Shown here: positions 1 to 64,000 of the stretch, one piece after another
Numbering within the stretch: position 1 is the first letter of the stretch
Layout: the number at the start of each line of letters is the position of its first letter
Source: Clostridia bacterium
GTDB lineage: Bacteria > Bacillota > Clostridia > JAAYHZ01
Direction: 5' to 3'
Length of the DNA: 64,000 bases
Assembly: GCA_050950825.1 (NCBI GenBank)
Contig: JBMNIH010000007.1
Span: 128,001-192,000 of the forward strand
Notes under the pieces: model-generated
What the model was told of the DNA's origin: nothing
Seen by the model: the letters and a program-made list of their open reading frames with translations, nothing else
The model's database searches: none
Translations under genes and position numbers: made by a program

Positions 1-2
1 TC

Positions 3-1289
3 GACGCTTTGTCCAATTACATTACCGCTTTAGGATATCTTTCGGAAGACGAATCCTTGTTTGAAAAGTTTTGGCCGGCGGATGTACATCTTGTAGGGAA
101 AGAAATCGTAAGGTTCCATACCATTATATGGCCGGCGATGCTGATGGCTTTAGACTTGCCGATACCGAAGCAGGTCTTCGGGCACGGATGGCTTGTGTTA
201 TCCGGCGGGAAGATGTCCAAATCCAAAGGAAACGTGGTGGACCCGGTTGTTTTGGTGAATAAATACGGCTTGGACGCCATTCGCTACTTTTTGTTAAGAG
301 AAATGCCCTTCGGTGCCGACGGCTTGTTTTCCAACGAAGCGTTAATCGGCAGAATCAACGCGGATTTGGCAAACGACTTGGGAAATTTGGTGAGCCGTAC
401 CGTGGCCATGATCGACAAATATTTCGACGGTGCCATTCCGGAGGAACGTACGGGAGGCGATTTTGACAAAGAGCTGATTGATACGGTGTTGGCGGTACCG
501 CCGAAAGTAGACGAAAAAATGGAGCAATTGGAATTCTCGTTGGCTTTGACGGAGATTTGGAAGGCGATCGCAAAAACAAACAAATATATTGACGAGACGA
601 CGCCTTGGCTTTTGGCGAAGGACGAGAAGCAAAAGCCTCGCTTGGCGCAGGTGATGTACAACCTTGCGGAGAGTATAAGAATCGTTTCCATTTTGATACA
701 GCCCTTCTTGGTGGAAACACCTCCTCTCATTTGGGAGCAGCTGGGCATCAAGGATCCGAAGGAAACGGAATGGGACAGCGTCTACCGTTGGGGCGGATAC
801 AAAATCGGAAACAAGGTGCAAAAGGGCAAGGTCATATTCCCGCGCATCGATTTGGATCAAGAGCTGAAGGAATTGGACAATCTTTTAAGCGGGAAAGCTT
901 CTTCCGAACAAAAGAAGGAAGAGAAGAAGGAAGACAAGAAAGCGGAGCAAAAGCAAGAAGAGCCCGATATCATTACCATCGATGACTTTGCCAAAATTGA
1001 CTTTCGGACCGTTACGGTGTTGGAAGCCGAAAGAGTGGAAGGTGCGGAAAAGCTGTTAAAGCTAAAGGTTCGCATGGGAGACGAAATCCGCCAAGTGGTT
1101 TCCGGCATTGCGAAATATTACGAACCGGAGGAGTTAATCGGTAAGAATATGATCCTGGTAGCCAATCTGAAGCCGGTAAAGATTCGAGGAATCGAATCCC
1201 AAGGAATGATATTAGCCGCTTCCGACGACAAGGATTTGAGCGTCGTCACCTTGGATAAACCGATGCCTTCGGGATCGAAGGTACGTTAA
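3..1289 (+). CDS. metG: Methionyl-tRNA synthetase (5'-truncated by window edge), with C-terminal tRNA-binding domain
   Basis: GKEIVRFH and KMSKS motifs, ADLANDLGNL anticodon-binding domain, C-terminal Trbp111-like domain; frame is open to the window start. Confidence 0.97.
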   Translation, partial: DALSNYITALGYLSEDESLFEKFWPADVHLVGKEIVRFHTIIWPAMLMALDLPIPKQVFGHGWLVLSGGKMSKSKGNVVDPVVLVNKYGLDAIRYFLLREMPFGADGLFSNEALIGRINADLANDLGNLVSRTVAMIDKYFDGAIPEERTGGDFDKELIDTVLAVPPKVDEKMEQLEFSLALTEIWKAIAKTNKYIDETTPWLLAKDEKQKPRLAQVMYNLAESIRIVSILIQPFLVETPPLIWEQLGIKDPKETEWDSVYRWGGYKIGNKVQKGKVIFPRIDLDQELKELDNLLSGKASSEQKKEEKKEDKKAEQKQEEPDIITIDDFAKIDFRTVTVLEAERVEGAEKLLKLKVRMGDEIRQVVSGIAKYYEPEELIGKNMILVANLKPVKIRGIESQGMILAASDDKDLSVVTLDKPMPSGSKVR

Positions 1290-1322
1290 ACAGGTGAAGG
1301 GATAGAAAAAAAGGAAGAATAT

Positions 1323-1355
1323 AAAAAATCGGCAGAGTCTTCTGCCGATTTTATT
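1323..1355. terminator. Bidirectional intrinsic terminator
   Basis: aaaatcggcaga-gtct-tctgccgatttt hairpin between convergent genes. Confidence 0.85.
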
Positions 1356-1364
1356 GTCTTCCGT

Positions 1365-2633
1365 CTATTTTTGCAAACGTTCATAGTTTTCTTGAAAGCA
1401 TTTTCGTATCGTTTCATCAATGCCTTTTTTAAAGGGACCCTTGAAACCGCTTAAAAGAGGCGCTTCCTTTCCTTCGTAGCCGCCCTCTTCGATAATTTTA
1501 TCGGAAGGGATATACGTCAGGGCTTCATGATAGCCTAAGAAGAACAGGTCTTTTCCTTCAAACACCTCTTGAACGATTTGCTTGACCTCGTAACAGATTT
1601 CTCCTCCCATATACGCAAAGTACAGATCGTCGGTCATCTTGACGATTCCGGCATGGATGTTAGCGGTTTCGGATAAGGTGTCATAGTTTTCCACCGTCCT
1701 TTTGTAGGCCTTTCGGGTTTCGGCCATTTGCTCGAAAAATTCCTTCGGTAAAGGATCGATGACTGCAGGAATCACAAAGGATACGGCATCGAAGACAGGG
1801 TCGATCTTTTTGTATTCGGCCCGTTCAATCACATTCTTGATGGCCATAAATATGGATACGGCCATTTGATCGACCTCGTCGAAGCTGCAGGATGAAAACT
1901 TGCTTCCTTTTGCGCTGATCAAGGGGCGCATATTCCCGGCGGAGCCTTGAAGAAAACCGGATACGCAGCCGTAGTAAGCGGCGTCTAACAATTGGTTGAT
2001 TCGACCCGGAAACTCGGAGGAAATGTACATGGTAGCTCCGAGGGTTACCGCATGGCATGAATAGTTGTAGAAAATACCCCGTATCTTTCCGGCATTGTCC
2101 TTGAGAATTAATATCCACAGCTCCCTATCCTTGATATCCTCGTAGTTGGGGGCCATAACCGTGTTGCCGTTGACTTTTTTTCTACGATTCACGTTCCAAT
2201 CTCCGGTCGTTTTGGCGTAATAGGCGTCTCCTTGGAAAAGGTTCAAAAACATTTTGTCGATACAGCAGCGGGTCCTTTCAAAAAGGAAATTCTCAAGCTC
2301 CGTATATTCGTTTTCCGGATCTTCGTGATAATGCTTGATTGCAGGACCTGCATGGGTATGGGAATAGGAGATGAGGACTTCTTCCTTTTTTACGCCGTAT
2401 CGGTCGCAAAGGTAGTCTTGGATCCTTTTGTTCAGGCAGTAATTGAAGTGGATGATATCATAGCTGATAATTACAATTTGCTTGTCCTCGTTTTTTAAGA
2501 GACAGGATCGAACATACAAATCGTCGTGGATACCTTCGAAGGGTTCGGTTCGAGCGGCATAGCCTCCCATCTTCATTAATACGTGGGGCGTTACCATTTC
2601 TTTTGCTGTTCCGATAATCATTTTTACCTCCAA
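1365..2633 (-). CDS. Neutral/alkaline ceramidase-like N-terminal domain protein (putative metal-dependent hydrolase)
   Basis: MGGYAAR..GIHDDLY, SHTHAGP, NYSCHA, GSAGN and GGYE motifs typical of the family. Confidence 0.8.
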   Translation of the reverse strand: MEVKMIIGTAKEMVTPHVLMKMGGYAARTEPFEGIHDDLYVRSCLLKNEDKQIVIISYDIIHFNYCLNKRIQDYLCDRYGVKKEEVLISYSHTHAGPAIKHYHEDPENEYTELENFLFERTRCCIDKMFLNLFQGDAYYAKTTGDWNVNRRKKVNGNTVMAPNYEDIKDRELWILILKDNAGKIRGIFYNYSCHAVTLGATMYISSEFPGRINQLLDAAYYGCVSGFLQGSAGNMRPLISAKGSKFSSCSFDEVDQMAVSIFMAIKNVIERAEYKKIDPVFDAVSFVIPAVIDPLPKEFFEQMAETRKAYKRTVENYDTLSETANIHAGIVKMTDDLYFAYMGGEICYEVKQIVQEVFEGKDLFFLGYHEALTYIPSDKIIEEGGYEGKEAPLLSGFKGPFKKGIDETIRKCFQENYERLQK

Positions 2634-2635
2634 AT

Positions 2636-2658
2636 AAAAAGGGACGTATCGGTCCCTT
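2636..2658 (-). terminator. Putative intrinsic terminator after GNAT gene
   Basis: aagggac-N6-gtccctt hairpin followed by a T-run on the minus strand. Confidence 0.55.
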
Positions 2659-2671
2659 AAATTTTAAAAGT

Positions 2672-3793
2672 TTATGCCAGGCTCTTAAAGAAAGCGGCCC
2701 TTGTTTTGTTCGGAATGGATTCGAAATATTTCCACTGTCCTCTCACATCAAAGTTCTTGACCAATTGGGGATTTAAATCCACCGTCCGAATTCCCAGCTT
2801 GTTGCACATTTCCACCATTTCGCACAAGAGAATGGCATTAATTCCTTTTCGCTTGTAGTCCGGTCTTACGGCGATTAAAATCAATTCCAACCGAGAGGGA
2901 TTCTTTAACGTCCGGTAAATATCGAACAATCCTAAAGGCAGAAGCTTGCCGTTGTGCTTTTGCAGGACCTTCGTTAAAGAGGGGAAGCCTAACCCGAATG
3001 CAATAGGCTCTCCTTCCGGATCTTGTATGATACGTACGTATTTCGGATCAATTACGGAAAAGTACATGTCGACGTAATGGTCGATTTGCTTTTCCGTCAA
3101 CTCCACCACGCCGTAGAGGTCTTTGTAGCAAATGTTGATCAAATCGAAAATTTTGGGCGCAATTTTCTTAATCTCGCTTTTCGATTCGAATTTCATTAAC
3201 GAAACGCCGTAACGAGATTTGGCATATTCGGCGATGTTTTTAATGGATTCCGGAACCGTTTCCGGAATTTTTAGCTCGTATTCCACCCATTCGGCGTCTT
3301 CCACGTATCCTAAGCGTTTTAAATATTCGGGGTAATAGGGATAGTTGTATATAGTGGTAAATGTGCCCGTAAATTCAAAGCCGGAGGTCAACATTCCTTC
3401 GGGGTCTAAATCGCAAAATCCGAGAGGACCGTGAATACCTTCCATTCCTTGTTCTTTTAAATAGTTTTCCGCAGCCTCAAAAAGCTTTGACGCCACTTCA
3501 AAATCTTCAATGAAGTCAACGAAACCGAATCGACCGTATTTCTTATTGTACTTCTTGGTGAATAAGTCATTGATGATTACGGCGATTCTTCCTGCGACCT
3601 TATTGTCCTTATACGCCAAAAACATCTTGATTCTGCAGTGTTCGAAAGCCGGATTCTTTTTCTCTTTCAGCGTTTGGTATTCATCCACGCGAAGGCTCGG
3701 AACAAAATTGGGATGATCTTCGTACAGCCGATATGTAAAATTAACAAATTGTCGCAATTGCTTTCTCGTTGTAACTTCTTTTATTACCACCAT
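2672..3793 (-). CDS. YghO-like GNAT-fold N-acetyltransferase
   Basis: NPAFEH, GRIA, GRFGF, YNYPYY, AVRPDYKRKG motifs. Confidence 0.8.
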   Translation of the reverse strand: MVVIKEVTTRKQLRQFVNFTYRLYEDHPNFVPSLRVDEYQTLKEKKNPAFEHCRIKMFLAYKDNKVAGRIAVIINDLFTKKYNKKYGRFGFVDFIEDFEVASKLFEAAENYLKEQGMEGIHGPLGFCDLDPEGMLTSGFEFTGTFTTIYNYPYYPEYLKRLGYVEDAEWVEYELKIPETVPESIKNIAEYAKSRYGVSLMKFESKSEIKKIAPKIFDLINICYKDLYGVVELTEKQIDHYVDMYFSVIDPKYVRIIQDPEGEPIAFGLGFPSLTKVLQKHNGKLLPLGLFDIYRTLKNPSRLELILIAVRPDYKRKGINAILLCEMVEMCNKLGIRTVDLNPQLVKNFDVRGQWKYFESIPNKTRAAFFKSLA

Positions 3794-4039
3794 TTTATCA
3801 CACCCGTTTTCTATTTTTGCTCATTATAGCATAAAGATACGGTGTTGAGAATACGCATTCTCAATATCCATATATTGTGGAAAATCGACTAATTCCATTC
3901 TAATCATTTTTTTAAATTCAATTTTCAACTTTTTTACCGAAATTGTATCGTCTTTCGTACATATGATATAATGAGTATGCATTCGTAACCGGGTTTATGA
4001 AGGATTTTTCTCTTTTTGGGAAGGGAGGATCACGATAAC

Positions 4040-4456
4040 GTGAAAGGCTTTACGAAAAAGGTTTTAATCGGTCTTGCGGTGGTTGCCGCCTTGTTCGCCG
4101 TATTGGTTCTTCCCGAGCTGTTAAGGGATAAAACGCCGGAAAAGATGCCCGGGGACGAGGGTACATATCGAGTGGTAACTTTGTATGATTCCACGTTTTC
4201 CGACGGAAGAAGGATCGTTGAGGAAATGAAGGACCTTGCGACAAGCTATGAGGGGGTACCGTCCTTCGTATACGTGGATACTTCCGAGGAAGATGCGGAA
4301 ACGGGAAATTTACGTTTAATGGCCGGAAGAAGCTACACCGTCTATTTCTTGGGTAAAAACAGCGAAATCATTACGCTCTGGTATGAATTGAATTTCGATA
4401 AAGATACCTTTATCGGTGCTATTGAACAGTGTTTCGGCGTAAAACCGAAGGACTAA
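4040..4456 (+). CDS. Membrane-anchored hypothetical protein (paralog 1, possible thioredoxin-like fold without CXXC)
   Basis: GTG start after GGGAGG, N-terminal TM helix, extended -10 TGATATAAT at 3964-3972. Confidence 0.7.
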   Translation: MKGFTKKVLIGLAVVAALFAVLVLPELLRDKTPEKMPGDEGTYRVVTLYDSTFSDGRRIVEEMKDLATSYEGVPSFVYVDTSEEDAETGNLRLMAGRSYTVYFLGKNSEIITLWYELNFDKDTFIGAIEQCFGVKPKD

Positions 4457-4479
4457 TATTTGGTAAGGGGGTGGTTGAT

Positions 4480-4905
4480 ATGTTGGTGACCCGATTGAAC
4501 AATCGTATGGAATTTGTGGTTGCGCTGTTTGCCCTTTTGGTTGTCCTGTTCGTCGTATTCAATATCCGGGATTGGATCTTACCGGATGAAATTACACCCG
4601 ATTCGATACCGGGGGACCAAGGCATGAAAAGAGTGGTAACCATCTATAATCGTGATCGATACGAAGGACTCACGGTGAAAGAAAATATGGAACGAATCAG
4701 CAACTCCGGTAAGCATCCGAATATACAATTCATATTTGTCGATGCGGTCGAAGACCAAACCGCCCACGGGCGACTGCCTTTCTCTTGGGATGTGGATTAC
4801 ACCGTCTATTTTCTGGACGAATCGGGAGATGTAGTGTGGTACATTAACAACGGCTTTACCAATACCGTCATAATATATGCTTTGGATAATTACTTAAAAG
4901 ACTGA
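4480..4905 (+). CDS. Membrane-anchored hypothetical protein (paralog 2)
   Basis: ATG after GGGGGTG; shares PGDxG.RVVT.Y, F..VD and YTVYFL motifs with the upstream gene. Confidence 0.7.
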   Translation: MLVTRLNNRMEFVVALFALLVVLFVVFNIRDWILPDEITPDSIPGDQGMKRVVTIYNRDRYEGLTVKENMERISNSGKHPNIQFIFVDAVEDQTAHGRLPFSWDVDYTVYFLDESGDVVWYINNGFTNTVIIYALDNYLKD

Positions 4906-4932
4906 TTTGAGAGCCGTGTCCGATGGTTGTTT

Positions 4933-4959
4933 AAAAAAGCCGGCAGATGCCGGCTTTTT
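4933..4959. terminator. Bidirectional intrinsic terminator
   Basis: aaaaagccggca-ga-tgccggcttttt. Confidence 0.8.
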
Positions 4960-4962
4960 GCA

Positions 4963-6246
4963 CTATAGATTTTTTAATAAAGAAATTAAAGCCTCGGTCA
5001 TACGGTATCCGGATTCCGGTCCGGCACAGGTATATGAGGTCAAGGAAGGCTCGTACCCGCCTTGTTCAAAGGCTTCTCTTACCGGTATGTATCCGAAAGA
5101 ACCGTTTGTCAGCTCCGCCGCCACGGTTACTTTAAAAGGAGAGTGTTTTTTCACTTCCAAACCGAATTCGACGAAAATTTCGCCCGGGAATCCGGCAATA
5201 GCCCAATCTCCTACGGACAGAACCTGCAGCTCCGCATCCAAGTATTCCTTCGGATTCTCATAATAGCGTACCAATTCCAATTCAATGAAGCGTTTTCCTT
5301 CCGGATCGTTTTTCAATACTTCGTAAGCTTTTTTAACCGCTTCCGGATCCGGCTTGCGGGTATCCAAGCGAAGGGTTGTGGACGCGTAATTTACGCAGGC
5401 TTGGTCACTCGTTATGATTTTTTCTCTTGTTTTTATAATCTCGTATGCCAATACTCGCCCCATATAATCGCTGTAGGGTCTGCCTTTTGAAGAGGGAATT
5501 CCTTTTTTCTGTTCGAAGTTAATATGATTGATGTTCCCGCAGGTTCCGGTATAGAAGATACTGATGACGCTGTCTCCTAGCACCTTCGATACGGTTCGCG
5601 CAATGGCTCCCGGATAATCGGCGCTGTATTCGGTGCCCCCCACAACATCCAGATGGCACGCATAGCTCGATAAAACGGCAAGAGGACGGTCGTTTTCGTC
5701 GTCAATACGAACAACGGCTACTTGGGGGTCCGTAGGACCTAAGGGGCGGTCCAAATCCGGACTCATCACGGGAGGATTGGTTCGGAATGTACCGTCTTTC
5801 ATGCGGTAACGTCTGTTAAAGCCGATGGTATCGTCATATCCGTATGCAGCCCCGATTTTCACGTTTCGAAGATTTTGGTCCGCCATAAAAACGGCATGGG
5901 CCGCTCTTTGGGACAAAAATTCCAAATAGGCGGGGTCTTTTTTGCTTTTATAAAGGTCTCCTACCGGTCCTCCGGTATGCGTATGGGTTGCGGAAACCAT
6001 GATGGCCGCAGGGTCTATGCCGCAAAGCTTGGATGCTTTTTCGCGAATATTCTGTACGGTTTCCGTACCGATAATAATGGCATCCAAAACTACGGAAGCG
6101 ATTCTTTTATTGCCGTCGTCGAAAACAACGGCTTTCGCATAAAGGGGATCTTTGACACCGCTGGAAATACGGTTGTAGGTTTGTCCGGGGATATCGGAGC
6201 CAAGATACGGGGTAATGTCCGTTTGTGCAACGCCGCATTTTATCAT
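4963..6246 (-). CDS. Neutral/alkaline ceramidase-like N-terminal domain protein (second paralog)
   Basis: DITP, DPLYAKA, ATHTHTGG, FNRR, YACH, SADYPG, PGEIF, GGYE motifs. Confidence 0.85.
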   Translation of the reverse strand: MIKCGVAQTDITPYLGSDIPGQTYNRISSGVKDPLYAKAVVFDDGNKRIASVVLDAIIIGTETVQNIREKASKLCGIDPAAIMVSATHTHTGGPVGDLYKSKKDPAYLEFLSQRAAHAVFMADQNLRNVKIGAAYGYDDTIGFNRRYRMKDGTFRTNPPVMSPDLDRPLGPTDPQVAVVRIDDENDRPLAVLSSYACHLDVVGGTEYSADYPGAIARTVSKVLGDSVISIFYTGTCGNINHINFEQKKGIPSSKGRPYSDYMGRVLAYEIIKTREKIITSDQACVNYASTTLRLDTRKPDPEAVKKAYEVLKNDPEGKRFIELELVRYYENPKEYLDAELQVLSVGDWAIAGFPGEIFVEFGLEVKKHSPFKVTVAAELTNGSFGYIPVREAFEQGGYEPSLTSYTCAGPESGYRMTEALISLLKNL

Positions 6247-6445
6247 ATTTCGCCTCGGTTAAAAACCGAGCCTTCACCACCTTTCTTCATTGTCATGCGT
6301 ATCGCGGATCGTTTCCCTCATTATAGCATACTCGGCTGTCGAGAAATCGGAAAATCGGGGGAATAAAGGGGTAAAAATTGTTGGATAAAGAGGAGAACCA
6401 ATGTGGTATAATTTACTGTGTTTATTTAAGGGAGGTGTCGAATTC

Positions 6446-7159
6446 GTGTTAAAAAAAGTTCTGCTGATAAGCTTGACAATCCTTTTTATTTTTGTTTTTG
6501 TATCATGCGGGAAATCGAAAACATTCCAAACCGATCCTCCGAAGCCCGGTGAGCAGATCGCCATTATCCATACCTCCATGGGGGACATCACGGTGAAGTT
6601 TTTTCCAAAGTCTGCACCCAAAGCCGTTGAAAATTTTATAACCCACGCGAAGAACGGCTATTTTGACGGCATGATTTTTCACCGCGTTTATGAAAACTTT
6701 ATGATCCAAAGCGGCTGTCCCAACGGTGACGGAACGGGCGGCGAAAGCATCTGGGGCGGATACTTTGAAGATGAATTCGATAAAAATTTGCACCACTTCT
6801 CAGGCGCCCTTTCCATGGCCAATCACGGACCGGATACCAACGGCAGCCAATTCTTTATCGTACAAAGCGGCCCGGAGGTCATGACGGAAGACATACGAAA
6901 AAGAATGGAGAATTGGGGCATGAAAAAGGACTTGATTGATCGATATATGGAATTAGGCGGCGCTCCTCATTTGGATCATGAATACGCTCCTTCGGGGCAA
7001 GGCCATGTCATTTTCGGTCAAGTGGTGGAGGGCATGGACGTGGTGGAGGCCATCGGTAAAGTCCGCGTCATTTACAACGAGGTTTACCAAGAACGAAGCA
7101 AGCCGAAGGATGATGTTGTCATTTTATCGGTGGAGATTACGACCTACAAAGGTGAATAA
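6446..7159 (+). CDS. Cyclophilin-type peptidyl-prolyl isomerase, lipoprotein
   Basis: [30 protein letters not shown]; lipobox FVSC; GTG start after GGAGG. Confidence 0.92.
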
Positions 7160-7193
7160 AGTCCTATCATTTATATAACCGGGGGTATCGATT

Positions 7194-9758
7194 ATGTACA
7201 AGAGCGTTTTTTATTCGGACCAAGTATTGGCCGCCATTCGAAAGAACGGCGATACCATACAAGGGTGCGGAAAGCTTAGGGAGGACTCCGTTAAAAATGC
7301 GGAATATTGGATGAATTTAAGCTATGACGAGCTTTGGGGCCTTGTGTTTGACCCGAAGCTGGAACGGTCTTGGATGGTGCAGTCCGGCGGGATTTGCCCC
7401 TCCTGCAAAGACAAAGTCATCATGTACAATTGGATTATCGACGCGAAAAACAAACCGTGGAAGCTTCAATGCCCGAAATGCGGCGAATATTTCCCGAAAA
7501 ACGATTTTGAAGCTTACTACAAATCCGGATTGACTAAAACCGGAAAGTTCAGCTACGGTATGGCGGATCCTAGTCTGCTGTATAACGCGGAAACCGGGGA
7601 TCCGAACGATAAGTTCGGGGTGGATGCCGGATTCGGCTACATCGAAGACGGTATCAATTGGCGGTTTATCCCCACCTACCTTGTTTACGGACAGTGGAAG
7701 CAATTGATTTTAGGAGGTATCCGTGCCTTATCCGATGCTTACATCTACACCGGAGAAAAAGAATACGCAAGACGGGCTTTGATTCTTTTGGACCGGCTGG
7801 CGGACTTTTGGCCGGAATACGACTACAACAACCAAGGCTGGATGTACGAACGCTTCAACCTCAGTACGGGGTACATATCCTACAGCATTGACGGAGCCTT
7901 TGAGGTTTGCTGTTTAGCCACCGCTTACGATTCCGTGGCGAAGGTATTGTATGAGGATCCTTTCATAACGGAATACCTTACCTCCAAGCCTTCCATATCG
8001 CAGCAAATAAATGTAAAGAAAAGCACGGAAGACATTCGCCGAAACATTGAGGACCGAATCATTAAAGACTATATCGCTCATCCGGTGAAAATACACAGCA
8101 ACTACCCCTATACCGAAAGAGCCATTGTGGTAGGCAAAGCGATTCTGTATTGGTGGGAAAATCCGGAGCCCATTTTGGAGGAATTGGCGGAAATCGTAAG
8201 AGTCGCCACGTTATACGACGGCTTGACGGGAGAAAGCAGCCCCGGCGGGTATGCTACCATGGGCAAGCATGCCGTCGCTTCTTTGTTAAGCTTCTTCCTG
8301 CAAATGGACCCCGATATTGTAGCGAAAATTTACCGCAAGGTTCCCTCTTTGTACGATGCCTATCGCTTCCATATCGATATCCACTGTCTTGATCGATATT
8401 ATCCCACCTTAGGGGACGACGGCTACTTTACCATGCCTCGTGAAAAATACCCCAACAACGAAGGGGTGGAAAACCTCGTGATGTATAAGCTGTATGAAAT
8501 CACGAAGGATGCGGACCTTTTAAAGGTGCTTGTTCGAGACAACAAGGGATCCGCAAGCCGCTTGTTCGACCGGTTCATGTTTTTGGATAACATCGAGGAA
8601 TTGGAACGGAAGGTCATAGAGGTTGTAGAAAAAGAAGGAACGGAAATCCGATTAGGCAGCATCAAGAAGGATACTTGGGAAATTGCCGTATTAAGAAGCG
8701 GAGAAGGTCCGAATAAACGGGCGGTTTGGTTTAATTTCGGCGCCAATAAAACCCACCATAGGCACGGAGACGCCATGACCATCGGGATGTACTACAAGGG
8801 AGCCGATGTGATGGCGGACTTAGGATATCCCAATGTGGGATTCGGAGGAGGCTGGTGGTCAAAGGAAGCCGCTTGGACCATGGGAACCATATCCCACAAC
8901 GTGGTTACAAGAAATCGACGGGACCAGGGACGTCAAAAAGGAACCATGACCCTGTGGCATCCTGACGATTTTATTCAAATCGCAAGATCCAACGCCCCCG
9001 GGATTATTCGGGATTCGGAAAAATACGAAAGAACGCTGGCCTGGATCGATGTTTCCGAAGAGGATTCCTACTTAATCGACGTATTTCGAGTGACGGGTAA
9101 AAACGGTCTTTATGAAAAGTTTACCCGCGCCAACGTAGGAACCTTGTCCGTAAACGGATTAAGACTGGAAAAGGCGGGCTTGGAGTATCCGGACAACGTT
9201 TTCATGAAGGATTTTCAAAAAGCATCGCCTACGGAGGAAGGATGGTTTTTGGATCTTGCCATCGACGACGTTTTAAACGTATTTTCCACCCGTGAGAAGA
9301 TTCATTGGAAATACAAGAGCTTCACGGAAGGAGAAACCTTGTATATCGCAAGCAGCTGGGTTCCGCCTTCCATGGAGATGTTAGCAAAAGGACACCAAGG
9401 CTTTTGGATGCCGGCGATTATCGACGCAAAAGAATTGGAAACCGACGGAACGGTGACCTTTGTATCGGTGATGGAGCCCTACACGGAAAAATCGAATATC
9501 GCAAGCTGTTCGCGAATCGGTACCGGATGCGATCGAAACGTGGTGCTGACGACCGAGCTGTCCGACGGAAGGACTGATGTTGTCCTTCTTTTGGATCCGG
9601 ACGGACCGCAAAAGGAAGCATCCATCCGTGTAAAGGATCGTAATATTACCTGTAATGCCCAATGGGCGATTCTTCGCTTGTCGCAAGACGGGTCCGTAGC
9701 GGATTATCGTAAGGATGAAAGAGGGATTCTCTCCGTAGACGGAAAAGACCTCGTATAA
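7194..9758 (+). CDS. Heparinase II/III-family (polysaccharide lyase-like) protein
   Basis: AVLRSG, H.HGD, DLGYP, SHNVV motifs after a helical N-terminal region. Confidence 0.75.
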   Translation: MYKSVFYSDQVLAAIRKNGDTIQGCGKLREDSVKNAEYWMNLSYDELWGLVFDPKLERSWMVQSGGICPSCKDKVIMYNWIIDAKNKPWKLQCPKCGEYFPKNDFEAYYKSGLTKTGKFSYGMADPSLLYNAETGDPNDKFGVDAGFGYIEDGINWRFIPTYLVYGQWKQLILGGIRALSDAYIYTGEKEYARRALILLDRLADFWPEYDYNNQGWMYERFNLSTGYISYSIDGAFEVCCLATAYDSVAKVLYEDPFITEYLTSKPSISQQINVKKSTEDIRRNIEDRIIKDYIAHPVKIHSNYPYTERAIVVGKAILYWWENPEPILEELAEIVRVATLYDGLTGESSPGGYATMGKHAVASLLSFFLQMDPDIVAKIYRKVPSLYDAYRFHIDIHCLDRYYPTLGDDGYFTMPREKYPNNEGVENLVMYKLYEITKDADLLKVLVRDNKGSASRLFDRFMFLDNIEELERKVIEVVEKEGTEIRLGSIKKDTWEIAVLRSGEGPNKRAVWFNFGANKTHHRHGDAMTIGMYYKGADVMADLGYPNVGFGGGWWSKEAAWTMGTISHNVVTRNRRDQGRQKGTMTLWHPDDFIQIARSNAPGIIRDSEKYERTLAWIDVSEEDSYLIDVFRVTGKNGLYEKFTRANVGTLSVNGLRLEKAGLEYPDNVFMKDFQKASPTEEGWFLDLAIDDVLNVFSTREKIHWKYKSFTEGETLYIASSWVPPSMEMLAKGHQGFWMPAIIDAKELETDGTVTFVSVMEPYTEKSNIASCSRIGTGCDRNVVLTTELSDGRTDVVLLLDPDGPQKEASIRVKDRNITCNAQWAILRLSQDGSVADYRKDERGILSVDGKDLV

Positions 9759-9788
9759 CGGAGCACCCGAAGAAAGGAGAGTTCAGAA

Positions 9789-10742
9789 ATGGTGAAAATC
9801 ACGGGCACGGATCTGGTCGTTTCTCCTTTGTGCTTGGGTTGCGCCGTCATCGGCAGTTCCTTTGACAAAAAGGAATCCTTTGATTTGCTGGACTTGTTTA
9901 CGGGTATGGGCGGTAACTTTTTGGATACCGCCCTTAATTATGCCGATTGGGCATATCCCGAAAAAAGCATAAGCGAGAAAACCATCGGTTTGTGGATGAA
10001 AGAAAGAAAAAATCGAGATCGTGTCACGATAGGGACAAAGGTGGCCCAAATCGATTTTAACACCGGGTATGTGCGAATCCGGAAGGAGGAAATAACGGAA
10101 GATGTGATGACCTGCCTTAAAAATCTGCAAACGGACTACATCGATTTGTTGTACCTTCATCGTGACCTTGAAGATGTACCGGCGGAGGAAATCACGGAGA
10201 CGTTACGGAAGTTAAAAAAAGAAGGCTTGATCCGCTATTACGGATTTTCCAATTGGAGCACGGACCGTCTGAAAAAGGTGCGGGAGTTGGTAGGAGACAC
10301 CGGAGGCTTCGCCGCCAACCAACCCATGTGGAGCTGTGCTCGAATCAATAAAGAGAGCTTAAGCGATCAAACCTTACGAATCATGGACGACGAAATGTTT
10401 CTTTTCCATAAGGAAACAAAGCTTACGGCGGTGCCTTTTACCTCCCAAGCGAGAGGATATTTTGCGAAGCTGGAGGAAGGAAGGGTATCTTCATCGCTGA
10501 AAAAAATCTATGACAACGAAGAAAATCGAAAGCGCTTTGAAAGGCTTAAAAAATGCTCGGAAGAAACCGGACTTTCCGTAAACGACTTGAGCTTGGCATA
10601 TCTTAAGTCCATGCCCTTCCCGACGGTACCCATCATCGGGTTTAAGGATAAAGAGCAGCTTTTACAAAATTTAAAAAACATGGACATAACGTTGCCGGAA
10701 AAAACGGTTATGTATATCAGGGGGGAAAGCAACCTGTTTTAA
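9789..10742 (+). CDS. Aldo/keto reductase
   Basis: GGNFLDTA..Y, SE..IG.W, LQTDYIDLLYLHRD, GFSNW. Confidence 0.93.
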   Translation: MVKITGTDLVVSPLCLGCAVIGSSFDKKESFDLLDLFTGMGGNFLDTALNYADWAYPEKSISEKTIGLWMKERKNRDRVTIGTKVAQIDFNTGYVRIRKEEITEDVMTCLKNLQTDYIDLLYLHRDLEDVPAEEITETLRKLKKEGLIRYYGFSNWSTDRLKKVRELVGDTGGFAANQPMWSCARINKESLSDQTLRIMDDEMFLFHKETKLTAVPFTSQARGYFAKLEEGRVSSSLKKIYDNEENRKRFERLKKCSEETGLSVNDLSLAYLKSMPFPTVPIIGFKDKEQLLQNLKNMDITLPEKTVMYIRGESNLF

Positions 10743-10748
10743 TATCTA

Positions 10749-10796
10749 TTGACCCTAAAAATCGTATCTTGTATAATGATATAGAATAAATGTTCG
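10749..10796 (+). promoter_or_regulatory. SigA promoter with downstream LexA (Cheo-box-like) operator
   Basis: TTGACC(10749)-17 bp-TATAAT(10772); AGAATAAATGTTCG at 10783-10796 has one mismatch to GAAC-N4-GTTC. Confidence 0.7.
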
Positions 10797-10805
10797 AAGG
10801 CGGTA

Positions 10806-13103
10806 TTGTTAGCAATGAATATGGTTCAAATATTGGATTCACTGAAGAACAACCAAAGGTTCGGTGAAAACATTACAAAATGGGTGGAGATTCCGGAAAG
10901 AGAAGCCGTCTATTGCGACTTTCCTTCTTCCATGGACCAAAGAATCAAGGATGCATTGATGAAACGAGGCATCAAACAACTGTATTCTCACCAAAAAAGC
11001 GCCTTTGAAAAAGCCGTATCCGGAAAGGACATCGTGGTGGTTACTCCGACGGCTTCCGGTAAAACCTTGTGCTTTCATTTGCCGGTATTGGATGCCGTAT
11101 TAAAGGATCCCGATTCCCGAGCCTTGTTTTTGTTTCCCACCAAGGCTTTGGCCCAAGACCAAATGCTGGAGCTTCACGATGTGATCACGGAAATGGGCGT
11201 GGACGTGAAAACCTACACCTACGACGGCGATACGCCCCAATCGGCTCGAAAAGCGGTACGACAAGCGGGCCATATCGTGGTTACCAATCCGGACATGCTT
11301 CATTCCGGTATTCTTCCGCACCATACCAAATGGACCAAATTGTTTGAAAACTTAAAATACGTGGTTATTGACGAGATTCACCACTACCGAGGGGTATTCG
11401 GAAGCCATTTGGCCAACGTGATACGAAGGCTTCATCGCATATGCAGGTTTTACGGATCCGATCCCGTATTTATCTGCTGCTCCGCTACCATCGCCAACCC
11501 GAAAGAGCTGTCCTCTAAAATCATAGGAAGAGAGACGGAGGTGGTGGACAACAACGGGGCTCCTTCCGGAAAGAAGTATCTTTTGTTCTACAATCCCCCT
11601 ACGGTCAATAAGGAATTGGGCATACGAAAAAGCAGCATCAAGGAAGCCTATTATTTGGCGGAGCAATTCATTAAAAACGATATTCAAACCATCATATTCG
11701 CCCAAAGCCGAGTTCGGGTGGAGCTTTTGGCCACTTATTTAAAAAGCATTTTCTTCGGACGCCTGCAGCAGGAGCAGAAAATCCGAGCCTACCGCGGAGG
11801 CTATTTGCCTTTGCTAAGAAGAGAAATCGAACGAGGACTTCGAAGCGGAGAGATACGGGGCGTGGTATCCACCAATGCCTTGGAGCTGGGGATCGATATC
11901 GGCGCCTTGGAGGCCTGTATCATATGCGGATACCCGGGTTCGGTGGCCAGCACTTGGCAGCAGGCCGGCCGCGCCGGAAGAAGAAACGGCGTTTCCGTGG
12001 CCATTCTCGTAGCGGACAGCAGTCCTTTAAACCAATACATCATATCCAATCCGGACTATTTTTTACAAAGCAAATCGGAAAACGCCATGATCAATCCGGA
12101 CAACTTGACCATCCTATACAGCCACATTATGTGTGCCGCTTTTGAGCTGCCCTTTGAGGACGGGGAGGTTTTCGGGCCGAATACCTTGCCGGAGCTGCTA
12201 AAATACATGGAAGAGGCCAAGCTACTTCGCCACGTGCAGAACCGATGGTACTGGATGAGCGAGCAGTTTCCCGCCAACGCCATCAGCCTTCGGACCTCCA
12301 CCAATGAAAACTTTGTCATTATCGATATATCCGATCCGAAGCACAGCGTCATAGGGGAAACCGATTGGTTCAGCGCTCCTATGCTGCTTCATGAAGAGGC
12401 CATCTATATCCACGAAGGGAACCAATACCAAGTGGAAAAATTGGATTACACCGAAAAAAAGGCGTATGTGAGAAGAGTGGACGTCGACTACTATACCGAC
12501 GCCAACCTTGCGGTGGATCTGAAGGTTTTGGAGGTGTTCAAGGAGGACGAAAGCCAAACGATCGGACGGTATTGGGGAGACGTGATGATCTCTGCTTTGG
12601 TTACCATGTTTAAGAAGATCAAGCTTCTTACCCACGAAAACATCGGCGCGGGACATGTGAACCTACCCGAAACCGAAATGCATACGACGGCCTATTGGAT
12701 CACCTTTCCCGAGGAGCTGGAGCGGGAATTGGGAAAAGAAAAGCTGGAAGACGCTCTTCTGGGCTTATCCAACGTGTTGGGCAACTGCGCTCCCTTTTAT
12801 TTGATGTGCGATGTAAAGGACATCCGCGTGGTGTACCATGTAAAATCGGTCTTTACGCAAAAACCCACCATCTATATTTACGACAATGTTCCGGGCGGCG
12901 TAGGCTTCAGTGAAAAACTGTTTACTCTCCATAAAAATCTTTACCAAATGGCGAAGGACCTGATACAAAAATGCGGATGTACAAACGGATGCCCTTCCTG
13001 TATCGGTGCCTATACGGAATTTTCAGGAAGTGAAAATTTGAAGGATGCCATTCTTGCTTTGATTAACATTATTCTTGCCGAAGAAACAAAGACGGTGGAA
13101 TGA
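10806..13103 (+). CDS. mrfA: DEAD/DEAH-box helicase with C-terminal DUF1998 Zn-binding domain (MrfA/YprA)
   Basis: TPTASGKT, PTKALAQDQ, DEIH, SAT, QQAGRAGRR; C-terminal C..CGC..GCPSC. Confidence 0.9.
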   Translation: MLAMNMVQILDSLKNNQRFGENITKWVEIPEREAVYCDFPSSMDQRIKDALMKRGIKQLYSHQKSAFEKAVSGKDIVVVTPTASGKTLCFHLPVLDAVLKDPDSRALFLFPTKALAQDQMLELHDVITEMGVDVKTYTYDGDTPQSARKAVRQAGHIVVTNPDMLHSGILPHHTKWTKLFENLKYVVIDEIHHYRGVFGSHLANVIRRLHRICRFYGSDPVFICCSATIANPKELSSKIIGRETEVVDNNGAPSGKKYLLFYNPPTVNKELGIRKSSIKEAYYLAEQFIKNDIQTIIFAQSRVRVELLATYLKSIFFGRLQQEQKIRAYRGGYLPLLRREIERGLRSGEIRGVVSTNALELGIDIGALEACIICGYPGSVASTWQQAGRAGRRNGVSVAILVADSSPLNQYIISNPDYFLQSKSENAMINPDNLTILYSHIMCAAFELPFEDGEVFGPNTLPELLKYMEEAKLLRHVQNRWYWMSEQFPANAISLRTSTNENFVIIDISDPKHSVIGETDWFSAPMLLHEEAIYIHEGNQYQVEKLDYTEKKAYVRRVDVDYYTDANLAVDLKVLEVFKEDESQTIGRYWGDVMISALVTMFKKIKLLTHENIGAGHVNLPETEMHTTAYWITFPEELERELGKEKLEDALLGLSNVLGNCAPFYLMCDVKDIRVVYHVKSVFTQKPTIYIYDNVPGGVGFSEKLFTLHKNLYQMAKDLIQKCGCTNGCPSCIGAYTEFSGSENLKDAILALINIILAEETKTVE

Positions 13104-13104
13104 G

Positions 13105-14328
13105 ATGGATATCAAAAAACTGTTGGATAAGTACCAAATACGTCCTCAGGTGAAAAAAGAAGATACGGAAAATACGGTTTTAGATCGTGAAATTGACAAG
13201 CTTGTTCCCGGAAAGGTCGTGAACAACGAACACGGCAGCTATTTCATGACGGAGAACAGGTACCCTTTAACCTACCTTTACGGCGGTGTGCCTTTAGGCG
13301 ATCTTTTGGACATCGACGATGTTTCTTTCGAATGTTTGGCGGGAAATCCGTATTTGGATCCGAGGAGGATGCTTTTTTTGGATACGGAAACCACCGGACT
13401 TTCCTCCGGTACGGGAACCGTCGCTTTTTTAGTGGGAGTCGGTTTTTTGGAAGAAGATTGCTTTGTCCTCCGCCAATATTTCATGAGGGATTATCATGAA
13501 GAAGCCTCCTTGCTGTATGATTTGGGTGCGATACTGAAAAACGCCCAAAGCGTGGTGACCTACAACGGCAAATCCTTTGATTTGCCGTTATTAAACGCTC
13601 GTTTTATCGCCAATCGTTTTCGGCCGGGATTCGGCAATCCGGAGCATTTGGACCTTCTGCATATATCCAGGCTGTTTTGGAAGGGCGTTTACGAAAACTG
13701 CAGGCTGTGTACCATCGAAAGAGAAGTTTTAGGGGAAATACGGATCGAAGATATTCCCGGTGAGCAGATTCCTTTGGAGTACTTCCGTTATCTGGATACC
13801 AAAGATGCCACCGTCATGAAAAAGGTTCTTTCCCATAACGAATCGGATATTTTGACTTTAGCCGCTCTTTTGGTGCGTTTTTCCCGCATGGTGAAAAACC
13901 GCTTTTTCTCGGAAGAGGTTGTAGAGCTTACGGGCTTGAGCAAGCTGTATGAAAAAAGAGAGAATTACGACAGTATGACGGAATGCTTGGAAAGAAGATT
14001 TAATTTGGTTCCGGACGCTTGGGACTTTGATTCCCTCCGTCGAATTTCCGTCATATACAAAAGGACAGGAAGATACGACAAGGCTCTTTCTTTGTGGCGC
14101 TACTATTTCGAAAAAGAAGATCTTGACACGGCCATCGGATTAAAGGTCTATGCCGGAACGGAAATCGCAAAGTATTTGGAGCACAAAGAAAGGGATTACC
14201 TGTCCGCTCTGAAAACGGTGAACGAGTTGATTGTATTTTTAAAAAGCAAGCGTATTTTCGGACAAAAATACCTGCCCGAGCTGGATAAAAGAAAAAGCAG
14301 GCTGGAAAAATTGGTAAAACGGCGGTAA
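13105..14328 (+). CDS. mrfB: RNase H-like DEDDh exonuclease with TPR-like tail (MrfB/YprB)
   Basis: FLDTETTGL, YNGKSFD, HLDLL, HNESD; directly follows mrfA. Confidence 0.88.
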   Translation: MDIKKLLDKYQIRPQVKKEDTENTVLDREIDKLVPGKVVNNEHGSYFMTENRYPLTYLYGGVPLGDLLDIDDVSFECLAGNPYLDPRRMLFLDTETTGLSSGTGTVAFLVGVGFLEEDCFVLRQYFMRDYHEEASLLYDLGAILKNAQSVVTYNGKSFDLPLLNARFIANRFRPGFGNPEHLDLLHISRLFWKGVYENCRLCTIEREVLGEIRIEDIPGEQIPLEYFRYLDTKDATVMKKVLSHNESDILTLAALLVRFSRMVKNRFFSEEVVELTGLSKLYEKRENYDSMTECLERRFNLVPDAWDFDSLRRISVIYKRTGRYDKALSLWRYYFEKEDLDTAIGLKVYAGTEIAKYLEHKERDYLSALKTVNELIVFLKSKRIFGQKYLPELDKRKSRLEKLVKRR

Positions 14329-14359
14329 AACCCGGTATACTAAAGGCATATCGGAAGGG

Positions 14360-15556
14360 ATGGATATGAAAGAAACCGACTTATACAAACCGGTAAAAGA
14401 ATTATTCGAAAAAATGGGATATACGGTCAACGGAGAAGTAAAGGACATGGATGTTACGGCGGTAAGAGGAGACGAATTGGTTGTCGTGGAATTGAAAACC
14501 GCTTTTAACATTACGCTGCTTCAGCAAGCGGTGAAAAGACAAAAGATAACGGAGCAAGTTTATGTGGCCATACCGAGGCCGGACTACAAAAAAAGATTCT
14601 CTCAAGATTTTAAGGATAAGGAATATCTTTTACGAAGGCTTTCCTTAGGTTTGATTTTGGTGGCCATGGACAGCCCGGTGCCTTACGCCTCCATTGCGTT
14701 AGAGCCGAAGCCCTATAAAGAGCGGACTTCATCAAAAAGCCAAATGAAGAAGGAAAAAGCTCTTCGAGAAATCGAGGAACGTCACGGAGATCATAATATC
14801 GGGGGAAGCAATCGCGTCCAAATCGTTACCGCTTACAGGGAATGCGTCCTTCGTATTGCGGGACTGATGGAGCTTTCGGCGCCTGTTACGGCGAAGGAAT
14901 TAAAGGATGCCGGATGCGGTCCGAAAACCTACTACATTTTAAAAAACAACTACTACGGCTGGTTCCGAAAAGATTCGGAAGGAAAATACCGACTGACGGA
15001 AAAAGCCTATCAAGAGATGGAACGGTATCGCGATCTTATCAATCTTCTGATTTTTGACTACCTTACAAAAGACGACCGAATGATAACTCTAAGAAAAGCC
15101 AAAATAGGAGAAGCAAAGCTTTTGTCCGAAATTGTAAAAGAATCCGTAAAAAACACGGAATACCCCGACGAAGAAGCAAAGGCTTATGAAAAAAAACATT
15201 CCGTAAGCCGAGAATACATTCGGGATTCTTTGGTTTACATAGCGGAAATCGGCGGAGAAATTGCGGGATTTTGGTCCCTGGTTGAAAGGACGGAAGACCT
15301 TTGGGAAGATGAAATCCTAAAGCAAAAAGGGTTCTGGCTGGACCGATTCTTTGTAAAACCGAAGTACAGGAATATGGGGGTAGGAAAAAGGATGTTTCAA
15401 TCGATAAAGGCCTACGGGGAAGAGAATAATATACGTCGTATATTCGGTTTGACGGATCCTCATACGGAGGGATTTTTCGATAAAATGGGAGTGCAATTGT
15501 CGGAAACGGTAGGATCCGATTTAAAGAATAGCAAGCTGATGGAGATTATCATATAA
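14360..15556 (+). CDS. DUF2161-family putative PD-(D/E)XK nuclease fused to a C-terminal GNAT domain
   Basis: KETDLY.PVK, GEV..D, VVELK, TAYRE, NYYGWF (DUF2161); C-terminal FVKPKYRNMGVG acetyl-CoA-binding motif. Confidence 0.8.
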   Translation: MDMKETDLYKPVKELFEKMGYTVNGEVKDMDVTAVRGDELVVVELKTAFNITLLQQAVKRQKITEQVYVAIPRPDYKKRFSQDFKDKEYLLRRLSLGLILVAMDSPVPYASIALEPKPYKERTSSKSQMKKEKALREIEERHGDHNIGGSNRVQIVTAYRECVLRIAGLMELSAPVTAKELKDAGCGPKTYYILKNNYYGWFRKDSEGKYRLTEKAYQEMERYRDLINLLIFDYLTKDDRMITLRKAKIGEAKLLSEIVKESVKNTEYPDEEAKAYEKKHSVSREYIRDSLVYIAEIGGEIAGFWSLVERTEDLWEDEILKQKGFWLDRFFVKPKYRNMGVGKRMFQSIKAYGEENNIRRIFGLTDPHTEGFFDKMGVQLSETVGSDLKNSKLMEIII

Positions 15557-15578
15557 AGAAAGGCGAGGTGTTCTGAAG

Positions 15579-17270
15579 ATGAAAGATCGAAAAACCATCA
15601 CCGTTTACGTAGAAGGGAAAAAGGTGACCAACGTAAAAGAAGGTCTTACGGCGGGAGATTTGGCTCCGTTATTCGGAGGAAACCATATTGCTCCGATTAT
15701 AGCCGCGAAGATTAACAACCGAATCGTTCAATTAAGCGAGCCCTTAATCGATCAATGCAAGGTGGACTTTATCGATATGGATTCCGGGGACGGCGTCCGG
15801 ATTTACAAAAGAAGTCTTCAATTCTTGTTGGCTTTTGCCATGCATAAAATGATGCCTCATTGCAAATTAAAGATCAGTCATTCGGTCAGCAACGGGGTTT
15901 ACTGTACCGTGGAAGGCGTAAAAGCGGATGAGGAATTGGCTTCAAAGCTGGAAGCGGAAATGAAGAGGCTGGTATCTTTAGAGCTGCCCATCGAAGAGGT
16001 GATTGTGAATAAAAAGGAAGCCGTTAAGATATTGGAAAAGCAGGGCAGAGAGGACAGCATTATGGTGCTGGACTATCTGGACGAGGATAAGGTGACCTTT
16101 TACAAATGCCAAGACTACTACGATTCTTTTTTCAGCAGCATTGTAGCCAATACCCGCTATTTAAAGGTCTTCTCCATTCGCTACCATGAAGACGGTTTGG
16201 TCATCGTGCATCCCGTTCGATACGACAGCTCTCATGTTGCGGTATACAATCCTTCGGAAAAGCTGTTCCGCGTTTTTACGGAAAACAAGGAATGGGGTAA
16301 AATATTGGAGCTGGATACGGTAGGGCAATTGAACAAGATGGCTAAAAACGGTGAAATCCACGAAATGATTTTGGTAAGCGAAGCGCTGCAGTCGAAGAAA
16401 ATCAATGAAATTGCCGACGAGATCACAAGATTAGGAAGAAAGCTGGTGCTGATTTCGGGACCTTCTTCTTCCGGAAAAACCACCTTTTCAAGAAGATTGG
16501 CCATTGCTCTGCGGGTGAACGGTATTAAATCTACAACCATATCGCTGGACAATTACTACCGAGACCAAAGCGAGGCTCCCATCGGAGAGGACGGCCAAAT
16601 CGATCTTGAGCACATCGATACCTTGGATTTGAAGCTTTTGAACGACCAGCTTTCCGATATACTTCAATACAAAGAGGTGGAGGTCCCCATATTCAATTTC
16701 AATACGAAAAAAAGAGAACCGAAGGGCAGAATGTTTAGGGCGGAGAAAAACGGTGTTATCATTATGGAAGGAATACACGCTCTGAATAAGGATTTGACCA
16801 AAAAAATTCCCGATCATATGAAATACAAAGTGTATGTGAGCGCTTTAGCGACCATCAATATCGATGATCACGTTCGGATTTCCACCACCGACAACCGCTT
16901 GATCCGAAGAATGGTTCGGGATAAACAGTACAGAAACACGGAAGCGGAAGAAACGCTGATGAGATGGCCCAGTGTACGAGCGGGAGAAAAAAGGTGGATC
17001 TTCCCTTACCAAGAGGAAGCGGACATCATGTTTAATTCCGCTCTGTATTACGAGCTTAGCGTTTTGAAAAATATGGCGGAACCGCTGCTTTTGCAAATCG
17101 GGCCCGACAGTCCTCAATATCCCATTGCAAGGCGTTTATTGGATCTTTTGGATTATTTCCATCCCGTAAAACCCGATTATATCCCCAACAATTCCATTTT
17201 AAGGGAGTTTATCGGAGGAAGCTGCTTCCACGATGTTCATGAGGGCTTTAACACGGTGGTAGAGGTGTAA
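15579..17270 (+). CDS. Nucleoside (uridine) kinase-family protein with N-terminal ThrRS/TGS-like domains
   Basis: GPSSSGKTT P-loop, EGIHALN, RRMVRD, W.SVRAGE, FNSAL.YEL. Confidence 0.88.
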   Translation: MKDRKTITVYVEGKKVTNVKEGLTAGDLAPLFGGNHIAPIIAAKINNRIVQLSEPLIDQCKVDFIDMDSGDGVRIYKRSLQFLLAFAMHKMMPHCKLKISHSVSNGVYCTVEGVKADEELASKLEAEMKRLVSLELPIEEVIVNKKEAVKILEKQGREDSIMVLDYLDEDKVTFYKCQDYYDSFFSSIVANTRYLKVFSIRYHEDGLVIVHPVRYDSSHVAVYNPSEKLFRVFTENKEWGKILELDTVGQLNKMAKNGEIHEMILVSEALQSKKINEIADEITRLGRKLVLISGPSSSGKTTFSRRLAIALRVNGIKSTTISLDNYYRDQSEAPIGEDGQIDLEHIDTLDLKLLNDQLSDILQYKEVEVPIFNFNTKKREPKGRMFRAEKNGVIIMEGIHALNKDLTKKIPDHMKYKVYVSALATINIDDHVRISTTDNRLIRRMVRDKQYRNTEAEETLMRWPSVRAGEKRWIFPYQEEADIMFNSALYYELSVLKNMAEPLLLQIGPDSPQYPIARRLLDLLDYFHPVKPDYIPNNSILREFIGGSCFHDVHEGFNTVVEV

Positions 17271-17285
17271 TAGGAATTTTAAAGA

Positions 17286-18944
17286 CTATTCAATCGTAAA
17301 AGGGATATCCATTTCTTCGGATATCTTTTTTAGTTTCTTGAATTTTTCCGTATCGACGACATTTTTATCTTTGTCATAGAGAAACTTAAGCTTTACGTTT
17401 TTGCCCAATCGGCTGCATAAAACCTTTTTAATGGTATTAATGTATTCTTCGCGTGCCAGCTGCATTTGGATATAGCTGTTTTCTTGGATATTGCAAATAT
17501 GGACGCAATCGTCCTTTGCATAGGCCTTTGTATTTTGCAGGCAGAAGTATAAAGGCTTGGTCTCTTCGAAAATGTCGTTTAAGCAAGCCTCCCATACGGT
17601 CAGGTCCTTTGCGTTTTTTAAATCGTCGGCTTGCGATTCTTCTTCGATTTCCCCGTTTTTTGCCGCAAAAAGAGCTCGGACAACATGGTCTTCTTCCGTT
17701 TTGTCTTCCGTAGGAGCTTGTACTTCGATGACTTTTTGTGTAGGAGCGCTCGCTTCGGGAAGAGGCTTTTGGAACGTATTGAGCACGCTTAAATGATCGA
17801 CTTTAACCTCCAGATTTTTAAGCCTGTTTTCCAAGGTTTCGTCGGAAAGGGTAACGGGCCGGCCAAAGCAGATGCCGGTTAACCCGGCTTCAAGCATTAC
17901 TTTCGGCAGGGATACCCATTTGATTTGATTTTCCAATTTGGATAGCTCGGAGATAATAAAAATCGTACGATCCGGAGTCAATTCCTTGCTCAATTCTTGT
18001 AAAGAAGCAATCGTCTCTTTTGTAAGCTCTAAGGTATTTTCCGGATTGCTCGTCATCATGATGACCAAAATATTTCGGAAAAAGACTATCAAATCCTCTA
18101 AAAGAACGGATACCTTCTTTCCGTCGGAGACGATTTTATCGATAAGCTCGAACAAGGGACCGATTTCATAGCGGATGATATGGCGGCATAAAAGGAGCAT
18201 ATCGCTTTCATTTACCGTACCCAACATCTCGATCACATCGTCCCCGTCGATTTTATCCATACCCGAAGACATGCATTGGTCCAAAAGGCTCAACGCGTCT
18301 CGAAGAGCACCGTCGGCTTTCCTTGCGATAATACGAAGAGCTTCCTCCGTAATATTACCCTTTTTCGATTGAACCACGGATTGAAGGCGCTGCATAATAC
18401 CTGCCAATGATATTTGCCTGAAATCAAAACGCTGGCACCTGGAAAGAATGGTAGCGGGAAGCTTATGAGGCTCCGTTGTCGCTAATATGAATATGACATG
18501 AGCCGGCGGTTCCTCCAATGTCTTTAAAAGAGCGTTGAAAGCGCCGGTGGATAGCATATGGACTTCGTCGATGATATATACTTTGTATTTGGCTGAAACC
18601 GGTAGATATCGAACCTCTTCACGAAGCTCTCGAATGTTGTTGACGCTGTTGTTGGATGCGGCGTCGATTTCCAAAACATCGCTGACGGCTCCGCTTAGAA
18701 TCTCCGTGCAGGATTTGCATTTATTGCAGGGATTTCCGTCTTGAGGATTTAAACAATTGACCGCTCTAGCCAAAATTAAGGCGCAGCTGGTTTTACCGGT
18801 GCCTCTGGTGCCGCAAAACAAATAGGCATGGGCAATTTGACCGGTCGAAACCGCATTTTTTAATGTTCGAACAACGTGTTTTTGTTCCACGATGTCGTCA
18901 AATGTCAAAGGCCGCCATTCTCTGTATAAAGCTTTATACGTCAT
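17286..18944 (-). CDS. dnaX: DNA polymerase III subunit gamma/tau
   Basis: YKALYREWRP, GTRGTGKT, EIDAASN, DEVHML, SRCQRF. Confidence 0.97.
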   Translation of the reverse strand: MTYKALYREWRPLTFDDIVEQKHVVRTLKNAVSTGQIAHAYLFCGTRGTGKTSCALILARAVNCLNPQDGNPCNKCKSCTEILSGAVSDVLEIDAASNNSVNNIRELREEVRYLPVSAKYKVYIIDEVHMLSTGAFNALLKTLEEPPAHVIFILATTEPHKLPATILSRCQRFDFRQISLAGIMQRLQSVVQSKKGNITEEALRIIARKADGALRDALSLLDQCMSSGMDKIDGDDVIEMLGTVNESDMLLLCRHIIRYEIGPLFELIDKIVSDGKKVSVLLEDLIVFFRNILVIMMTSNPENTLELTKETIASLQELSKELTPDRTIFIISELSKLENQIKWVSLPKVMLEAGLTGICFGRPVTLSDETLENRLKNLEVKVDHLSVLNTFQKPLPEASAPTQKVIEVQAPTEDKTEEDHVVRALFAAKNGEIEEESQADDLKNAKDLTVWEACLNDIFEETKPLYFCLQNTKAYAKDDCVHICNIQENSYIQMQLAREEYINTIKKVLCSRLGKNVKLKFLYDKDKNVVDTEKFKKLKKISEEMDIPFTIE

Positions 18945-18973
18945 TGTTTATCACATCCGCCGGATAATAAAAA

Positions 18974-19246
18974 GATCGTGCACCAGCCTCCGATCCGTAG
19001 AATGTACGCATGTAATGCTCCGAACTCAAACCGGGTTGCCTTACGGCACATATCGGACATTGCTTACCGCTGCTTCCTTCCGGACCTGACGGGGTTCACA
19101 AGCCTCTATTGCGCAAGGGCCGGTTCTCAACGTCCGGCTGCATACAGCAAGACCACACTCTCCCAAAAACCTCGGGCATGGAATTCAACCCTGCTATAGC
19201 GGATTGCAGGTTACAGGACACCGCTAACTTCCCGTCTAGCACGATC
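18974..19246 (-). ncRNA. ffs: Signal recognition particle RNA (large, Alu-domain-containing type)
   Basis: Minus strand contains GUCAGGUCCGGAAGGAAGCAGC; 5' CGUGCUAGACGGGAAGUUAGCGGUG Alu domain; ffs-dnaX synteny; promoter TTGCAA(19281)-17-TATAAT(19258). Confidence 0.95.
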
Positions 19247-19331
19247 ATGTACATTATACAGGAAGACGGATGACTTTGCAACAGAAATACGGGAAAAGGG
19301 AATGTCAATAACAGGAAAAAGAAAAAAGAGC

Positions 19332-19469
19332 AAAAAAATTTGCACTCTTTGGATATAAACGAATGAATGATTCCTGATTGGTCGAGTGCAAATGTCAAAT
19401 CAATTATTCCATATAATTTACATTATAATAAGGAGGAATAAAAATGAAAATAGTATTATTGGTTGTGAC
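19332..19469 (-). ncRNA. Putative small RNA copy 1 (anti-SD/anti-AUG tract, large-loop terminator)
   Basis: TTGCAT-16-TATAAT with extended TG upstream (19503-19476); 10-bp stem 19338-47/19384-93 followed by a U-tract; paralogous to copy 2. Confidence 0.6.
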
Positions 19470-19581
19470 AGTTATATTATAGCACGCTCTCTTTGAAATG
19501 CAAGTACTTTTTCATTAAATTTTTAACAATGTTGTTTCAATTTGTTTAAAAATATGTAAAATAAAATTCTGCAAAAAGAGT

Positions 19582-19717
19582 AAAAAAAATTGCACTCATT
19601 TTATAATCGAATGAATAATTCCTGATAGTTTGAGTGCATTGATTTAAGATCACTAACTCTACTAATAGTAATACTAAAAGGAGGAACAAAAATGAAAATA
19701 GTATTATTAATTGTGAC
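19582..19717 (-). ncRNA. Putative small RNA copy 2
   Basis: TTGCTT-16-TATAAT with extended TG upstream (19751-19724); 8-bp stem 19591-98/19631-38 followed by a U-tract; same conserved blocks as copy 1. Confidence 0.6.
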
Positions 19718-19911
19718 AATACAATTATATCAAGTATCAACAAAAAAGCAATACTTTTACGGAAAATTAAGAAATTTTTCTCATGGAATTCATAGGAAAA
19801 CAAAAGCTTATTCCACGAATTTCCATGGATCTCCAATTGTGCAGAATGAATGTTTACAGACTTTGTAAAACCGGTATAATATAATTGACTAACAGAAAGG
19901 AAGAATCGGAC

Positions 19912-20784
19912 ATGAGTGTAAAAAAAGCAATTATCCCGGCTGCCGGGATGGGAACTCGATTTTTACCGGCAACAAAAGCTCAGCCTAAAGAAATGTTACC
20001 CATTGTAGATAAACCGACAATTCAATACATCATCCAAGAAGCGGTGGAGTCGGGTATAGAAGATATCATCATCATTACGGGTCGTGGAAAACGCGCCATA
20101 GAAGACCATTTTGACAAATCCTACGAGTTGGAAGACATGCTTCGTAAGAAAAACGATATGGAAAAATTAGAGCTCATCGAAGCCATATCCAATTTGGGGA
20201 ACATCCACTACATCCGCCAAAAGGAACCGAAGGGCTTAGGCCATGCCATTTATTGCGCCCGATCCTTTATAGGGAACGAGCCTTTTGCCGTCTTGTTAGG
20301 GGACGACATCGTACGGTCGGACTATCCTTGCTTAAAGCAGTTGATTGATGTGTACGACCGATACAAAACATCCATTGTAGGAGTACAGCACGTGGACCGC
20401 GAAAGCGTAAGCAAATACGGAATTGTTTCCTGTACTCCCATCGAAGAGCGGGTGTTCAAGGTAAACGATATGGTGGAAAAACCCTCCGTAAAATCGGCGC
20501 CTTCGGATATCGCCATATTAGGCCGATATATTCTTTCTCCGGAAATTTTTAAAGAATTGGAACACCTTCCTCCCGGAAAGAACGGCGAGATTCAACTGAC
20601 GGATGCCATGCTGTCATTGTTGAAAAAAGAAATTATTTACGCTTACGAGTTTGAAGGAAAGCGCTACGACGTAGGCGATAAATTGGGCTTTTTGAAGGCC
20701 ACCGTCGATTTTGCTTTGGAAATGGATGATATCAAGAAGGATTTTTTAGATTACTTAAAAGCCGTTGTGGAAAAAACACAATAA
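19912..20784 (+). CDS. galU: UTP-glucose-1-phosphate uridylyltransferase
   Basis: PAAGMGTRFLPATKAQPKEMLP, VEKP, GEIQLTDA. Confidence 0.96.
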   Translation: MSVKKAIIPAAGMGTRFLPATKAQPKEMLPIVDKPTIQYIIQEAVESGIEDIIIITGRGKRAIEDHFDKSYELEDMLRKKNDMEKLELIEAISNLGNIHYIRQKEPKGLGHAIYCARSFIGNEPFAVLLGDDIVRSDYPCLKQLIDVYDRYKTSIVGVQHVDRESVSKYGIVSCTPIEERVFKVNDMVEKPSVKSAPSDIAILGRYILSPEIFKELEHLPPGKNGEIQLTDAMLSLLKKEIIYAYEFEGKRYDVGDKLGFLKATVDFALEMDDIKKDFLDYLKAVVEKTQ

Positions 20785-20817
20785 AGCCGTAAACCGGGTA
20801 AAAGCTTTGGAATTCAT

Positions 20818-20845
20818 AAAACCCCCGCAAAACTTTGCGGGGGTT
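20818..20845. terminator. Intrinsic terminator between convergent galU and purC
   Basis: aacccccgcaaa-ac-tttgcgggggtt. Confidence 0.8.
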
Positions 20846-20880
20846 AACCTTTAAAATGCGCTTTCTTTTATGTTCCTCAA

Positions 20881-21564
20881 TTATTCCGACAAAATATATT
20901 CGGATAAATCCATAGGATCCAAAACTTTTCCGTCTTTGTAAACGCGCATGTTGCCGGATGAAATCTCGTCGATTAACAAGACGTTGCCCGAATCGTCTAC
21001 ACCGTATTCCAGTTTAATATCGTACAGCTCCAAGCCTTTCTTTTGCAGATAATCTTTGATAAGAGCCGTGATGTTCCGCGTCATGGATTTGATTTCCTCA
21101 AATTGAGCGGCGGTCATGATGCCTAAAGCCTCCAACCCTTCTACCGTCACCAAGGGATCTCCTCTATGATCGTCCTTTAAGGTAGCCTCCACGTAGGCGT
21201 CCAATTTTTCTCCTTCGTTAATGTAGGCGCCATAGCGACGGATGAAGCTTCCTACCGCCCTGTAGCGACAAATGACCTCCAAGCCTTTTCCGAAGGGCTT
21301 CGCCTTTTTTACATCCATAGTGCCGTTTTCTACGTCGGCACGGATATAATGGGTGACGATTCCCGCTTTCTTCAGCATTTCGAAAAATTTGACCGATACC
21401 GCCAGGTTCTTTTTGCCGATTCCTTCTATGGAAAGACCTACGGTGTTGGCTCCGGGGTCAAAAACGCCGTTTTCTCCCGTGACGTCGTCCTTGAATTTTA
21501 AACGGTAATTGCCGTCATCCAACGCGTAGACGTCTTTTGTTTTACCTTCGTATACTTTTTTCAT
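20881..21564 (-). CDS. purC: Phosphoribosylaminoimidazole-succinocarboxamide (SAICAR) synthase
   Basis: YEGKTK, FKDD, EVICR..A.GS, KDD, DIKLEYG, DEIS..NMR. Confidence 0.92.
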
Positions 21565-21604
21565 AATGTTTCCTCTATCCCTTCAACCTATAATTAATAT
21601 CCAT

Positions 21605-22480
21605 CTAAACCAATTCACGAATGAGTTGATCCGTATCACCGTATAGAAAATCAATGGGCGGAATTTGGATCATGGTGTAGCATCCCGGTTTTTGCTTGGT
21701 AACGGCGCGAGCCGACGAAACCAAGATTTGTCCCGTTAAAGCCGGATTATTGATGCTCATGTTGAATTCTACTCGTTGATTGCCGGTAACGCCGGATACG
21801 CCCTTTCGGAATAAATGGACACCGTGTCCAACGTCCTTCAGCTTATCAACGCTTTCGACTTGCATTACATGGGTTTCATCGTGTACAAAATAATCGTCTT
21901 CACGGATGGCCTTGGAAACGGTATTAAAATCGGCTCCTTCCTCCAATTCCACATATACCATTCGTCTGTGAACACCGGATCCGGTAGGGATGGTCATGGA
22001 AAGTGCATCCTTGATGCCCGGAATGGCTTTTACGGCGACGGTATGGCCCATGCTCATACCGGGTCCGAAGTTGGTATACGTAATTCCTTTCGGAAGCATG
22101 GCCGTCATCAGCGCTCTTACAACGGAGTCGCTTCCGGGATCCCATCCGGCTGCAATAATGGCGGCGCAGCGATGCTCCTTTGCGACGGCATCCAATTGCA
22201 AACGTACGTCGGCAATATTCGTATGGATGTCGTAGCTGTCGACCGTTGAAATCCCTTTTGCCAACAAAGATGCGGCAATACCGGGAACGGCACGGCTGGG
22301 AGAGCACAGAATCGCTACATCTACGTCCTTTAATTCCGATATATCTTTTAATAAAGGCACACCTATGGAGAGATTTTTTGATGTTACCACGTATTTTAAC
22401 CGTATGTCTTTGCTTTCCAACATCGCTTCATGGACCGCTTTTCCGATGTTTCCGTATCCTACGATTGCTGCGTTGATCAT
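21605..22480 (-). CDS. ddh: meso-Diaminopimelate dehydrogenase
   Basis: VGYGNIG, DSYDIH, GWDPGSDS, NFGPGMSMGH, NNPALT. Confidence 0.95.
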   Translation of the reverse strand: MINAAIVGYGNIGKAVHEAMLESKDIRLKYVVTSKNLSIGVPLLKDISELKDVDVAILCSPSRAVPGIAASLLAKGISTVDSYDIHTNIADVRLQLDAVAKEHRCAAIIAAGWDPGSDSVVRALMTAMLPKGITYTNFGPGMSMGHTVAVKAIPGIKDALSMTIPTGSGVHRRMVYVELEEGADFNTVSKAIREDDYFVHDETHVMQVESVDKLKDVGHGVHLFRKGVSGVTGNQRVEFNMSINNPALTGQILVSSARAVTKQKPGCYTMIQIPPIDFLYGDTDQLIRELV

Positions 22481-22733
22481 AGTTTTTCTTCCTTTTCCCA
22501 ATAGAGTTAGAAAAAATCATCGCTTTTTCTATGTCCATTAATATATATGAATCGGGATTTAATCGTCAAGGTGTTTCAAGTAATTTACAAGAATAAAAGG
22601 GCTAAAATCAAAGGAAAGGTATGAATAGGCCCCGTAAACCCGAAGAAACATCCCGGTTTCGACCTGTTGACGCATTATCAAAGTTATGGTATTATACCAA
22701 AAGTCCGGTGGAAAACCGTAAAAAATGAATCGT

Positions 22734-22810
22734 CGGAGTGTGGCGCAGCTTGGTAGCGCGCTTGCTTTGGGAGCAAGATGTCGGGGGTTCAAATCCCTTC
22801 ACTCCGACCA
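22734..22810 (+). tRNA. tRNA-Pro(UGG)
   Basis: Cloverleaf; anticodon arm cttgc-ttTGGga-gcaag; GGTTCAAATCC; CCA end. Confidence 0.97.
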
Positions 22811-22813
22811 TTT

Positions 22814-22846
22814 AAAAAGGATTTCAGTATTTTCTGAAATCCTTTT
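22814..22846. terminator. Bidirectional terminator
   Basis: aaaaggatttcag-N6-ctgaaatcctttt. Confidence 0.85.
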
Positions 22847-22861
22847 GCATATTTTATGCCT

Positions 22862-23587
22862 TTATCGGCTCCATAGGTCCGATCTTTGGATGGCGCCGAA
22901 TATGTTGGACTTGATATCCGGATTGACCTTTGCCATTTGAGCGAGCATTTCTTTAATCTCTTGGCGCTTGCTCTTTCCTGCGTGAGGGCAGGGGTTTTTC
23001 AAAACGGGAATTTGGTTTTGCTTAACGTACCTCAAAATGTCCCCTTCGCGGCAGTAGAGGAAAGGCCGAATAAGATAGACATTTTTGCGTTCCATATGGG
23101 TTACAGGAGAAAAGGTGTGAAGCCTTCCCTCGTAAATCATACTCATCATAAACGTTTCGATGCAATCGTCCCAATTGTGGGCTAAGGCAAGCTTGTTGCA
23201 GCCGTGAGCCAACGCCGCGTTGTTCAATGCCCCTCTTCGCATGTTGGCGCATAAAGAGCAAGGGTTTTTCTCCTGCCTGATTTCAAACACCAGTTTGCCG
23301 ATATAGGTTTCTTCGATGATATAGGGAATACCCAGTCCTTCGATAAAGGTACGAAGGGGGGCAGGGTCAAAATCATTCAAGCCGGACATGATCGTTATGG
23401 CACATAACTCGAATTTGACGGGAAAGAACTTCTGAAGAAGACTCAGTGCATACAGGAGACCCATGCTGTCTTTTCCTCCCGATACACCAACGGCGATTCG
23501 ATCGTTTTCTTGAATCATGTCGTAATCATGAATGGCTTTTCTTGTCTGCCCCAAAATCCTTTTATTTAATAATTTTTCTGCATCCAT
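22862..23587 (-). CDS. ttcA: tRNA 2-thiocytidine biosynthesis TtcA-family protein
   Basis: SGGKDS PP-loop, PCSLC..MRRG, H..DD, IRP, NPCP; start trimmed to MDAEK. Confidence 0.88.
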   Translation of the reverse strand: MDAEKLLNKRILGQTRKAIHDYDMIQENDRIAVGVSGGKDSMGLLYALSLLQKFFPVKFELCAITIMSGLNDFDPAPLRTFIEGLGIPYIIEETYIGKLVFEIRQEKNPCSLCANMRRGALNNAALAHGCNKLALAHNWDDCIETFMMSMIYEGRLHTFSPVTHMERKNVYLIRPFLYCREGDILRYVKQNQIPVLKNPCPHAGKSKRQEIKEMLAQMAKVNPDIKSNIFGAIQRSDLWSR

Positions 23588-23595
23588 ATACGGGT

Positions 23596-25527
23596 TTAGA
23601 TATATCCTTTCAAAGCATAGTCGAGTACGATAATGTCGTTGCGAGCGTGTAAGAAGATGTGTTCGCGATCCACAATCACTCTGCAGCTCGGTACTTCTTC
23701 GGCTAAGGTTGTTATCTTTCTTTTTTCGGAGAGGTTCCAAAGCTCCAGATTGTCGTTATTGACGACGACATAAAGTCCGGGCTTCTTGACGGGAACCGTT
23801 GCGGTGATTTTACCTTGTATGAATTCGGAGATATTTAAGGTTTCGAAGGTATCGTTCACATAATCCCAAACGTTGGTCGAATCCTTGTGGCTTACCAAGG
23901 CCTTGCCGTTTCCTAAAAGACCCAAAACCCGGGCATGGTACGTATCCTTCGCCGCTTGGGTTTTCTTTATCACCGTAAGCGTAACCGGATCGATAACGGA
24001 AAAATAGCTTTCGATCACTTCGGGGATATAGGAGCCGCAGTCGCCTTCCGGAGTGGATCCGCCTACCAAAACCTTCGCTTCGGGATCGTAAAACATCGAC
24101 CGTATCTGCTGTCCCGGTAAAACATCCTTTCTGTACTCGGATCGATTGGTTTTTGTATTGTATTTTACAAGCATGCAGCCGGGCATACCGTATTCGTTGT
24201 CGCAAGTATAGTAGAGGCTTTCGGAATCGGTTGCTCCCGCTACGGGACGCATGGCCGGCTTCGGCGGATGTACCACAACGTAAGGATTCTCCGGATAGAA
24301 CAAAGGAAGCTTCGGATCGTATTTTGCCAATTCGCCGGATGTATAGCTGGCCATATATACGATGCCGTCCATGTTCCAGGTTAAATTCACTTGGCCTGCT
24401 GCGGATACCATTCTGCCGCAGTCCGTACCTTCCCCGGTTTCCAAATCCACCTTCCAGAAGCGTTGGGTGATGAACGGCGTTCCCATGAGGGTTTTATCAT
24501 CGATTCGCATAATGCAGTCGGTATGGCCGCACTCGTCGGTATCCAACCGGCTGCAGACATCCATGCACTTTTCTCGAAGATTGATGCGATAAAAGTATCC
24601 GTAAAGGTTGACGGCAACGGCGGTAAAGTCCTTCGTAAAGGTGATTCCGTACGGATAGCAATTCTTGATCGTATATATTTTCGTAACCTTCCCCGAGGCC
24701 GTGTCCCATTTGACCAAGGTACTGTCGGAGGCTTGGCTCATGGCTCCGTAAATGACTCCCTCGGCGGGATCGTATAGATGCCATACGGCTTCTTCGTCCG
24801 GCTTGATGCCGTCCGTAAATTCGTTTTTCAAAGGATCGTACCATCCTTTTTCCGGGACGTAATACCGGTTGTCTACAAGAAGATAACTGTCTCCCACATT
24901 ATGGCCGTGATTCGGAGGAAAGCTTTGCATCAGAGTGATTTCGCAAGACACGGGATCCCAGCGGTAAAAGCCGACTCCCGGCGTGTTGATTAAAACGGTG
25001 TATGTACCGTCTCCGTTAGGAAAACTGTTGCCTAAGTATTTGTGAAACCACCGGTCTTTGTAGAACGTCACGACTTCTTTGGTTTTCGTGTCGAATACCA
25101 TTCCTTGCGTGCTAGGAGGCGTGGATACGGCGACGAAGACACGACCGGTTTTCGGATCATAGGGCATTCCGTTGAAAACCAATCCCCGGGCTCCTCCGGT
25201 GTTATAGCAGTGAAACTCTTCCGTATCCGGCTTGTAGCTGCAAACCTTGTCCATAAATCCGCACAGCCATAAGGTGTTGTCCTCCGTATAGACGGCGCTG
25301 TAAAAGCCGTTATAGGGAAGGCCGAACTTTTTAATCTTCGCATTTCCCCATTCGTCCACCAAAACGCCCGTACAGCCTGCATTTGCGTTATATGACGTGA
25401 TCCAGAACCTTTCGAGACCGGAAATAGGGTCCGTTCCTGCAGGGATAAGGCGTGTATTGATAAAAGGATCTCTGCTTTTCGGAACCTTGACCCGGTACAT
25501 TTTCCCTGAGTACTTCATAATGAGCAC
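23596..25527 (-). CDS. Hypothetical beta-propeller-rich protein
   Basis: Long ORF with repeated YDP/WD.-type turns (YDPKTG, WDP, WDTASG, VDLETG); no signal peptide. Confidence 0.65.
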   Translation of the reverse strand: MLIMKYSGKMYRVKVPKSRDPFINTRLIPAGTDPISGLERFWITSYNANAGCTGVLVDEWGNAKIKKFGLPYNGFYSAVYTEDNTLWLCGFMDKVCSYKPDTEEFHCYNTGGARGLVFNGMPYDPKTGRVFVAVSTPPSTQGMVFDTKTKEVVTFYKDRWFHKYLGNSFPNGDGTYTVLINTPGVGFYRWDPVSCEITLMQSFPPNHGHNVGDSYLLVDNRYYVPEKGWYDPLKNEFTDGIKPDEEAVWHLYDPAEGVIYGAMSQASDSTLVKWDTASGKVTKIYTIKNCYPYGITFTKDFTAVAVNLYGYFYRINLREKCMDVCSRLDTDECGHTDCIMRIDDKTLMGTPFITQRFWKVDLETGEGTDCGRMVSAAGQVNLTWNMDGIVYMASYTSGELAKYDPKLPLFYPENPYVVVHPPKPAMRPVAGATDSESLYYTCDNEYGMPGCMLVKYNTKTNRSEYRKDVLPGQQIRSMFYDPEAKVLVGGSTPEGDCGSYIPEVIESYFSVIDPVTLTVIKKTQAAKDTYHARVLGLLGNGKALVSHKDSTNVWDYVNDTFETLNISEFIQGKITATVPVKKPGLYVVVNNDNLELWNLSEKRKITTLAEEVPSCRVIVDREHIFLHARNDIIVLDYALKGYI

Positions 25528-25706
25528 CTCGATTCTACGATACTTTTAATTATCATATTTTTTCCTTTTTGTACTGTCAATACAATCCTTTGTTTAATCT
25601 GATAAATCTTATACGAATACTTGCCTTTCACCCGGGCTTTTGTGATATAATACAGAACTAATATTAAAAAAGTTGAATCGAAAAAAGAATATATACGATA
25701 GATTAG

Positions 25707-26999
25707 GTGGGAAATATGGAAAGGGTAAATATCGCTTTTTTGGGTTTCGGTACGGTCGGAACCGGTGCGTATAAGATCATTTGCAATAACGGAGATACCA
25801 TATTAAACAGCGACGGCATCCGTTTGAATGTGGTTAAGGTTTTGGTGGGCAATATTCATAAAAAAAGATCGATATGCTTGCCGGAGGGAGTGTTGACGGA
25901 CCGTTTTGAAGATATTATCGAAGACGACAGCATCCGCATTGTGGCGGAATTTATCGGGGGCGAATATCCTGCGAAAAATTACATCGAGCAATGCTTGCGC
26001 AAAGGTAAAACCGTAGTGACGGCAAACAAGGAGGTCATTGCAAAGCACGGCCTTTATTTAACCAAGCTTGCCAAAGAACATGGCTGCGGTTTGCTTTTTG
26101 AAGCGAGCTCCGTCGGTGCCGTTCCCGTCATACGGATTATACGGGAATCATTGCAGGCCAATAAGATCTCCAAAATTATGGGCATCATCAACGGAACCAC
26201 AAACTATATCCTGACCAAAATGGCCGAAGAAGACCTTTCTTTTGAAACCGCTCTGCAGCAAGCCCAAGATTTAGGGTATGCGGAACCGGACCCGACGGCG
26301 GACGTGGAGGGCTATGATGCTTTGTATAAATTGTCCATCTTGTCTTCCTTGGCTTTTCAGACCCAAGTACGAGTCGAAGATATTTATCGGGAAGGGATTA
26401 CGAAAATTAGCAAAGAAGATATCCAATACGCCAAAGAGTTAGGGTATGCAGTCAAGCTGGCGGCTATTGCCAAAAAGACGGAGGACGGAATTGAAGCTCG
26501 AGTTCATCCTACATTCATTCCGGAAAAGCATCCGTTAGCATCCGTTCGTGACAGCTTTAATGCCGTATTTATCAACGGCGACGCCATCGGAGAAATGATG
26601 TTTTACGGACAGGGAGCGGGGGATATGCCCACGGGAAGCGCCATTGTTTCGGACATTCTTCATGCCTGCCAAAATCCCTGCGGCGGAAACTTTTTGGATG
26701 TGGTAAAATCCAATTCCATCCGTGTAACCGACAACTGGAAAACGGCCTTTTTCATTCGGATGACCGTTATGGATAAACCGGCGGTGCTTCACGCCATATC
26801 GGGATGCTTTGCAAGGCACAATGTCAGCCTGTGGACGGTTGTGCAAAAGGGAAGCGGCGACGGACACAGCAAAAAAACCGTACCCTTGATTTTCATAACC
26901 CACGAAGCGGAAGAAAGAGAAATGAGAGCGGCGCTAGAGGATATTGCGAATGTAAAAGAAGTGACCGAAATCAATTGTTGTATTCGAGTGGAAAAGTAA
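25707..26999 (+). CDS. hom: Homoserine dehydrogenase with ACT domain
   Basis: GFGTVG, VVTANK, NGTTNYIL, GYAEPDPTADVEG, GAG.MPTGSA. Confidence 0.96.
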   Translation: MGNMERVNIAFLGFGTVGTGAYKIICNNGDTILNSDGIRLNVVKVLVGNIHKKRSICLPEGVLTDRFEDIIEDDSIRIVAEFIGGEYPAKNYIEQCLRKGKTVVTANKEVIAKHGLYLTKLAKEHGCGLLFEASSVGAVPVIRIIRESLQANKISKIMGIINGTTNYILTKMAEEDLSFETALQQAQDLGYAEPDPTADVEGYDALYKLSILSSLAFQTQVRVEDIYREGITKISKEDIQYAKELGYAVKLAAIAKKTEDGIEARVHPTFIPEKHPLASVRDSFNAVFINGDAIGEMMFYGQGAGDMPTGSAIVSDILHACQNPCGGNFLDVVKSNSIRVTDNWKTAFFIRMTVMDKPAVLHAISGCFARHNVSLWTVVQKGSGDGHSKKTVPLIFITHEAEEREMRAALEDIANVKEVTEINCCIRVEK

Positions 27000-27038
27000 T
27001 GCCAAATGGAACGGAAGAAAGAATGATGTAAAAATAAT

Positions 27039-27074
27039 AAAAGCCTTTTTGCGATGGCTAGCAAAAAGGCTTTA
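27039..27074. terminator. Terminator between convergent hom and map
   Basis: aaagcctttttgc-N8-gcaaaaaggcttt. Confidence 0.75.
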
Positions 27075-27087
27075 TCATCTTTTTTCG

Positions 27088-27858
27088 TTATTTCTTATTC
27101 CAAGGCTCGTCTTCTTGCAGAGTCATAATCAGGGGACCTTCTTCGGTTATGGCGATGGTATGTTCGTATTGGCAGCTTAAGCCTCCGTCTAAGGTGCGAG
27201 CCGTCCATCCGTTATCGTCGATTTTGCACATCCAAGTGCCGGTATTGATCATCGGTTCGATGGTAAATACCATTCCCGGTACAATTCGCGGCCCTCTTCC
27301 GGGTTTTCCGAAATGAGGAATCGCCAGCCCGTCGTGCATAACGCGTCCGATACCGTGTCCGGTAAAATCGCGAACAACCGAATACCCTTTCCCTTCCGCA
27401 TAGGTTTGTATGACGTGGGAAATATCCCCGATGCGATTGCCGGGCACCGCCTGTTCGATTCCCAAGTACAAACACTTGAGGGTGGTTTCCATTAATTTTT
27501 TGACCTTGCCGGAAACTTCTCCTACGGCATATGACCAAGCGGAATCTCCTAACCAGCCCTCCAAATTGACCACCGTGTCGATGGTGATCAGATCACCGGA
27601 TTTCAATTTGTACTTTCCGGGAAATCCGTGACAAATTTCGTCGTTAACGGAGGTACAGGTAGCGTAAGGGTAGCCCATATATCCGATCTGCTCCGGTATT
27701 CCTCCTTGGTCGCGGATGAATTTTTCGGCAATATCGTTAAGCTCCATGGTAGTGATACCGGGCTGAACAAAAGGCTTTATGTGCTTGTGGCATTTGGCCA
27801 CAACTTTACATGCTTCATGAATTTTTTCGATTTCTTTCATTGAACGTATCGAAGTCAT
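27088..27858 (-). CDS. map: Methionine aminopeptidase type I
   Basis: SVNDEICHG, GDSA, GHGIG..MH, TIEPM, QYEHT. Confidence 0.96.
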   Translation of the reverse strand: MTSIRSMKEIEKIHEACKVVAKCHKHIKPFVQPGITTMELNDIAEKFIRDQGGIPEQIGYMGYPYATCTSVNDEICHGFPGKYKLKSGDLITIDTVVNLEGWLGDSAWSYAVGEVSGKVKKLMETTLKCLYLGIEQAVPGNRIGDISHVIQTYAEGKGYSVVRDFTGHGIGRVMHDGLAIPHFGKPGRGPRIVPGMVFTIEPMINTGTWMCKIDDNGWTARTLDGGLSCQYEHTIAITEEGPLIMTLQEDEPWNKK

Positions 27859-27953
27859 TGGTTATCTCCAAATATATATTTATCCTTTAAACAGTGTATC
27901 GAAAAAACACCGAAACGTCAAATAAACAAAAAAGCCCTGCAAATACAGAGCTC

Positions 27954-28029
27954 TGGTGGGTCATCGGAGACTCGAACTCCGGACACCTTGATTAAAAGTC
28001 AAGTGCTCTACCGCCTGAGCTAATGACCC
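27954..28029 (-). tRNA. tRNA-Lys(UUU)
   Basis: Cloverleaf on the minus strand, loop ctTTTaa, CCA end; promoter TTGACA(28075)-17-TATTAT(28052). Confidence 0.96.
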
Positions 28030-28409
28030 GCAACACACAGTAACATATAATAAAGCATTCGATTGGGATTGTCAATCTTTTTGAGAAATTTTTATTGATG
28101 TGAATTGCAAATGTGAATTGCAAAATTAAATTCTACCCTTAGTGCCACAATTATAGAACTTAAACCTGCAAATCTACATGTAGAAATTAACCTTACAAAT
28201 ATCATTTTATCATGTCCTCGGATTTATTGCCTGATTTATCGATAGACATAAGGTTGGATAGCTTTACTGACATTCTCCATAAGACAAACACTTTTTATAT
28301 TCCACAGATCTTCATTTCTGTACTTACATCTTGTGAATTCAACAGTATAATTTTATTTATGTGGTGTTATTGTTTCTCGGCAAGCCGGTGTTTGAAAGGA
28401 GCGCTAGTC

Positions 28410-29738
28410 ATGCCAAATAACAAACATTTAACCCTTGACGACCGTAATTTCATACATACCGGTTTGAATAACGGGCTTTCTTTTCGTCAGATAGCCCTCC
28501 ATCTGGACAAGGATCCTTCCACAATTTCCAAAGAAATACGTAAAAATCGGGTTCCGATATTTACGGGTTCCGGCGGACGTACCCCTAATAGATGCATTCA
28601 TAGATTCTCTTGCACTACCTTTGGCTTATGCGACGACATGTCTTGCAGCAAATCATTTTGCAGACTCTGCAAAAAGTGCAACAGGTTATGTTCCAACTTC
28701 CAAGAAGAACATTGTCCGAAGCTTTCCAAGCCGCCTTATGTCTGCAACGGATGCAATCAAAAGGATATATGTGTATTGTCCAAATATTTCTATCGTGCTA
28801 TCCCCGCCAACGACAGCTATCGGCAGAATTTGGTCGACAGCCGAACGGGTATTTCTTTTTCGGAAGACGAGCTTGCGTATATGGATGAACTTCTCGCCCC
28901 TTTGGTGAAAAAGAAGCAATCCATCCATCATATTTGTGTATCTCAAGCCAATAAAATCCTGTGCAGTGAACGAACGATTTACAAACTGATCGACCAAGGC
29001 GTTCTGTCCATTCGTAATATTGATATGCCTCGAAAGGTAAGATATCGACCCCGACGCCGCGAATTGACTTTCAAAGTAGACAAACGTTGTCGTATCGGAC
29101 GTACCTATCAGGACTTTCAAAAGTATATGGAAGAACATCCTGATATTCCGGTAGTACAGATGGACACGGTCGAAGGAAAGAAAGGTGGAAAAGTTCTATT
29201 GACGATATTCTTTACTCGGTCGGACTTGATGTTGATTTTCCTGAGAGATCACAATACTTCGCAATCGGTCATCGATATTTTTAATTACTTGGACCGGTTG
29301 CTCGGCAGAGAGGATTTTATGAGATTGTTTCCGGTCATACTCAGTGATAACGGATCTGAGTTCACCAATCCGACAGCCATCGAGTATGATTCTTTTGGCA
29401 ACTTGCGAACAAGAATATTTTACTGTGAAAAATCTTCTCCGCATCAAAAAGCGGAAATCGAACGAAATCACGAATACATCCGCATGATTCTACCTAGAGG
29501 AACATCCTTTGATGGTTTATCTCAAAGCTCTGTTGATCTTTTGGCCAATCATATCAATTCACTGATAAGAAAAAAGCTGAATGACAAGCCCCCTATTGCT
29601 GTATTCAGCTTCTTTTATGGAGAAATGGTTCTCCAAAAATTAGGTCTTAAGGAAATTCCGGCGGATGAGGTTACGCTCACTCCGGCTTTGCTTAAGTCAT
29701 CGAAAGAGGTGTCTGATGATGAAAAAGATTTATCATGA
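28410..29738 (+). CDS. IS30-family transposase with Cys-rich insertion
   Basis: HTH (IA..L.KDPSTISKEIRKN), Cys cluster including CNGC, DDE motifs QMDTV, SDNGSEF, ERNHE; ATG after AAAGGAG. Confidence 0.93.
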   Translation: MPNNKHLTLDDRNFIHTGLNNGLSFRQIALHLDKDPSTISKEIRKNRVPIFTGSGGRTPNRCIHRFSCTTFGLCDDMSCSKSFCRLCKKCNRLCSNFQEEHCPKLSKPPYVCNGCNQKDICVLSKYFYRAIPANDSYRQNLVDSRTGISFSEDELAYMDELLAPLVKKKQSIHHICVSQANKILCSERTIYKLIDQGVLSIRNIDMPRKVRYRPRRRELTFKVDKRCRIGRTYQDFQKYMEEHPDIPVVQMDTVEGKKGGKVLLTIFFTRSDLMLIFLRDHNTSQSVIDIFNYLDRLLGREDFMRLFPVILSDNGSEFTNPTAIEYDSFGNLRTRIFYCEKSSPHQKAEIERNHEYIRMILPRGTSFDGLSQSSVDLLANHINSLIRKKLNDKPPIAVFSFFYGEMVLQKLGLKEIPADEVTLTPALLKSSKEVSDDEKDLS

Positions 29739-29907
29739 TGTTCTCTTTGATGAATACGGTAACTCAATACCTCTTTCAGCCGATGAATACATTGAATACC
29801 TATTGGAAAGCATCTACCGGCTCCGTGAAGAGCGGGATTTGCTGAAGAACCAATTAGCCGAAATCCAATCAATTCTCAATCCAACGGATTCGGCGATTGA
29901 TTACTAA
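29716..29907 (+). CDS. Small IS-internal accessory ORF (63 aa, acidic, coiled-coil-like)
   Basis: GAGGTG RBS, overlaps the transposase stop, lies inside the IS ends. Confidence 0.6.
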   Translation: MMKKIYHDVLFDEYGNSIPLSADEYIEYLLESIYRLREERDLLKNQLAEIQSILNPTDSAIDY

Positions 29908-30335
29908 AAAACAGTAACACCGAATGCTTGCCGAGATACAACATCATCTAATCACCTCATCCTAGAGGGGTAGAATTTAGTATTGCGAAAAACTGCGACT
30001 TCATTCTACCTTATGTTTGCTATACCCAACTTTAGCCTATATACCTAACTTCCCCTTAATTTTACCACTATTTAAGCACTAAAAACATAACTGCATTGTA
30101 TTTTTTAACTTTTCTACAGAACTTACTTCTGCAAACTAGATTTTACTTTTGCAATTGAGCAAATTTTTATTGATTTACAAAAGCACAAAAGTATAAAAGA
30201 GCGGATTTGCCGTAAAACAGGAGTATTGTTCAATTGCATAGTTTTATTATAACCTTAAGAGAAACCGGTAGAATAGAAATGGCATCCGATTGATAGACTT
30301 AAGGTTTAATCGATATTCAAATCAAAGGAATTACA

Positions 30336-30394
30336 TTGACAATGACATCTTTGGCATGGTATAAATAGATGTTATATTGTTATCAATTTAACAA
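30336..30394 (+). promoter_or_regulatory. SigA promoter plus Rex operator upstream of nfnAB
   Basis: TTGACA(30336)..TGGTATAAA; TTGTTATCAATTTAACAA at 30377-30394 has one mismatch to TTGTTAA-N4-TTAACAA. Confidence 0.75.
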
Positions 30395-30416
30395 AAATTT
30401 GTTTAGGAGGTTCCAT

Positions 30417-32644
<2,228 letters not shown>

Positions 32645-32653
32645 AAGGAATTG

Positions 32654-32696
32654 AAAAAAGATACGGCATTCCAAAGAAGGTTTGCCGTATCTATTT
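32654..32696. terminator. Terminator between convergent genes
   Basis: agatacggca-N14-tgccgtatct with flanking A/T runs. Confidence 0.65.
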
Positions 32697-32712
32697 GCTT
32701 TTTCATGTTTTT

Positions 32713-33711
32713 TTATGCCTTTTTATTCTCCAAGGTCCAACGAATTTCCGTCCAATGCTTTACGCACAGATTGTCCTCCCGCTTGTAGAAGGTTTCCAAT
32801 GTGTTGTTCTTTCTATCGAACAAAGAGCGTTCAATTATGGATTCTCCTTGCGCATTTTCTTTATAAGTTTCCGCTATGATGTATTCGGTTTCTTCGGGAG
32901 GTACGATTTCTTTGGGCAGCTTCCCCGGAAGGTATTCTTCCTTCCGTAAGAGGGTACCGTCTTTTCCCATATACAAAAGGACGATTTCCGAAGGAGAGTA
33001 CATGGCGGCAACGGTTATAGTAACGGATGTATGGATTTCTTTTTTCCGCTTGTTTTCAATCACGGAAATCGTTTCTTCGCAGGTTTTCGTATAACGCGCC
33101 CCCTCTCCTTGGTCTGCGTCGATGTAAAAGCCGCTGCCCGAGATCAAATAGACGCTTCCGTCGGCCTTTTGGTAAACGGGATTGAAAAAGTAGGTATACC
33201 GATCTTGAGCCGTCGAAGAAACGTAAAGGGTTCCTTCCAAGATGACGGATTCTTTGTCATCGCTATCGTTAAAATGAACCTTCGAGTCGGCGATTCCTTC
33301 TCCGGAGCTTGCGTATCGGTAGCCCGGACCCTCCGGGCCTTCCGGAACACAGGCCGAGAAGAAGTTTATGCCTTGAAGACCCTCAAAAACATATTCTTTG
33401 GTTGTAAAGGTTGTTCCGGTAACCTCTTCGGTTAGAGTTTTTGTAGACAATACGGCATACAAACGGCCTTGGTAATCCTCGCTTTGGAGAGCCTTTCCCC
33501 AAAGGTTCTCCGGCTTATTGCTTGATAACATGTCATCGAAATACTTTTCATGATCGAAAAGGTCCAAGTATTCGTAAGTGATGAAAAAGCCGATGAACCG
33601 ATCTTGACCGTTGAGATCTCCGTCTTCTTGGGCAAGCCGGATGCAGCCGGTTAACGAGAGCAAGATGCCGAAAGCGGCAAAAACGGATAAAATTCTTCTT
33701 AATTTATTCAT
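32713..33711 (-). CDS. Hypothetical lipoprotein
   Basis: MNKLRR + hydrophobic core + LTGC lipobox; GGAGG RBS. Confidence 0.75.
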   Translation of the reverse strand: MNKLRRILSVFAAFGILLSLTGCIRLAQEDGDLNGQDRFIGFFITYEYLDLFDHEKYFDDMLSSNKPENLWGKALQSEDYQGRLYAVLSTKTLTEEVTGTTFTTKEYVFEGLQGINFFSACVPEGPEGPGYRYASSGEGIADSKVHFNDSDDKESVILEGTLYVSSTAQDRYTYFFNPVYQKADGSVYLISGSGFYIDADQGEGARYTKTCEETISVIENKRKKEIHTSVTITVAAMYSPSEIVLLYMGKDGTLLRKEEYLPGKLPKEIVPPEETEYIIAETYKENAQGESIIERSLFDRKNNTLETFYKREDNLCVKHWTEIRWTLENKKA

Positions 33712-33940
33712 GGTCCTCCGTATCCTCCATATCCAAAATTCCGTCAAATTTTAAAATGTCTCCTACATCGCAGTTTAAGTAATAGCATATCTTGTTGATG
33801 GTACTAAACCTTATTCCTTTCGCTTTTCCGCTGCGCAAGATGGATAAATTGGCTTCCGTTATACCCACCAAAGCGCTTAGTTCCTTCGAGGTCATTCCGC
33901 GTGCTTTCAGCACTTCTTCAAGATAAACCTTAATCGCCAT
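33704..33940 (-). CDS. YozG-like Cro/C1 HTH transcriptional regulator
   Basis: VGITEANLSILRSGKAKGIRFST..GDI. Confidence 0.9.
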   Translation of the reverse strand: MAIKVYLEEVLKARGMTSKELSALVGITEANLSILRSGKAKGIRFSTINKICYYLNCDVGDILKFDGILDMEDTEDHE

Positions 33941-33953
33941 GTTTGCCTCCCGG

Positions 33954-34922
33954 TTATATAATCATGTCGTTATCTTCTTTTAACGCTTTGCTTTCTTTGA
34001 GAATCTCCGTTAAAAGCAGGATTGCCGACATGAAAACAACGGACACTATAGGAATTTTTACCGTACCGTGCAAAACTCTAAGTGACCGGAAGAACAAAAG
34101 CTGTAAAAGGTTAAACGCCATATAGGAAATGGCCGTAATCGTCAAAGCCCTTCGGCATGCCTTGGCAAGGCTTCCTGAAGCTTCCACCGCTCTTTCGGAG
34201 TACTTTCCCTCTTTCAACTCATTTATGAGATTTATAGCGAAAAAGATCACCGTGACGTTGAGCATATCGGGCAAGGCGTTAACGACATATTGCAAAACCA
34301 AAAAGAAATAGCTTAATCCCAAACCGCTTTCCGTCCCTTTGTTGCCTTCCCGAAGCGCTCTTATGTTTTCCAATAGGCCTCCGAATTGAAAGCCGAAGGC
34401 ATTAAGGACAAAAAGCGCACACAACAAATACAAAAGAATGTTTAAATACGTAAATAGCTTGCCTGTGTCTGCGGCAAAAAAGAGCCTGAGGACGCGAAGG
34501 ATGATGTACGTGAAAAGTACGGAATATATCATGCTTCCCAACAAAGCTTTTCCCATGCTTTCCCCGAAACCCAAATTCATCGGTGCTTTGATCAGTCCCG
34601 GATTGACCATATAGTAAAGGACAAAAAACAGCAACAGGCTTAACAGGACCAATAGATAATCTTCTCCCTTCGGCTTTCTTTTTTTAAGAGCAAAAAACAA
34701 ATATGCACCGGGTATCAGGCTTATCAGAACGTAAAGAACAAGAGCGAAAAAATTCCCTACGAATCCGGACAAGGAAAGAAACCTCAATCCTGCACCGATT
34801 TGCTCGAATGGAAACGCGATCATGGAAGAAAAAATCCACGGCAGGGATGCTTGTGCCAAGAATAAAACGATACAAAATACGGCTTCCGCGCCTAAGAATA
34901 AAACCAACCCTTTCCTTTTCAT
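33954..34922 (-). CDS. Multi-pass membrane protein with DUF2975-like C-terminus
   Basis: Several TM helices; C-terminal LKEDND.II motif; adjacent to YozG-like HTH. Confidence 0.7.
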   Translation of the reverse strand: MKRKGLVLFLGAEAVFCIVLFLAQASLPWIFSSMIAFPFEQIGAGLRFLSLSGFVGNFFALVLYVLISLIPGAYLFFALKKRKPKGEDYLLVLLSLLLFFVLYYMVNPGLIKAPMNLGFGESMGKALLGSMIYSVLFTYIILRVLRLFFAADTGKLFTYLNILLYLLCALFVLNAFGFQFGGLLENIRALREGNKGTESGLGLSYFFLVLQYVVNALPDMLNVTVIFFAINLINELKEGKYSERAVEASGSLAKACRRALTITAISYMAFNLLQLLFFRSLRVLHGTVKIPIVSVVFMSAILLLTEILKESKALKEDNDMII

Positions 34923-34933
34923 AAAACCTCCCG

Positions 34934-34996
34934 AATTATCGTAAAACAATAATTTTGTTATCAGTATATGCTCGAAATTATCGTTTGTCAATAATT
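34934..34996 (-). promoter_or_regulatory. SigA promoter flanked by two palindromic operators
   Basis: TTGACA(34991)-17-TATACT(34968); AATTATCG-N5-CAATAATT at 34934-54 and 34976-96. Confidence 0.75.
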
Positions 34997-35121
34997 TTTT
35001 TTAAAATTCGGAATCGCTTCATGTCTTTGTAAAGCCGGTAATTATGTAACCTTTCACAAGATTCCGTCATATATTAAACTGTGTTGCTTATTCTACATAA
35101 ATTTTGATGGAGGTGAAAACC

Positions 35122-35286
35122 GTGAAATACAAAGAATTACTGACCCAGTGCAAACAGAATCCGGGTTGGTTGGCGTCTAGCGAGCAAAAAGACAAGATTG
35201 CTCAAGCTAAATATATGGAATGGATGGACAAAATAGACAAAGAACATATTAAGAAAGCAACACAAAACAAGGATCGGAAAATTTGA
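35122..35286 (+). CDS. Small hypothetical protein (54 aa)
   Basis: GGAGGTG RBS before GTG; downstream terminator at 35313-35338. Confidence 0.55.
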   Translation: MKYKELLTQCKQNPGWLASSEQKDKIAQAKYMEWMDKIDKEHIKKATQNKDRKI

Positions 35287-35312
35287 ACGGCTCTGCTCCT
35301 TGATTCTTTTTG

Positions 35313-35338
35313 AAAAAAACCGTTTACACGGTTTTTTT
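35313..35338. terminator. Intrinsic terminator
   Basis: aaaaaaaccgt-ttac-acggttttttt. Confidence 0.75.
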
Positions 35339-35347
35339 CTTTGGAAT

Positions 35348-35378
35348 AAAAAATATCCGTACCTTACGTACGGATATT
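35348..35378 (-). terminator. Terminator of the tRNA-Gly pair
   Basis: aatatccgtac-N-gtacggatatt followed by a U-run on the minus strand. Confidence 0.75.
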
Positions 35379-35451
35379 GGAGCGGGTGAAGGGAATCGAA
35401 CCCTCGCAATCAGCTTGGAAGGCTGATGTTCTACCATTGAACTACACCCGC
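35378..35451 (-). tRNA. tRNA-Gly(UCC)
   Basis: GCGGGTGTAGTTCAATGG..., loop ctTCCaa, CCA end. Confidence 0.96.
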
Positions 35452-35454
35452 AGG

Positions 35455-35529
35455 TGGAGCGGGTTACGAGATTCGAACTCGCGACTTTCACCTTGGCAAG
35501 GTGACACTCTACCGCTGAGTTAAACCCGC
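35455..35529 (-). tRNA. tRNA-Gly(GCC)
   Basis: Loop ttGCCaa, CCA end; consensus promoter TTGACA(35568)-17-TATAAT(35545). Confidence 0.96.
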
Positions 35530-35694
35530 GTGCTTTGTCATTATAAAATACGAAATTCTTCTTGTCAACGGGAAATTTTCGATTCTTTTTTGAAAAGGCT
35601 AGCCGTGGGAATAAATCATTCGTATAATTTGAATGTTCATAGTATAATATGTATAAGGAAGTATGTAAATGATTCCGGGAGGATGAGACGAAAG

Positions 35695-36627
35695 ATGATG
35701 GTAGCGGATAAGATGGAGCTGTGTCTGAAAGAAATACGGGAAATCGTAGGGGAATCGAACGTAGAAACCCATGTACCCTTGAAGCAATACACTTCTTTTC
35801 GAATCGGGGGACCTGCGGACATAATGGCCTTTCCGTCGGATATTGAATCCTTGACGCGATTAATACAATATCTTTCCCGAAATCAAATCAACCGGCTGCT
35901 ATTGGGCAACGGAACCAATCTGCTGGTTTCCGACAAAGGGTTCCGAGGAGTGGTAATCCACACCGGCAAGCACTTAAAATCCATTGCGGTAAAAGAGGAA
36001 GAGAACCGAATATACGCCCAATGCGGTGCGTCCTTGGCCGCCGTTTCGGCTGCCGCTTTAAAACACGGCTTAAGAGGATTGGAGTTTGCCTCCGGAATTC
36101 CCGGAACAATGGGAGGAGCTCTTTTTATGAATGCCGGAGCCTACGGGTCCACCATGAGCGACGTAGTGGAATCGACGATCGCTTTGGATGAACAAGGAGG
36201 TCTGTGTACCATTCGAAAAGAGGAGCATGATTTCGGCTATCGTAACAGCTGTTTTCGGAAAAAATGTCTGTTTGTTTTGGAAACCGAATTAAAGCTTGAG
36301 CCTGGCAATTATAACGAAATAAGAGACAAAATGAACGAATTGAATATGAAAAGAAAAACATGCCAGCCCCTGGAATACCCGTCGGCAGGCAGCGTTTTTA
36401 AAAGACCGGAAGGATGCTTTGCGGGAAATTTGATCGAAGATTCGGGATTAAAGGGATATACTATCGGCGGTGCGTGCGTCAGCGAAAAACATGCCGGCTT
36501 TATTATCAATAAGGGATCGGCTACGGCGGACGATGTCAATCGGTTAATCAATCATATCATATCGGTAGTATACGACCGATTCCATGTGACATTGGAGCCG
36601 GAAATCATACGGATCGGGGAGTTTTAA
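35695..36627 (+). CDS. murB: UDP-N-acetylenolpyruvoylglucosamine reductase
   Basis: IGGPAD, GNGTN, GIPGT.GG..MNAGAYG, QPLEYPSAGSVFK, KHAGFI; start codon uncertain. Confidence 0.95.
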   Translation: MMVADKMELCLKEIREIVGESNVETHVPLKQYTSFRIGGPADIMAFPSDIESLTRLIQYLSRNQINRLLLGNGTNLLVSDKGFRGVVIHTGKHLKSIAVKEEENRIYAQCGASLAAVSAAALKHGLRGLEFASGIPGTMGGALFMNAGAYGSTMSDVVESTIALDEQGGLCTIRKEEHDFGYRNSCFRKKCLFVLETELKLEPGNYNEIRDKMNELNMKRKTCQPLEYPSAGSVFKRPEGCFAGNLIEDSGLKGYTIGGACVSEKHAGFIINKGSATADDVNRLINHIISVVYDRFHVTLEPEIIRIGEF

Positions 36628-36631
36628 TATT

Positions 36632-37498
36632 ATGGAAGGCAAAACAAGGTTGATTATCATTACGGGTATGTCCGGAGCGGGCAAATCCACCGCCGCCAAT
36701 TACTTTGAAGACAAAGGATTTTTCTGTGTGGACAATTTGCCTTTGTTCTTGCTGCCCAAAATCGCCACATTAGGCTCCAACGGAAAGGGCGGATATGCCG
36801 ATACCACCGTTGTGGTGGATATACGGGAAAGGGACCTTTTAAAGGATCTTCCTTCCGTATTGGACGAAATGAAGCAAAACGACATCGACTATGAAATTCT
36901 TTTTCTGGATGCCGACGACAATACCATTATTCGACGGTATAAAGAAACGAGAAGGTCTCATCCTTTGGGAAAAGACTATAGTCTTCCGGACGCCATCGCT
37001 AAAGAAAGAGAGATCTTAGCGGACATTAAAGCCAGAGCCGATTACGTTATCGACAACTCCAATATGCTTACAAGAGAGTTTCTGCAGGAGCTGGATAATA
37101 TTATCTTGAAAAGGCAATACACCGGTCTGGTGATCAATATCATATCCTTCGGCTACAAATACGGAATCCCGGTAGAAAGCGACTTGGTTTTTGACGTACG
37201 CTTTTTACCGAATCCCTATTACGTGCCCTCCTTGAAGCATTTGACGGGAAAAAGCCAAGCGGTGAAAAATTTCATTTTCCGCCATGACGACACAAAAATT
37301 TTTTTGGACAAGCTTACGGAGATGCTTTTGTTTTTAATACCGCGATATATAAAGGAAGGAAAACAGCACTTGGTTATCGGTATCGGATGCACCGGAGGGC
37401 GGCATCGGTCCGTAGCGATTGCCAACGAGGTCGCCGCCTGCTTGAAAAAAGAAGGCTATTCCGTTGTTTGCAGGCACCGGGATGTTCAGGGTAAATAG
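36632..37498 (+). CDS. rapZ: RNase adapter RapZ (YvcJ) P-loop protein
   Basis: TGMSGAGKS, DNLP, SFGYKYG, DVRFLPNP, GCTGG.HRSV. Confidence 0.95.
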   Translation: MEGKTRLIIITGMSGAGKSTAANYFEDKGFFCVDNLPLFLLPKIATLGSNGKGGYADTTVVVDIRERDLLKDLPSVLDEMKQNDIDYEILFLDADDNTIIRRYKETRRSHPLGKDYSLPDAIAKEREILADIKARADYVIDNSNMLTREFLQELDNIILKRQYTGLVINIISFGYKYGIPVESDLVFDVRFLPNPYYVPSLKHLTGKSQAVKNFIFRHDDTKIFLDKLTEMLLFLIPRYIKEGKQHLVIGIGCTGGRHRSVAIANEVAACLKKEGYSVVCRHRDVQGK

Positions 37499-37576
37499 CA
37501 TACGATACATACGTATGATATATATAGTAGAAAAACGGTAGAAAAGAATCAAAAAGAAAGAATTTGAAAGGTTGAT

Positions 37577-38734
37577 ATGAAGGAAATAACATTAACCGCA
37601 ACGTGTATATTCGGCGTGGAATCCATTTTGGCAAGAGAAATTCGGGATTTGGGATACCCGGAGGTTGAAACGAAGGACGGCAGGGTATCCTTTTCTTGTA
37701 ATTATTCGGACATACCGAAAGCCAACATCCGATTGCGGGTTGCCGAACGGGTTTTGCTGAAGGTTGCCGAATTTCCGGCGGAAACCTTTGACGAGCTGTA
37801 TGATCGGATCAAAGGAATCGATTGGGATATGTATTTATCGAAGGAAGCTTCTTTTCCTGTAGACGTAACCAGCATCAACTCTCGCTTGTTCGGTATATCC
37901 GCCTGCCAATCCATTGTAAAAAAAGCCATCGTGGACAAGCTTCGGTCCAAATACAAAATGGAAGTTTTCCCGGAAAGCGGACCCTGCTACAAGGTATCGG
38001 TGGCCTTGTTGAATAATTTGGCCGCCGTATATATCGATACCTCCGGAGTCGGGCTTCACAAAAGAGGCTACCGAACTTTGACGGGCGCCGCCCCCTTGAA
38101 AGAAACCTTGGCGGCGGCAATGATTATGATCAGCCGGTGGAAAAAGGACAGGGTTTTGCTTGACCCTTTGTGCGGAACCGGAACCATCCCCATTGAAGCG
38201 GCTCTTATCGGAAAAAACATCGCTCCCGGATTAGGGAGAAGCTTTGTTTCGGAAGGGTGGCTTCAAATCGCCGAAAAGGATTGGGTACATGCTCGGGAAG
38301 AAGCCCGGGATTTGATCGATAGATCCGTAAAGCTCAATATTCAAGGAACGGATATCGACGATAAGGCCTTGGACATGGCAAGGTATCATTCGCGGATGGC
38401 CGGTACCGAAGGGGATATTCATTTCCAAAGAAGAGACGTAAGAGAAATCTCATCATCCAAGCAGTACGGGTTCATTATATGCAATCCTCCCTACGGAGAA
38501 AGGATCGGAGATAAACGGGAGGTGGAAAAGCTCTACGAAGATATGGGAAAAGTCTTCGAGAAATTCCCGACGTGGTCCAAATATATTTTGACTCCTCATA
38601 AGGAATTTGAGAGGCTTTACGGGAAAAAGGCGGATAAAAGAAGAAAGCTGTACAACGGCATGATCAGCTGTACGTATTACCAATATTTCGGAACAAAGCC
38701 CCCGAAACGACAAAATTTCGAGACGGAAAATTAA
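37577..38734 (+). CDS. THUMP-domain SAM-dependent RNA methyltransferase (YpsC/RlmL-like)
   Basis: LHKRGYR, APLKETLAA, DPLCGTGT, NPPYGER. Confidence 0.92.
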   Translation: MKEITLTATCIFGVESILAREIRDLGYPEVETKDGRVSFSCNYSDIPKANIRLRVAERVLLKVAEFPAETFDELYDRIKGIDWDMYLSKEASFPVDVTSINSRLFGISACQSIVKKAIVDKLRSKYKMEVFPESGPCYKVSVALLNNLAAVYIDTSGVGLHKRGYRTLTGAAPLKETLAAAMIMISRWKKDRVLLDPLCGTGTIPIEAALIGKNIAPGLGRSFVSEGWLQIAEKDWVHAREEARDLIDRSVKLNIQGTDIDDKALDMARYHSRMAGTEGDIHFQRRDVREISSSKQYGFIICNPPYGERIGDKREVEKLYEDMGKVFEKFPTWSKYILTPHKEFERLYGKKADKRRKLYNGMISCTYYQYFGTKPPKRQNFETEN

Positions 38735-38753
38735 AAAAAGTTAAAAAAAGTTC

Positions 38754-39041
38754 TTGCATTGCAAAGAGTGTTGTAGTAGAATACTACATGCTGTGATGAG
38801 ACATACGATGATTTGGGAGATTGCTACTCTTTGAAGTAGGGAACTTCCAAGGAGAATGTCCGATTCTAGAAACCGGGCGCCTAGTCACTGTGCAATTATA
38901 TGCGGTATGATTATTGAAACGATGGCCCAGGTGAGGTATATCCATTTTTCCCTGGGTTTTTAAATTGCCTGATATGATACACCCGGTAGAGTGTAAAGAC
39001 TAAGATACGAGATGAAGATAGGAGAACAAGGAGGCAAAGCA
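38754..39041 (+). promoter_or_regulatory. S10 operon promoter and long structured 5' leader (probable clostridial S10 r-leader)
   Basis: TTGCAT(38754)-17-TAGAAT(38777); ~250-nt leader with stems such as ctact/agtag and cccagg/cctggg. Confidence 0.7.
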
Positions 39042-39351
39042 ATGGAACAAAAAATCAGAATCAGATTAAAAGCATTTGATCACAATTTGCTTGACCAGTC
39101 TGCTGAGAAAATTGTTGAAACCGCGAAAAGAACGGGAGCGAACATATCCGGACCGGTACCCGCTACCCACAAAAAAGGAAGTTATCACGATTTTGAGAGC
39201 ACCTCATAAGTATAAGGATGCTCGCGAGCAATTTGAAATGAGAACGCACAAAAGGTTGATCGACATCTTAAAGCCGACTCCGAAATCAATCGACGCTTTA
39301 ATGAGATTGGATCTGCCTGCCGGTGTGGACATTGAAATCAAGCTGATATAG
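39042..39351 (+). CDS. rpsJ: 30S ribosomal protein S10, interrupted by an apparent +1 frameshift at 39159-39161
   Basis: [17 protein letters not shown] in one frame and [26 protein letters not shown] in the +1 frame; removing one C restores a 102-aa S10. Confidence 0.93.
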
Positions 39352-39415
39352 CTTAAAATAAAAAGGTTACGTTCATTGATTGCGAATGAACCTCTGACCT
39401 AAGGGAGGTAAAAAG

Positions 39416-40048
39416 GTGAGCAAATATATTCTAGGTAAAAAAGTTGGAATGACCCAAGTTTTTGATGAATCGGGATTGTTAATCCCCGTAACGGTCTTAC
39501 AAGCAGGACCGTGCACCGTTGTTGATGTTAAAACCAAGGAAAAAGACGGTTATTCTGCATTAGGAATTGCCTATGAAGATGTAAAAGAAAAAAGGCTGAA
39601 CAAGCCCCTTCTCGGTTTTTACAAGAAAATCGGCGTGTCTCCGAAAAAGTACTTGAGAGAATGGAGAACGGAAAATACGGAAGGTTATGAAATTGGCAAG
39701 GAAATCAAATGTGCCGATATGTTCCAACCGGGTGACAAGGTAGACGTTACCGGAACATCAAAAGGTAAAGGATACCAAGGCGTTATTAAAAGACACGGGT
39801 TCAGCCGAGGAAGAGAATCCCACGGCTCGAAGTTCCACAGAGCGCCGGGAGCCCTGAGTGCGCACTCTGATCCGGGTAAAGTTTTCAAGCTGAGAAAGCT
39901 GCCGGGACAAATGGGGAACGTACAAGTAACGGTGAAGAATTTGAAAGTTGTCAAGGCCGATAATGAGCACAACATTTTACTCGTTAAAGGCGCCGTACCC
40001 GGACCTAAAGGCGGTTTGTTGATTATCAAAGAAACAACCAAGTCTTAA
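39416..40048 (+). CDS. rplC: 50S ribosomal protein L3
   Basis: GKKVGMTQVF, SKGKGYQG, KGAVPGP. Confidence 0.98.
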   Translation: MSKYILGKKVGMTQVFDESGLLIPVTVLQAGPCTVVDVKTKEKDGYSALGIAYEDVKEKRLNKPLLGFYKKIGVSPKKYLREWRTENTEGYEIGKEIKCADMFQPGDKVDVTGTSKGKGYQGVIKRHGFSRGRESHGSKFHRAPGALSAHSDPGKVFKLRKLPGQMGNVQVTVKNLKVVKADNEHNILLVKGAVPGPKGGLLIIKETTKS

Positions 40049-40069
40049 CAAAGGAAAGGAGGAAAGAGA

Positions 40070-40693
40070 ATGCCTAAAGTAGACGTATATGATATGACCG
40101 GCAGCGTTGTTGGCGAATACGATTTGAAGGACGAGATATTCGGAGTGGAAGTCAATGAATACGCGATACACCAAGTCGTTTTGAATCAGTTGGCCAACAA
40201 GAGACAAGGTACCCAGTCCACCAAAACCGTTAGCGAAGTACGCGGCGGTGGAAGGAAGCCTTGGAGACAAAAAGGAACAGGACGTGCAAGACAGGGTAGC
40301 ATTCGTTCCGCACAATGGGTAGGCGGCGGTGTTGCATTAGGCCCGAAGCCCAGAAGTTACAAATATACTCTGCCTAAGAAGCTGAAGAGATTGGCTTTAA
40401 AATCCGCTTTATCCGGTAAAGTAGCGGATAACGAACTTATTTTAATCGACCAATTGACGTTAGATGAAATTAAAACCAAACACATGGTTGAAATCTTAAA
40501 GAATTTAAACATTAATGAGAAGGTGCTTGTTGTCATCGATCAGCCGGACGAAAAGATTCAAAAATCGATTCGCAACATTCCGGATACCAAGATTGCTTTT
40601 GTAAATACCATTAACGTATACGACATTTTGAAATATGAAAAATTCTTGGTAACAAAAGCTGCCGTCTCTAAAATCGAGGAGGTGTACGCATAG
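40070..40693 (+). CDS. rplD: 50S ribosomal protein L4
   Basis: [22 protein letters not shown]. Confidence 0.98.
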
Positions 40694-41046
40694 TGAAAAC
40701 CGCGGAAGATATTATCATCAGCCCGTATATAACCGAAAAAAGCAATGATGACGTTGCGGAAGGTAAGTACACGTTCATCGTAGATAAGAAAGCGACGAAA
40801 GTCGAAATCAGACAGGCGGTAGAAAAGCTGTTTTCCGTTAAAGTATTGAAAGTGTATACGATGAACTACCGTGGAAAGAAAAAGAGAAGAGGTGCTATAG
40901 AAGGACGCACTTCTCATTGGAAGAAAGCAATTGTGAAAATTGATACCGAAGCCAAACCCGAAATTTACTTGACCGAGGGTGGTAAGGAAGTCGTAAGCAA
41001 TCGTAAATACAAGACCGAGATCGAAGATTTCGGATTCAGCAACTAA
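40693..41046 (+). CDS. rplW: 50S ribosomal protein L23 (C-terminally extended)
   Basis: P.ITEKS, YTF.V, WKKAIV. Confidence 0.96.
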   Translation: MKTAEDIIISPYITEKSNDDVAEGKYTFIVDKKATKVEIRQAVEKLFSVKVLKVYTMNYRGKKKRRGAIEGRTSHWKKAIVKIDTEAKPEIYLTEGGKEVVSNRKYKTEIEDFGFSN

Positions 41047-41092
41047 AACAAAGTATGAAGTAGTGTTCACGTTTGGATAAGGAGTGAAACAA

Positions 41093-41923
41093 ATGGCAAT
41101 AAAAACATACAAACCTACAACTCCCGGGAGAAGAGGGATGACAGGTAACGCCTTTGCAGAAATTACGAAAAAAGAACCCGAAAAATCCCTTCTTGCCCCG
41201 TTAAAGAAAACCGGCGGTAGAAATGCAAACGGTAGAATAACGGTTCGCCATCAGGGTGGAGGAGTTAGAAGAAAATATAGAGTAATTGATTTTAAGAGAG
41301 ACAAGGACCATATTCCGGCAACGGTTAAAGCAATAGAGTACGATCCGAATCGCTCGGCATTTATCGCTTTGTTGTACTACGCAGACGGTGAAAAAAGATA
41401 TATTGTTGCTCCCGACGGATTGAAGGTAGGAGATACGGTTCTTTCCGGAGAAGGCATTGATATTCGCGTCGGCAACTGTTTACCTCTTTCCGATATGCCT
41501 GTCGGTTCCATTATTCATAACATCGAATTGAAGCCGGGTAAAGGCGGACAAATCGCAAGATCGGCCGGAAATGCCGCTCAATTAATGGCAAAGGAAGACA
41601 AATACGCACAGGTTCGTCTGCCGTCCGGTGAAGTGAGAAGACTGCCCATTAATTGCAGAGCGACCATTGGTACGGTAGGTAACATCGAGCATGAAAACAT
41701 TACCATCGGTAAAGCAGGTAGAAAACGTTGGATGGGCATCCGACCCACCGTTCGCGGTAGCGCTATGAACCCTGTTGACCATCCTCATGGAGGAGGAGAA
41801 GGCAGATCTCCTATCGGAATGCCCGGACCGGTTACGCCGTGGGGTAAGCCGACTCTTGGATACAAGACTCGTAACAAACAAAAGAGCTCTGATAAGTATA
41901 TCGTGAAGAGACGTAAAGGTTGA
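41093..41923 (+). CDS. rplB: 50S ribosomal protein L2
   Basis: [32 protein letters not shown]. Confidence 0.98.
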
Positions 41924-41944
41924 TACTTGAAAGGAGGATGACGA

Positions 41945-42220
41945 ATGAGCAGGTCGTTAAAAAAAGGACCGTATATAATGCCCAAACTGTTGAAGAAGAT
42001 TGAAGAAATGAATGCCAAGAACGAGAAGAGAGTAATCAAAACTTGGTCGAGGGCATCTACGATTTTCCCGCAGATGGTCGGTCATACTATAGCCGTACAC
42101 GATGGTAAGAAACACGTTCCTATTTATATAACAGAGGAAATGGTAGGCCATAAGTTAGGCGAATTTGCTCCTACCAGGACTTTCAGAGGTCACGCTAAAG
42201 GTGAAAAGACCAGCGGCTAA
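41945..42220 (+). CDS. rpsS: 30S ribosomal protein S19
   Basis: [20 protein letters not shown]. Confidence 0.98.
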
Positions 42221-42256
42221 GTAGAGTACAAGAAATCCTGAGACCTAAAGGAGGTA

Positions 42257-42742
42257 TTGAATTTGGAAAAGAAAGTTATGTCCAAAGAGGAACTTCTCGA
42301 AAAGAAAGACTCTTTGCTTAAAGTATATAATGCAACACATGCAAAATCCAAGAGGCCTGCCCTCTTAACCAAAAAAGAAAAGAAGATCCTCGGCATCGGT
42401 AAGGATGAAGGCCGTGCATCGGTAACGAATGTCCGCATTCCCGCTACCAAAGCCAAGCTGGTTATTGACTTGATCCGAGGGAAATCCTTAGATACGGCAT
42501 ACGGAATTATAAAGAACGTACCTAGGGCAGCTTCGGAAATTCTTTACAAGCTGTTAAAGTCTGCGGAAGCCAATGCCGTTAATAATAACGAGTTGGACAG
42601 AGACTTGTTGTATGTAGCTGAAATTTACGCAAACCAAGGTCCTACGCTGAAGAGATTCAGACCGATGGCACAAGGGAGAGCCGGAAGAATCAGAAAACGC
42701 ACAAGTCACATTACTGTAGTTTTAAAGGAAAAGCAAGCTTAG
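42257..42742 (+). CDS. rplV: 50S ribosomal protein L22 (N-terminally extended)
   Basis: LIRGK, SAEANA, GPTLKR..RA.RI.KRTSHI; GGAGG RBS before the upstream TTG. Confidence 0.95.
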   Translation: MNLEKKVMSKEELLEKKDSLLKVYNATHAKSKRPALLTKKEKKILGIGKDEGRASVTNVRIPATKAKLVIDLIRGKSLDTAYGIIKNVPRAASEILYKLLKSAEANAVNNNELDRDLLYVAEIYANQGPTLKRFRPMAQGRAGRIRKRTSHITVVLKEKQA

Positions 42743-42753
42743 GAGGGTGAAGC

Positions 42754-43413
42754 ATGGGACAGAAAGTTAATCCGCATGGTATGAGGATTGGAATTATCAA
42801 GGACTGGGATACAAGATGGTATGCTTCAAAGAAAGAATTTTCTAAATTACTTGTAGAAGACGTTCAAATTCGTAAATACATTAAAAACGCTTTATACCAA
42901 GCAGGAATTGCAAGAATAGAAATCGAAAGAGCGGCAAACAAGCTGAAGCTGAATATTAGCACGGCGAAGCCCGGTATTGTCATCGGTAAGGGCGGAGCAG
43001 GCATCGAGCAGCTGAGAAAAGAAGTGGAAAAACTCACCGGCAAGAGCGTTCTGATTAACATTACCGAAGTGAAAAAGCCGGATATCAATGCGCAATTGAC
43101 AGCGGAAAACATTGCTGCACAAATTGAAAGAAGAATCAGCTATAAAAGAGCGATGAAGCAAGCTATGATGAGAGCAATGAAGGCCGGAGCGAAAGGAATC
43201 AAGGTTCAAGTGGGCGGACGCTTAAACGGTGCCGAAATTGCAAGAAGAGAACATTATAGCGAAGGGACCATTCCCTTGCAGACCTTGCGTGCCGATATCG
43301 ACTACGGTTTTGCCGAAGCTAACACCACCTACGGTAAAATCGGTATCAAGGTTTGGATCTTTAAGGGAGAAGTTCTTCCCATCAAGGAAGAAAAAGAGGA
43401 AGGGGGCGTTTGA
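42754..43413 (+). CDS. rpsC: 30S ribosomal protein S3
   Basis: [30 protein letters not shown]. Confidence 0.98.
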
Positions 43414-43415
43414 TT

Positions 43416-43853
43416 ATGTTAATGCCCAAGAGGGTTAAATACAGAAAAACTCAAAGAGGAGTTATCAAAGGAAAAGCAAATAAAGGGAACACCATCACTT
43501 TTGGTGAATTCGGTTTAGTAGCTATGGAACCCGGCTGGATCAAGAGCAACCAAATTGAAGCGGCACGTGTCGCCATGACAAGACGTACCAGCAGGGGCGG
43601 AAAGGTTTGGATCAAGATATTCCCGGATAAGCCCATTACACAAAAGCCCGCCGAAACCAGAATGGGTAGCGGTAAAGGAGCACCGGAATATTGGGTAGCA
43701 GTCGTAAAACCGGGCAGAGTTATGTTTGAAATCGCCGGCGTTCCCGAAGACGAGGCGAGAGAAGCATTCAGGCTTGCATCGCATAAACTTCCCATTAAGT
43801 GCAAAATAGTGAAGAAAGAAAAAGAAACGGATGGTGAAGCGAATGAAGGCTAA
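43416..43853 (+). CDS. rplP: 50S ribosomal protein L16
   Basis: [18 protein letters not shown]. Confidence 0.98.
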
Positions 43854-44049
43854 TGAATTGAGAGAAATGACAATGGGTGAACTTAACGAGGAATTGAGAG
43901 AGCTTAAATCGGAATTGTTCAAACTCAGATTTCAGCATGCTACAAGCCGGTTAGCGAATCCTATGCAAATTAAAGCGGTTAAAAAGGATATAGCTCGGAT
44001 TAAAACGATTATTAGGCAACGAGAAATCGAAGGAATGAAAGCACAATAG
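43843..44049 (+). CDS. rpmC: 50S ribosomal protein L29
   Basis: [16 protein letters not shown]. Confidence 0.96.
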
Positions 44050-44092
44050 CTGCTAAGATCCCTTACGAGCATGGGAAGGAGGAAGAACTTAA

Positions 44093-44350
44093 GTGTCTGA
44101 AAGGAATTTGAGAAAAACCAGAGTAGGAAGAGTTGTCAGCGATAAAATGGATAAAACCATTGTGGTTTCGGTAGAGGACATCGTAAGACACCCTTTATAT
44201 AATAAAACGATTAAGAGAACAAGCAAAATTAAGGCCCATGACGAGCATAACGAGTGCAGAATCGGGGACAAAGTATTGGTTATGGAAACCAGACCATTAA
44301 GCCGTCAAAAAAGATGGAGACTGGTAGAAATTTTAGAAAAAGCTCGTTAA
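44093..44350 (+). CDS. rpsQ: 30S ribosomal protein S17
   Basis: [19 protein letters not shown]. Confidence 0.98.
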
Positions 44351-44371
44351 ACGGCTAAGGAGGTATTCGTA

Positions 44372-44740
44372 ATGATACAACAGCAAACAATGCTCAAAGC
44401 AGCCGATAATACCGGCGCTAAAGAATTGATGTGTATAAAAGTTCTCGGCGGCTCGGGCAAAAAATATGCGAAAATCGGCGACGTAATAATCGCCAGCGTT
44501 AAAAGCGCAACGCCGGGCGGAGTTGTTAAGAAAGGTCAGGTCGTTCGCTGCGTTATCGTAAGAACAAAGAAGGAATTGAAAAGAAGCGACGGATCTTATA
44601 TCAAATTCGATGAAAATGCCGCCGTTATTATCCGAGAAGACAAAAATCCGTTAGGAACTCGTATTTTCGGGCCGGTAGCCAGGGAGCTTAGAGATAATGA
44701 CTATATGAAGATACTATCTCTTGCACCTGAAGTACTGTAG
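44372..44740 (+). CDS. rplN: 50S ribosomal protein L14
   Basis: [26 protein letters not shown]. Confidence 0.98.
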
Positions 44741-44755
44741 GAAGGAGGAAACCAA

Positions 44756-45103
44756 GTGAATATCAAATCTCATGTTAAAACCGGAGACACTGTATTGGTT
44801 CTTACAGGAAAGGATGCAGGAAAAAAGGGAAAAGTGCTTGACGTACTTCCGAAGGAAGGAAAGGTTTTAGTGGAAGGAGTAAACATCCGGACGATTCACA
44901 AGAAACCTCGAGGAATGAACCAAGAAGGCGGAAGAATCGAGCAACCGGGGCATATCCATATATCCAATGTTATGCTCATCTGCCAAAACTGCAAGCAGCC
45001 GACCAGAATAGGAAGAAAGTATTTGGATGACGGTTCGAAGGTAAGATACTGTAAGAAATGCAGTGAAATCATAGATAACATTAGCAAAGGAAAAAAGGAT
45101 TAA
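44756..45103 (+). CDS. rplX: 50S ribosomal protein L24
   Basis: GD.V.V..GKD.GKKG KOW motif, HISNV. Confidence 0.97.
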   Translation: MNIKSHVKTGDTVLVLTGKDAGKKGKVLDVLPKEGKVLVEGVNIRTIHKKPRGMNQEGGRIEQPGHIHISNVMLICQNCKQPTRIGRKYLDDGSKVRYCKKCSEIIDNISKGKKD

Positions 45104-45122
45104 AGAGAGGAGGTTTCGGTAA

Positions 45123-45665
45123 ATGTCAAGATTGAAAGAAAAATATATACAGGAAGTAATGCCTGCATTAAAGGAAAAGTTCGGTTACTCGGGACCTATG
45201 GAAATACCCCGGCTTGAAAAGGTCGTCATCAATATGGGTCTTGGAGAGCTGAAAGAAAATCCGAAAGCCCTCGAGTTTGCCATAAACGACTTAATGACCA
45301 TTTCGGGTCAAAGACCGGTCGTAACCAAAGCGAAGAAATCTGTTGCAAACTTTAAATTGAGACAAGGCATGAACATTGGATGCAAAGTCACTTTACGGGG
45401 AGACAGAATGTATGATTTCGTTGATAAATTGATCAATATCGCACTTCCGAGAGTGAGAGACTTAAGAGGCGTGAACCCGGCATCCTTTGACGGCAGAGGG
45501 AATTATTCCTTAGGCGTTAAAGAGCAGTTAATTTTCCCCGAAATCAATTACGATAAGATCGATAAGATTCGTGGAATGGATATTACCATCGTGACGACTG
45601 CAAAGACGGATGAAGAGGGCAGAGCTTTATTGGAAGCACTCGGAATGCCTTTCCGTAAGAATTAA
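45123..45665 (+). CDS. rplE: 50S ribosomal protein L5
   Basis: [23 protein letters not shown]. Confidence 0.98.
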
Positions 45666-45677
45666 GGAGGAAATGTC

Positions 45678-45863
45678 ATGGCAAAGAAATCTTTGATCAA
45701 TAAACAGAAAAGAACCCCGAAGTTCAGCACTCGTTCTTACAACAGATGTCAGCTTTGCGGCAGACCGCATGCCTATATGCGTAAATTTGGGGTTTGTAGA
45801 TTATGCTTTAGAGAATTGGCATACAAAGGACAGATTCCCGGTTTGCGTAAAGCCAGCTGGTAA
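45678..45863 (+). CDS. rpsZ: 30S ribosomal protein S14, Zn-binding type Z
   Basis: RC..CGR...CR.C, GQIPG..KASW. Confidence 0.97.
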
Positions 45864-45901
45864 GGATACAAAATGCCAATTTGGGTTAGGAGGTAGAGTA
45901 A

Positions 45902-46300
45902 ATGCAGATAACTGACAGTATTGCCGATATGATCACCAGAATCCGTAATGCAGGTTCTGCAAGGCACGAGTTTGTAGATATTCCGGCATCGAATACGAAA
46001 AAAGCCATTGCTGAAATATTGTTTAATGAAGGGTTCATCAAAAAGTATGAAATCATCGATGACAATAAGCAAGGCATCATTCGGATCACACTGAAATACA
46101 CCAAAGACAAGAAGAGTGTAATTTCCGGAATTAAGAGAATAAGCAAGCCGGGTCTTCGCGTATATGCCGGTAAGGACGATATTCCGAAGGTTTTAGGCGG
46201 TTTGGGAATAGCCATTATTTCTACGTCGAAGGGTATTGTTACCGATAAGGTTGCAAGAGAAAACAACGTAGGCGGCGAAGTAATGGTTTATGTATGGTAA
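45902..46300 (+). CDS. rpsH: 30S ribosomal protein S8
   Basis: IADM.TRIRNA, SKPGLR.Y, STSKG. Confidence 0.98.
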
Positions 46301-46376
46301 TTAAAGAGACGCACCTAGCGTATCTGAAAAAAACCGAATAGAAGGTTTTCAATCTGAAGAACAGGAGGTGTTGAAT

Positions 46377-46919
46377 ATGTCAAGAATCGGACGTTTGCCG
46401 ATTAACATCCCGAGCGGTGTTACGGTTAAAATTGATAACGGTAATTTTGTAACGGTTAAGGGACCGAAAGGTACTTTGACACAAACGTTTCATCCGGATA
46501 TGACTATTGAACAAGAAGAGAACACATTGTTGGTAAAAAGACCGACCAATAACAAGAAACACAGAGCATTACATGGCTTAACCAGAAGCTTGTTAAAGAA
46601 CATGGTTGTCGGTGTTACGGAAGGATTCTCTAAGAAATTAGAAATCAACGGTGTCGGTTACAGGGCACAAAAACAAGGTAAGAAATTAGTTTTGACAGTT
46701 GGTTACTCCCATCCCGTTGAAATGGAAGAACCGGATGGAATAACTTACGAAGTTCCTGATGCGAATACCATTATCGTAAAGGGTATCGACAAACAGCTCG
46801 TAGGTGAAATGGCGGCTAAGATCAGATTTACACGTCCGCCCGAACCTTATCAAGGTAAAGGTATCAAGTATGCGGATGAAGTTATCATTCGCAAGGAAGG
46901 AAAAGCCGGTTCGGTATAA
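46377..46919 (+). CDS. rplF: 50S ribosomal protein L6
   Basis: MSRIG, KGPKG, GVGYRA, PEPY.GKG. Confidence 0.98.
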
Positions 46920-46948
46920 CGGGTTAAAGTGAAAGGAGTGAAACTGAG

Positions 46949-47311
46949 ATGATAAAGAAGCCTGATAAAAACGAAGAAAGAAAAAGAAGGCATGAACGGA
47001 TTAGAAAGAAAATTTCGGGTACGCCTGAAAGACCGAGATTATGCGTATACCGTAGTTTAAAACATATATATGTACAAATCATCGACGACAGTACGGGTCA
47101 TACCTTAGTGGCTGCTTCAACTCTGGATAAAGAATTAAAAGGCATGTACGGCGGTAATATCGAAGCCGCTATCGCTGTGGGCAAACTGGCTGCACAAAGA
47201 GCTCTTGAAAAAGGCATTACGGATGTCGTATTCGACAGAGGCGGATATTTGTACCATGGCAGAGTAAAAGCGCTGGCCGATGCTGCAAGAAGCGCCGGAT
47301 TGAACTTTTAA
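46949..47311 (+). CDS. rplR: 50S ribosomal protein L18
   Basis: RPRL.VYRS, FDRGGY.YHGRV. Confidence 0.98.
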
Positions 47312-47331
47312 CGCAAAAGGAGGGAAAGTAC

Positions 47332-47832
47332 TTGCAACGTAATTATTCCAATGAATTAGAATTGAAAGAAAAACTGGTGCACGTTAATCGTGTTACCAAG
47401 GTTGTTAAGGGTGGAAGAAACTTCAGGTTCAGCGCCTTAGTAGTTGTAGGTGACGAAAACGGACACGTTGGTGCAGGTTTAGGCAAAGCGGCCGAAATAC
47501 CCGACGCGATTCGAAAAGGTATTGAAAAGGCAAAGAAGAATTTAATCAAAGTTCCTTTAATAGATACAACTATCCCTCACGAAACCATCGGTGAGTTCGG
47601 AGCATCGAAAGTGCTGATCAAGCCGGCGAAACCGGGTACCGGAGTTATTGCAGGCGGAGCCGTTCGTGCCGTTGTCGAATTGGCCGGTATCAAGGATATC
47701 AAGACGAAGTCTCTGGGATCGAATAACAGTAATAATTTAGTAAATGCTACGTTGATTGCTTTGAAGCAATTAAAGAGTGCAGAAGATGTTGCCAAGCTCA
47801 GAGGAAAAGCCGTCGAAGAAATCTTAGGGTAG
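47332..47832 (+). CDS. rpsE: 30S ribosomal protein S5
   Basis: [18 protein letters not shown]. Confidence 0.98.
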
Positions 47833-47844
47833 GAGGAATCTGAA

Positions 47845-48030
47845 GTGGCAAAGTTGAAAATAACACAGACAAGAAGTATAATTAAGTGCAAAGATTATCA
47901 GATCGCTACATTGAAAGCTCTGGGGCTTAAGAAAATCGGTAGTGTAGTAGTACATGAAGACAATGATGGTATTCGTGGAATGATCAATGTCGTATCTCAT
48001 CTTGTCAAAGTGGAAGAAATAGAAGGGTAG
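47845..48030 (+). CDS. rpmD: 50S ribosomal protein L30
   Basis: LKIT..RS, LGL.K, IRGM..V.HLV. Confidence 0.96.
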
Positions 48031-48043
48031 GAGGTGTGCATCA

Positions 48044-48490
48044 ATGAGATTGTCCGAATTGCAATCTCCTGCAGGAAGCAGGAAAGAGGGCAAGAGAAAA
48101 GGCAGAGGTCGCGGTTCAGGTCTTGGCAAGACTTCAGGAAGAGGACATAAGGGCCAAAAAGCGCGTTCCGGAGGCGGTATCAGAATCGGCTTCGAAGGCG
48201 GTCAAATGCCTTTGTACAGAAGAATTCCTAAAAGAGGATTCAACAACAAAAGGTTTGCTAAGCATTACACCGAAGTAGACCTGTCTGCTCTCAATTATTT
48301 TGAAGACGGTGCTGTTGTGGATGCACAAGTATTGTTAGAAAATAATATCATTCGCAAATTGGAAGACGATGGTATCGTCATTTTAGGCAACGGAGAAATC
48401 GAAAAGAAGATTACCGTTAGAGCCAATAGATTTACCAAGTCGGCAGCCGAGAAAATAGAAGCTGCAGGTGGAAAGGCAGAGGTGGTATGA
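48044..48490 (+). CDS. rplO: 50S ribosomal protein L15
   Basis: [25 protein letters not shown]. Confidence 0.98.
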
Positions 48491-48491
48491 C

Positions 48492-49778
48492 ATGGCAAAT
48501 ACTCTGGAAGCAGTGAGAAACGTATGGAAAATCAAGGACCTTAGGAAAAAGATTCTCTTTACACTGTTGATGCTTCTCATCTACAGAGTCGGATCTTTTA
48601 TCCCCATCCCCGGATTGCGGGCCGAAGAATTCGCCGCACTGGTTCAAAAAGGTCAGTTGTTTGGTTTTCTCGATATAATTTCGGGTGGAGCGTTCCAGAA
48701 TGCATCTATCTTTGCCATGAATATCACGCCATATATCAACTCATCCATTATTATGCAGCTTTTAACCATAGCAATTCCCGCTTTAGAGAGGCTGCAGAAG
48801 GAAGGAAACGAAGGAAGAAAGAAGATACAGCAGTACGTCCGTTACGGAGCAGTGCTGCTGGGATTCTTCCAGGCTTCCATGCTATATATCGGCATGAGAA
48901 GAGCCGTCTCCGACGGTGGATCCGTAATTTCCTTTTTTACCGTCACATTAACGTTTACGGCGGGAACGGCAATTTTGATGTGGTTAGGTGAGCAGATTAC
49001 GGAAAAGGGAATCGGAAACGGAATATCCTTAATCATTTTCGCAGGGATTGTTTCCAGAGGACCCCAAGCCGCTGCAACGTTATATAACTTATACGTGAGC
49101 GAACAACTTGGTGCCGGTATTCTTGGTATTATCGGAATCATATTCATCCTTGCTATGTTTATAGCCGTGATTGGAGCCGTTGTCTATATCCAAGAAGCGG
49201 AACGTAGGATTCCTATCCAATATGCCAAGAGAGTCGTAGGAAGAAAAATGTACGGAGGACAAAGTACACACCTTCCTATTAAAGTGAATATGTCCGGTGT
49301 AATACCCATTATTTTCGCCATGTCCATTATGGCATTTCCGCAAACCATTATCGGGCTGGTAGCCCCGAACACGACGAGTAAAATATTGATTGCGCTGTCC
49401 AAACAGGGCGGCCCCATTTATACCGTTTTATACGCACTGCTGATTTTGTTCTTTACCTTCTTCTATTCCGTTATCCAGTTTAACCCGATCGAGGTAGCGA
49501 ACAATTTGAAGAAGAACGGCGGATTTATTCCGGGAATCAGACCCGGGAAGCCGACGGCCGATTATATTTCCGGCATATTAAACAAGCTGACATGGATCGG
49601 CGGTATCTTCCTTGCCTTAATCACCATATTCCCCAGCATAATGGGAATCATTTTCGGTATACAAGGCATTTGGTTCGGCGGTACGTCCGTGTTGATTATG
49701 GTTGGTGTTGCGCTGGAAACTGCACAGCAAATTGAATCGCAAATGCTGATGAGGCATTATAAAGGATTCCTGGAATAG
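48492..49778 (+). CDS. secY: Preprotein translocase subunit SecY
   Basis: ITPYI, GIGNGIS, IPGIRPG, GGTS.LI.VGV. Confidence 0.98.
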   Translation: MANTLEAVRNVWKIKDLRKKILFTLLMLLIYRVGSFIPIPGLRAEEFAALVQKGQLFGFLDIISGGAFQNASIFAMNITPYINSSIIMQLLTIAIPALERLQKEGNEGRKKIQQYVRYGAVLLGFFQASMLYIGMRRAVSDGGSVISFFTVTLTFTAGTAILMWLGEQITEKGIGNGISLIIFAGIVSRGPQAAATLYNLYVSEQLGAGILGIIGIIFILAMFIAVIGAVVYIQEAERRIPIQYAKRVVGRKMYGGQSTHLPIKVNMSGVIPIIFAMSIMAFPQTIIGLVAPNTTSKILIALSKQGGPIYTVLYALLILFFTFFYSVIQFNPIEVANNLKKNGGFIPGIRPGKPTADYISGILNKLTWIGGIFLALITIFPSIMGIIFGIQGIWFGGTSVLIMVGVALETAQQIESQMLMRHYKGFLE

Positions 49779-49808
49779 GAATGAGGATTGTTTTGGCAGG
49801 TGATTAAA

Positions 49809-50447
49809 TTGAAAATTATACTGTTAGGTGCTCCGGGAAGCGGAAAAGGCACTCAAGCCGGTTTGTTGTATGAAAAGCTGGGTATCCCCCACATTTCAAC
49901 CGGAGAGATCTTTCGCAATCATATCAAGAACAATACTCGGCTGGGCCAAAAGGCCGGCGAGTATATGAAAGCGGGGCAATTGGTTCCGGATGAGCTGACA
50001 TGTGAAATGCTTTTCGAAAGACTGGAAGAAGAGGATTGCAAAAACGGCTTTATACTGGACGGGTTCCCGCGGACCATCAACCAAGCGGAAGCTTTGGACC
50101 GGTACTTTAAAGAAAAGGGACAGGAAATTGACAAGGTAATCAACATCATCGTTCCCGACGAAGAGGTCATAAGACGTATCGGCGCAAGAAGAGTTTGCTC
50201 CAATTGCTCGGCAACCTATAACCTCGACTACGATAAGCCTGCTGACGAACTGTGCACCGTATGTCGTTCTCCGTTGATACAAAGAAAGGACGACTCGCCG
50301 GAAATCGTTAAAGCGCGCCTTGTGACTTATCATGAAATGACCGAACCGTTGATTAAGTATTATAAGAAATCGGGTAAATTTGTAGCCGTCGACGGAATTC
50401 TCGGCAAGTGGAATGTAAACAAGGTGATTATGAGGATATTAGGTTAA
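49809..50447 (+). CDS. adk: Adenylate kinase (Zn-LID)
   Basis: GAPGSGKGTQ, LDGFPR, CxxC..CxxC LID, QR.DD. Confidence 0.96.
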   Translation: MKIILLGAPGSGKGTQAGLLYEKLGIPHISTGEIFRNHIKNNTRLGQKAGEYMKAGQLVPDELTCEMLFERLEEEDCKNGFILDGFPRTINQAEALDRYFKEKGQEIDKVINIIVPDEEVIRRIGARRVCSNCSATYNLDYDKPADELCTVCRSPLIQRKDDSPEIVKARLVTYHEMTEPLIKYYKKSGKFVAVDGILGKWNVNKVIMRILG

Positions 50448-50502
50448 AAATACAATAAATGTTAATAATAGTATGATGCAGCTATATACGGAGGAACAAA
50501 GA

Positions 50503-50778
50503 ATGGATTTCCAGCCCGGAGATTCGGTTCTTTCCAGAGCCGGAAGAGACAAAGGCAGAGTCTTTGTGGTATTGGCTGTGCGTGAACCGGACTATATCAC
50601 CATCGCGGATGGAGATCTACGGAAAGTAGAGAATCCGAAGCTGAAAAAGGTGAAGCATGTGCGCCATACCGGTATTCGGATAACGGCCATTGCAGAGAAA
50701 ATCAAGGCCGGAGAAAGAATAACCAATTCTGATATTCGGAAAGCATTGGATGCCGCATTTAAAAACGGCAACACTTAA
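50503..50778 (+). CDS. KOW-domain RNA-binding protein (L14e-like)
   Basis: S.AGRDKG, ADG..RK..PK.K..KH; usual position before infA. Confidence 0.9.
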   Translation: MDFQPGDSVLSRAGRDKGRVFVVLAVREPDYITIADGDLRKVENPKLKKVKHVRHTGIRITAIAEKIKAGERITNSDIRKALDAAFKNGNT

Positions 50779-50793
50779 AAGGAGGGTTATAAT

Positions 50794-51015
50794 TTGCCTA
50801 AAGAAAGCGTTATAGAAGTAAAAGGCACTGTGACCGAAGCATTGCCGAATGCGATGTTCAGAGTCAAATTGGAAAACGGTCATGAGATACTAGCACATAT
50901 ATCCGGTAAGTTAAGAATGAATTACATTAAAATTTTGCCGGGTGATACGGTAACGGTAGTATTGTCGCCGTATGATCTGACAAAGGGCCGAATTGTATGG
51001 AGAGGTAAGCAATAA
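50794..51015 (+). CDS. infA: Translation initiation factor IF-1
   Basis: LPNAMF.V.LENGH, SGK.R, SPYDL.KGRI. Confidence 0.98.
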
Positions 51016-51037
51016 GATACCTTAAAGGAGGTTTCAA

Positions 51038-51154
51038 ATGAAAGTTAAACCGTCTGTTAAAAAAAGATGCGATAAATGTAAAATTATTAAACGCAAAGGA
51101 CGAATCATGGTCATTTGCGAAAAAGAACCTAGGCACAAACAAAAACAAGGGTAG
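51038..51154 (+). CDS. rpmJ: 50S ribosomal protein L36 (below the ORF-track size cut-off)
   Basis: Manual translation [38 protein letters not shown]; AAGGAGG RBS. Confidence 0.97.
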
Positions 51155-51274
51155 TCGACATATTGCATAGCAGTATGACATGAATCACCGTATAGCGCGG
51201 CTGCGGAAATCTAAAATTTCCGGCTATTTGGTGTGAATATATAAAAAAGTCAAATAAACGGAGGTGCTCATTGA

Positions 51275-51640
51275 ATGGCTCGTATTGCCGGAGTGGATTT
51301 ACCCAGGGAAAAGAGAGTTGAGATCGGTCTGACATATATATTCGGAATCGGCAGAACATCTGCAAAGAAAATTTTGGCCGAAACCGGTATCAATCCCGAT
51401 ACAAGGGTGAAGGACCTGAATGATGATGAAATTACGAAATTAAGAAATACGATTGAAAGAAATTATGTCGTCGAAGGTGACTTAAGACGCGACATCTCGT
51501 TGAATATTAAGAGATTAATCGAAATCGGTAGCTACAGAGGCAGAAGGCATAGAGCCGGTTTACCGGTTAGGGGTCAAAGAACAAAGACCAATGCCAGAAC
51601 CCGTAAGGGACCGTCGAAAACCATAGGAAGAAAAGCATAG
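51275..51640 (+). CDS. rpsM: 30S ribosomal protein S13
   Basis: [23 protein letters not shown]. Confidence 0.98.
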
Positions 51641-51657
51641 AAAAGGAGGTAGGTTGA

Positions 51658-52050
51658 ATGGCACCTAGAAAGGTCAAAAGAACAAAACGGAGAGAAAGAA
51701 AAAACATTGAACACGGCGCTGCACATATCAGTTCATCGTTTAACAATACCATCGTAACGATTACGGATACGGCGGGAAATGCGTTGTCATGGTCTAGTGC
51801 AGGATCTTTAGGATTCAGAGGGTCCAGAAAAAACACTCCTTTTGCGGCACAGTCGGCAGCCGAACAAGCGGCCAGAGCAGCTATGGAACACGGTTTGAGG
51901 ACCGTTGAGGTTTACGTTAAGGGTCCCGGCGCAGGACGTGAAGCTGCGATCCGCGCACTGCAAGCAGCAGGTCTGGAAGTAAGTATGATTAAAGACGTTA
52001 CTCCGATTCCCCACAACGGATGCAGACCGCCTAAGAGACGAAGAGTATAA
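51658..52050 (+). CDS. rpsK: 30S ribosomal protein S11
   Basis: [19 protein letters not shown]. Confidence 0.98.
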
Positions 52051-52068
52051 GGGAGGTGTATTAGATCA

Positions 52069-52698
52069 ATGGCAAGATATACAGATGCTTCCTGCAGACT
52101 ATGCAGAAGAGAAGGGGAAAAACTGTTTTTAAAAGGTGACAGATGCTATTCGGATAAGTGTTCCGTAGTAAAACGCCCCTCTGCGCCCGGTCAACACGGC
52201 AGCCAAAGGAAAAAGGCTTCTGAACACGGGCTTCAAATGCGTGAAAAGCAAAAAGCAAAGAGATTTTACGGAATTTTGGAAAAGCAATTTGAAAGATATT
52301 ACGAAATCGCTTTTAATCAAAAAGGCGTTACCGGCGAAAACCTGTTAAAATTATTGGAAAGCCGTTTGGATAACGTTGTATATAGAATGGGTATCGGTGC
52401 TTCCAGAGCCGAAGCCAGACAAATCGTAAATCACGGACATATTATGGTAAATGGAAAAGTAGTCAATATTCCTTCTTACAGAACCAAACCCGGTGATGCG
52501 ATTGAAGTAAAGGATTCAAGCAAGGGATTAACATACTTTAAGAACTTGATTGAAGCGGGAAATACAAGGAATTTACCGAGCTGGTTGTCGTTCGATATGG
52601 CAAGTCTCAAAGGTGCCGTTTTAGCGGAATGCCCCAGAGAAGAAGTCGACCTGAATGTCCAAGAACAGCTCATTATCGAATTCTATTCGAAGAGCTAA
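52069..52698 (+). CDS. rpsD: 30S ribosomal protein S4
   Basis: MARY..C..CRREG, PGQHG, LE.RLDN. Confidence 0.98.
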
Positions 52699-52810
52699 AA
52701 TACGGTTGATCGGTTGCTTATTGCCAAATGAAATATTTAGGCAAAGTATTGTAGCATTGAAAAACTAAATCGGTCCCCGGATATCCGGGCTGATAGAGGA
52801 GGGTTTATAT

Positions 52811-53758
52811 TTGATAGAAATTGAAAAGCCAAAGATCGAATGTGTAGAAATGAACCAGAATAATACGTACGGAAAATTTGTAATCGAACCCTTAGAAAGA
52901 GGATACGGGATTACTTTAGGTAACTCTTTGCGAAGAATACTCCTGTCTTCTCTGCCGGGTTCCGCCGCTACGTCGATTAAAATTGACGGCGTGCTCCATG
53001 AATTTTCCACGATCCCGGGTGTAGTAGAAGATGTAACCGAAATAATCCTCAATATTAAGTCTTTGGCGTTTAAGATGTATACAGATGAACCTAAGACCGT
53101 ATATATTCAAGCTGAAGGTGCCAAGGTGATTACAGGTGCTGACATCAAGACAGATGCCGACATTGAGGTTTTGAACCCGGATGCGTATATCGCAACGTTA
53201 AATGAAAACGGCAAGCTGTACATGGAGATAACGGTGGAAAAATCCAGAGGCTATGTACCGGCCGAAAGAAACAAGGTACCGGGGCAGCCTATCGGAGTCA
53301 TCCCCATTGACTCGATATTCACTCCTGTAAAGCACGTAAACTACCGTGTGGAAAACACCCGTGTAGGAAAGGTTACCGACTATGACAGACTCATACTGGA
53401 AATAACGACGAACGGTAACATTAAGCCGGACGAAGCAATGAGCTTAGGTGCCAAGATTTTAAGCGAGCACTTAAAGCTGTTTATTGATTTGTCGGATCAT
53501 GCGAAGAACACCGAAATCATGGTCGAAAAAGAAGACGACAACAAGGAAAAAGTCCTTGAAATGACAATCGAAGAATTGGATTTATCGGTGCGCTCATACA
53601 ACTGCTTGAAGAGAGCAGGCATCAATACGGTCGAAGACTTGACCAACAAAAGTGAAGAAGAAATGATGAAGGTTCGAAATCTGGGTAAGAAATCCCTTGA
53701 AGAGGTATTAGGTAAGCTGGCCGAATTAGGCTTATCCCTCAGAAAAGACGAAGATTAA
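52811..53758 (+). CDS. rpoA: RNA polymerase alpha subunit
   Basis: [28 protein letters not shown]. Confidence 0.98.
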
Positions 53759-53796
53759 CCCGATTTCAAAAAGACCTAAGAAAGGAGTATATGACA

Positions 53797-54348
53797 ATGG
53801 CCTCACACAGAAAACTTGGGAAGCCTACGGATCAAAGAATGGCTCTTTTAAGAAACCAGGTTACGGCTTTATTCGAAAACGGACGAATTAAAACCACTGT
53901 TACACGAGCAAAAGAGGTGCGCAGCATCGCCGAAAAGCTGTTAACTCTTGCCGTGCAAGAGTGCGATAACTATACAACAAAACAAGTAAAGGTGACGAAA
54001 GCCAAGCTCGATTCTTCAGGCAAAAAAGTTTTGAAAGAAGTCGAATCGAAACACGGAAACAAATACATGGTCGTTGACCGCGAAGAAACCACGGAATTGA
54101 GAACCGTTGACAGTCCCTCCAGGCTGCATGCCAGAAGACAGATTTTAAGATGGATTAATGACGTTAAGGACGAAAACGGCGCTCGTAAAAAGATCGTTAA
54201 CAAGATCTTTGACGAAATCGCTCCCCGTTACAAGAACGTCAACGGCGGTTACACAAGAATTTATCAATTGGGACCCCGTAGAGGAGACGCTGCGGAAATG
54301 GCAATTCTCGAACTGGTATCCGTTGAAACCGAAAAAGCGGCAAAATAG
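53797..54348 (+). CDS. rplQ: 50S ribosomal protein L17 with internal insertion
   Basis: RKLG, I.TT..RAKE, LHARR, GGYTRI, RRGDAA. Confidence 0.96.
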
Positions 54349-54350
54349 AT

Positions 54351-54393
54351 GATGAGAGGGACTTGCTCCTAAAAGACGGTCCCTTTTCATTTT
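54351..54393 (+). terminator. Terminator ending the alpha operon
   Basis: atgagagggac-N16-gtcccttttcat-tttt. Confidence 0.7.
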
Positions 54394-54485
54394 ATTATCG
54401 GCGGATGACTGACATAATTTCACACCGAAAAATTATTGACGGATGTGAAAAAATCCGCTATAATAAACACGCAAACGAGAGTTGT

Positions 54486-54568
54486 GCGAAGATGGTGGAA
54501 TTGGCAGACACGTACGTTTGAGGGGCGTATTCGCAAGAGTGAGGGTTCGAGTCCCTTTCTTCGCACCA
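54486..54568 (+). tRNA. tRNA-Leu(GAG)
   Basis: Cloverleaf with variable arm, loop ttGAGgg, CCA end; promoter TTGACG(54436)-17-TATAAT(54459). Confidence 0.95.
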
Positions 54569-54572
54569 CAAC

Positions 54573-54617
54573 AAATACGGTACCGAACTCGAAAGAATCG
54601 GTTACCGTATTTTTTTA
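54573..54617 (+). terminator. Terminator after tRNA-Leu
   Basis: aaatacggtaccga...tcggttaccgtattttttt. Confidence 0.75.
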
Positions 54618-54700
54618 TTGCCGAAAATAACGCCGGCATGACGAACGAAAGCTTGCCGTGGTATACTAAAAATATCATGAAGGGTACCGGAGATTTGGAA

Positions 54701-55183
54701 ATGATAAACGGAATCATACATTGGTGTAATGCCAACAGCGGCTTTCTTTTGGCCGTATTATCATTCATAGGTCTTGTTCTAAGCGCTACGGCAATTATCG
54801 TCTCAATTCGTACCGCCAAGCTCCCGTATATGAAAAAGCTGCTATTATCGGGTTCGATTCGGATCGACTCCGCCGGTAAAGAAGCGGAAATTTCCGCTGC
54901 CAATGTGGGCAACCGAGCAATCAAGCTTACATATATAGGCTATGCAGTGAAGAGAAGCAATGAACTCTGTAAAATAAACAGCTTGGACGGTCTTGATTTT
55001 GACGGCTCCGTTATGCCTGCCGATTTAATAAGCTTTCGATTTCATGCGGATGAAATTATTAAAGATTTATCCGGGGATGGCGAGAGTGTGCCCTTGTTTC
55101 TTTACGCAACGGATACGGAAGGAACGGAATATGTGAAACGATACGGAACCGTAGGAGAGCTTTCAAGGAAATTAAAAGAATAG
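54701..55183 (+). CDS. Hypothetical membrane-anchored protein
   Basis: ATG after GGAG; single N-terminal TM helix; the upstream part of the listed ORF overlaps tRNA-Leu and is discarded. Confidence 0.65.
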   Translation: MINGIIHWCNANSGFLLAVLSFIGLVLSATAIIVSIRTAKLPYMKKLLLSGSIRIDSAGKEAEISAANVGNRAIKLTYIGYAVKRSNELCKINSLDGLDFDGSVMPADLISFRFHADEIIKDLSGDGESVPLFLYATDTEGTEYVKRYGTVGELSRKLKE

Positions 55184-55242
55184 CAAAGCATAAATCCTTT
55201 TGCCATATTTTTATTTTAAGATACAAGAAAACCGGAGGTAAT

Positions 55243-56007
55243 ATGAAAGACATCAATGGGAATAAGATAAAGGTGCTATCCATTGGCAACAGCTTTTCAA
55301 GGAATGCACAGACCTATTTGCACAAAATCGCCGAAGCGGACGGCGTGGATATGATCGTTGCCAATCTGTACATCGGAGGTTGTCCGTTGGAGCTTCATTG
55401 GATGAACGCATCGACGGATAATAAAGCGTATCTTTACACAAAAACGTACGTGGAACCGAGAGAGGCCGCAACCATTAAAGAGGCGTTAATCGACGAAGAA
55501 TGGGATTATGTGACGTTTCAGCAGAAAAGCGGCTACAGCGGTCTTGTGGAAACGTATTTTCCGTATTTGACGAACCTTATTGAATATGTGAAGGAATACG
55601 CGCCTTCCGCATGCCATGTTATCCACCAAACGTGGGCGTATCAAGAAGGGTGCGACTGGGAAGGGTTTTCTTTCTACGGCAGATCGCAAAAAAGGATGTT
55701 TCAAGCCTTGAAAAAGGCATACGGTTTTGCCTCGGAAAGAACCGGCATCGATATGATTCTTCCGGTAGGGGAGGCTTTTCAAATTGCACGAGAAAGATTG
55801 GGCGATTGCTTGTGCTTGGAGGACAAATCCCATGCGGCAGCCAACGGCTGCTACTTGGCCGGGTGCGTTTGGTACGAGGTTTTAACCGGCAATCTTGTCA
55901 AGGATAATTTTTTTGTACCGGAGGAGGTCGCCCTCGATCAAATACCGATTTTGAAAGCATGTGCTCACGAAGCGGTATCTTTGTACAGGAACGGTTATCC
56001 GAAATAA
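55243..56007 (+). CDS. DUF4886-family SGNH-hydrolase-like protein
   Basis: L.IGNSFS, NLYIGG, WD.V..QQ.S, HQTWAY, D..H. Confidence 0.85.
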   Translation: MKDINGNKIKVLSIGNSFSRNAQTYLHKIAEADGVDMIVANLYIGGCPLELHWMNASTDNKAYLYTKTYVEPREAATIKEALIDEEWDYVTFQQKSGYSGLVETYFPYLTNLIEYVKEYAPSACHVIHQTWAYQEGCDWEGFSFYGRSQKRMFQALKKAYGFASERTGIDMILPVGEAFQIARERLGDCLCLEDKSHAAANGCYLAGCVWYEVLTGNLVKDNFFVPEEVALDQIPILKACAHEAVSLYRNGYPK

Positions 56008-56070
56008 AAAGTATCTCAAGCGTTGTTTGCTATAAGTAAATAAAATAAAGCGGAGTAGGAAAGGGCGGCT

Positions 56071-57329
56071 ATGATCCAGCATAAAAAGCTTGTGATTGCC
56101 GGCCTTTTACCAAAAAAACATTTTATTAAATCACTCGAGAAAAAAGGCTTTATTTTGTTTAAGAAGGAAGCCTACGGTATATAGATATTCTAAAGCTTGT
56201 AAGCGAAGGTAAATGCGATACGTCTTTGGGGAATATCGTAGGAGCGCCGTATGCAACCTGTATTCTCCCTCCGGCACCCAATCAAATGCCGTCTTCCGGG
56301 CAGAGACCGTCAAAAGACTATGATTCTGATCACCGGCATTATCCGCCCAATGTGGATTTTGTCATGCCGGAGGTACACTATAAGCTGCGTCCGGACGAGG
56401 CTATAGTTCTGATCGGACAAACGCCTCCGCCGGCAGTCTATTTTGGCTTCAGAAGCTATCTGGCGTTAGTTGAAAATAAGCCTGATAAAGACTACCGGGA
56501 TACCGTTACGGCAGGCGATAGCCGCAAGGGTTATTACCACTTTATAGGAGCCGGTTTAGGCGACCGGATTAACGATGACTCTATCCGGACCGATAAGACT
56601 CTCTACGGAGCCCCCGGAAATCTTTCAACGCTTCAACAATCATAATCACCACTGCCGATAAAAAAATAAACCGGCATATGCGTGATGCTTTGAACGATTC
56701 CGGCTTTAGCCCCGGTATTATTAATGATGACAATATTCCCATAGACTCGGTTAATATGGGATTGGAAAAGGTAAAGATCACTTTTCGTTTGTTATGAGGG
56801 CTAACATTTTTCAAGATACGGAAGTAGGCCGGGATTATATCTATAACTTGGAGAGATATTTTACGGTGTTACGCATTACCCCAAAAGGTCGTACACGCCT
56901 TCACACTCATGGCCCATACCGGAGCTTAAAGCGAAAGAAGTTTGTACGACTGAATTCAGAGTTATTCCTACTGCAAGGAATACGTTGGATTATCTTAGAA
57001 ATCAAATTATTTGTAAATATAAAAATATGGGATATGATGCCATTGATTTGAACTTTAATATCGCGGTTCCTGATAACTATGAGGGTATATTACAGGATGT
57101 TAACCTTTGGATCGATAATAGAGATACGGTCTATATTAAATCGGAAAGCTTCGAATTAGCTACCGGAGATGATTTTGTAATTGTATATGGCGTCGATAAC
57201 ACACAAACGGGATTTGCGACTTTCATTAACATTAGCTTGTATGGGGAGGAGCTTTGGAACGGTGTGGCAGGAACCGTGTTTACAAATGAACACCGGTACC
57301 CCGCCGATGAATATTACCATACCTTATAG
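56071..57329 (+). pseudogene. Degraded gene of unknown function with several frameshifts
   Basis: Consecutive coding-like fragments change frame near 56160, 56620, 56770 and 56885 (ORFs 56226-56645, 56794-57051, 56985-57329). Confidence 0.65.
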
Positions 57330-57533
57330 TACCGACAACCCCAAAGGGTCGGCTTATTGATATTATATGAGGCCACGCAATCCTATTTACAAAAGAGAAA
57401 AGACACAGTCCGGCTCACTGAAAGCTTAAAGACGTTCCCTCCCGGAAAAGAATGAAAAATCGGCATTGTAGGTAATGCCTTCCATACTATGCCGATTTTT
57501 GTACTATCCAATTGAGGATATTTTATTTTATCG

Positions 57534-59438
57534 TCAAATGGTATTTGCCACTTCAAAGCCTTCCGAGGATGCATCCAAGACTCTTCTCGGAGACAAGGCG
57601 TCTCCTACCGTATACACTTCCTTGAAATGCTTCTTCAATTCTTCCGCTAAGGCCGTGTTGGCTCGATAGCCTACCGCCACCACGATACTGTCTACGGCGA
57701 TGGAGCCGTGTTCCAAAACGACTTTTCCTTTTTCCGCCCCGACTACCTTGGAGTTTAAGTGACTGATTACGCCTTTTTTCGTTAAGAAGGAAAGGTTATG
57801 CCCGATGTATGTGGCACCGTAATCCTTGCCGATGGCGTCAAGCGCTTCCACGATGTGAACGTTTTTGTTTTGTGAACATAAGAACTTCGCCGTTTCCGCT
57901 CCCACCAAGCCGCCGCCGATTACCGCAACGGTATTACCCACTTCTACCTTTTGAGTAAGAACATCCTCCGCCATAACGACATGAGCACCCGGAGCGATGG
58001 GGAAATTAGGAGGTGATTGGGTAGCGCCGGTAGCGACGATGACCACATCCGGATTGTAGGGCTTTAGCTGTTCGGGAGATGTGACGTTAACCAATTCGAA
58101 CTTCACGCCCAACCGGACCATTTGGTTGTAAAGGTAATCTCTGAATTTGATAAAGGTATCTTTTTCGGGAGGAATGGATAAAAGCTCCAATTTTCCTCCG
58201 ATGCGGTCCACCTTATCCAATACGATAACGTCATGGCCTCTTAATTTGGCAATTCTTGCGGCTTCCAAGCCGGCGGGTCCTGCACCGATAATGACCACTT
58301 TCTTTTTGTGTTTTGCCGGGATGACCTTTCTTGTCAATTCGTATCCCGCTCGAGGATTTACCAAGCACTTGGCGCCTTGCCCTATGAATACTTTATCGAT
58401 ACACCCTTGGTTGCAGGCGATGCAGTAGCGGATGGATTTATAATCCTTGTTCTTTATCTTTACTACCAATTCTTCATCGGCAATAAGTCCGCGGCCGATC
58501 GCTACCATATCCGCCTTGCCCGATTCGACGATATCTTCGATTAATTCCGCGCTGTTTAATCGTCCCGCCACGATGACCGGTATTTTCACCTGCTTCTTCA
58601 CTTCTTCGGCATACTTGACCAAGAAGCCTTGGGGGATAAACATGGGCTGAATAATGTATTCCACGCTGTCGTAGCTTGCGGCGGATATACTGATGGCATC
58701 TACGCCAAGTTCTTCCGCCATGATGCATATCTTTTTCGCTTCTTCGAAGGTAAGACCGTCATTCAAAAATTCATCGATACTGATACGTATCGTAACGGGA
58801 ACTTGTCCCTTCACTTCGTCCATAACGGCTTTCAGTACTTGGAAAGGATAACGGGCACGATTTTCCAAGCTGCCTCCGTATTCATCGGTCCTTTTGTTGC
58901 TATGAGGAGATAAAAAGCTGTGCAGCAAATAACCGTGAGCAAAATGTACTTCAATTAAGTCGAAGCCGATATCTACCATACGCCTTGCGCCAATTACAAA
59001 GGCATCTAAAATACGTTTGAAGTCCTCCTTGTTCATTTCTCGAGGATCATTGCCCAAGATGGCACAAGGAATGGCGCTGGGAGCTACCGGTTGAATTCCG
59101 GTAACGGCTTGGGTAGCCTGTCTTCCTGCATGATACAATTGTGCTCCAAACAGAGAACCGGCTTCATGAATTTTGTCAACGAGGGTTTTCATGCCGGGTA
59201 GCAAAGATTCGTCGTAAGAACAAAGCTGAGTCGGAAGGCCTCTGCCTTCGGGAGTTACGGCGATGGAACCGGAGATAATGATACCCACGTCATTCTTGGC
59301 CCTTTCCACAAGAAATGCAGTTATACTGTCGTTAATACCTCCGCCGAATGAAGCATGGCCGTTTTCCATAGGAGCCATCATGAACCTGTTTTTGATCTCG
59401 AGATTTCCGATCTTAATGGGAGTAAATAACTTTCTCAT
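57534..59438 (-). CDS. NADH:flavin oxidoreductase (Old Yellow Enzyme / 2,4-dienoyl-CoA reductase family, FMN + Fe-S + FAD)
   Basis: NR..MAPM, QL.HAGR, H.AHGYLL..FLSP..N.RTDEYGGS, CIACNQGC, GAGPAG. Confidence 0.92.
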   Translation of the reverse strand: MRKLFTPIKIGNLEIKNRFMMAPMENGHASFGGGINDSITAFLVERAKNDVGIIISGSIAVTPEGRGLPTQLCSYDESLLPGMKTLVDKIHEAGSLFGAQLYHAGRQATQAVTGIQPVAPSAIPCAILGNDPREMNKEDFKRILDAFVIGARRMVDIGFDLIEVHFAHGYLLHSFLSPHSNKRTDEYGGSLENRARYPFQVLKAVMDEVKGQVPVTIRISIDEFLNDGLTFEEAKKICIMAEELGVDAISISAASYDSVEYIIQPMFIPQGFLVKYAEEVKKQVKIPVIVAGRLNSAELIEDIVESGKADMVAIGRGLIADEELVVKIKNKDYKSIRYCIACNQGCIDKVFIGQGAKCLVNPRAGYELTRKVIPAKHKKKVVIIGAGPAGLEAARIAKLRGHDVIVLDKVDRIGGKLELLSIPPEKDTFIKFRDYLYNQMVRLGVKFELVNVTSPEQLKPYNPDVVIVATGATQSPPNFPIAPGAHVVMAEDVLTQKVEVGNTVAVIGGGLVGAETAKFLCSQNKNVHIVEALDAIGKDYGATYIGHNLSFLTKKGVISHLNSKVVGAEKGKVVLEHGSIAVDSIVVAVGYRANTALAEELKKHFKEVYTVGDALSPRRVLDASSEGFEVANTI

Positions 59439-59620
59439 CGTATGCCAACTCCTCCTTCTCAAGAGTTATAGACCGGGGTGGGAACCCGATATGCTTACTA
59501 TTAGTATACCATATATGAGCTATAAGGTATCATTTACAGCACGCTTTATTTTATTCGCCGGAAAAACGAATACAATGGTATAATGATGATCGATGAAGAA
59601 GACATATAAGGACGGTTTTT

Positions 59621-61033
59621 ATGGATATAAAAGAGATTGTAAAAAGCTCCGGAGTCGATCGCGGGACGATTCGATTCTATGAAAAAGAAGGCTTGATTAC
59701 TCCAAGGGAATCCGAGGACGGGCGCAAGGATTACTCGGAGGAAGACCTTCAAAGGATTTTGAGAATCAAGCTTCTTATCGGTCTTTTGGTTCCCGTTGAG
59801 GACGTGAAAGGGCTTGTTGAGGGCACCAAGGAATTGAAAGAAGTCTTGGAAGCTCAAATTGAAAAGCTGGAAAAGGAAACCTTCGATGTTGCTTTTGCAC
59901 CGGATATATGCCGAGCCGTATTGGAAGAAAACGTGTCCTTCGACCGGTTGGATGCGAAAAAATATATCCGTCGAATCCAAAAAGAAGTCGAAGAAAAGTA
60001 CCGAAAAAAGGATGAGAAGAAAGAAGCGACGGAAGGAGCCCAAAAACCTTGGCTTCGGTTTTTGGCTCGATTATTGGACTATTTTTCCTATGAAGTGTTA
60101 TGGTCCGTTCTCCTTGTTTTTGTATTTCATGTTCGCTTGTCGGATCGATCCGTAGGAGGAAATATACTGGATACGGCAATATCGGTTATTCTGATGCTAT
60201 TGATCGAACCCCTTTGGCTTCGTTTTATTGGGACAACCCTTGGAAAAGGAATTCTCGGAATTCGGATTACGGCAAAAAATCAAGAGCATCTTACCTATAA
60301 ACAAGGATTTATCCGTACATGGAAGGTAATCGGCAGTGGGTTAGGGTACTTATTCCCTATATACAACTTGGTTTGTCTTTGGAGAAGCTACAAAATGTGC
60401 AGCGCCAAAGAGACCTTACCTCAAGATAAAGAAGTTCGATATACCGTAAAAAAATCAAAATGGTTTCGAGGAATTTTATATATCTTGGTTTTTTGGGCTC
60501 TCATCGCTCTTCTTTTAACGTCGGACGCTTACCAAAAGCTTCCGCCTCATCGAAGGGATTTGACCGAAGCGAAATTTTCGGAAAATCGAGAATTTTATGC
60601 GATGATGTTAACCGATGAGGATATGCTCAACAGCGCTCCCGAATACGAGCTTATTATTGAAGGCGGTTACGTGACCGGTATCGTATGGGAGACGGATATT
60701 CGGAATACGAATGAAAAGATCTACTCCTACGACGCATATATGATACCCGGTGCTCTCGCTCTTTTAGGAGCGCAGGATGAAGCGGGTTTGTTTTCGGAGA
60801 TCCCCGATAAAGTAAAGGACTTTATCGCTTCCCATCCTTTTGAGAATTTTGAGATTGAGGAAGCGGGAATCCGAATTAAAAATGAAGTTACTTATTCGGG
60901 TCTTTCCTTGGAGGTTACGAATAAAGTCGGGAAGGGATATAGCAAAATCGTCTATTGTCTATACCCGGAAGAATATGAACCCGAAAACCGTTATTTTCAA
61001 AGGTTTGCCGTAATGAAAGCCGACAATCACTGA
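59621..61033 (+). CDS. MerR-family HTH fused to an RDD membrane domain and a probable extracellular tail
   Basis: TIRFYEKEGL..P, Y...D; PW.RF.AR..D and GTTLGK..LGIR RDD motifs; TM helices. Confidence 0.82.
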   Translation: MDIKEIVKSSGVDRGTIRFYEKEGLITPRESEDGRKDYSEEDLQRILRIKLLIGLLVPVEDVKGLVEGTKELKEVLEAQIEKLEKETFDVAFAPDICRAVLEENVSFDRLDAKKYIRRIQKEVEEKYRKKDEKKEATEGAQKPWLRFLARLLDYFSYEVLWSVLLVFVFHVRLSDRSVGGNILDTAISVILMLLIEPLWLRFIGTTLGKGILGIRITAKNQEHLTYKQGFIRTWKVIGSGLGYLFPIYNLVCLWRSYKMCSAKETLPQDKEVRYTVKKSKWFRGILYILVFWALIALLLTSDAYQKLPPHRRDLTEAKFSENREFYAMMLTDEDMLNSAPEYELIIEGGYVTGIVWETDIRNTNEKIYSYDAYMIPGALALLGAQDEAGLFSEIPDKVKDFIASHPFENFEIEEAGIRIKNEVTYSGLSLEVTNKVGKGYSKIVYCLYPEEYEPENRYFQRFAVMKADNH

Positions 61034-61052
61034 AATATCATTTAAAAATACG

Positions 61053-61083
61053 AAAAGAGCCGAAAGAATTCGGTTCTTTTTTT
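61053..61083 (+). terminator. Intrinsic terminator
   Basis: aaaagagccgaa-agaa-ttcggttcttttttt. Confidence 0.8.
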
Positions 61084-61252
61084 GCAACGACGTTACGGAT
61101 AATTGCGAGTCGGGGATTCGAAAGGCGAGTATTTCAATATATTGAAATCTTGGTAATAGTATTATGAAATTCATATGTGTTTGGATTCTTCGGATTAACT
61201 GTCCGATATAGGCATCGATCATCATATGGATAGATAGTAAGGGATAGACGTA

Positions 61253-63055
61253 ATGAAAAACAATAAGCCTACTCATTCGATTATCAGCAATGTGAAATAC
61301 TTTTTCGGACTGCAATGGTCGTACAGCAAGCTGTCGGTAGTGTTTCTTATTTTACTGATTCCTATTAATATCTCTATTTCTTTCATTAACATTTATCTGC
61401 CCAAGCTTGTGGTAAGCGAAATTATCAACCAAAGACCTTTTGAGCATATCGTCTTTTCTCTTTTGACGATAGGAATAATCCTCATTCTATTAAACATTTC
61501 GAATAAAGCCATTAGCAGCAGCAACTCTGCGCTTATGCTGAAATTCCGTTACGGTTTACTGAACAGGAAGGTAAGCAAGGCTTTTAAGACGGATTACGAA
61601 AATATAGAAGCACCTCAATTCCGATACTTAATGAGCCGAGCCGACGAGTCCCTTTGGGGGTCCGGAAAGGGCTCCATTGTAGAAAGGATGACAAGCGGAA
61701 TTACGGAGCTTATAACAAATATCTTAGGATACATATTATTCGGTTCCATTCTTTCCGTTATTAATCCGTGGATTGCCGTGGTGCTCACGTTATTTTCCTT
61801 GATACATTATTTTTCTCTTCGCCGAGTAAGGAAATTTCAACATGCAAACCGCGAAGAAATATCGAAATTGGATTATAAGCTTTGGTACATCGCTTCAAAC
61901 AGCTCCTCCTTTGAGGGAGCCGCCGATGTCCGCATTTACGGAATGAACCGGTGGTTTATCAATATGTTTAAAACGTTAACGAAGGAACGTCTCGGCTGGG
62001 ATCGAAAAATTTTATGGAGGACTTATATTACCCATATTATCGACGCATTGATCATTATTTTGCGAGACGGCTTTGCGTATGCGATTCTAATTACCAAGGT
62101 TTTGAACGGCGATTTGTCGATTGATAATTTTATATTCCATTTTGCCGCGGTAGGAAGCTTTGCACGCTTGGTGGGCGGTATTTTGGAAAAATATAACGAT
62201 ATCTATTCCGTCAGCCTTACCTCATGCGATTTACGTGATTACTTGGAATATCCGGAAAAAGAAAACCGCGGAGAAGGCGTTCAACCGCCGTCTTTGTCCG
62301 TACCATACGAAATTGAGTTACGGGATGTCTCTTATCGGTATCAAGGTGCCGAGGAAGACACCTTACGCCGCCTTTCCCTTAAGATCCGTAAAGGCGAAAA
62401 AGTGGCCATAGTAGGTTTAAACGGTGCGGGAAAAACCACGTTGGTTAAAATCATATGCGGCTTATACAACCCCACCCAAGGCAAAGTGCTCATAAACGGT
62501 ATTGAAAAGCAAAGGTTTAATATTTACGATTATTATTCGTTGTTTTCAACCGTTTTTCAAGATTATCATTTTCTTCCCGTCTCCATTGCATGTACCGTTT
62601 CCGGCAAATCGAAAGAGCAAACGGATACCGAAAGGGTTAAAAAGTGCCTTGAAGCCGCCGGGCTATGGGAAAAGGTTTCCAAGCTTGAGAAGGGAATGGA
62701 TTCGATGCTCAACAAGCAGCTGAACGCCGACGGAATCGAGTTATCGGGCGGTGAAAAGCAGAAATTGATTTTGGCTCGTGCAATTTATAAGGATGCTCCC
62801 ATTCTCATTCTTGACGAGCCGACTGCGGCACTTGATCCGATTGCGGAAAGCAATCTTTATCAAACATACAATGAGCTGTCCAAGAATAAAACATCGATTT
62901 TCATTTCTCATCGGTTGGCTTCAACCCGATTTTGCGACCGCATCATCTTCATGGAAAACGGCGAGTTTGTTGAAACGGGTACTCACGATGAGCTGATGAA
63001 AAAAGACGGAAAATACGCGGAATTATTTAAAATTCAAAGCCGGTATTACAAATAG
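61253..63055 (+). CDS. ABC exporter, fused permease/ATP-binding subunit
   Basis: TM domain; GLNGAGKTT, LSGGEKQK, LDEPTAALD, SHR. Confidence 0.95.
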   Translation: MKNNKPTHSIISNVKYFFGLQWSYSKLSVVFLILLIPINISISFINIYLPKLVVSEIINQRPFEHIVFSLLTIGIILILLNISNKAISSSNSALMLKFRYGLLNRKVSKAFKTDYENIEAPQFRYLMSRADESLWGSGKGSIVERMTSGITELITNILGYILFGSILSVINPWIAVVLTLFSLIHYFSLRRVRKFQHANREEISKLDYKLWYIASNSSSFEGAADVRIYGMNRWFINMFKTLTKERLGWDRKILWRTYITHIIDALIIILRDGFAYAILITKVLNGDLSIDNFIFHFAAVGSFARLVGGILEKYNDIYSVSLTSCDLRDYLEYPEKENRGEGVQPPSLSVPYEIELRDVSYRYQGAEEDTLRRLSLKIRKGEKVAIVGLNGAGKTTLVKIICGLYNPTQGKVLINGIEKQRFNIYDYYSLFSTVFQDYHFLPVSIACTVSGKSKEQTDTERVKKCLEAAGLWEKVSKLEKGMDSMLNKQLNADGIELSGGEKQKLILARAIYKDAPILILDEPTAALDPIAESNLYQTYNELSKNKTSIFISHRLASTRFCDRIIFMENGEFVETGTHDELMKKDGKYAELFKIQSRYYK

Positions 63056-63064
63056 ACAGGGGTG

Positions 63065-64000
63065 ATGGCGTTGTTCAAGAAATTCATCGAAAATGTTTCC
63101 CTTATAAAACGCGGTGTTAAAATGCTGTTTCAAATAGAGAAAACCTATATGATTTTGTTGATTTTAACATCGGTGATATCGGTCATCCCGAACTATATAA
63201 ACATTTATTTCATGGCAAAAATAGTCGACGAATTGGTCGAGGGGAAAAATATAAATCGCATAATCCTGTATGTGCTCGTTACCTTGATCGGAAATTTTGT
63301 GTTGTCTTTGCTTATCGGCGGATTAACGCAGCTTCGCGGTTACCGGCACAACCAATTCTTTAAAAACGAGCAAATGTTTCTTGCCGACAAGCTTTTATCC
63401 ATGGATTACAGTGATATTGAAAACAGAGAGACGAAAATGCTGTTTGAACAGATAAAAGCGGAAAGCCGTTCAGGGTATAATACCTTTTACCTATACACAT
63501 ATTTCGGATCTTTAATTACAAGCGTTTCCAATATCATCGCATCCTTTCTTCTGACGTTTAACTTGTTTTTCGCTGCCGATATCTCAATCGCCGGCAAGCT
63601 GCTTTCGGTTGCTTTTATCATCCTTACGATATGCATTAATTTTTATACGACGAAAAAGCAGAATGAATATAATTACATCATGTCGGCAAAAAACGTTATT
63701 TCCAATGCTTTTTCAAATTTTTATGACGGTTTTTACAGCGATTATAATGCCGGGAAAGACGTAAGAATCTATCAAATGGAGAATTTCGCTGCTGCCGAAC
63801 ATCAAAAACAATGCGAATATTCATATAACCTGATCATGGAGAACAGAAAAAAGACTCTTCCCTTCATTCTTACGAATAGCATTTGTAATGATGTACTCAA
63901 TCTTGTGATTTACCTATTTATAATCCGGGCTTGTGTTGCAGGAAGCGTTACCATAGGAAGCATTGCGAAATACATAACCGGTATCACGCTTTTCATCAAC
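63065..64000 (+). CDS. Second ABC exporter subunit (3'-truncated by window edge)
   Basis: Frame is open from ATG 63065 to the window end; TM helices; MDY..IE and AGKDVRIY motifs resemble the upstream paralog. Confidence 0.8.
   Translation, partial: MALFKKFIENVSLIKRGVKMLFQIEKTYMILLILTSVISVIPNYINIYFMAKIVDELVEGKNINRIILYVLVTLIGNFVLSLLIGGLTQLRGYRHNQFFKNEQMFLADKLLSMDYSDIENRETKMLFEQIKAESRSGYNTFYLYTYFGSLITSVSNIIASFLLTFNLFFAADISIAGKLLSVAFIILTICINFYTTKKQNEYNYIMSAKNVISNAFSNFYDGFYSDYNAGKDVRIYQMENFAAAEHQKQCEYSYNLIMENRKKTLPFILTNSICNDVLNLVIYLFIIRACVAGSVTIGSIAKYITGITLFIN

Follow-up and report, generated by a model that had tools for sequence, protein, structure and literature searches.

A predicted small RNA family of Clostridia complementary to the Shine-Dalgarno sequence and start codon, with a tandem pair next to an SRP RNA gene

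The window, i.e. the whole 64-kb stretch of DNA analysed here, contains a gap between a divergent nucleotidyltransferase gene, presumably galU, and the SRP RNA gene, which is followed by a dnaX-type gene. Within this gap two related units lie on the minus strand (Table 1). A BLAST search against the whole 3.55-Mb genome (G000) showed that they are 76% identical over 155-164 nt (E 3e-22 and 5e-26). The two diverged copies of the original prediction are thus both present, at the expected distance of 248 bp, and the SRP RNA gene (RF01854) was found next to them, where the prediction had placed it. Each unit reads TTGCwT, 16 nt including a TG, TATAAT, 6 nt and GUCACAA, followed by a complement of a Shine-Dalgarno (SD)-spacer-AUG region, a U-rich linker and then a GCACUC/GAGUGC stem that closes a loop of about 35 nt, with a U tract behind it. 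Re-reading this layout gave predicted RNAs of 136 and 138 nt, in agreement with the promoter, anti-SD/anti-AUG tract, terminator and length of about 136-138 nt that had been proposed for each unit. The proposed promoter elements are present as well, but their spacing needed correction: the 16 nt include the TGn, so that the promoter reads TTGCwT-13-TGn-TATAAT. This 16-nt spacing is held in all five copies of the window's family. Two features are missing from the original prediction, a conserved motif in the terminator loop and a direct repeat upstream of the promoters of homologues.

Table 1. Features of the gap upstream of the SRP RNA gene (positions in the window)
Feature	Position	Strand	Basis or remark
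Nucleotidyltransferase gene	19885..20784	+	divergent flank of the gap
Copy A, sigma-A-type promoter: -35 TTGCTT (19751-19746), 16 nt incl. TG, -10 TATAAT (19729-19724)	19724..19751	-	
Copy A, predicted sRNA, 136 nt (GUCACAA from 19717, U-tract end 19582)	19582..19717	-	BLAST and position reading; model R2 112 bits
Copy A, seed: 5' arm, anti-AUG (19692-19694), anti-SD UUCCUCCUU	19678..19708	-	predicted unpaired, mean 0.93 over anti-SD
Copy A, terminator: stem GCACUC/GAGUGC, U tract, and a long loop whose conserved motif lies at 19608-19624	19582..19638	-	
Copy B, degenerate direct-repeat box, possible OmpR-family site	19503..19530	-	11.5 and 10.3 bits at -49 and -38
Copy B, sigma-A-type promoter: -35 TTGCAT (19503-19498), 16 nt incl. 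TG, -10 TATAAT (19481-19476)	19476..19503	-	
Copy B, predicted sRNA, 138 nt (start 19469, end 19332)	19332..19469	-	BLAST and position reading; model R2 109 bits
Copy B, seed: 5' arm, anti-AUG, anti-SD	19430..19460	-	half-paired in fold (0.53)
Copy B, terminator with loop motif (19360-19376)	19332..19390	-	
Separate promoter of the SRP RNA gene	19253..19281	-	promoter scan; located after second terminator
SRP RNA gene, RF01854	18976..19244	-	Rfam scan; conserved neighbour

A generic promoter and terminator scanner run on the window called neither the promoter nor the terminator of either sRNA, because only three of the six -35 positions match and the loop of the terminator measures about 35 nt. 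According to the covariance model, the genome contains no strong copy besides A and B; a further match (E 0.009) lacked the features of the family and was rejected. Between the promoter of copy A and that of the divergent gene, an imperfect inverted repeat was observed (19790-19835), which was not seen in a genome of the same genus (G001) or one of the same family (G002). Elsewhere in the window a DEAD/DEAH-type helicase gene is followed by an RNase H-like gene (10806-14328), a pair that we take to be MrfA/MrfB-like. At four places of the genome (G000:C6:18106, C3:301987, C11:85011 and C1:97280) the same sequence of about 90 nt recurs unchanged; it contains an anti-SD-like word and is probably one end of an insertion element.

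A DNA search of 60 relatives revealed the pair in G001 and at least one copy, at a contig end, in G002; G005 has one copy immediately before its SRP RNA, and G046 of the same order carries the family too. Most weak DNA matches among the relatives were ordinary gene starts read in reverse. Covariance models built from 5 and then from 30 sequences matched genomes in three further clostridial orders, 85 of 117 in that of G095, 39 of 39 in that of G123 and three of four in that of G086, and 20 of 150 in an even sample of the class (counts including training sequences, with rough E-values). A phylum sample passed through a weak filter gave one match in 151, the window's own genome. As only 21-82 candidates per genome were scored in the large searches and reversed gene starts reach E 1e-4 to 1e-3, the weakest matches and all absences are soft. 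Judged from these matches, the family spans at least five clostridial orders and well over 100 genomes, which bears out the expected homologues with conserved seed and promoter. Promoter, seed, loop motif and terminator are conserved as blocks across at least five orders in spite of differing upstream genes, and the terminator stem covaries. Most genomes have a single copy and the tandem pair is particular to the window's genus (G000, G001), while in several genomes two or three copies are dispersed. Scanning a genome collection with the family-specific seed returned only the two known relatives. A metagenome scan with the loop motif gave 119 stretches, none of which, among those compared, matched beyond the motif, and these were dismissed as chance.

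The SRP RNA gene is the next gene in 20 of 20 loci, mostly of family f55, and in 12 of 20 loci of a set chosen to include second copies. Such a position directly before ffs could indicate a cis element of the SRP RNA locus, namely a leader, an insulator or a terminator guarding ffs. However, ffs has a promoter of its own behind the terminator and copies sited away from ffs, such as those of family f22, have their own promoters. No match was obtained in 19 genomes of family f50, five of which have the SRP RNA without the sRNA before it, and we regard a cis role as very improbable. The copies of f22 (L204, L207, L218, L219) lack the anti-AUG; one of them lies between presumable hpf-like and NUDIX-like genes and the other after a presumable thrC-like gene. 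A shortened copy in family f14 (L211, L212, L213) stands before an SRP RNA of the small type (RF00169), the others being of the large type. At four f50 loci (L266, L267, L269, L270), each from a different genome, and at one of G005 (L008), a short conserved sequence resembling an ORF, some 40-50 codons in length, lies a few hundred bases ahead of ffs.

To describe the RNA itself, we tabulated 77 homologues and counted anti-SD and anti-AUG by eye. UUCCUCC was found in 74 of them, and a CAU (anti-AUG) 4-7 nt before the anti-SD in 65. Eight weak model matches (G358b, G337a/b, G344a/b, G352, G099 and G000c) were left out of the tallies because they are reversed gene starts or lack the features. 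The anti-SD tract is the universal core of the family. In this tabulation and in a 30-row alignment (A2), the 5' arm is near-invariant inside families and different between families. In 21 of 30 folds, the anti-SD was predicted to be largely unpaired, with a mean of at least 0.7. Single-sequence folding of the two units gave no better energies than shuffles (z -1.0 and -1.3), and a 5' stem that was frequent in single folds is not claimed since it is absent from the consensus structure. This consensus is the terminator alone, with nine pairs. Five of the nine are changed on both sides and 96% of cells are paired, a level reached in none of 500 shuffles (slid controls: 22-57%), for a structure derived from the same alignment of related sequences.

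The motif in the terminator loop has invariant positions in all 30 aligned sequences, the linker repeats a short RGUUYAU-like word, and a loop of 30-45 nt is unusual for a plain terminator. These features would suit an RNA that binds proteins or acts as a decoy, in which the U-rich tracts and the AU-rich loop motif are bound by Hfq or another RNA-binding protein and the resemblance to an anti-SD is secondary. The strongest conservation, however, falls on the exact complement of SD, spacer and AUG. The RNA has a single GGA-like word and lacks repeated hairpins, and a CsrC match (E 0.12) lies at another place. A protein-binding role as the main function is in our opinion decidedly unlikely.

Read on the plus strand, the five copies of the window's family show a perfect ribosome binding site (RBS) followed by MKIVLL. 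This might point to a tiny peptide gene, i.e. a type I toxin or a leader peptide, with the minus-strand RNA being its antitoxin or an illusion. The ORFs in these copies, however, vary in length (58, 12, 12, 52 and 17 aa), the U run differs by 1-4 nt among relatives and brings a stop at codon 4 in family f55, and 12 of the 77 homologues have no AUG. Promoter and U tract are confined to the minus strand, the genome yielded no second near-perfect partner, and a search of viral contigs gave no match. Neither a conserved small hydrophobic ORF on the opposite strand nor a long near-perfect partner, as required of a type I toxin-antitoxin system, was therefore found. Since the opposite-strand reading frame is not conserved, selection acts on the RNA strand and not on a peptide; the peptide gene is largely refuted and we give it hardly any credence. 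The units rather have what is expected of a trans-acting base-pairing sRNA, namely a conserved promoter and intrinsic terminator of their own. In keeping with such a role, Hfq was found in five of the five genomes searched for it, including G000.

The promoters of homologues carry a direct repeat, TGTYAY-N5-TDTAAY, at -39, anchored on the -10. A model of this box was trained on 60 of the 77 promoters, omitting the five copies of the window's family, three f14 copies and nine with a doubtful -10 anchor; in 52 of the 60, a box reaching 10 bits or more lies at -38 to -40 relative to the -10. Since the upstream genes differ, the box keeps its position relative to the promoter. An extra half-site 11 bp upstream is common among homologues, and most dispersed siblings have their own box. 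Direct repeats of 11-bp period over the -35 region are typical of activators of the OmpR/PhoB family. In the window, the box is degenerate in copy B (10-11 bits) and hardly present in copy A (5.9 bits), both copies having a more ordinary -35. Strict box patterns recovered the sRNA promoter in five of five genomes each time, plus one other site each; as they return almost only sRNA promoters, they provide no regulon by which the regulator could be named. A genome-wide scan of G000 gave 561 matches, of which 12 have a -10 at the appropriate distance; no clear regulon emerged from them. A Pho-regulon box was rejected, as the pstS upstream regions at five loci have a different, TTAAC-type repeat (6-10 bits, compared with mostly 14-18). 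In G000, no pstS was matched with TIGR02136. The pstS upstream regions of four genomes (L282-L285) share TTAAC repeats of 11-bp period, likely the Pho box of the group. The box resembles the WalR query TGTWAH-N5-TGTWAH given in excerpts of PMC9210968. The CiaR box of the streptococcal csRNAs, according to the excerpted text of PMC3091779, is TTTAAG-N5-TTTAAG located 10 nt before the -10, whereas TGTTAC-N5-TTTAAT ends about 22 nt before the -10 here. On these motifs the box looks WalR-like and not CiaR-like.

For one homologue, RNA runs were available as contigs only (4 of 24 runs, from two studies). Contigs of the upstream gene extend into the RNA in three of these runs, and in the fourth no contig covers it. 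The four runs contain no separate deep contig for the homologue; the SRP RNA has one in three of them. We infer transcription of the units as RNAs of their own from the predicted promoters and terminators.

To obtain candidate targets, duplex energies that ignore accessibility were used to order the start regions of the 2931 genes called in G000. Lipoprotein genes accounted for 9 of the top 30 with copy B (1.2 expected) and for four of 30 with the core alone. When the arm was shuffled, copy B was matched by 1 of 22 shuffles at top 20 and by 6 of 22 at top 40. For copy A, the comparison with shuffled arms gave no lipoprotein effect; the enrichment is weak against shuffled controls. Across 38 f55 genomes, perfect partners of the core were found 17 times outside the RNA, spread over varied gene families; seven are lipoprotein-like starts by eye, at a base rate of 16-23% in G000. 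G000 also contains a large expansion of lipoproteins of about 600 aa with Thr-rich linkers (C3, C4, C9, C11 and others), with 36 and 22 relatives in G001 and G002; one of them was scanned and gave no Pfam match at 1e-8.

The best non-self BLAST match of copy B is the mRNA of an M23 peptidase with a signal peptide (G000:C3:394887-396014), encoded in the operon ftsE-ftsX-M23-ctpA. This candidate was chosen first, from BLAST, and its orthologues in G001 and G002 (76% and 62% identical) played no part in the choice. Both orthologues fall within the top 0-2% when ranked against sampled start regions of G000. Their pairing beats synonymous recodings with p 0.000-0.008 (G001) and 0.008-0.017 (G002), values that may be too small since the recoding was run with G000 codon frequencies only; four-fold sites agree at 31/73 and 19/73, which is near saturation. 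In G000 alone, 8 of the top 40 genes reach p <=0.01 simply by selection. Three other candidates were followed into G001 and G002. Two of them passed in G001, of which one was borderline in G002 and the other did not pass there; the third passed in neither genome. The recoding signal of the M23 gene was absent in G005 and G358 (p 0.35 and 0.66), the pairing ranked poorly in G095, G162, G046 and G176, and a foreign RNA copy ranked well (3%) against the M23 orthologue of G345, a genome without the RNA. Conserved target pairing was thus positive for the M23 gene in three genomes of the window's family and not beyond. The M23 mRNA is the best candidate target predicted in that family, and its predicted pairing is limited to this lineage and not general across the class. 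A search for a target shared by the f55 5' arm was very noisy, and no recurring ortholog stood out among the matches listed, with more than 900 beyond them. In Bacillus subtilis, FtsEX and WalRK control wall hydrolases (excerpts of PMC10216114), by analogy with which the M23 link would be coherent.

The original prediction had offered two modes of action, repression in trans or mimicry of the 16S anti-SD. The former gains from one comparative target signal, that of the M23 gene, and the latter is kept as the weaker rival. As a general translation damper, an abundant copy of the 16S anti-SD would weakly mask many strong RBSs, e.g. during growth slowdown, with no privileged targets. The anti-SD core is indeed the only universal block, f22 having neither 5' arm nor anti-AUG, and the perfect core partners in the 38 genomes are few and scattered. 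One f22 paralogue moreover lies behind a gene that we assume to be hpf-like in four of four such loci. Against a mere damper stands a 5' arm that is near-invariant within families; the M23 codon signal points to specific pairing, and the dedicated activator box suggests a specific response. We therefore hold a general damper to be unlikely.

A comparison with known systems revealed the csRNAs of streptococci, which depend on CiaR, as the closest parallel. According to the excerpts of PMC3091779, they too are multi-copy RNAs, are comparable in size, keep anti-SD and anti-AUG tracts unpaired, have an N5-spaced direct repeat of the OmpR-family type in the promoter and end in a 3' terminator, and they repress their targets via such tracts (also PMC4152353, in excerpt). 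In contrast, inspection of alignment A2 (30 rows) by eye did not reveal the [A/C]UCCUAAA nonamer that csRNAs have near the 5' end, and the csRNA models of Rfam did not match the clostridial units. The long conserved terminator loop, the clostridial host and the linkage to ffs also set the clostridial family apart. RsaE/RoxS and FsrA share a C-rich single-stranded seed directed against ribosome binding sites (PMC4152353, passages on RsaE and FsrA). The clostridial RNAs differ from these two and from LhrC in having one UUCCUCCUU tract fused to an anti-AUG instead of repeated UCCC loops; alignment A2 contains a single C-rich tract, and the RsaE/RoxS and LhrC models of Rfam gave no match. LhrC of Listeria likewise covers ribosome binding sites with a C-rich seed. 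sRNAs of the GcvB/AbcR type repress binding proteins of ABC transporters, and solute-binding lipoproteins are among the candidate targets here; sequence and hosts are unrelated, however, and the enrichment is weak.

Rfam searches gave no match at gathering score for either unit, with chance-level hits only at E up to 10, and no family match for 12 homologue loci at E up to 1; a known Rfam family, which would have spoken against the original prediction, was thus not found. The literature considered, including excerpts of PMC3025663 and 10.1101/2020.08.10.244764, contained no description of the family, although an unnamed listing in transcriptome supplements is possible. Rows 1-30 of the 45 in Table S1 of PMC3025663 (C. 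cellulolyticum H10) have one entry in the gap before dnaX, with the size and conservation of the SRP RNA, and no second one. The family is apparently undescribed, and we regard it as a new family of sRNAs whose mode of action is probably that of the csRNAs, to which it does not belong. To our knowledge, base-pairing sRNAs in Firmicutes tend to have a narrow distribution, and non-pathogenic Clostridia have yielded few of them.

Taken together, we consider it rather likely that the family acts as a regulator-induced translational repressor in trans that covers SD and start codon and has a family-specific 5' arm. Each unit would be a stand-alone non-coding sRNA gene with its own sigma-A-type extended -10 promoter, which in most relatives has a direct repeat over the -35, arranged as at activator sites of the OmpR/PhoB family. 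The RNA would expose the anti-SD and anti-AUG tract and pair in trans over SD and start codon of a set of mRNAs, thereby blocking 30S loading, while the 5' arm would lengthen the duplex into the first codons and set specificity. In the window's family, the M23 peptidase gene would be the best candidate target, followed by mRNAs of sugar-binding lipoproteins. More speculatively, and with a small chance of being right, an envelope-sensing WalR-like regulator might induce the SRP-adjacent sRNA, which would brake the translation of exported proteins, from the RBS into the codons of MKK-hydrophobic signal peptides, including that of the FtsEX-linked hydrolase. If so, secretory load and wall hydrolysis would be throttled at the level of RNA, by an element that is genetically coupled to SRP. 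With its fixed landmark at ffs-dnaX, the family offers a candidate activator box and a candidate cell-wall target, and the proposal is testable at once in a cultured member of these orders. If real, the family is a conserved regulator missing from annotation and an analogue of the csRNAs of independent origin, which may tie a two-component system to the control of cell-wall hydrolases in these bacteria.
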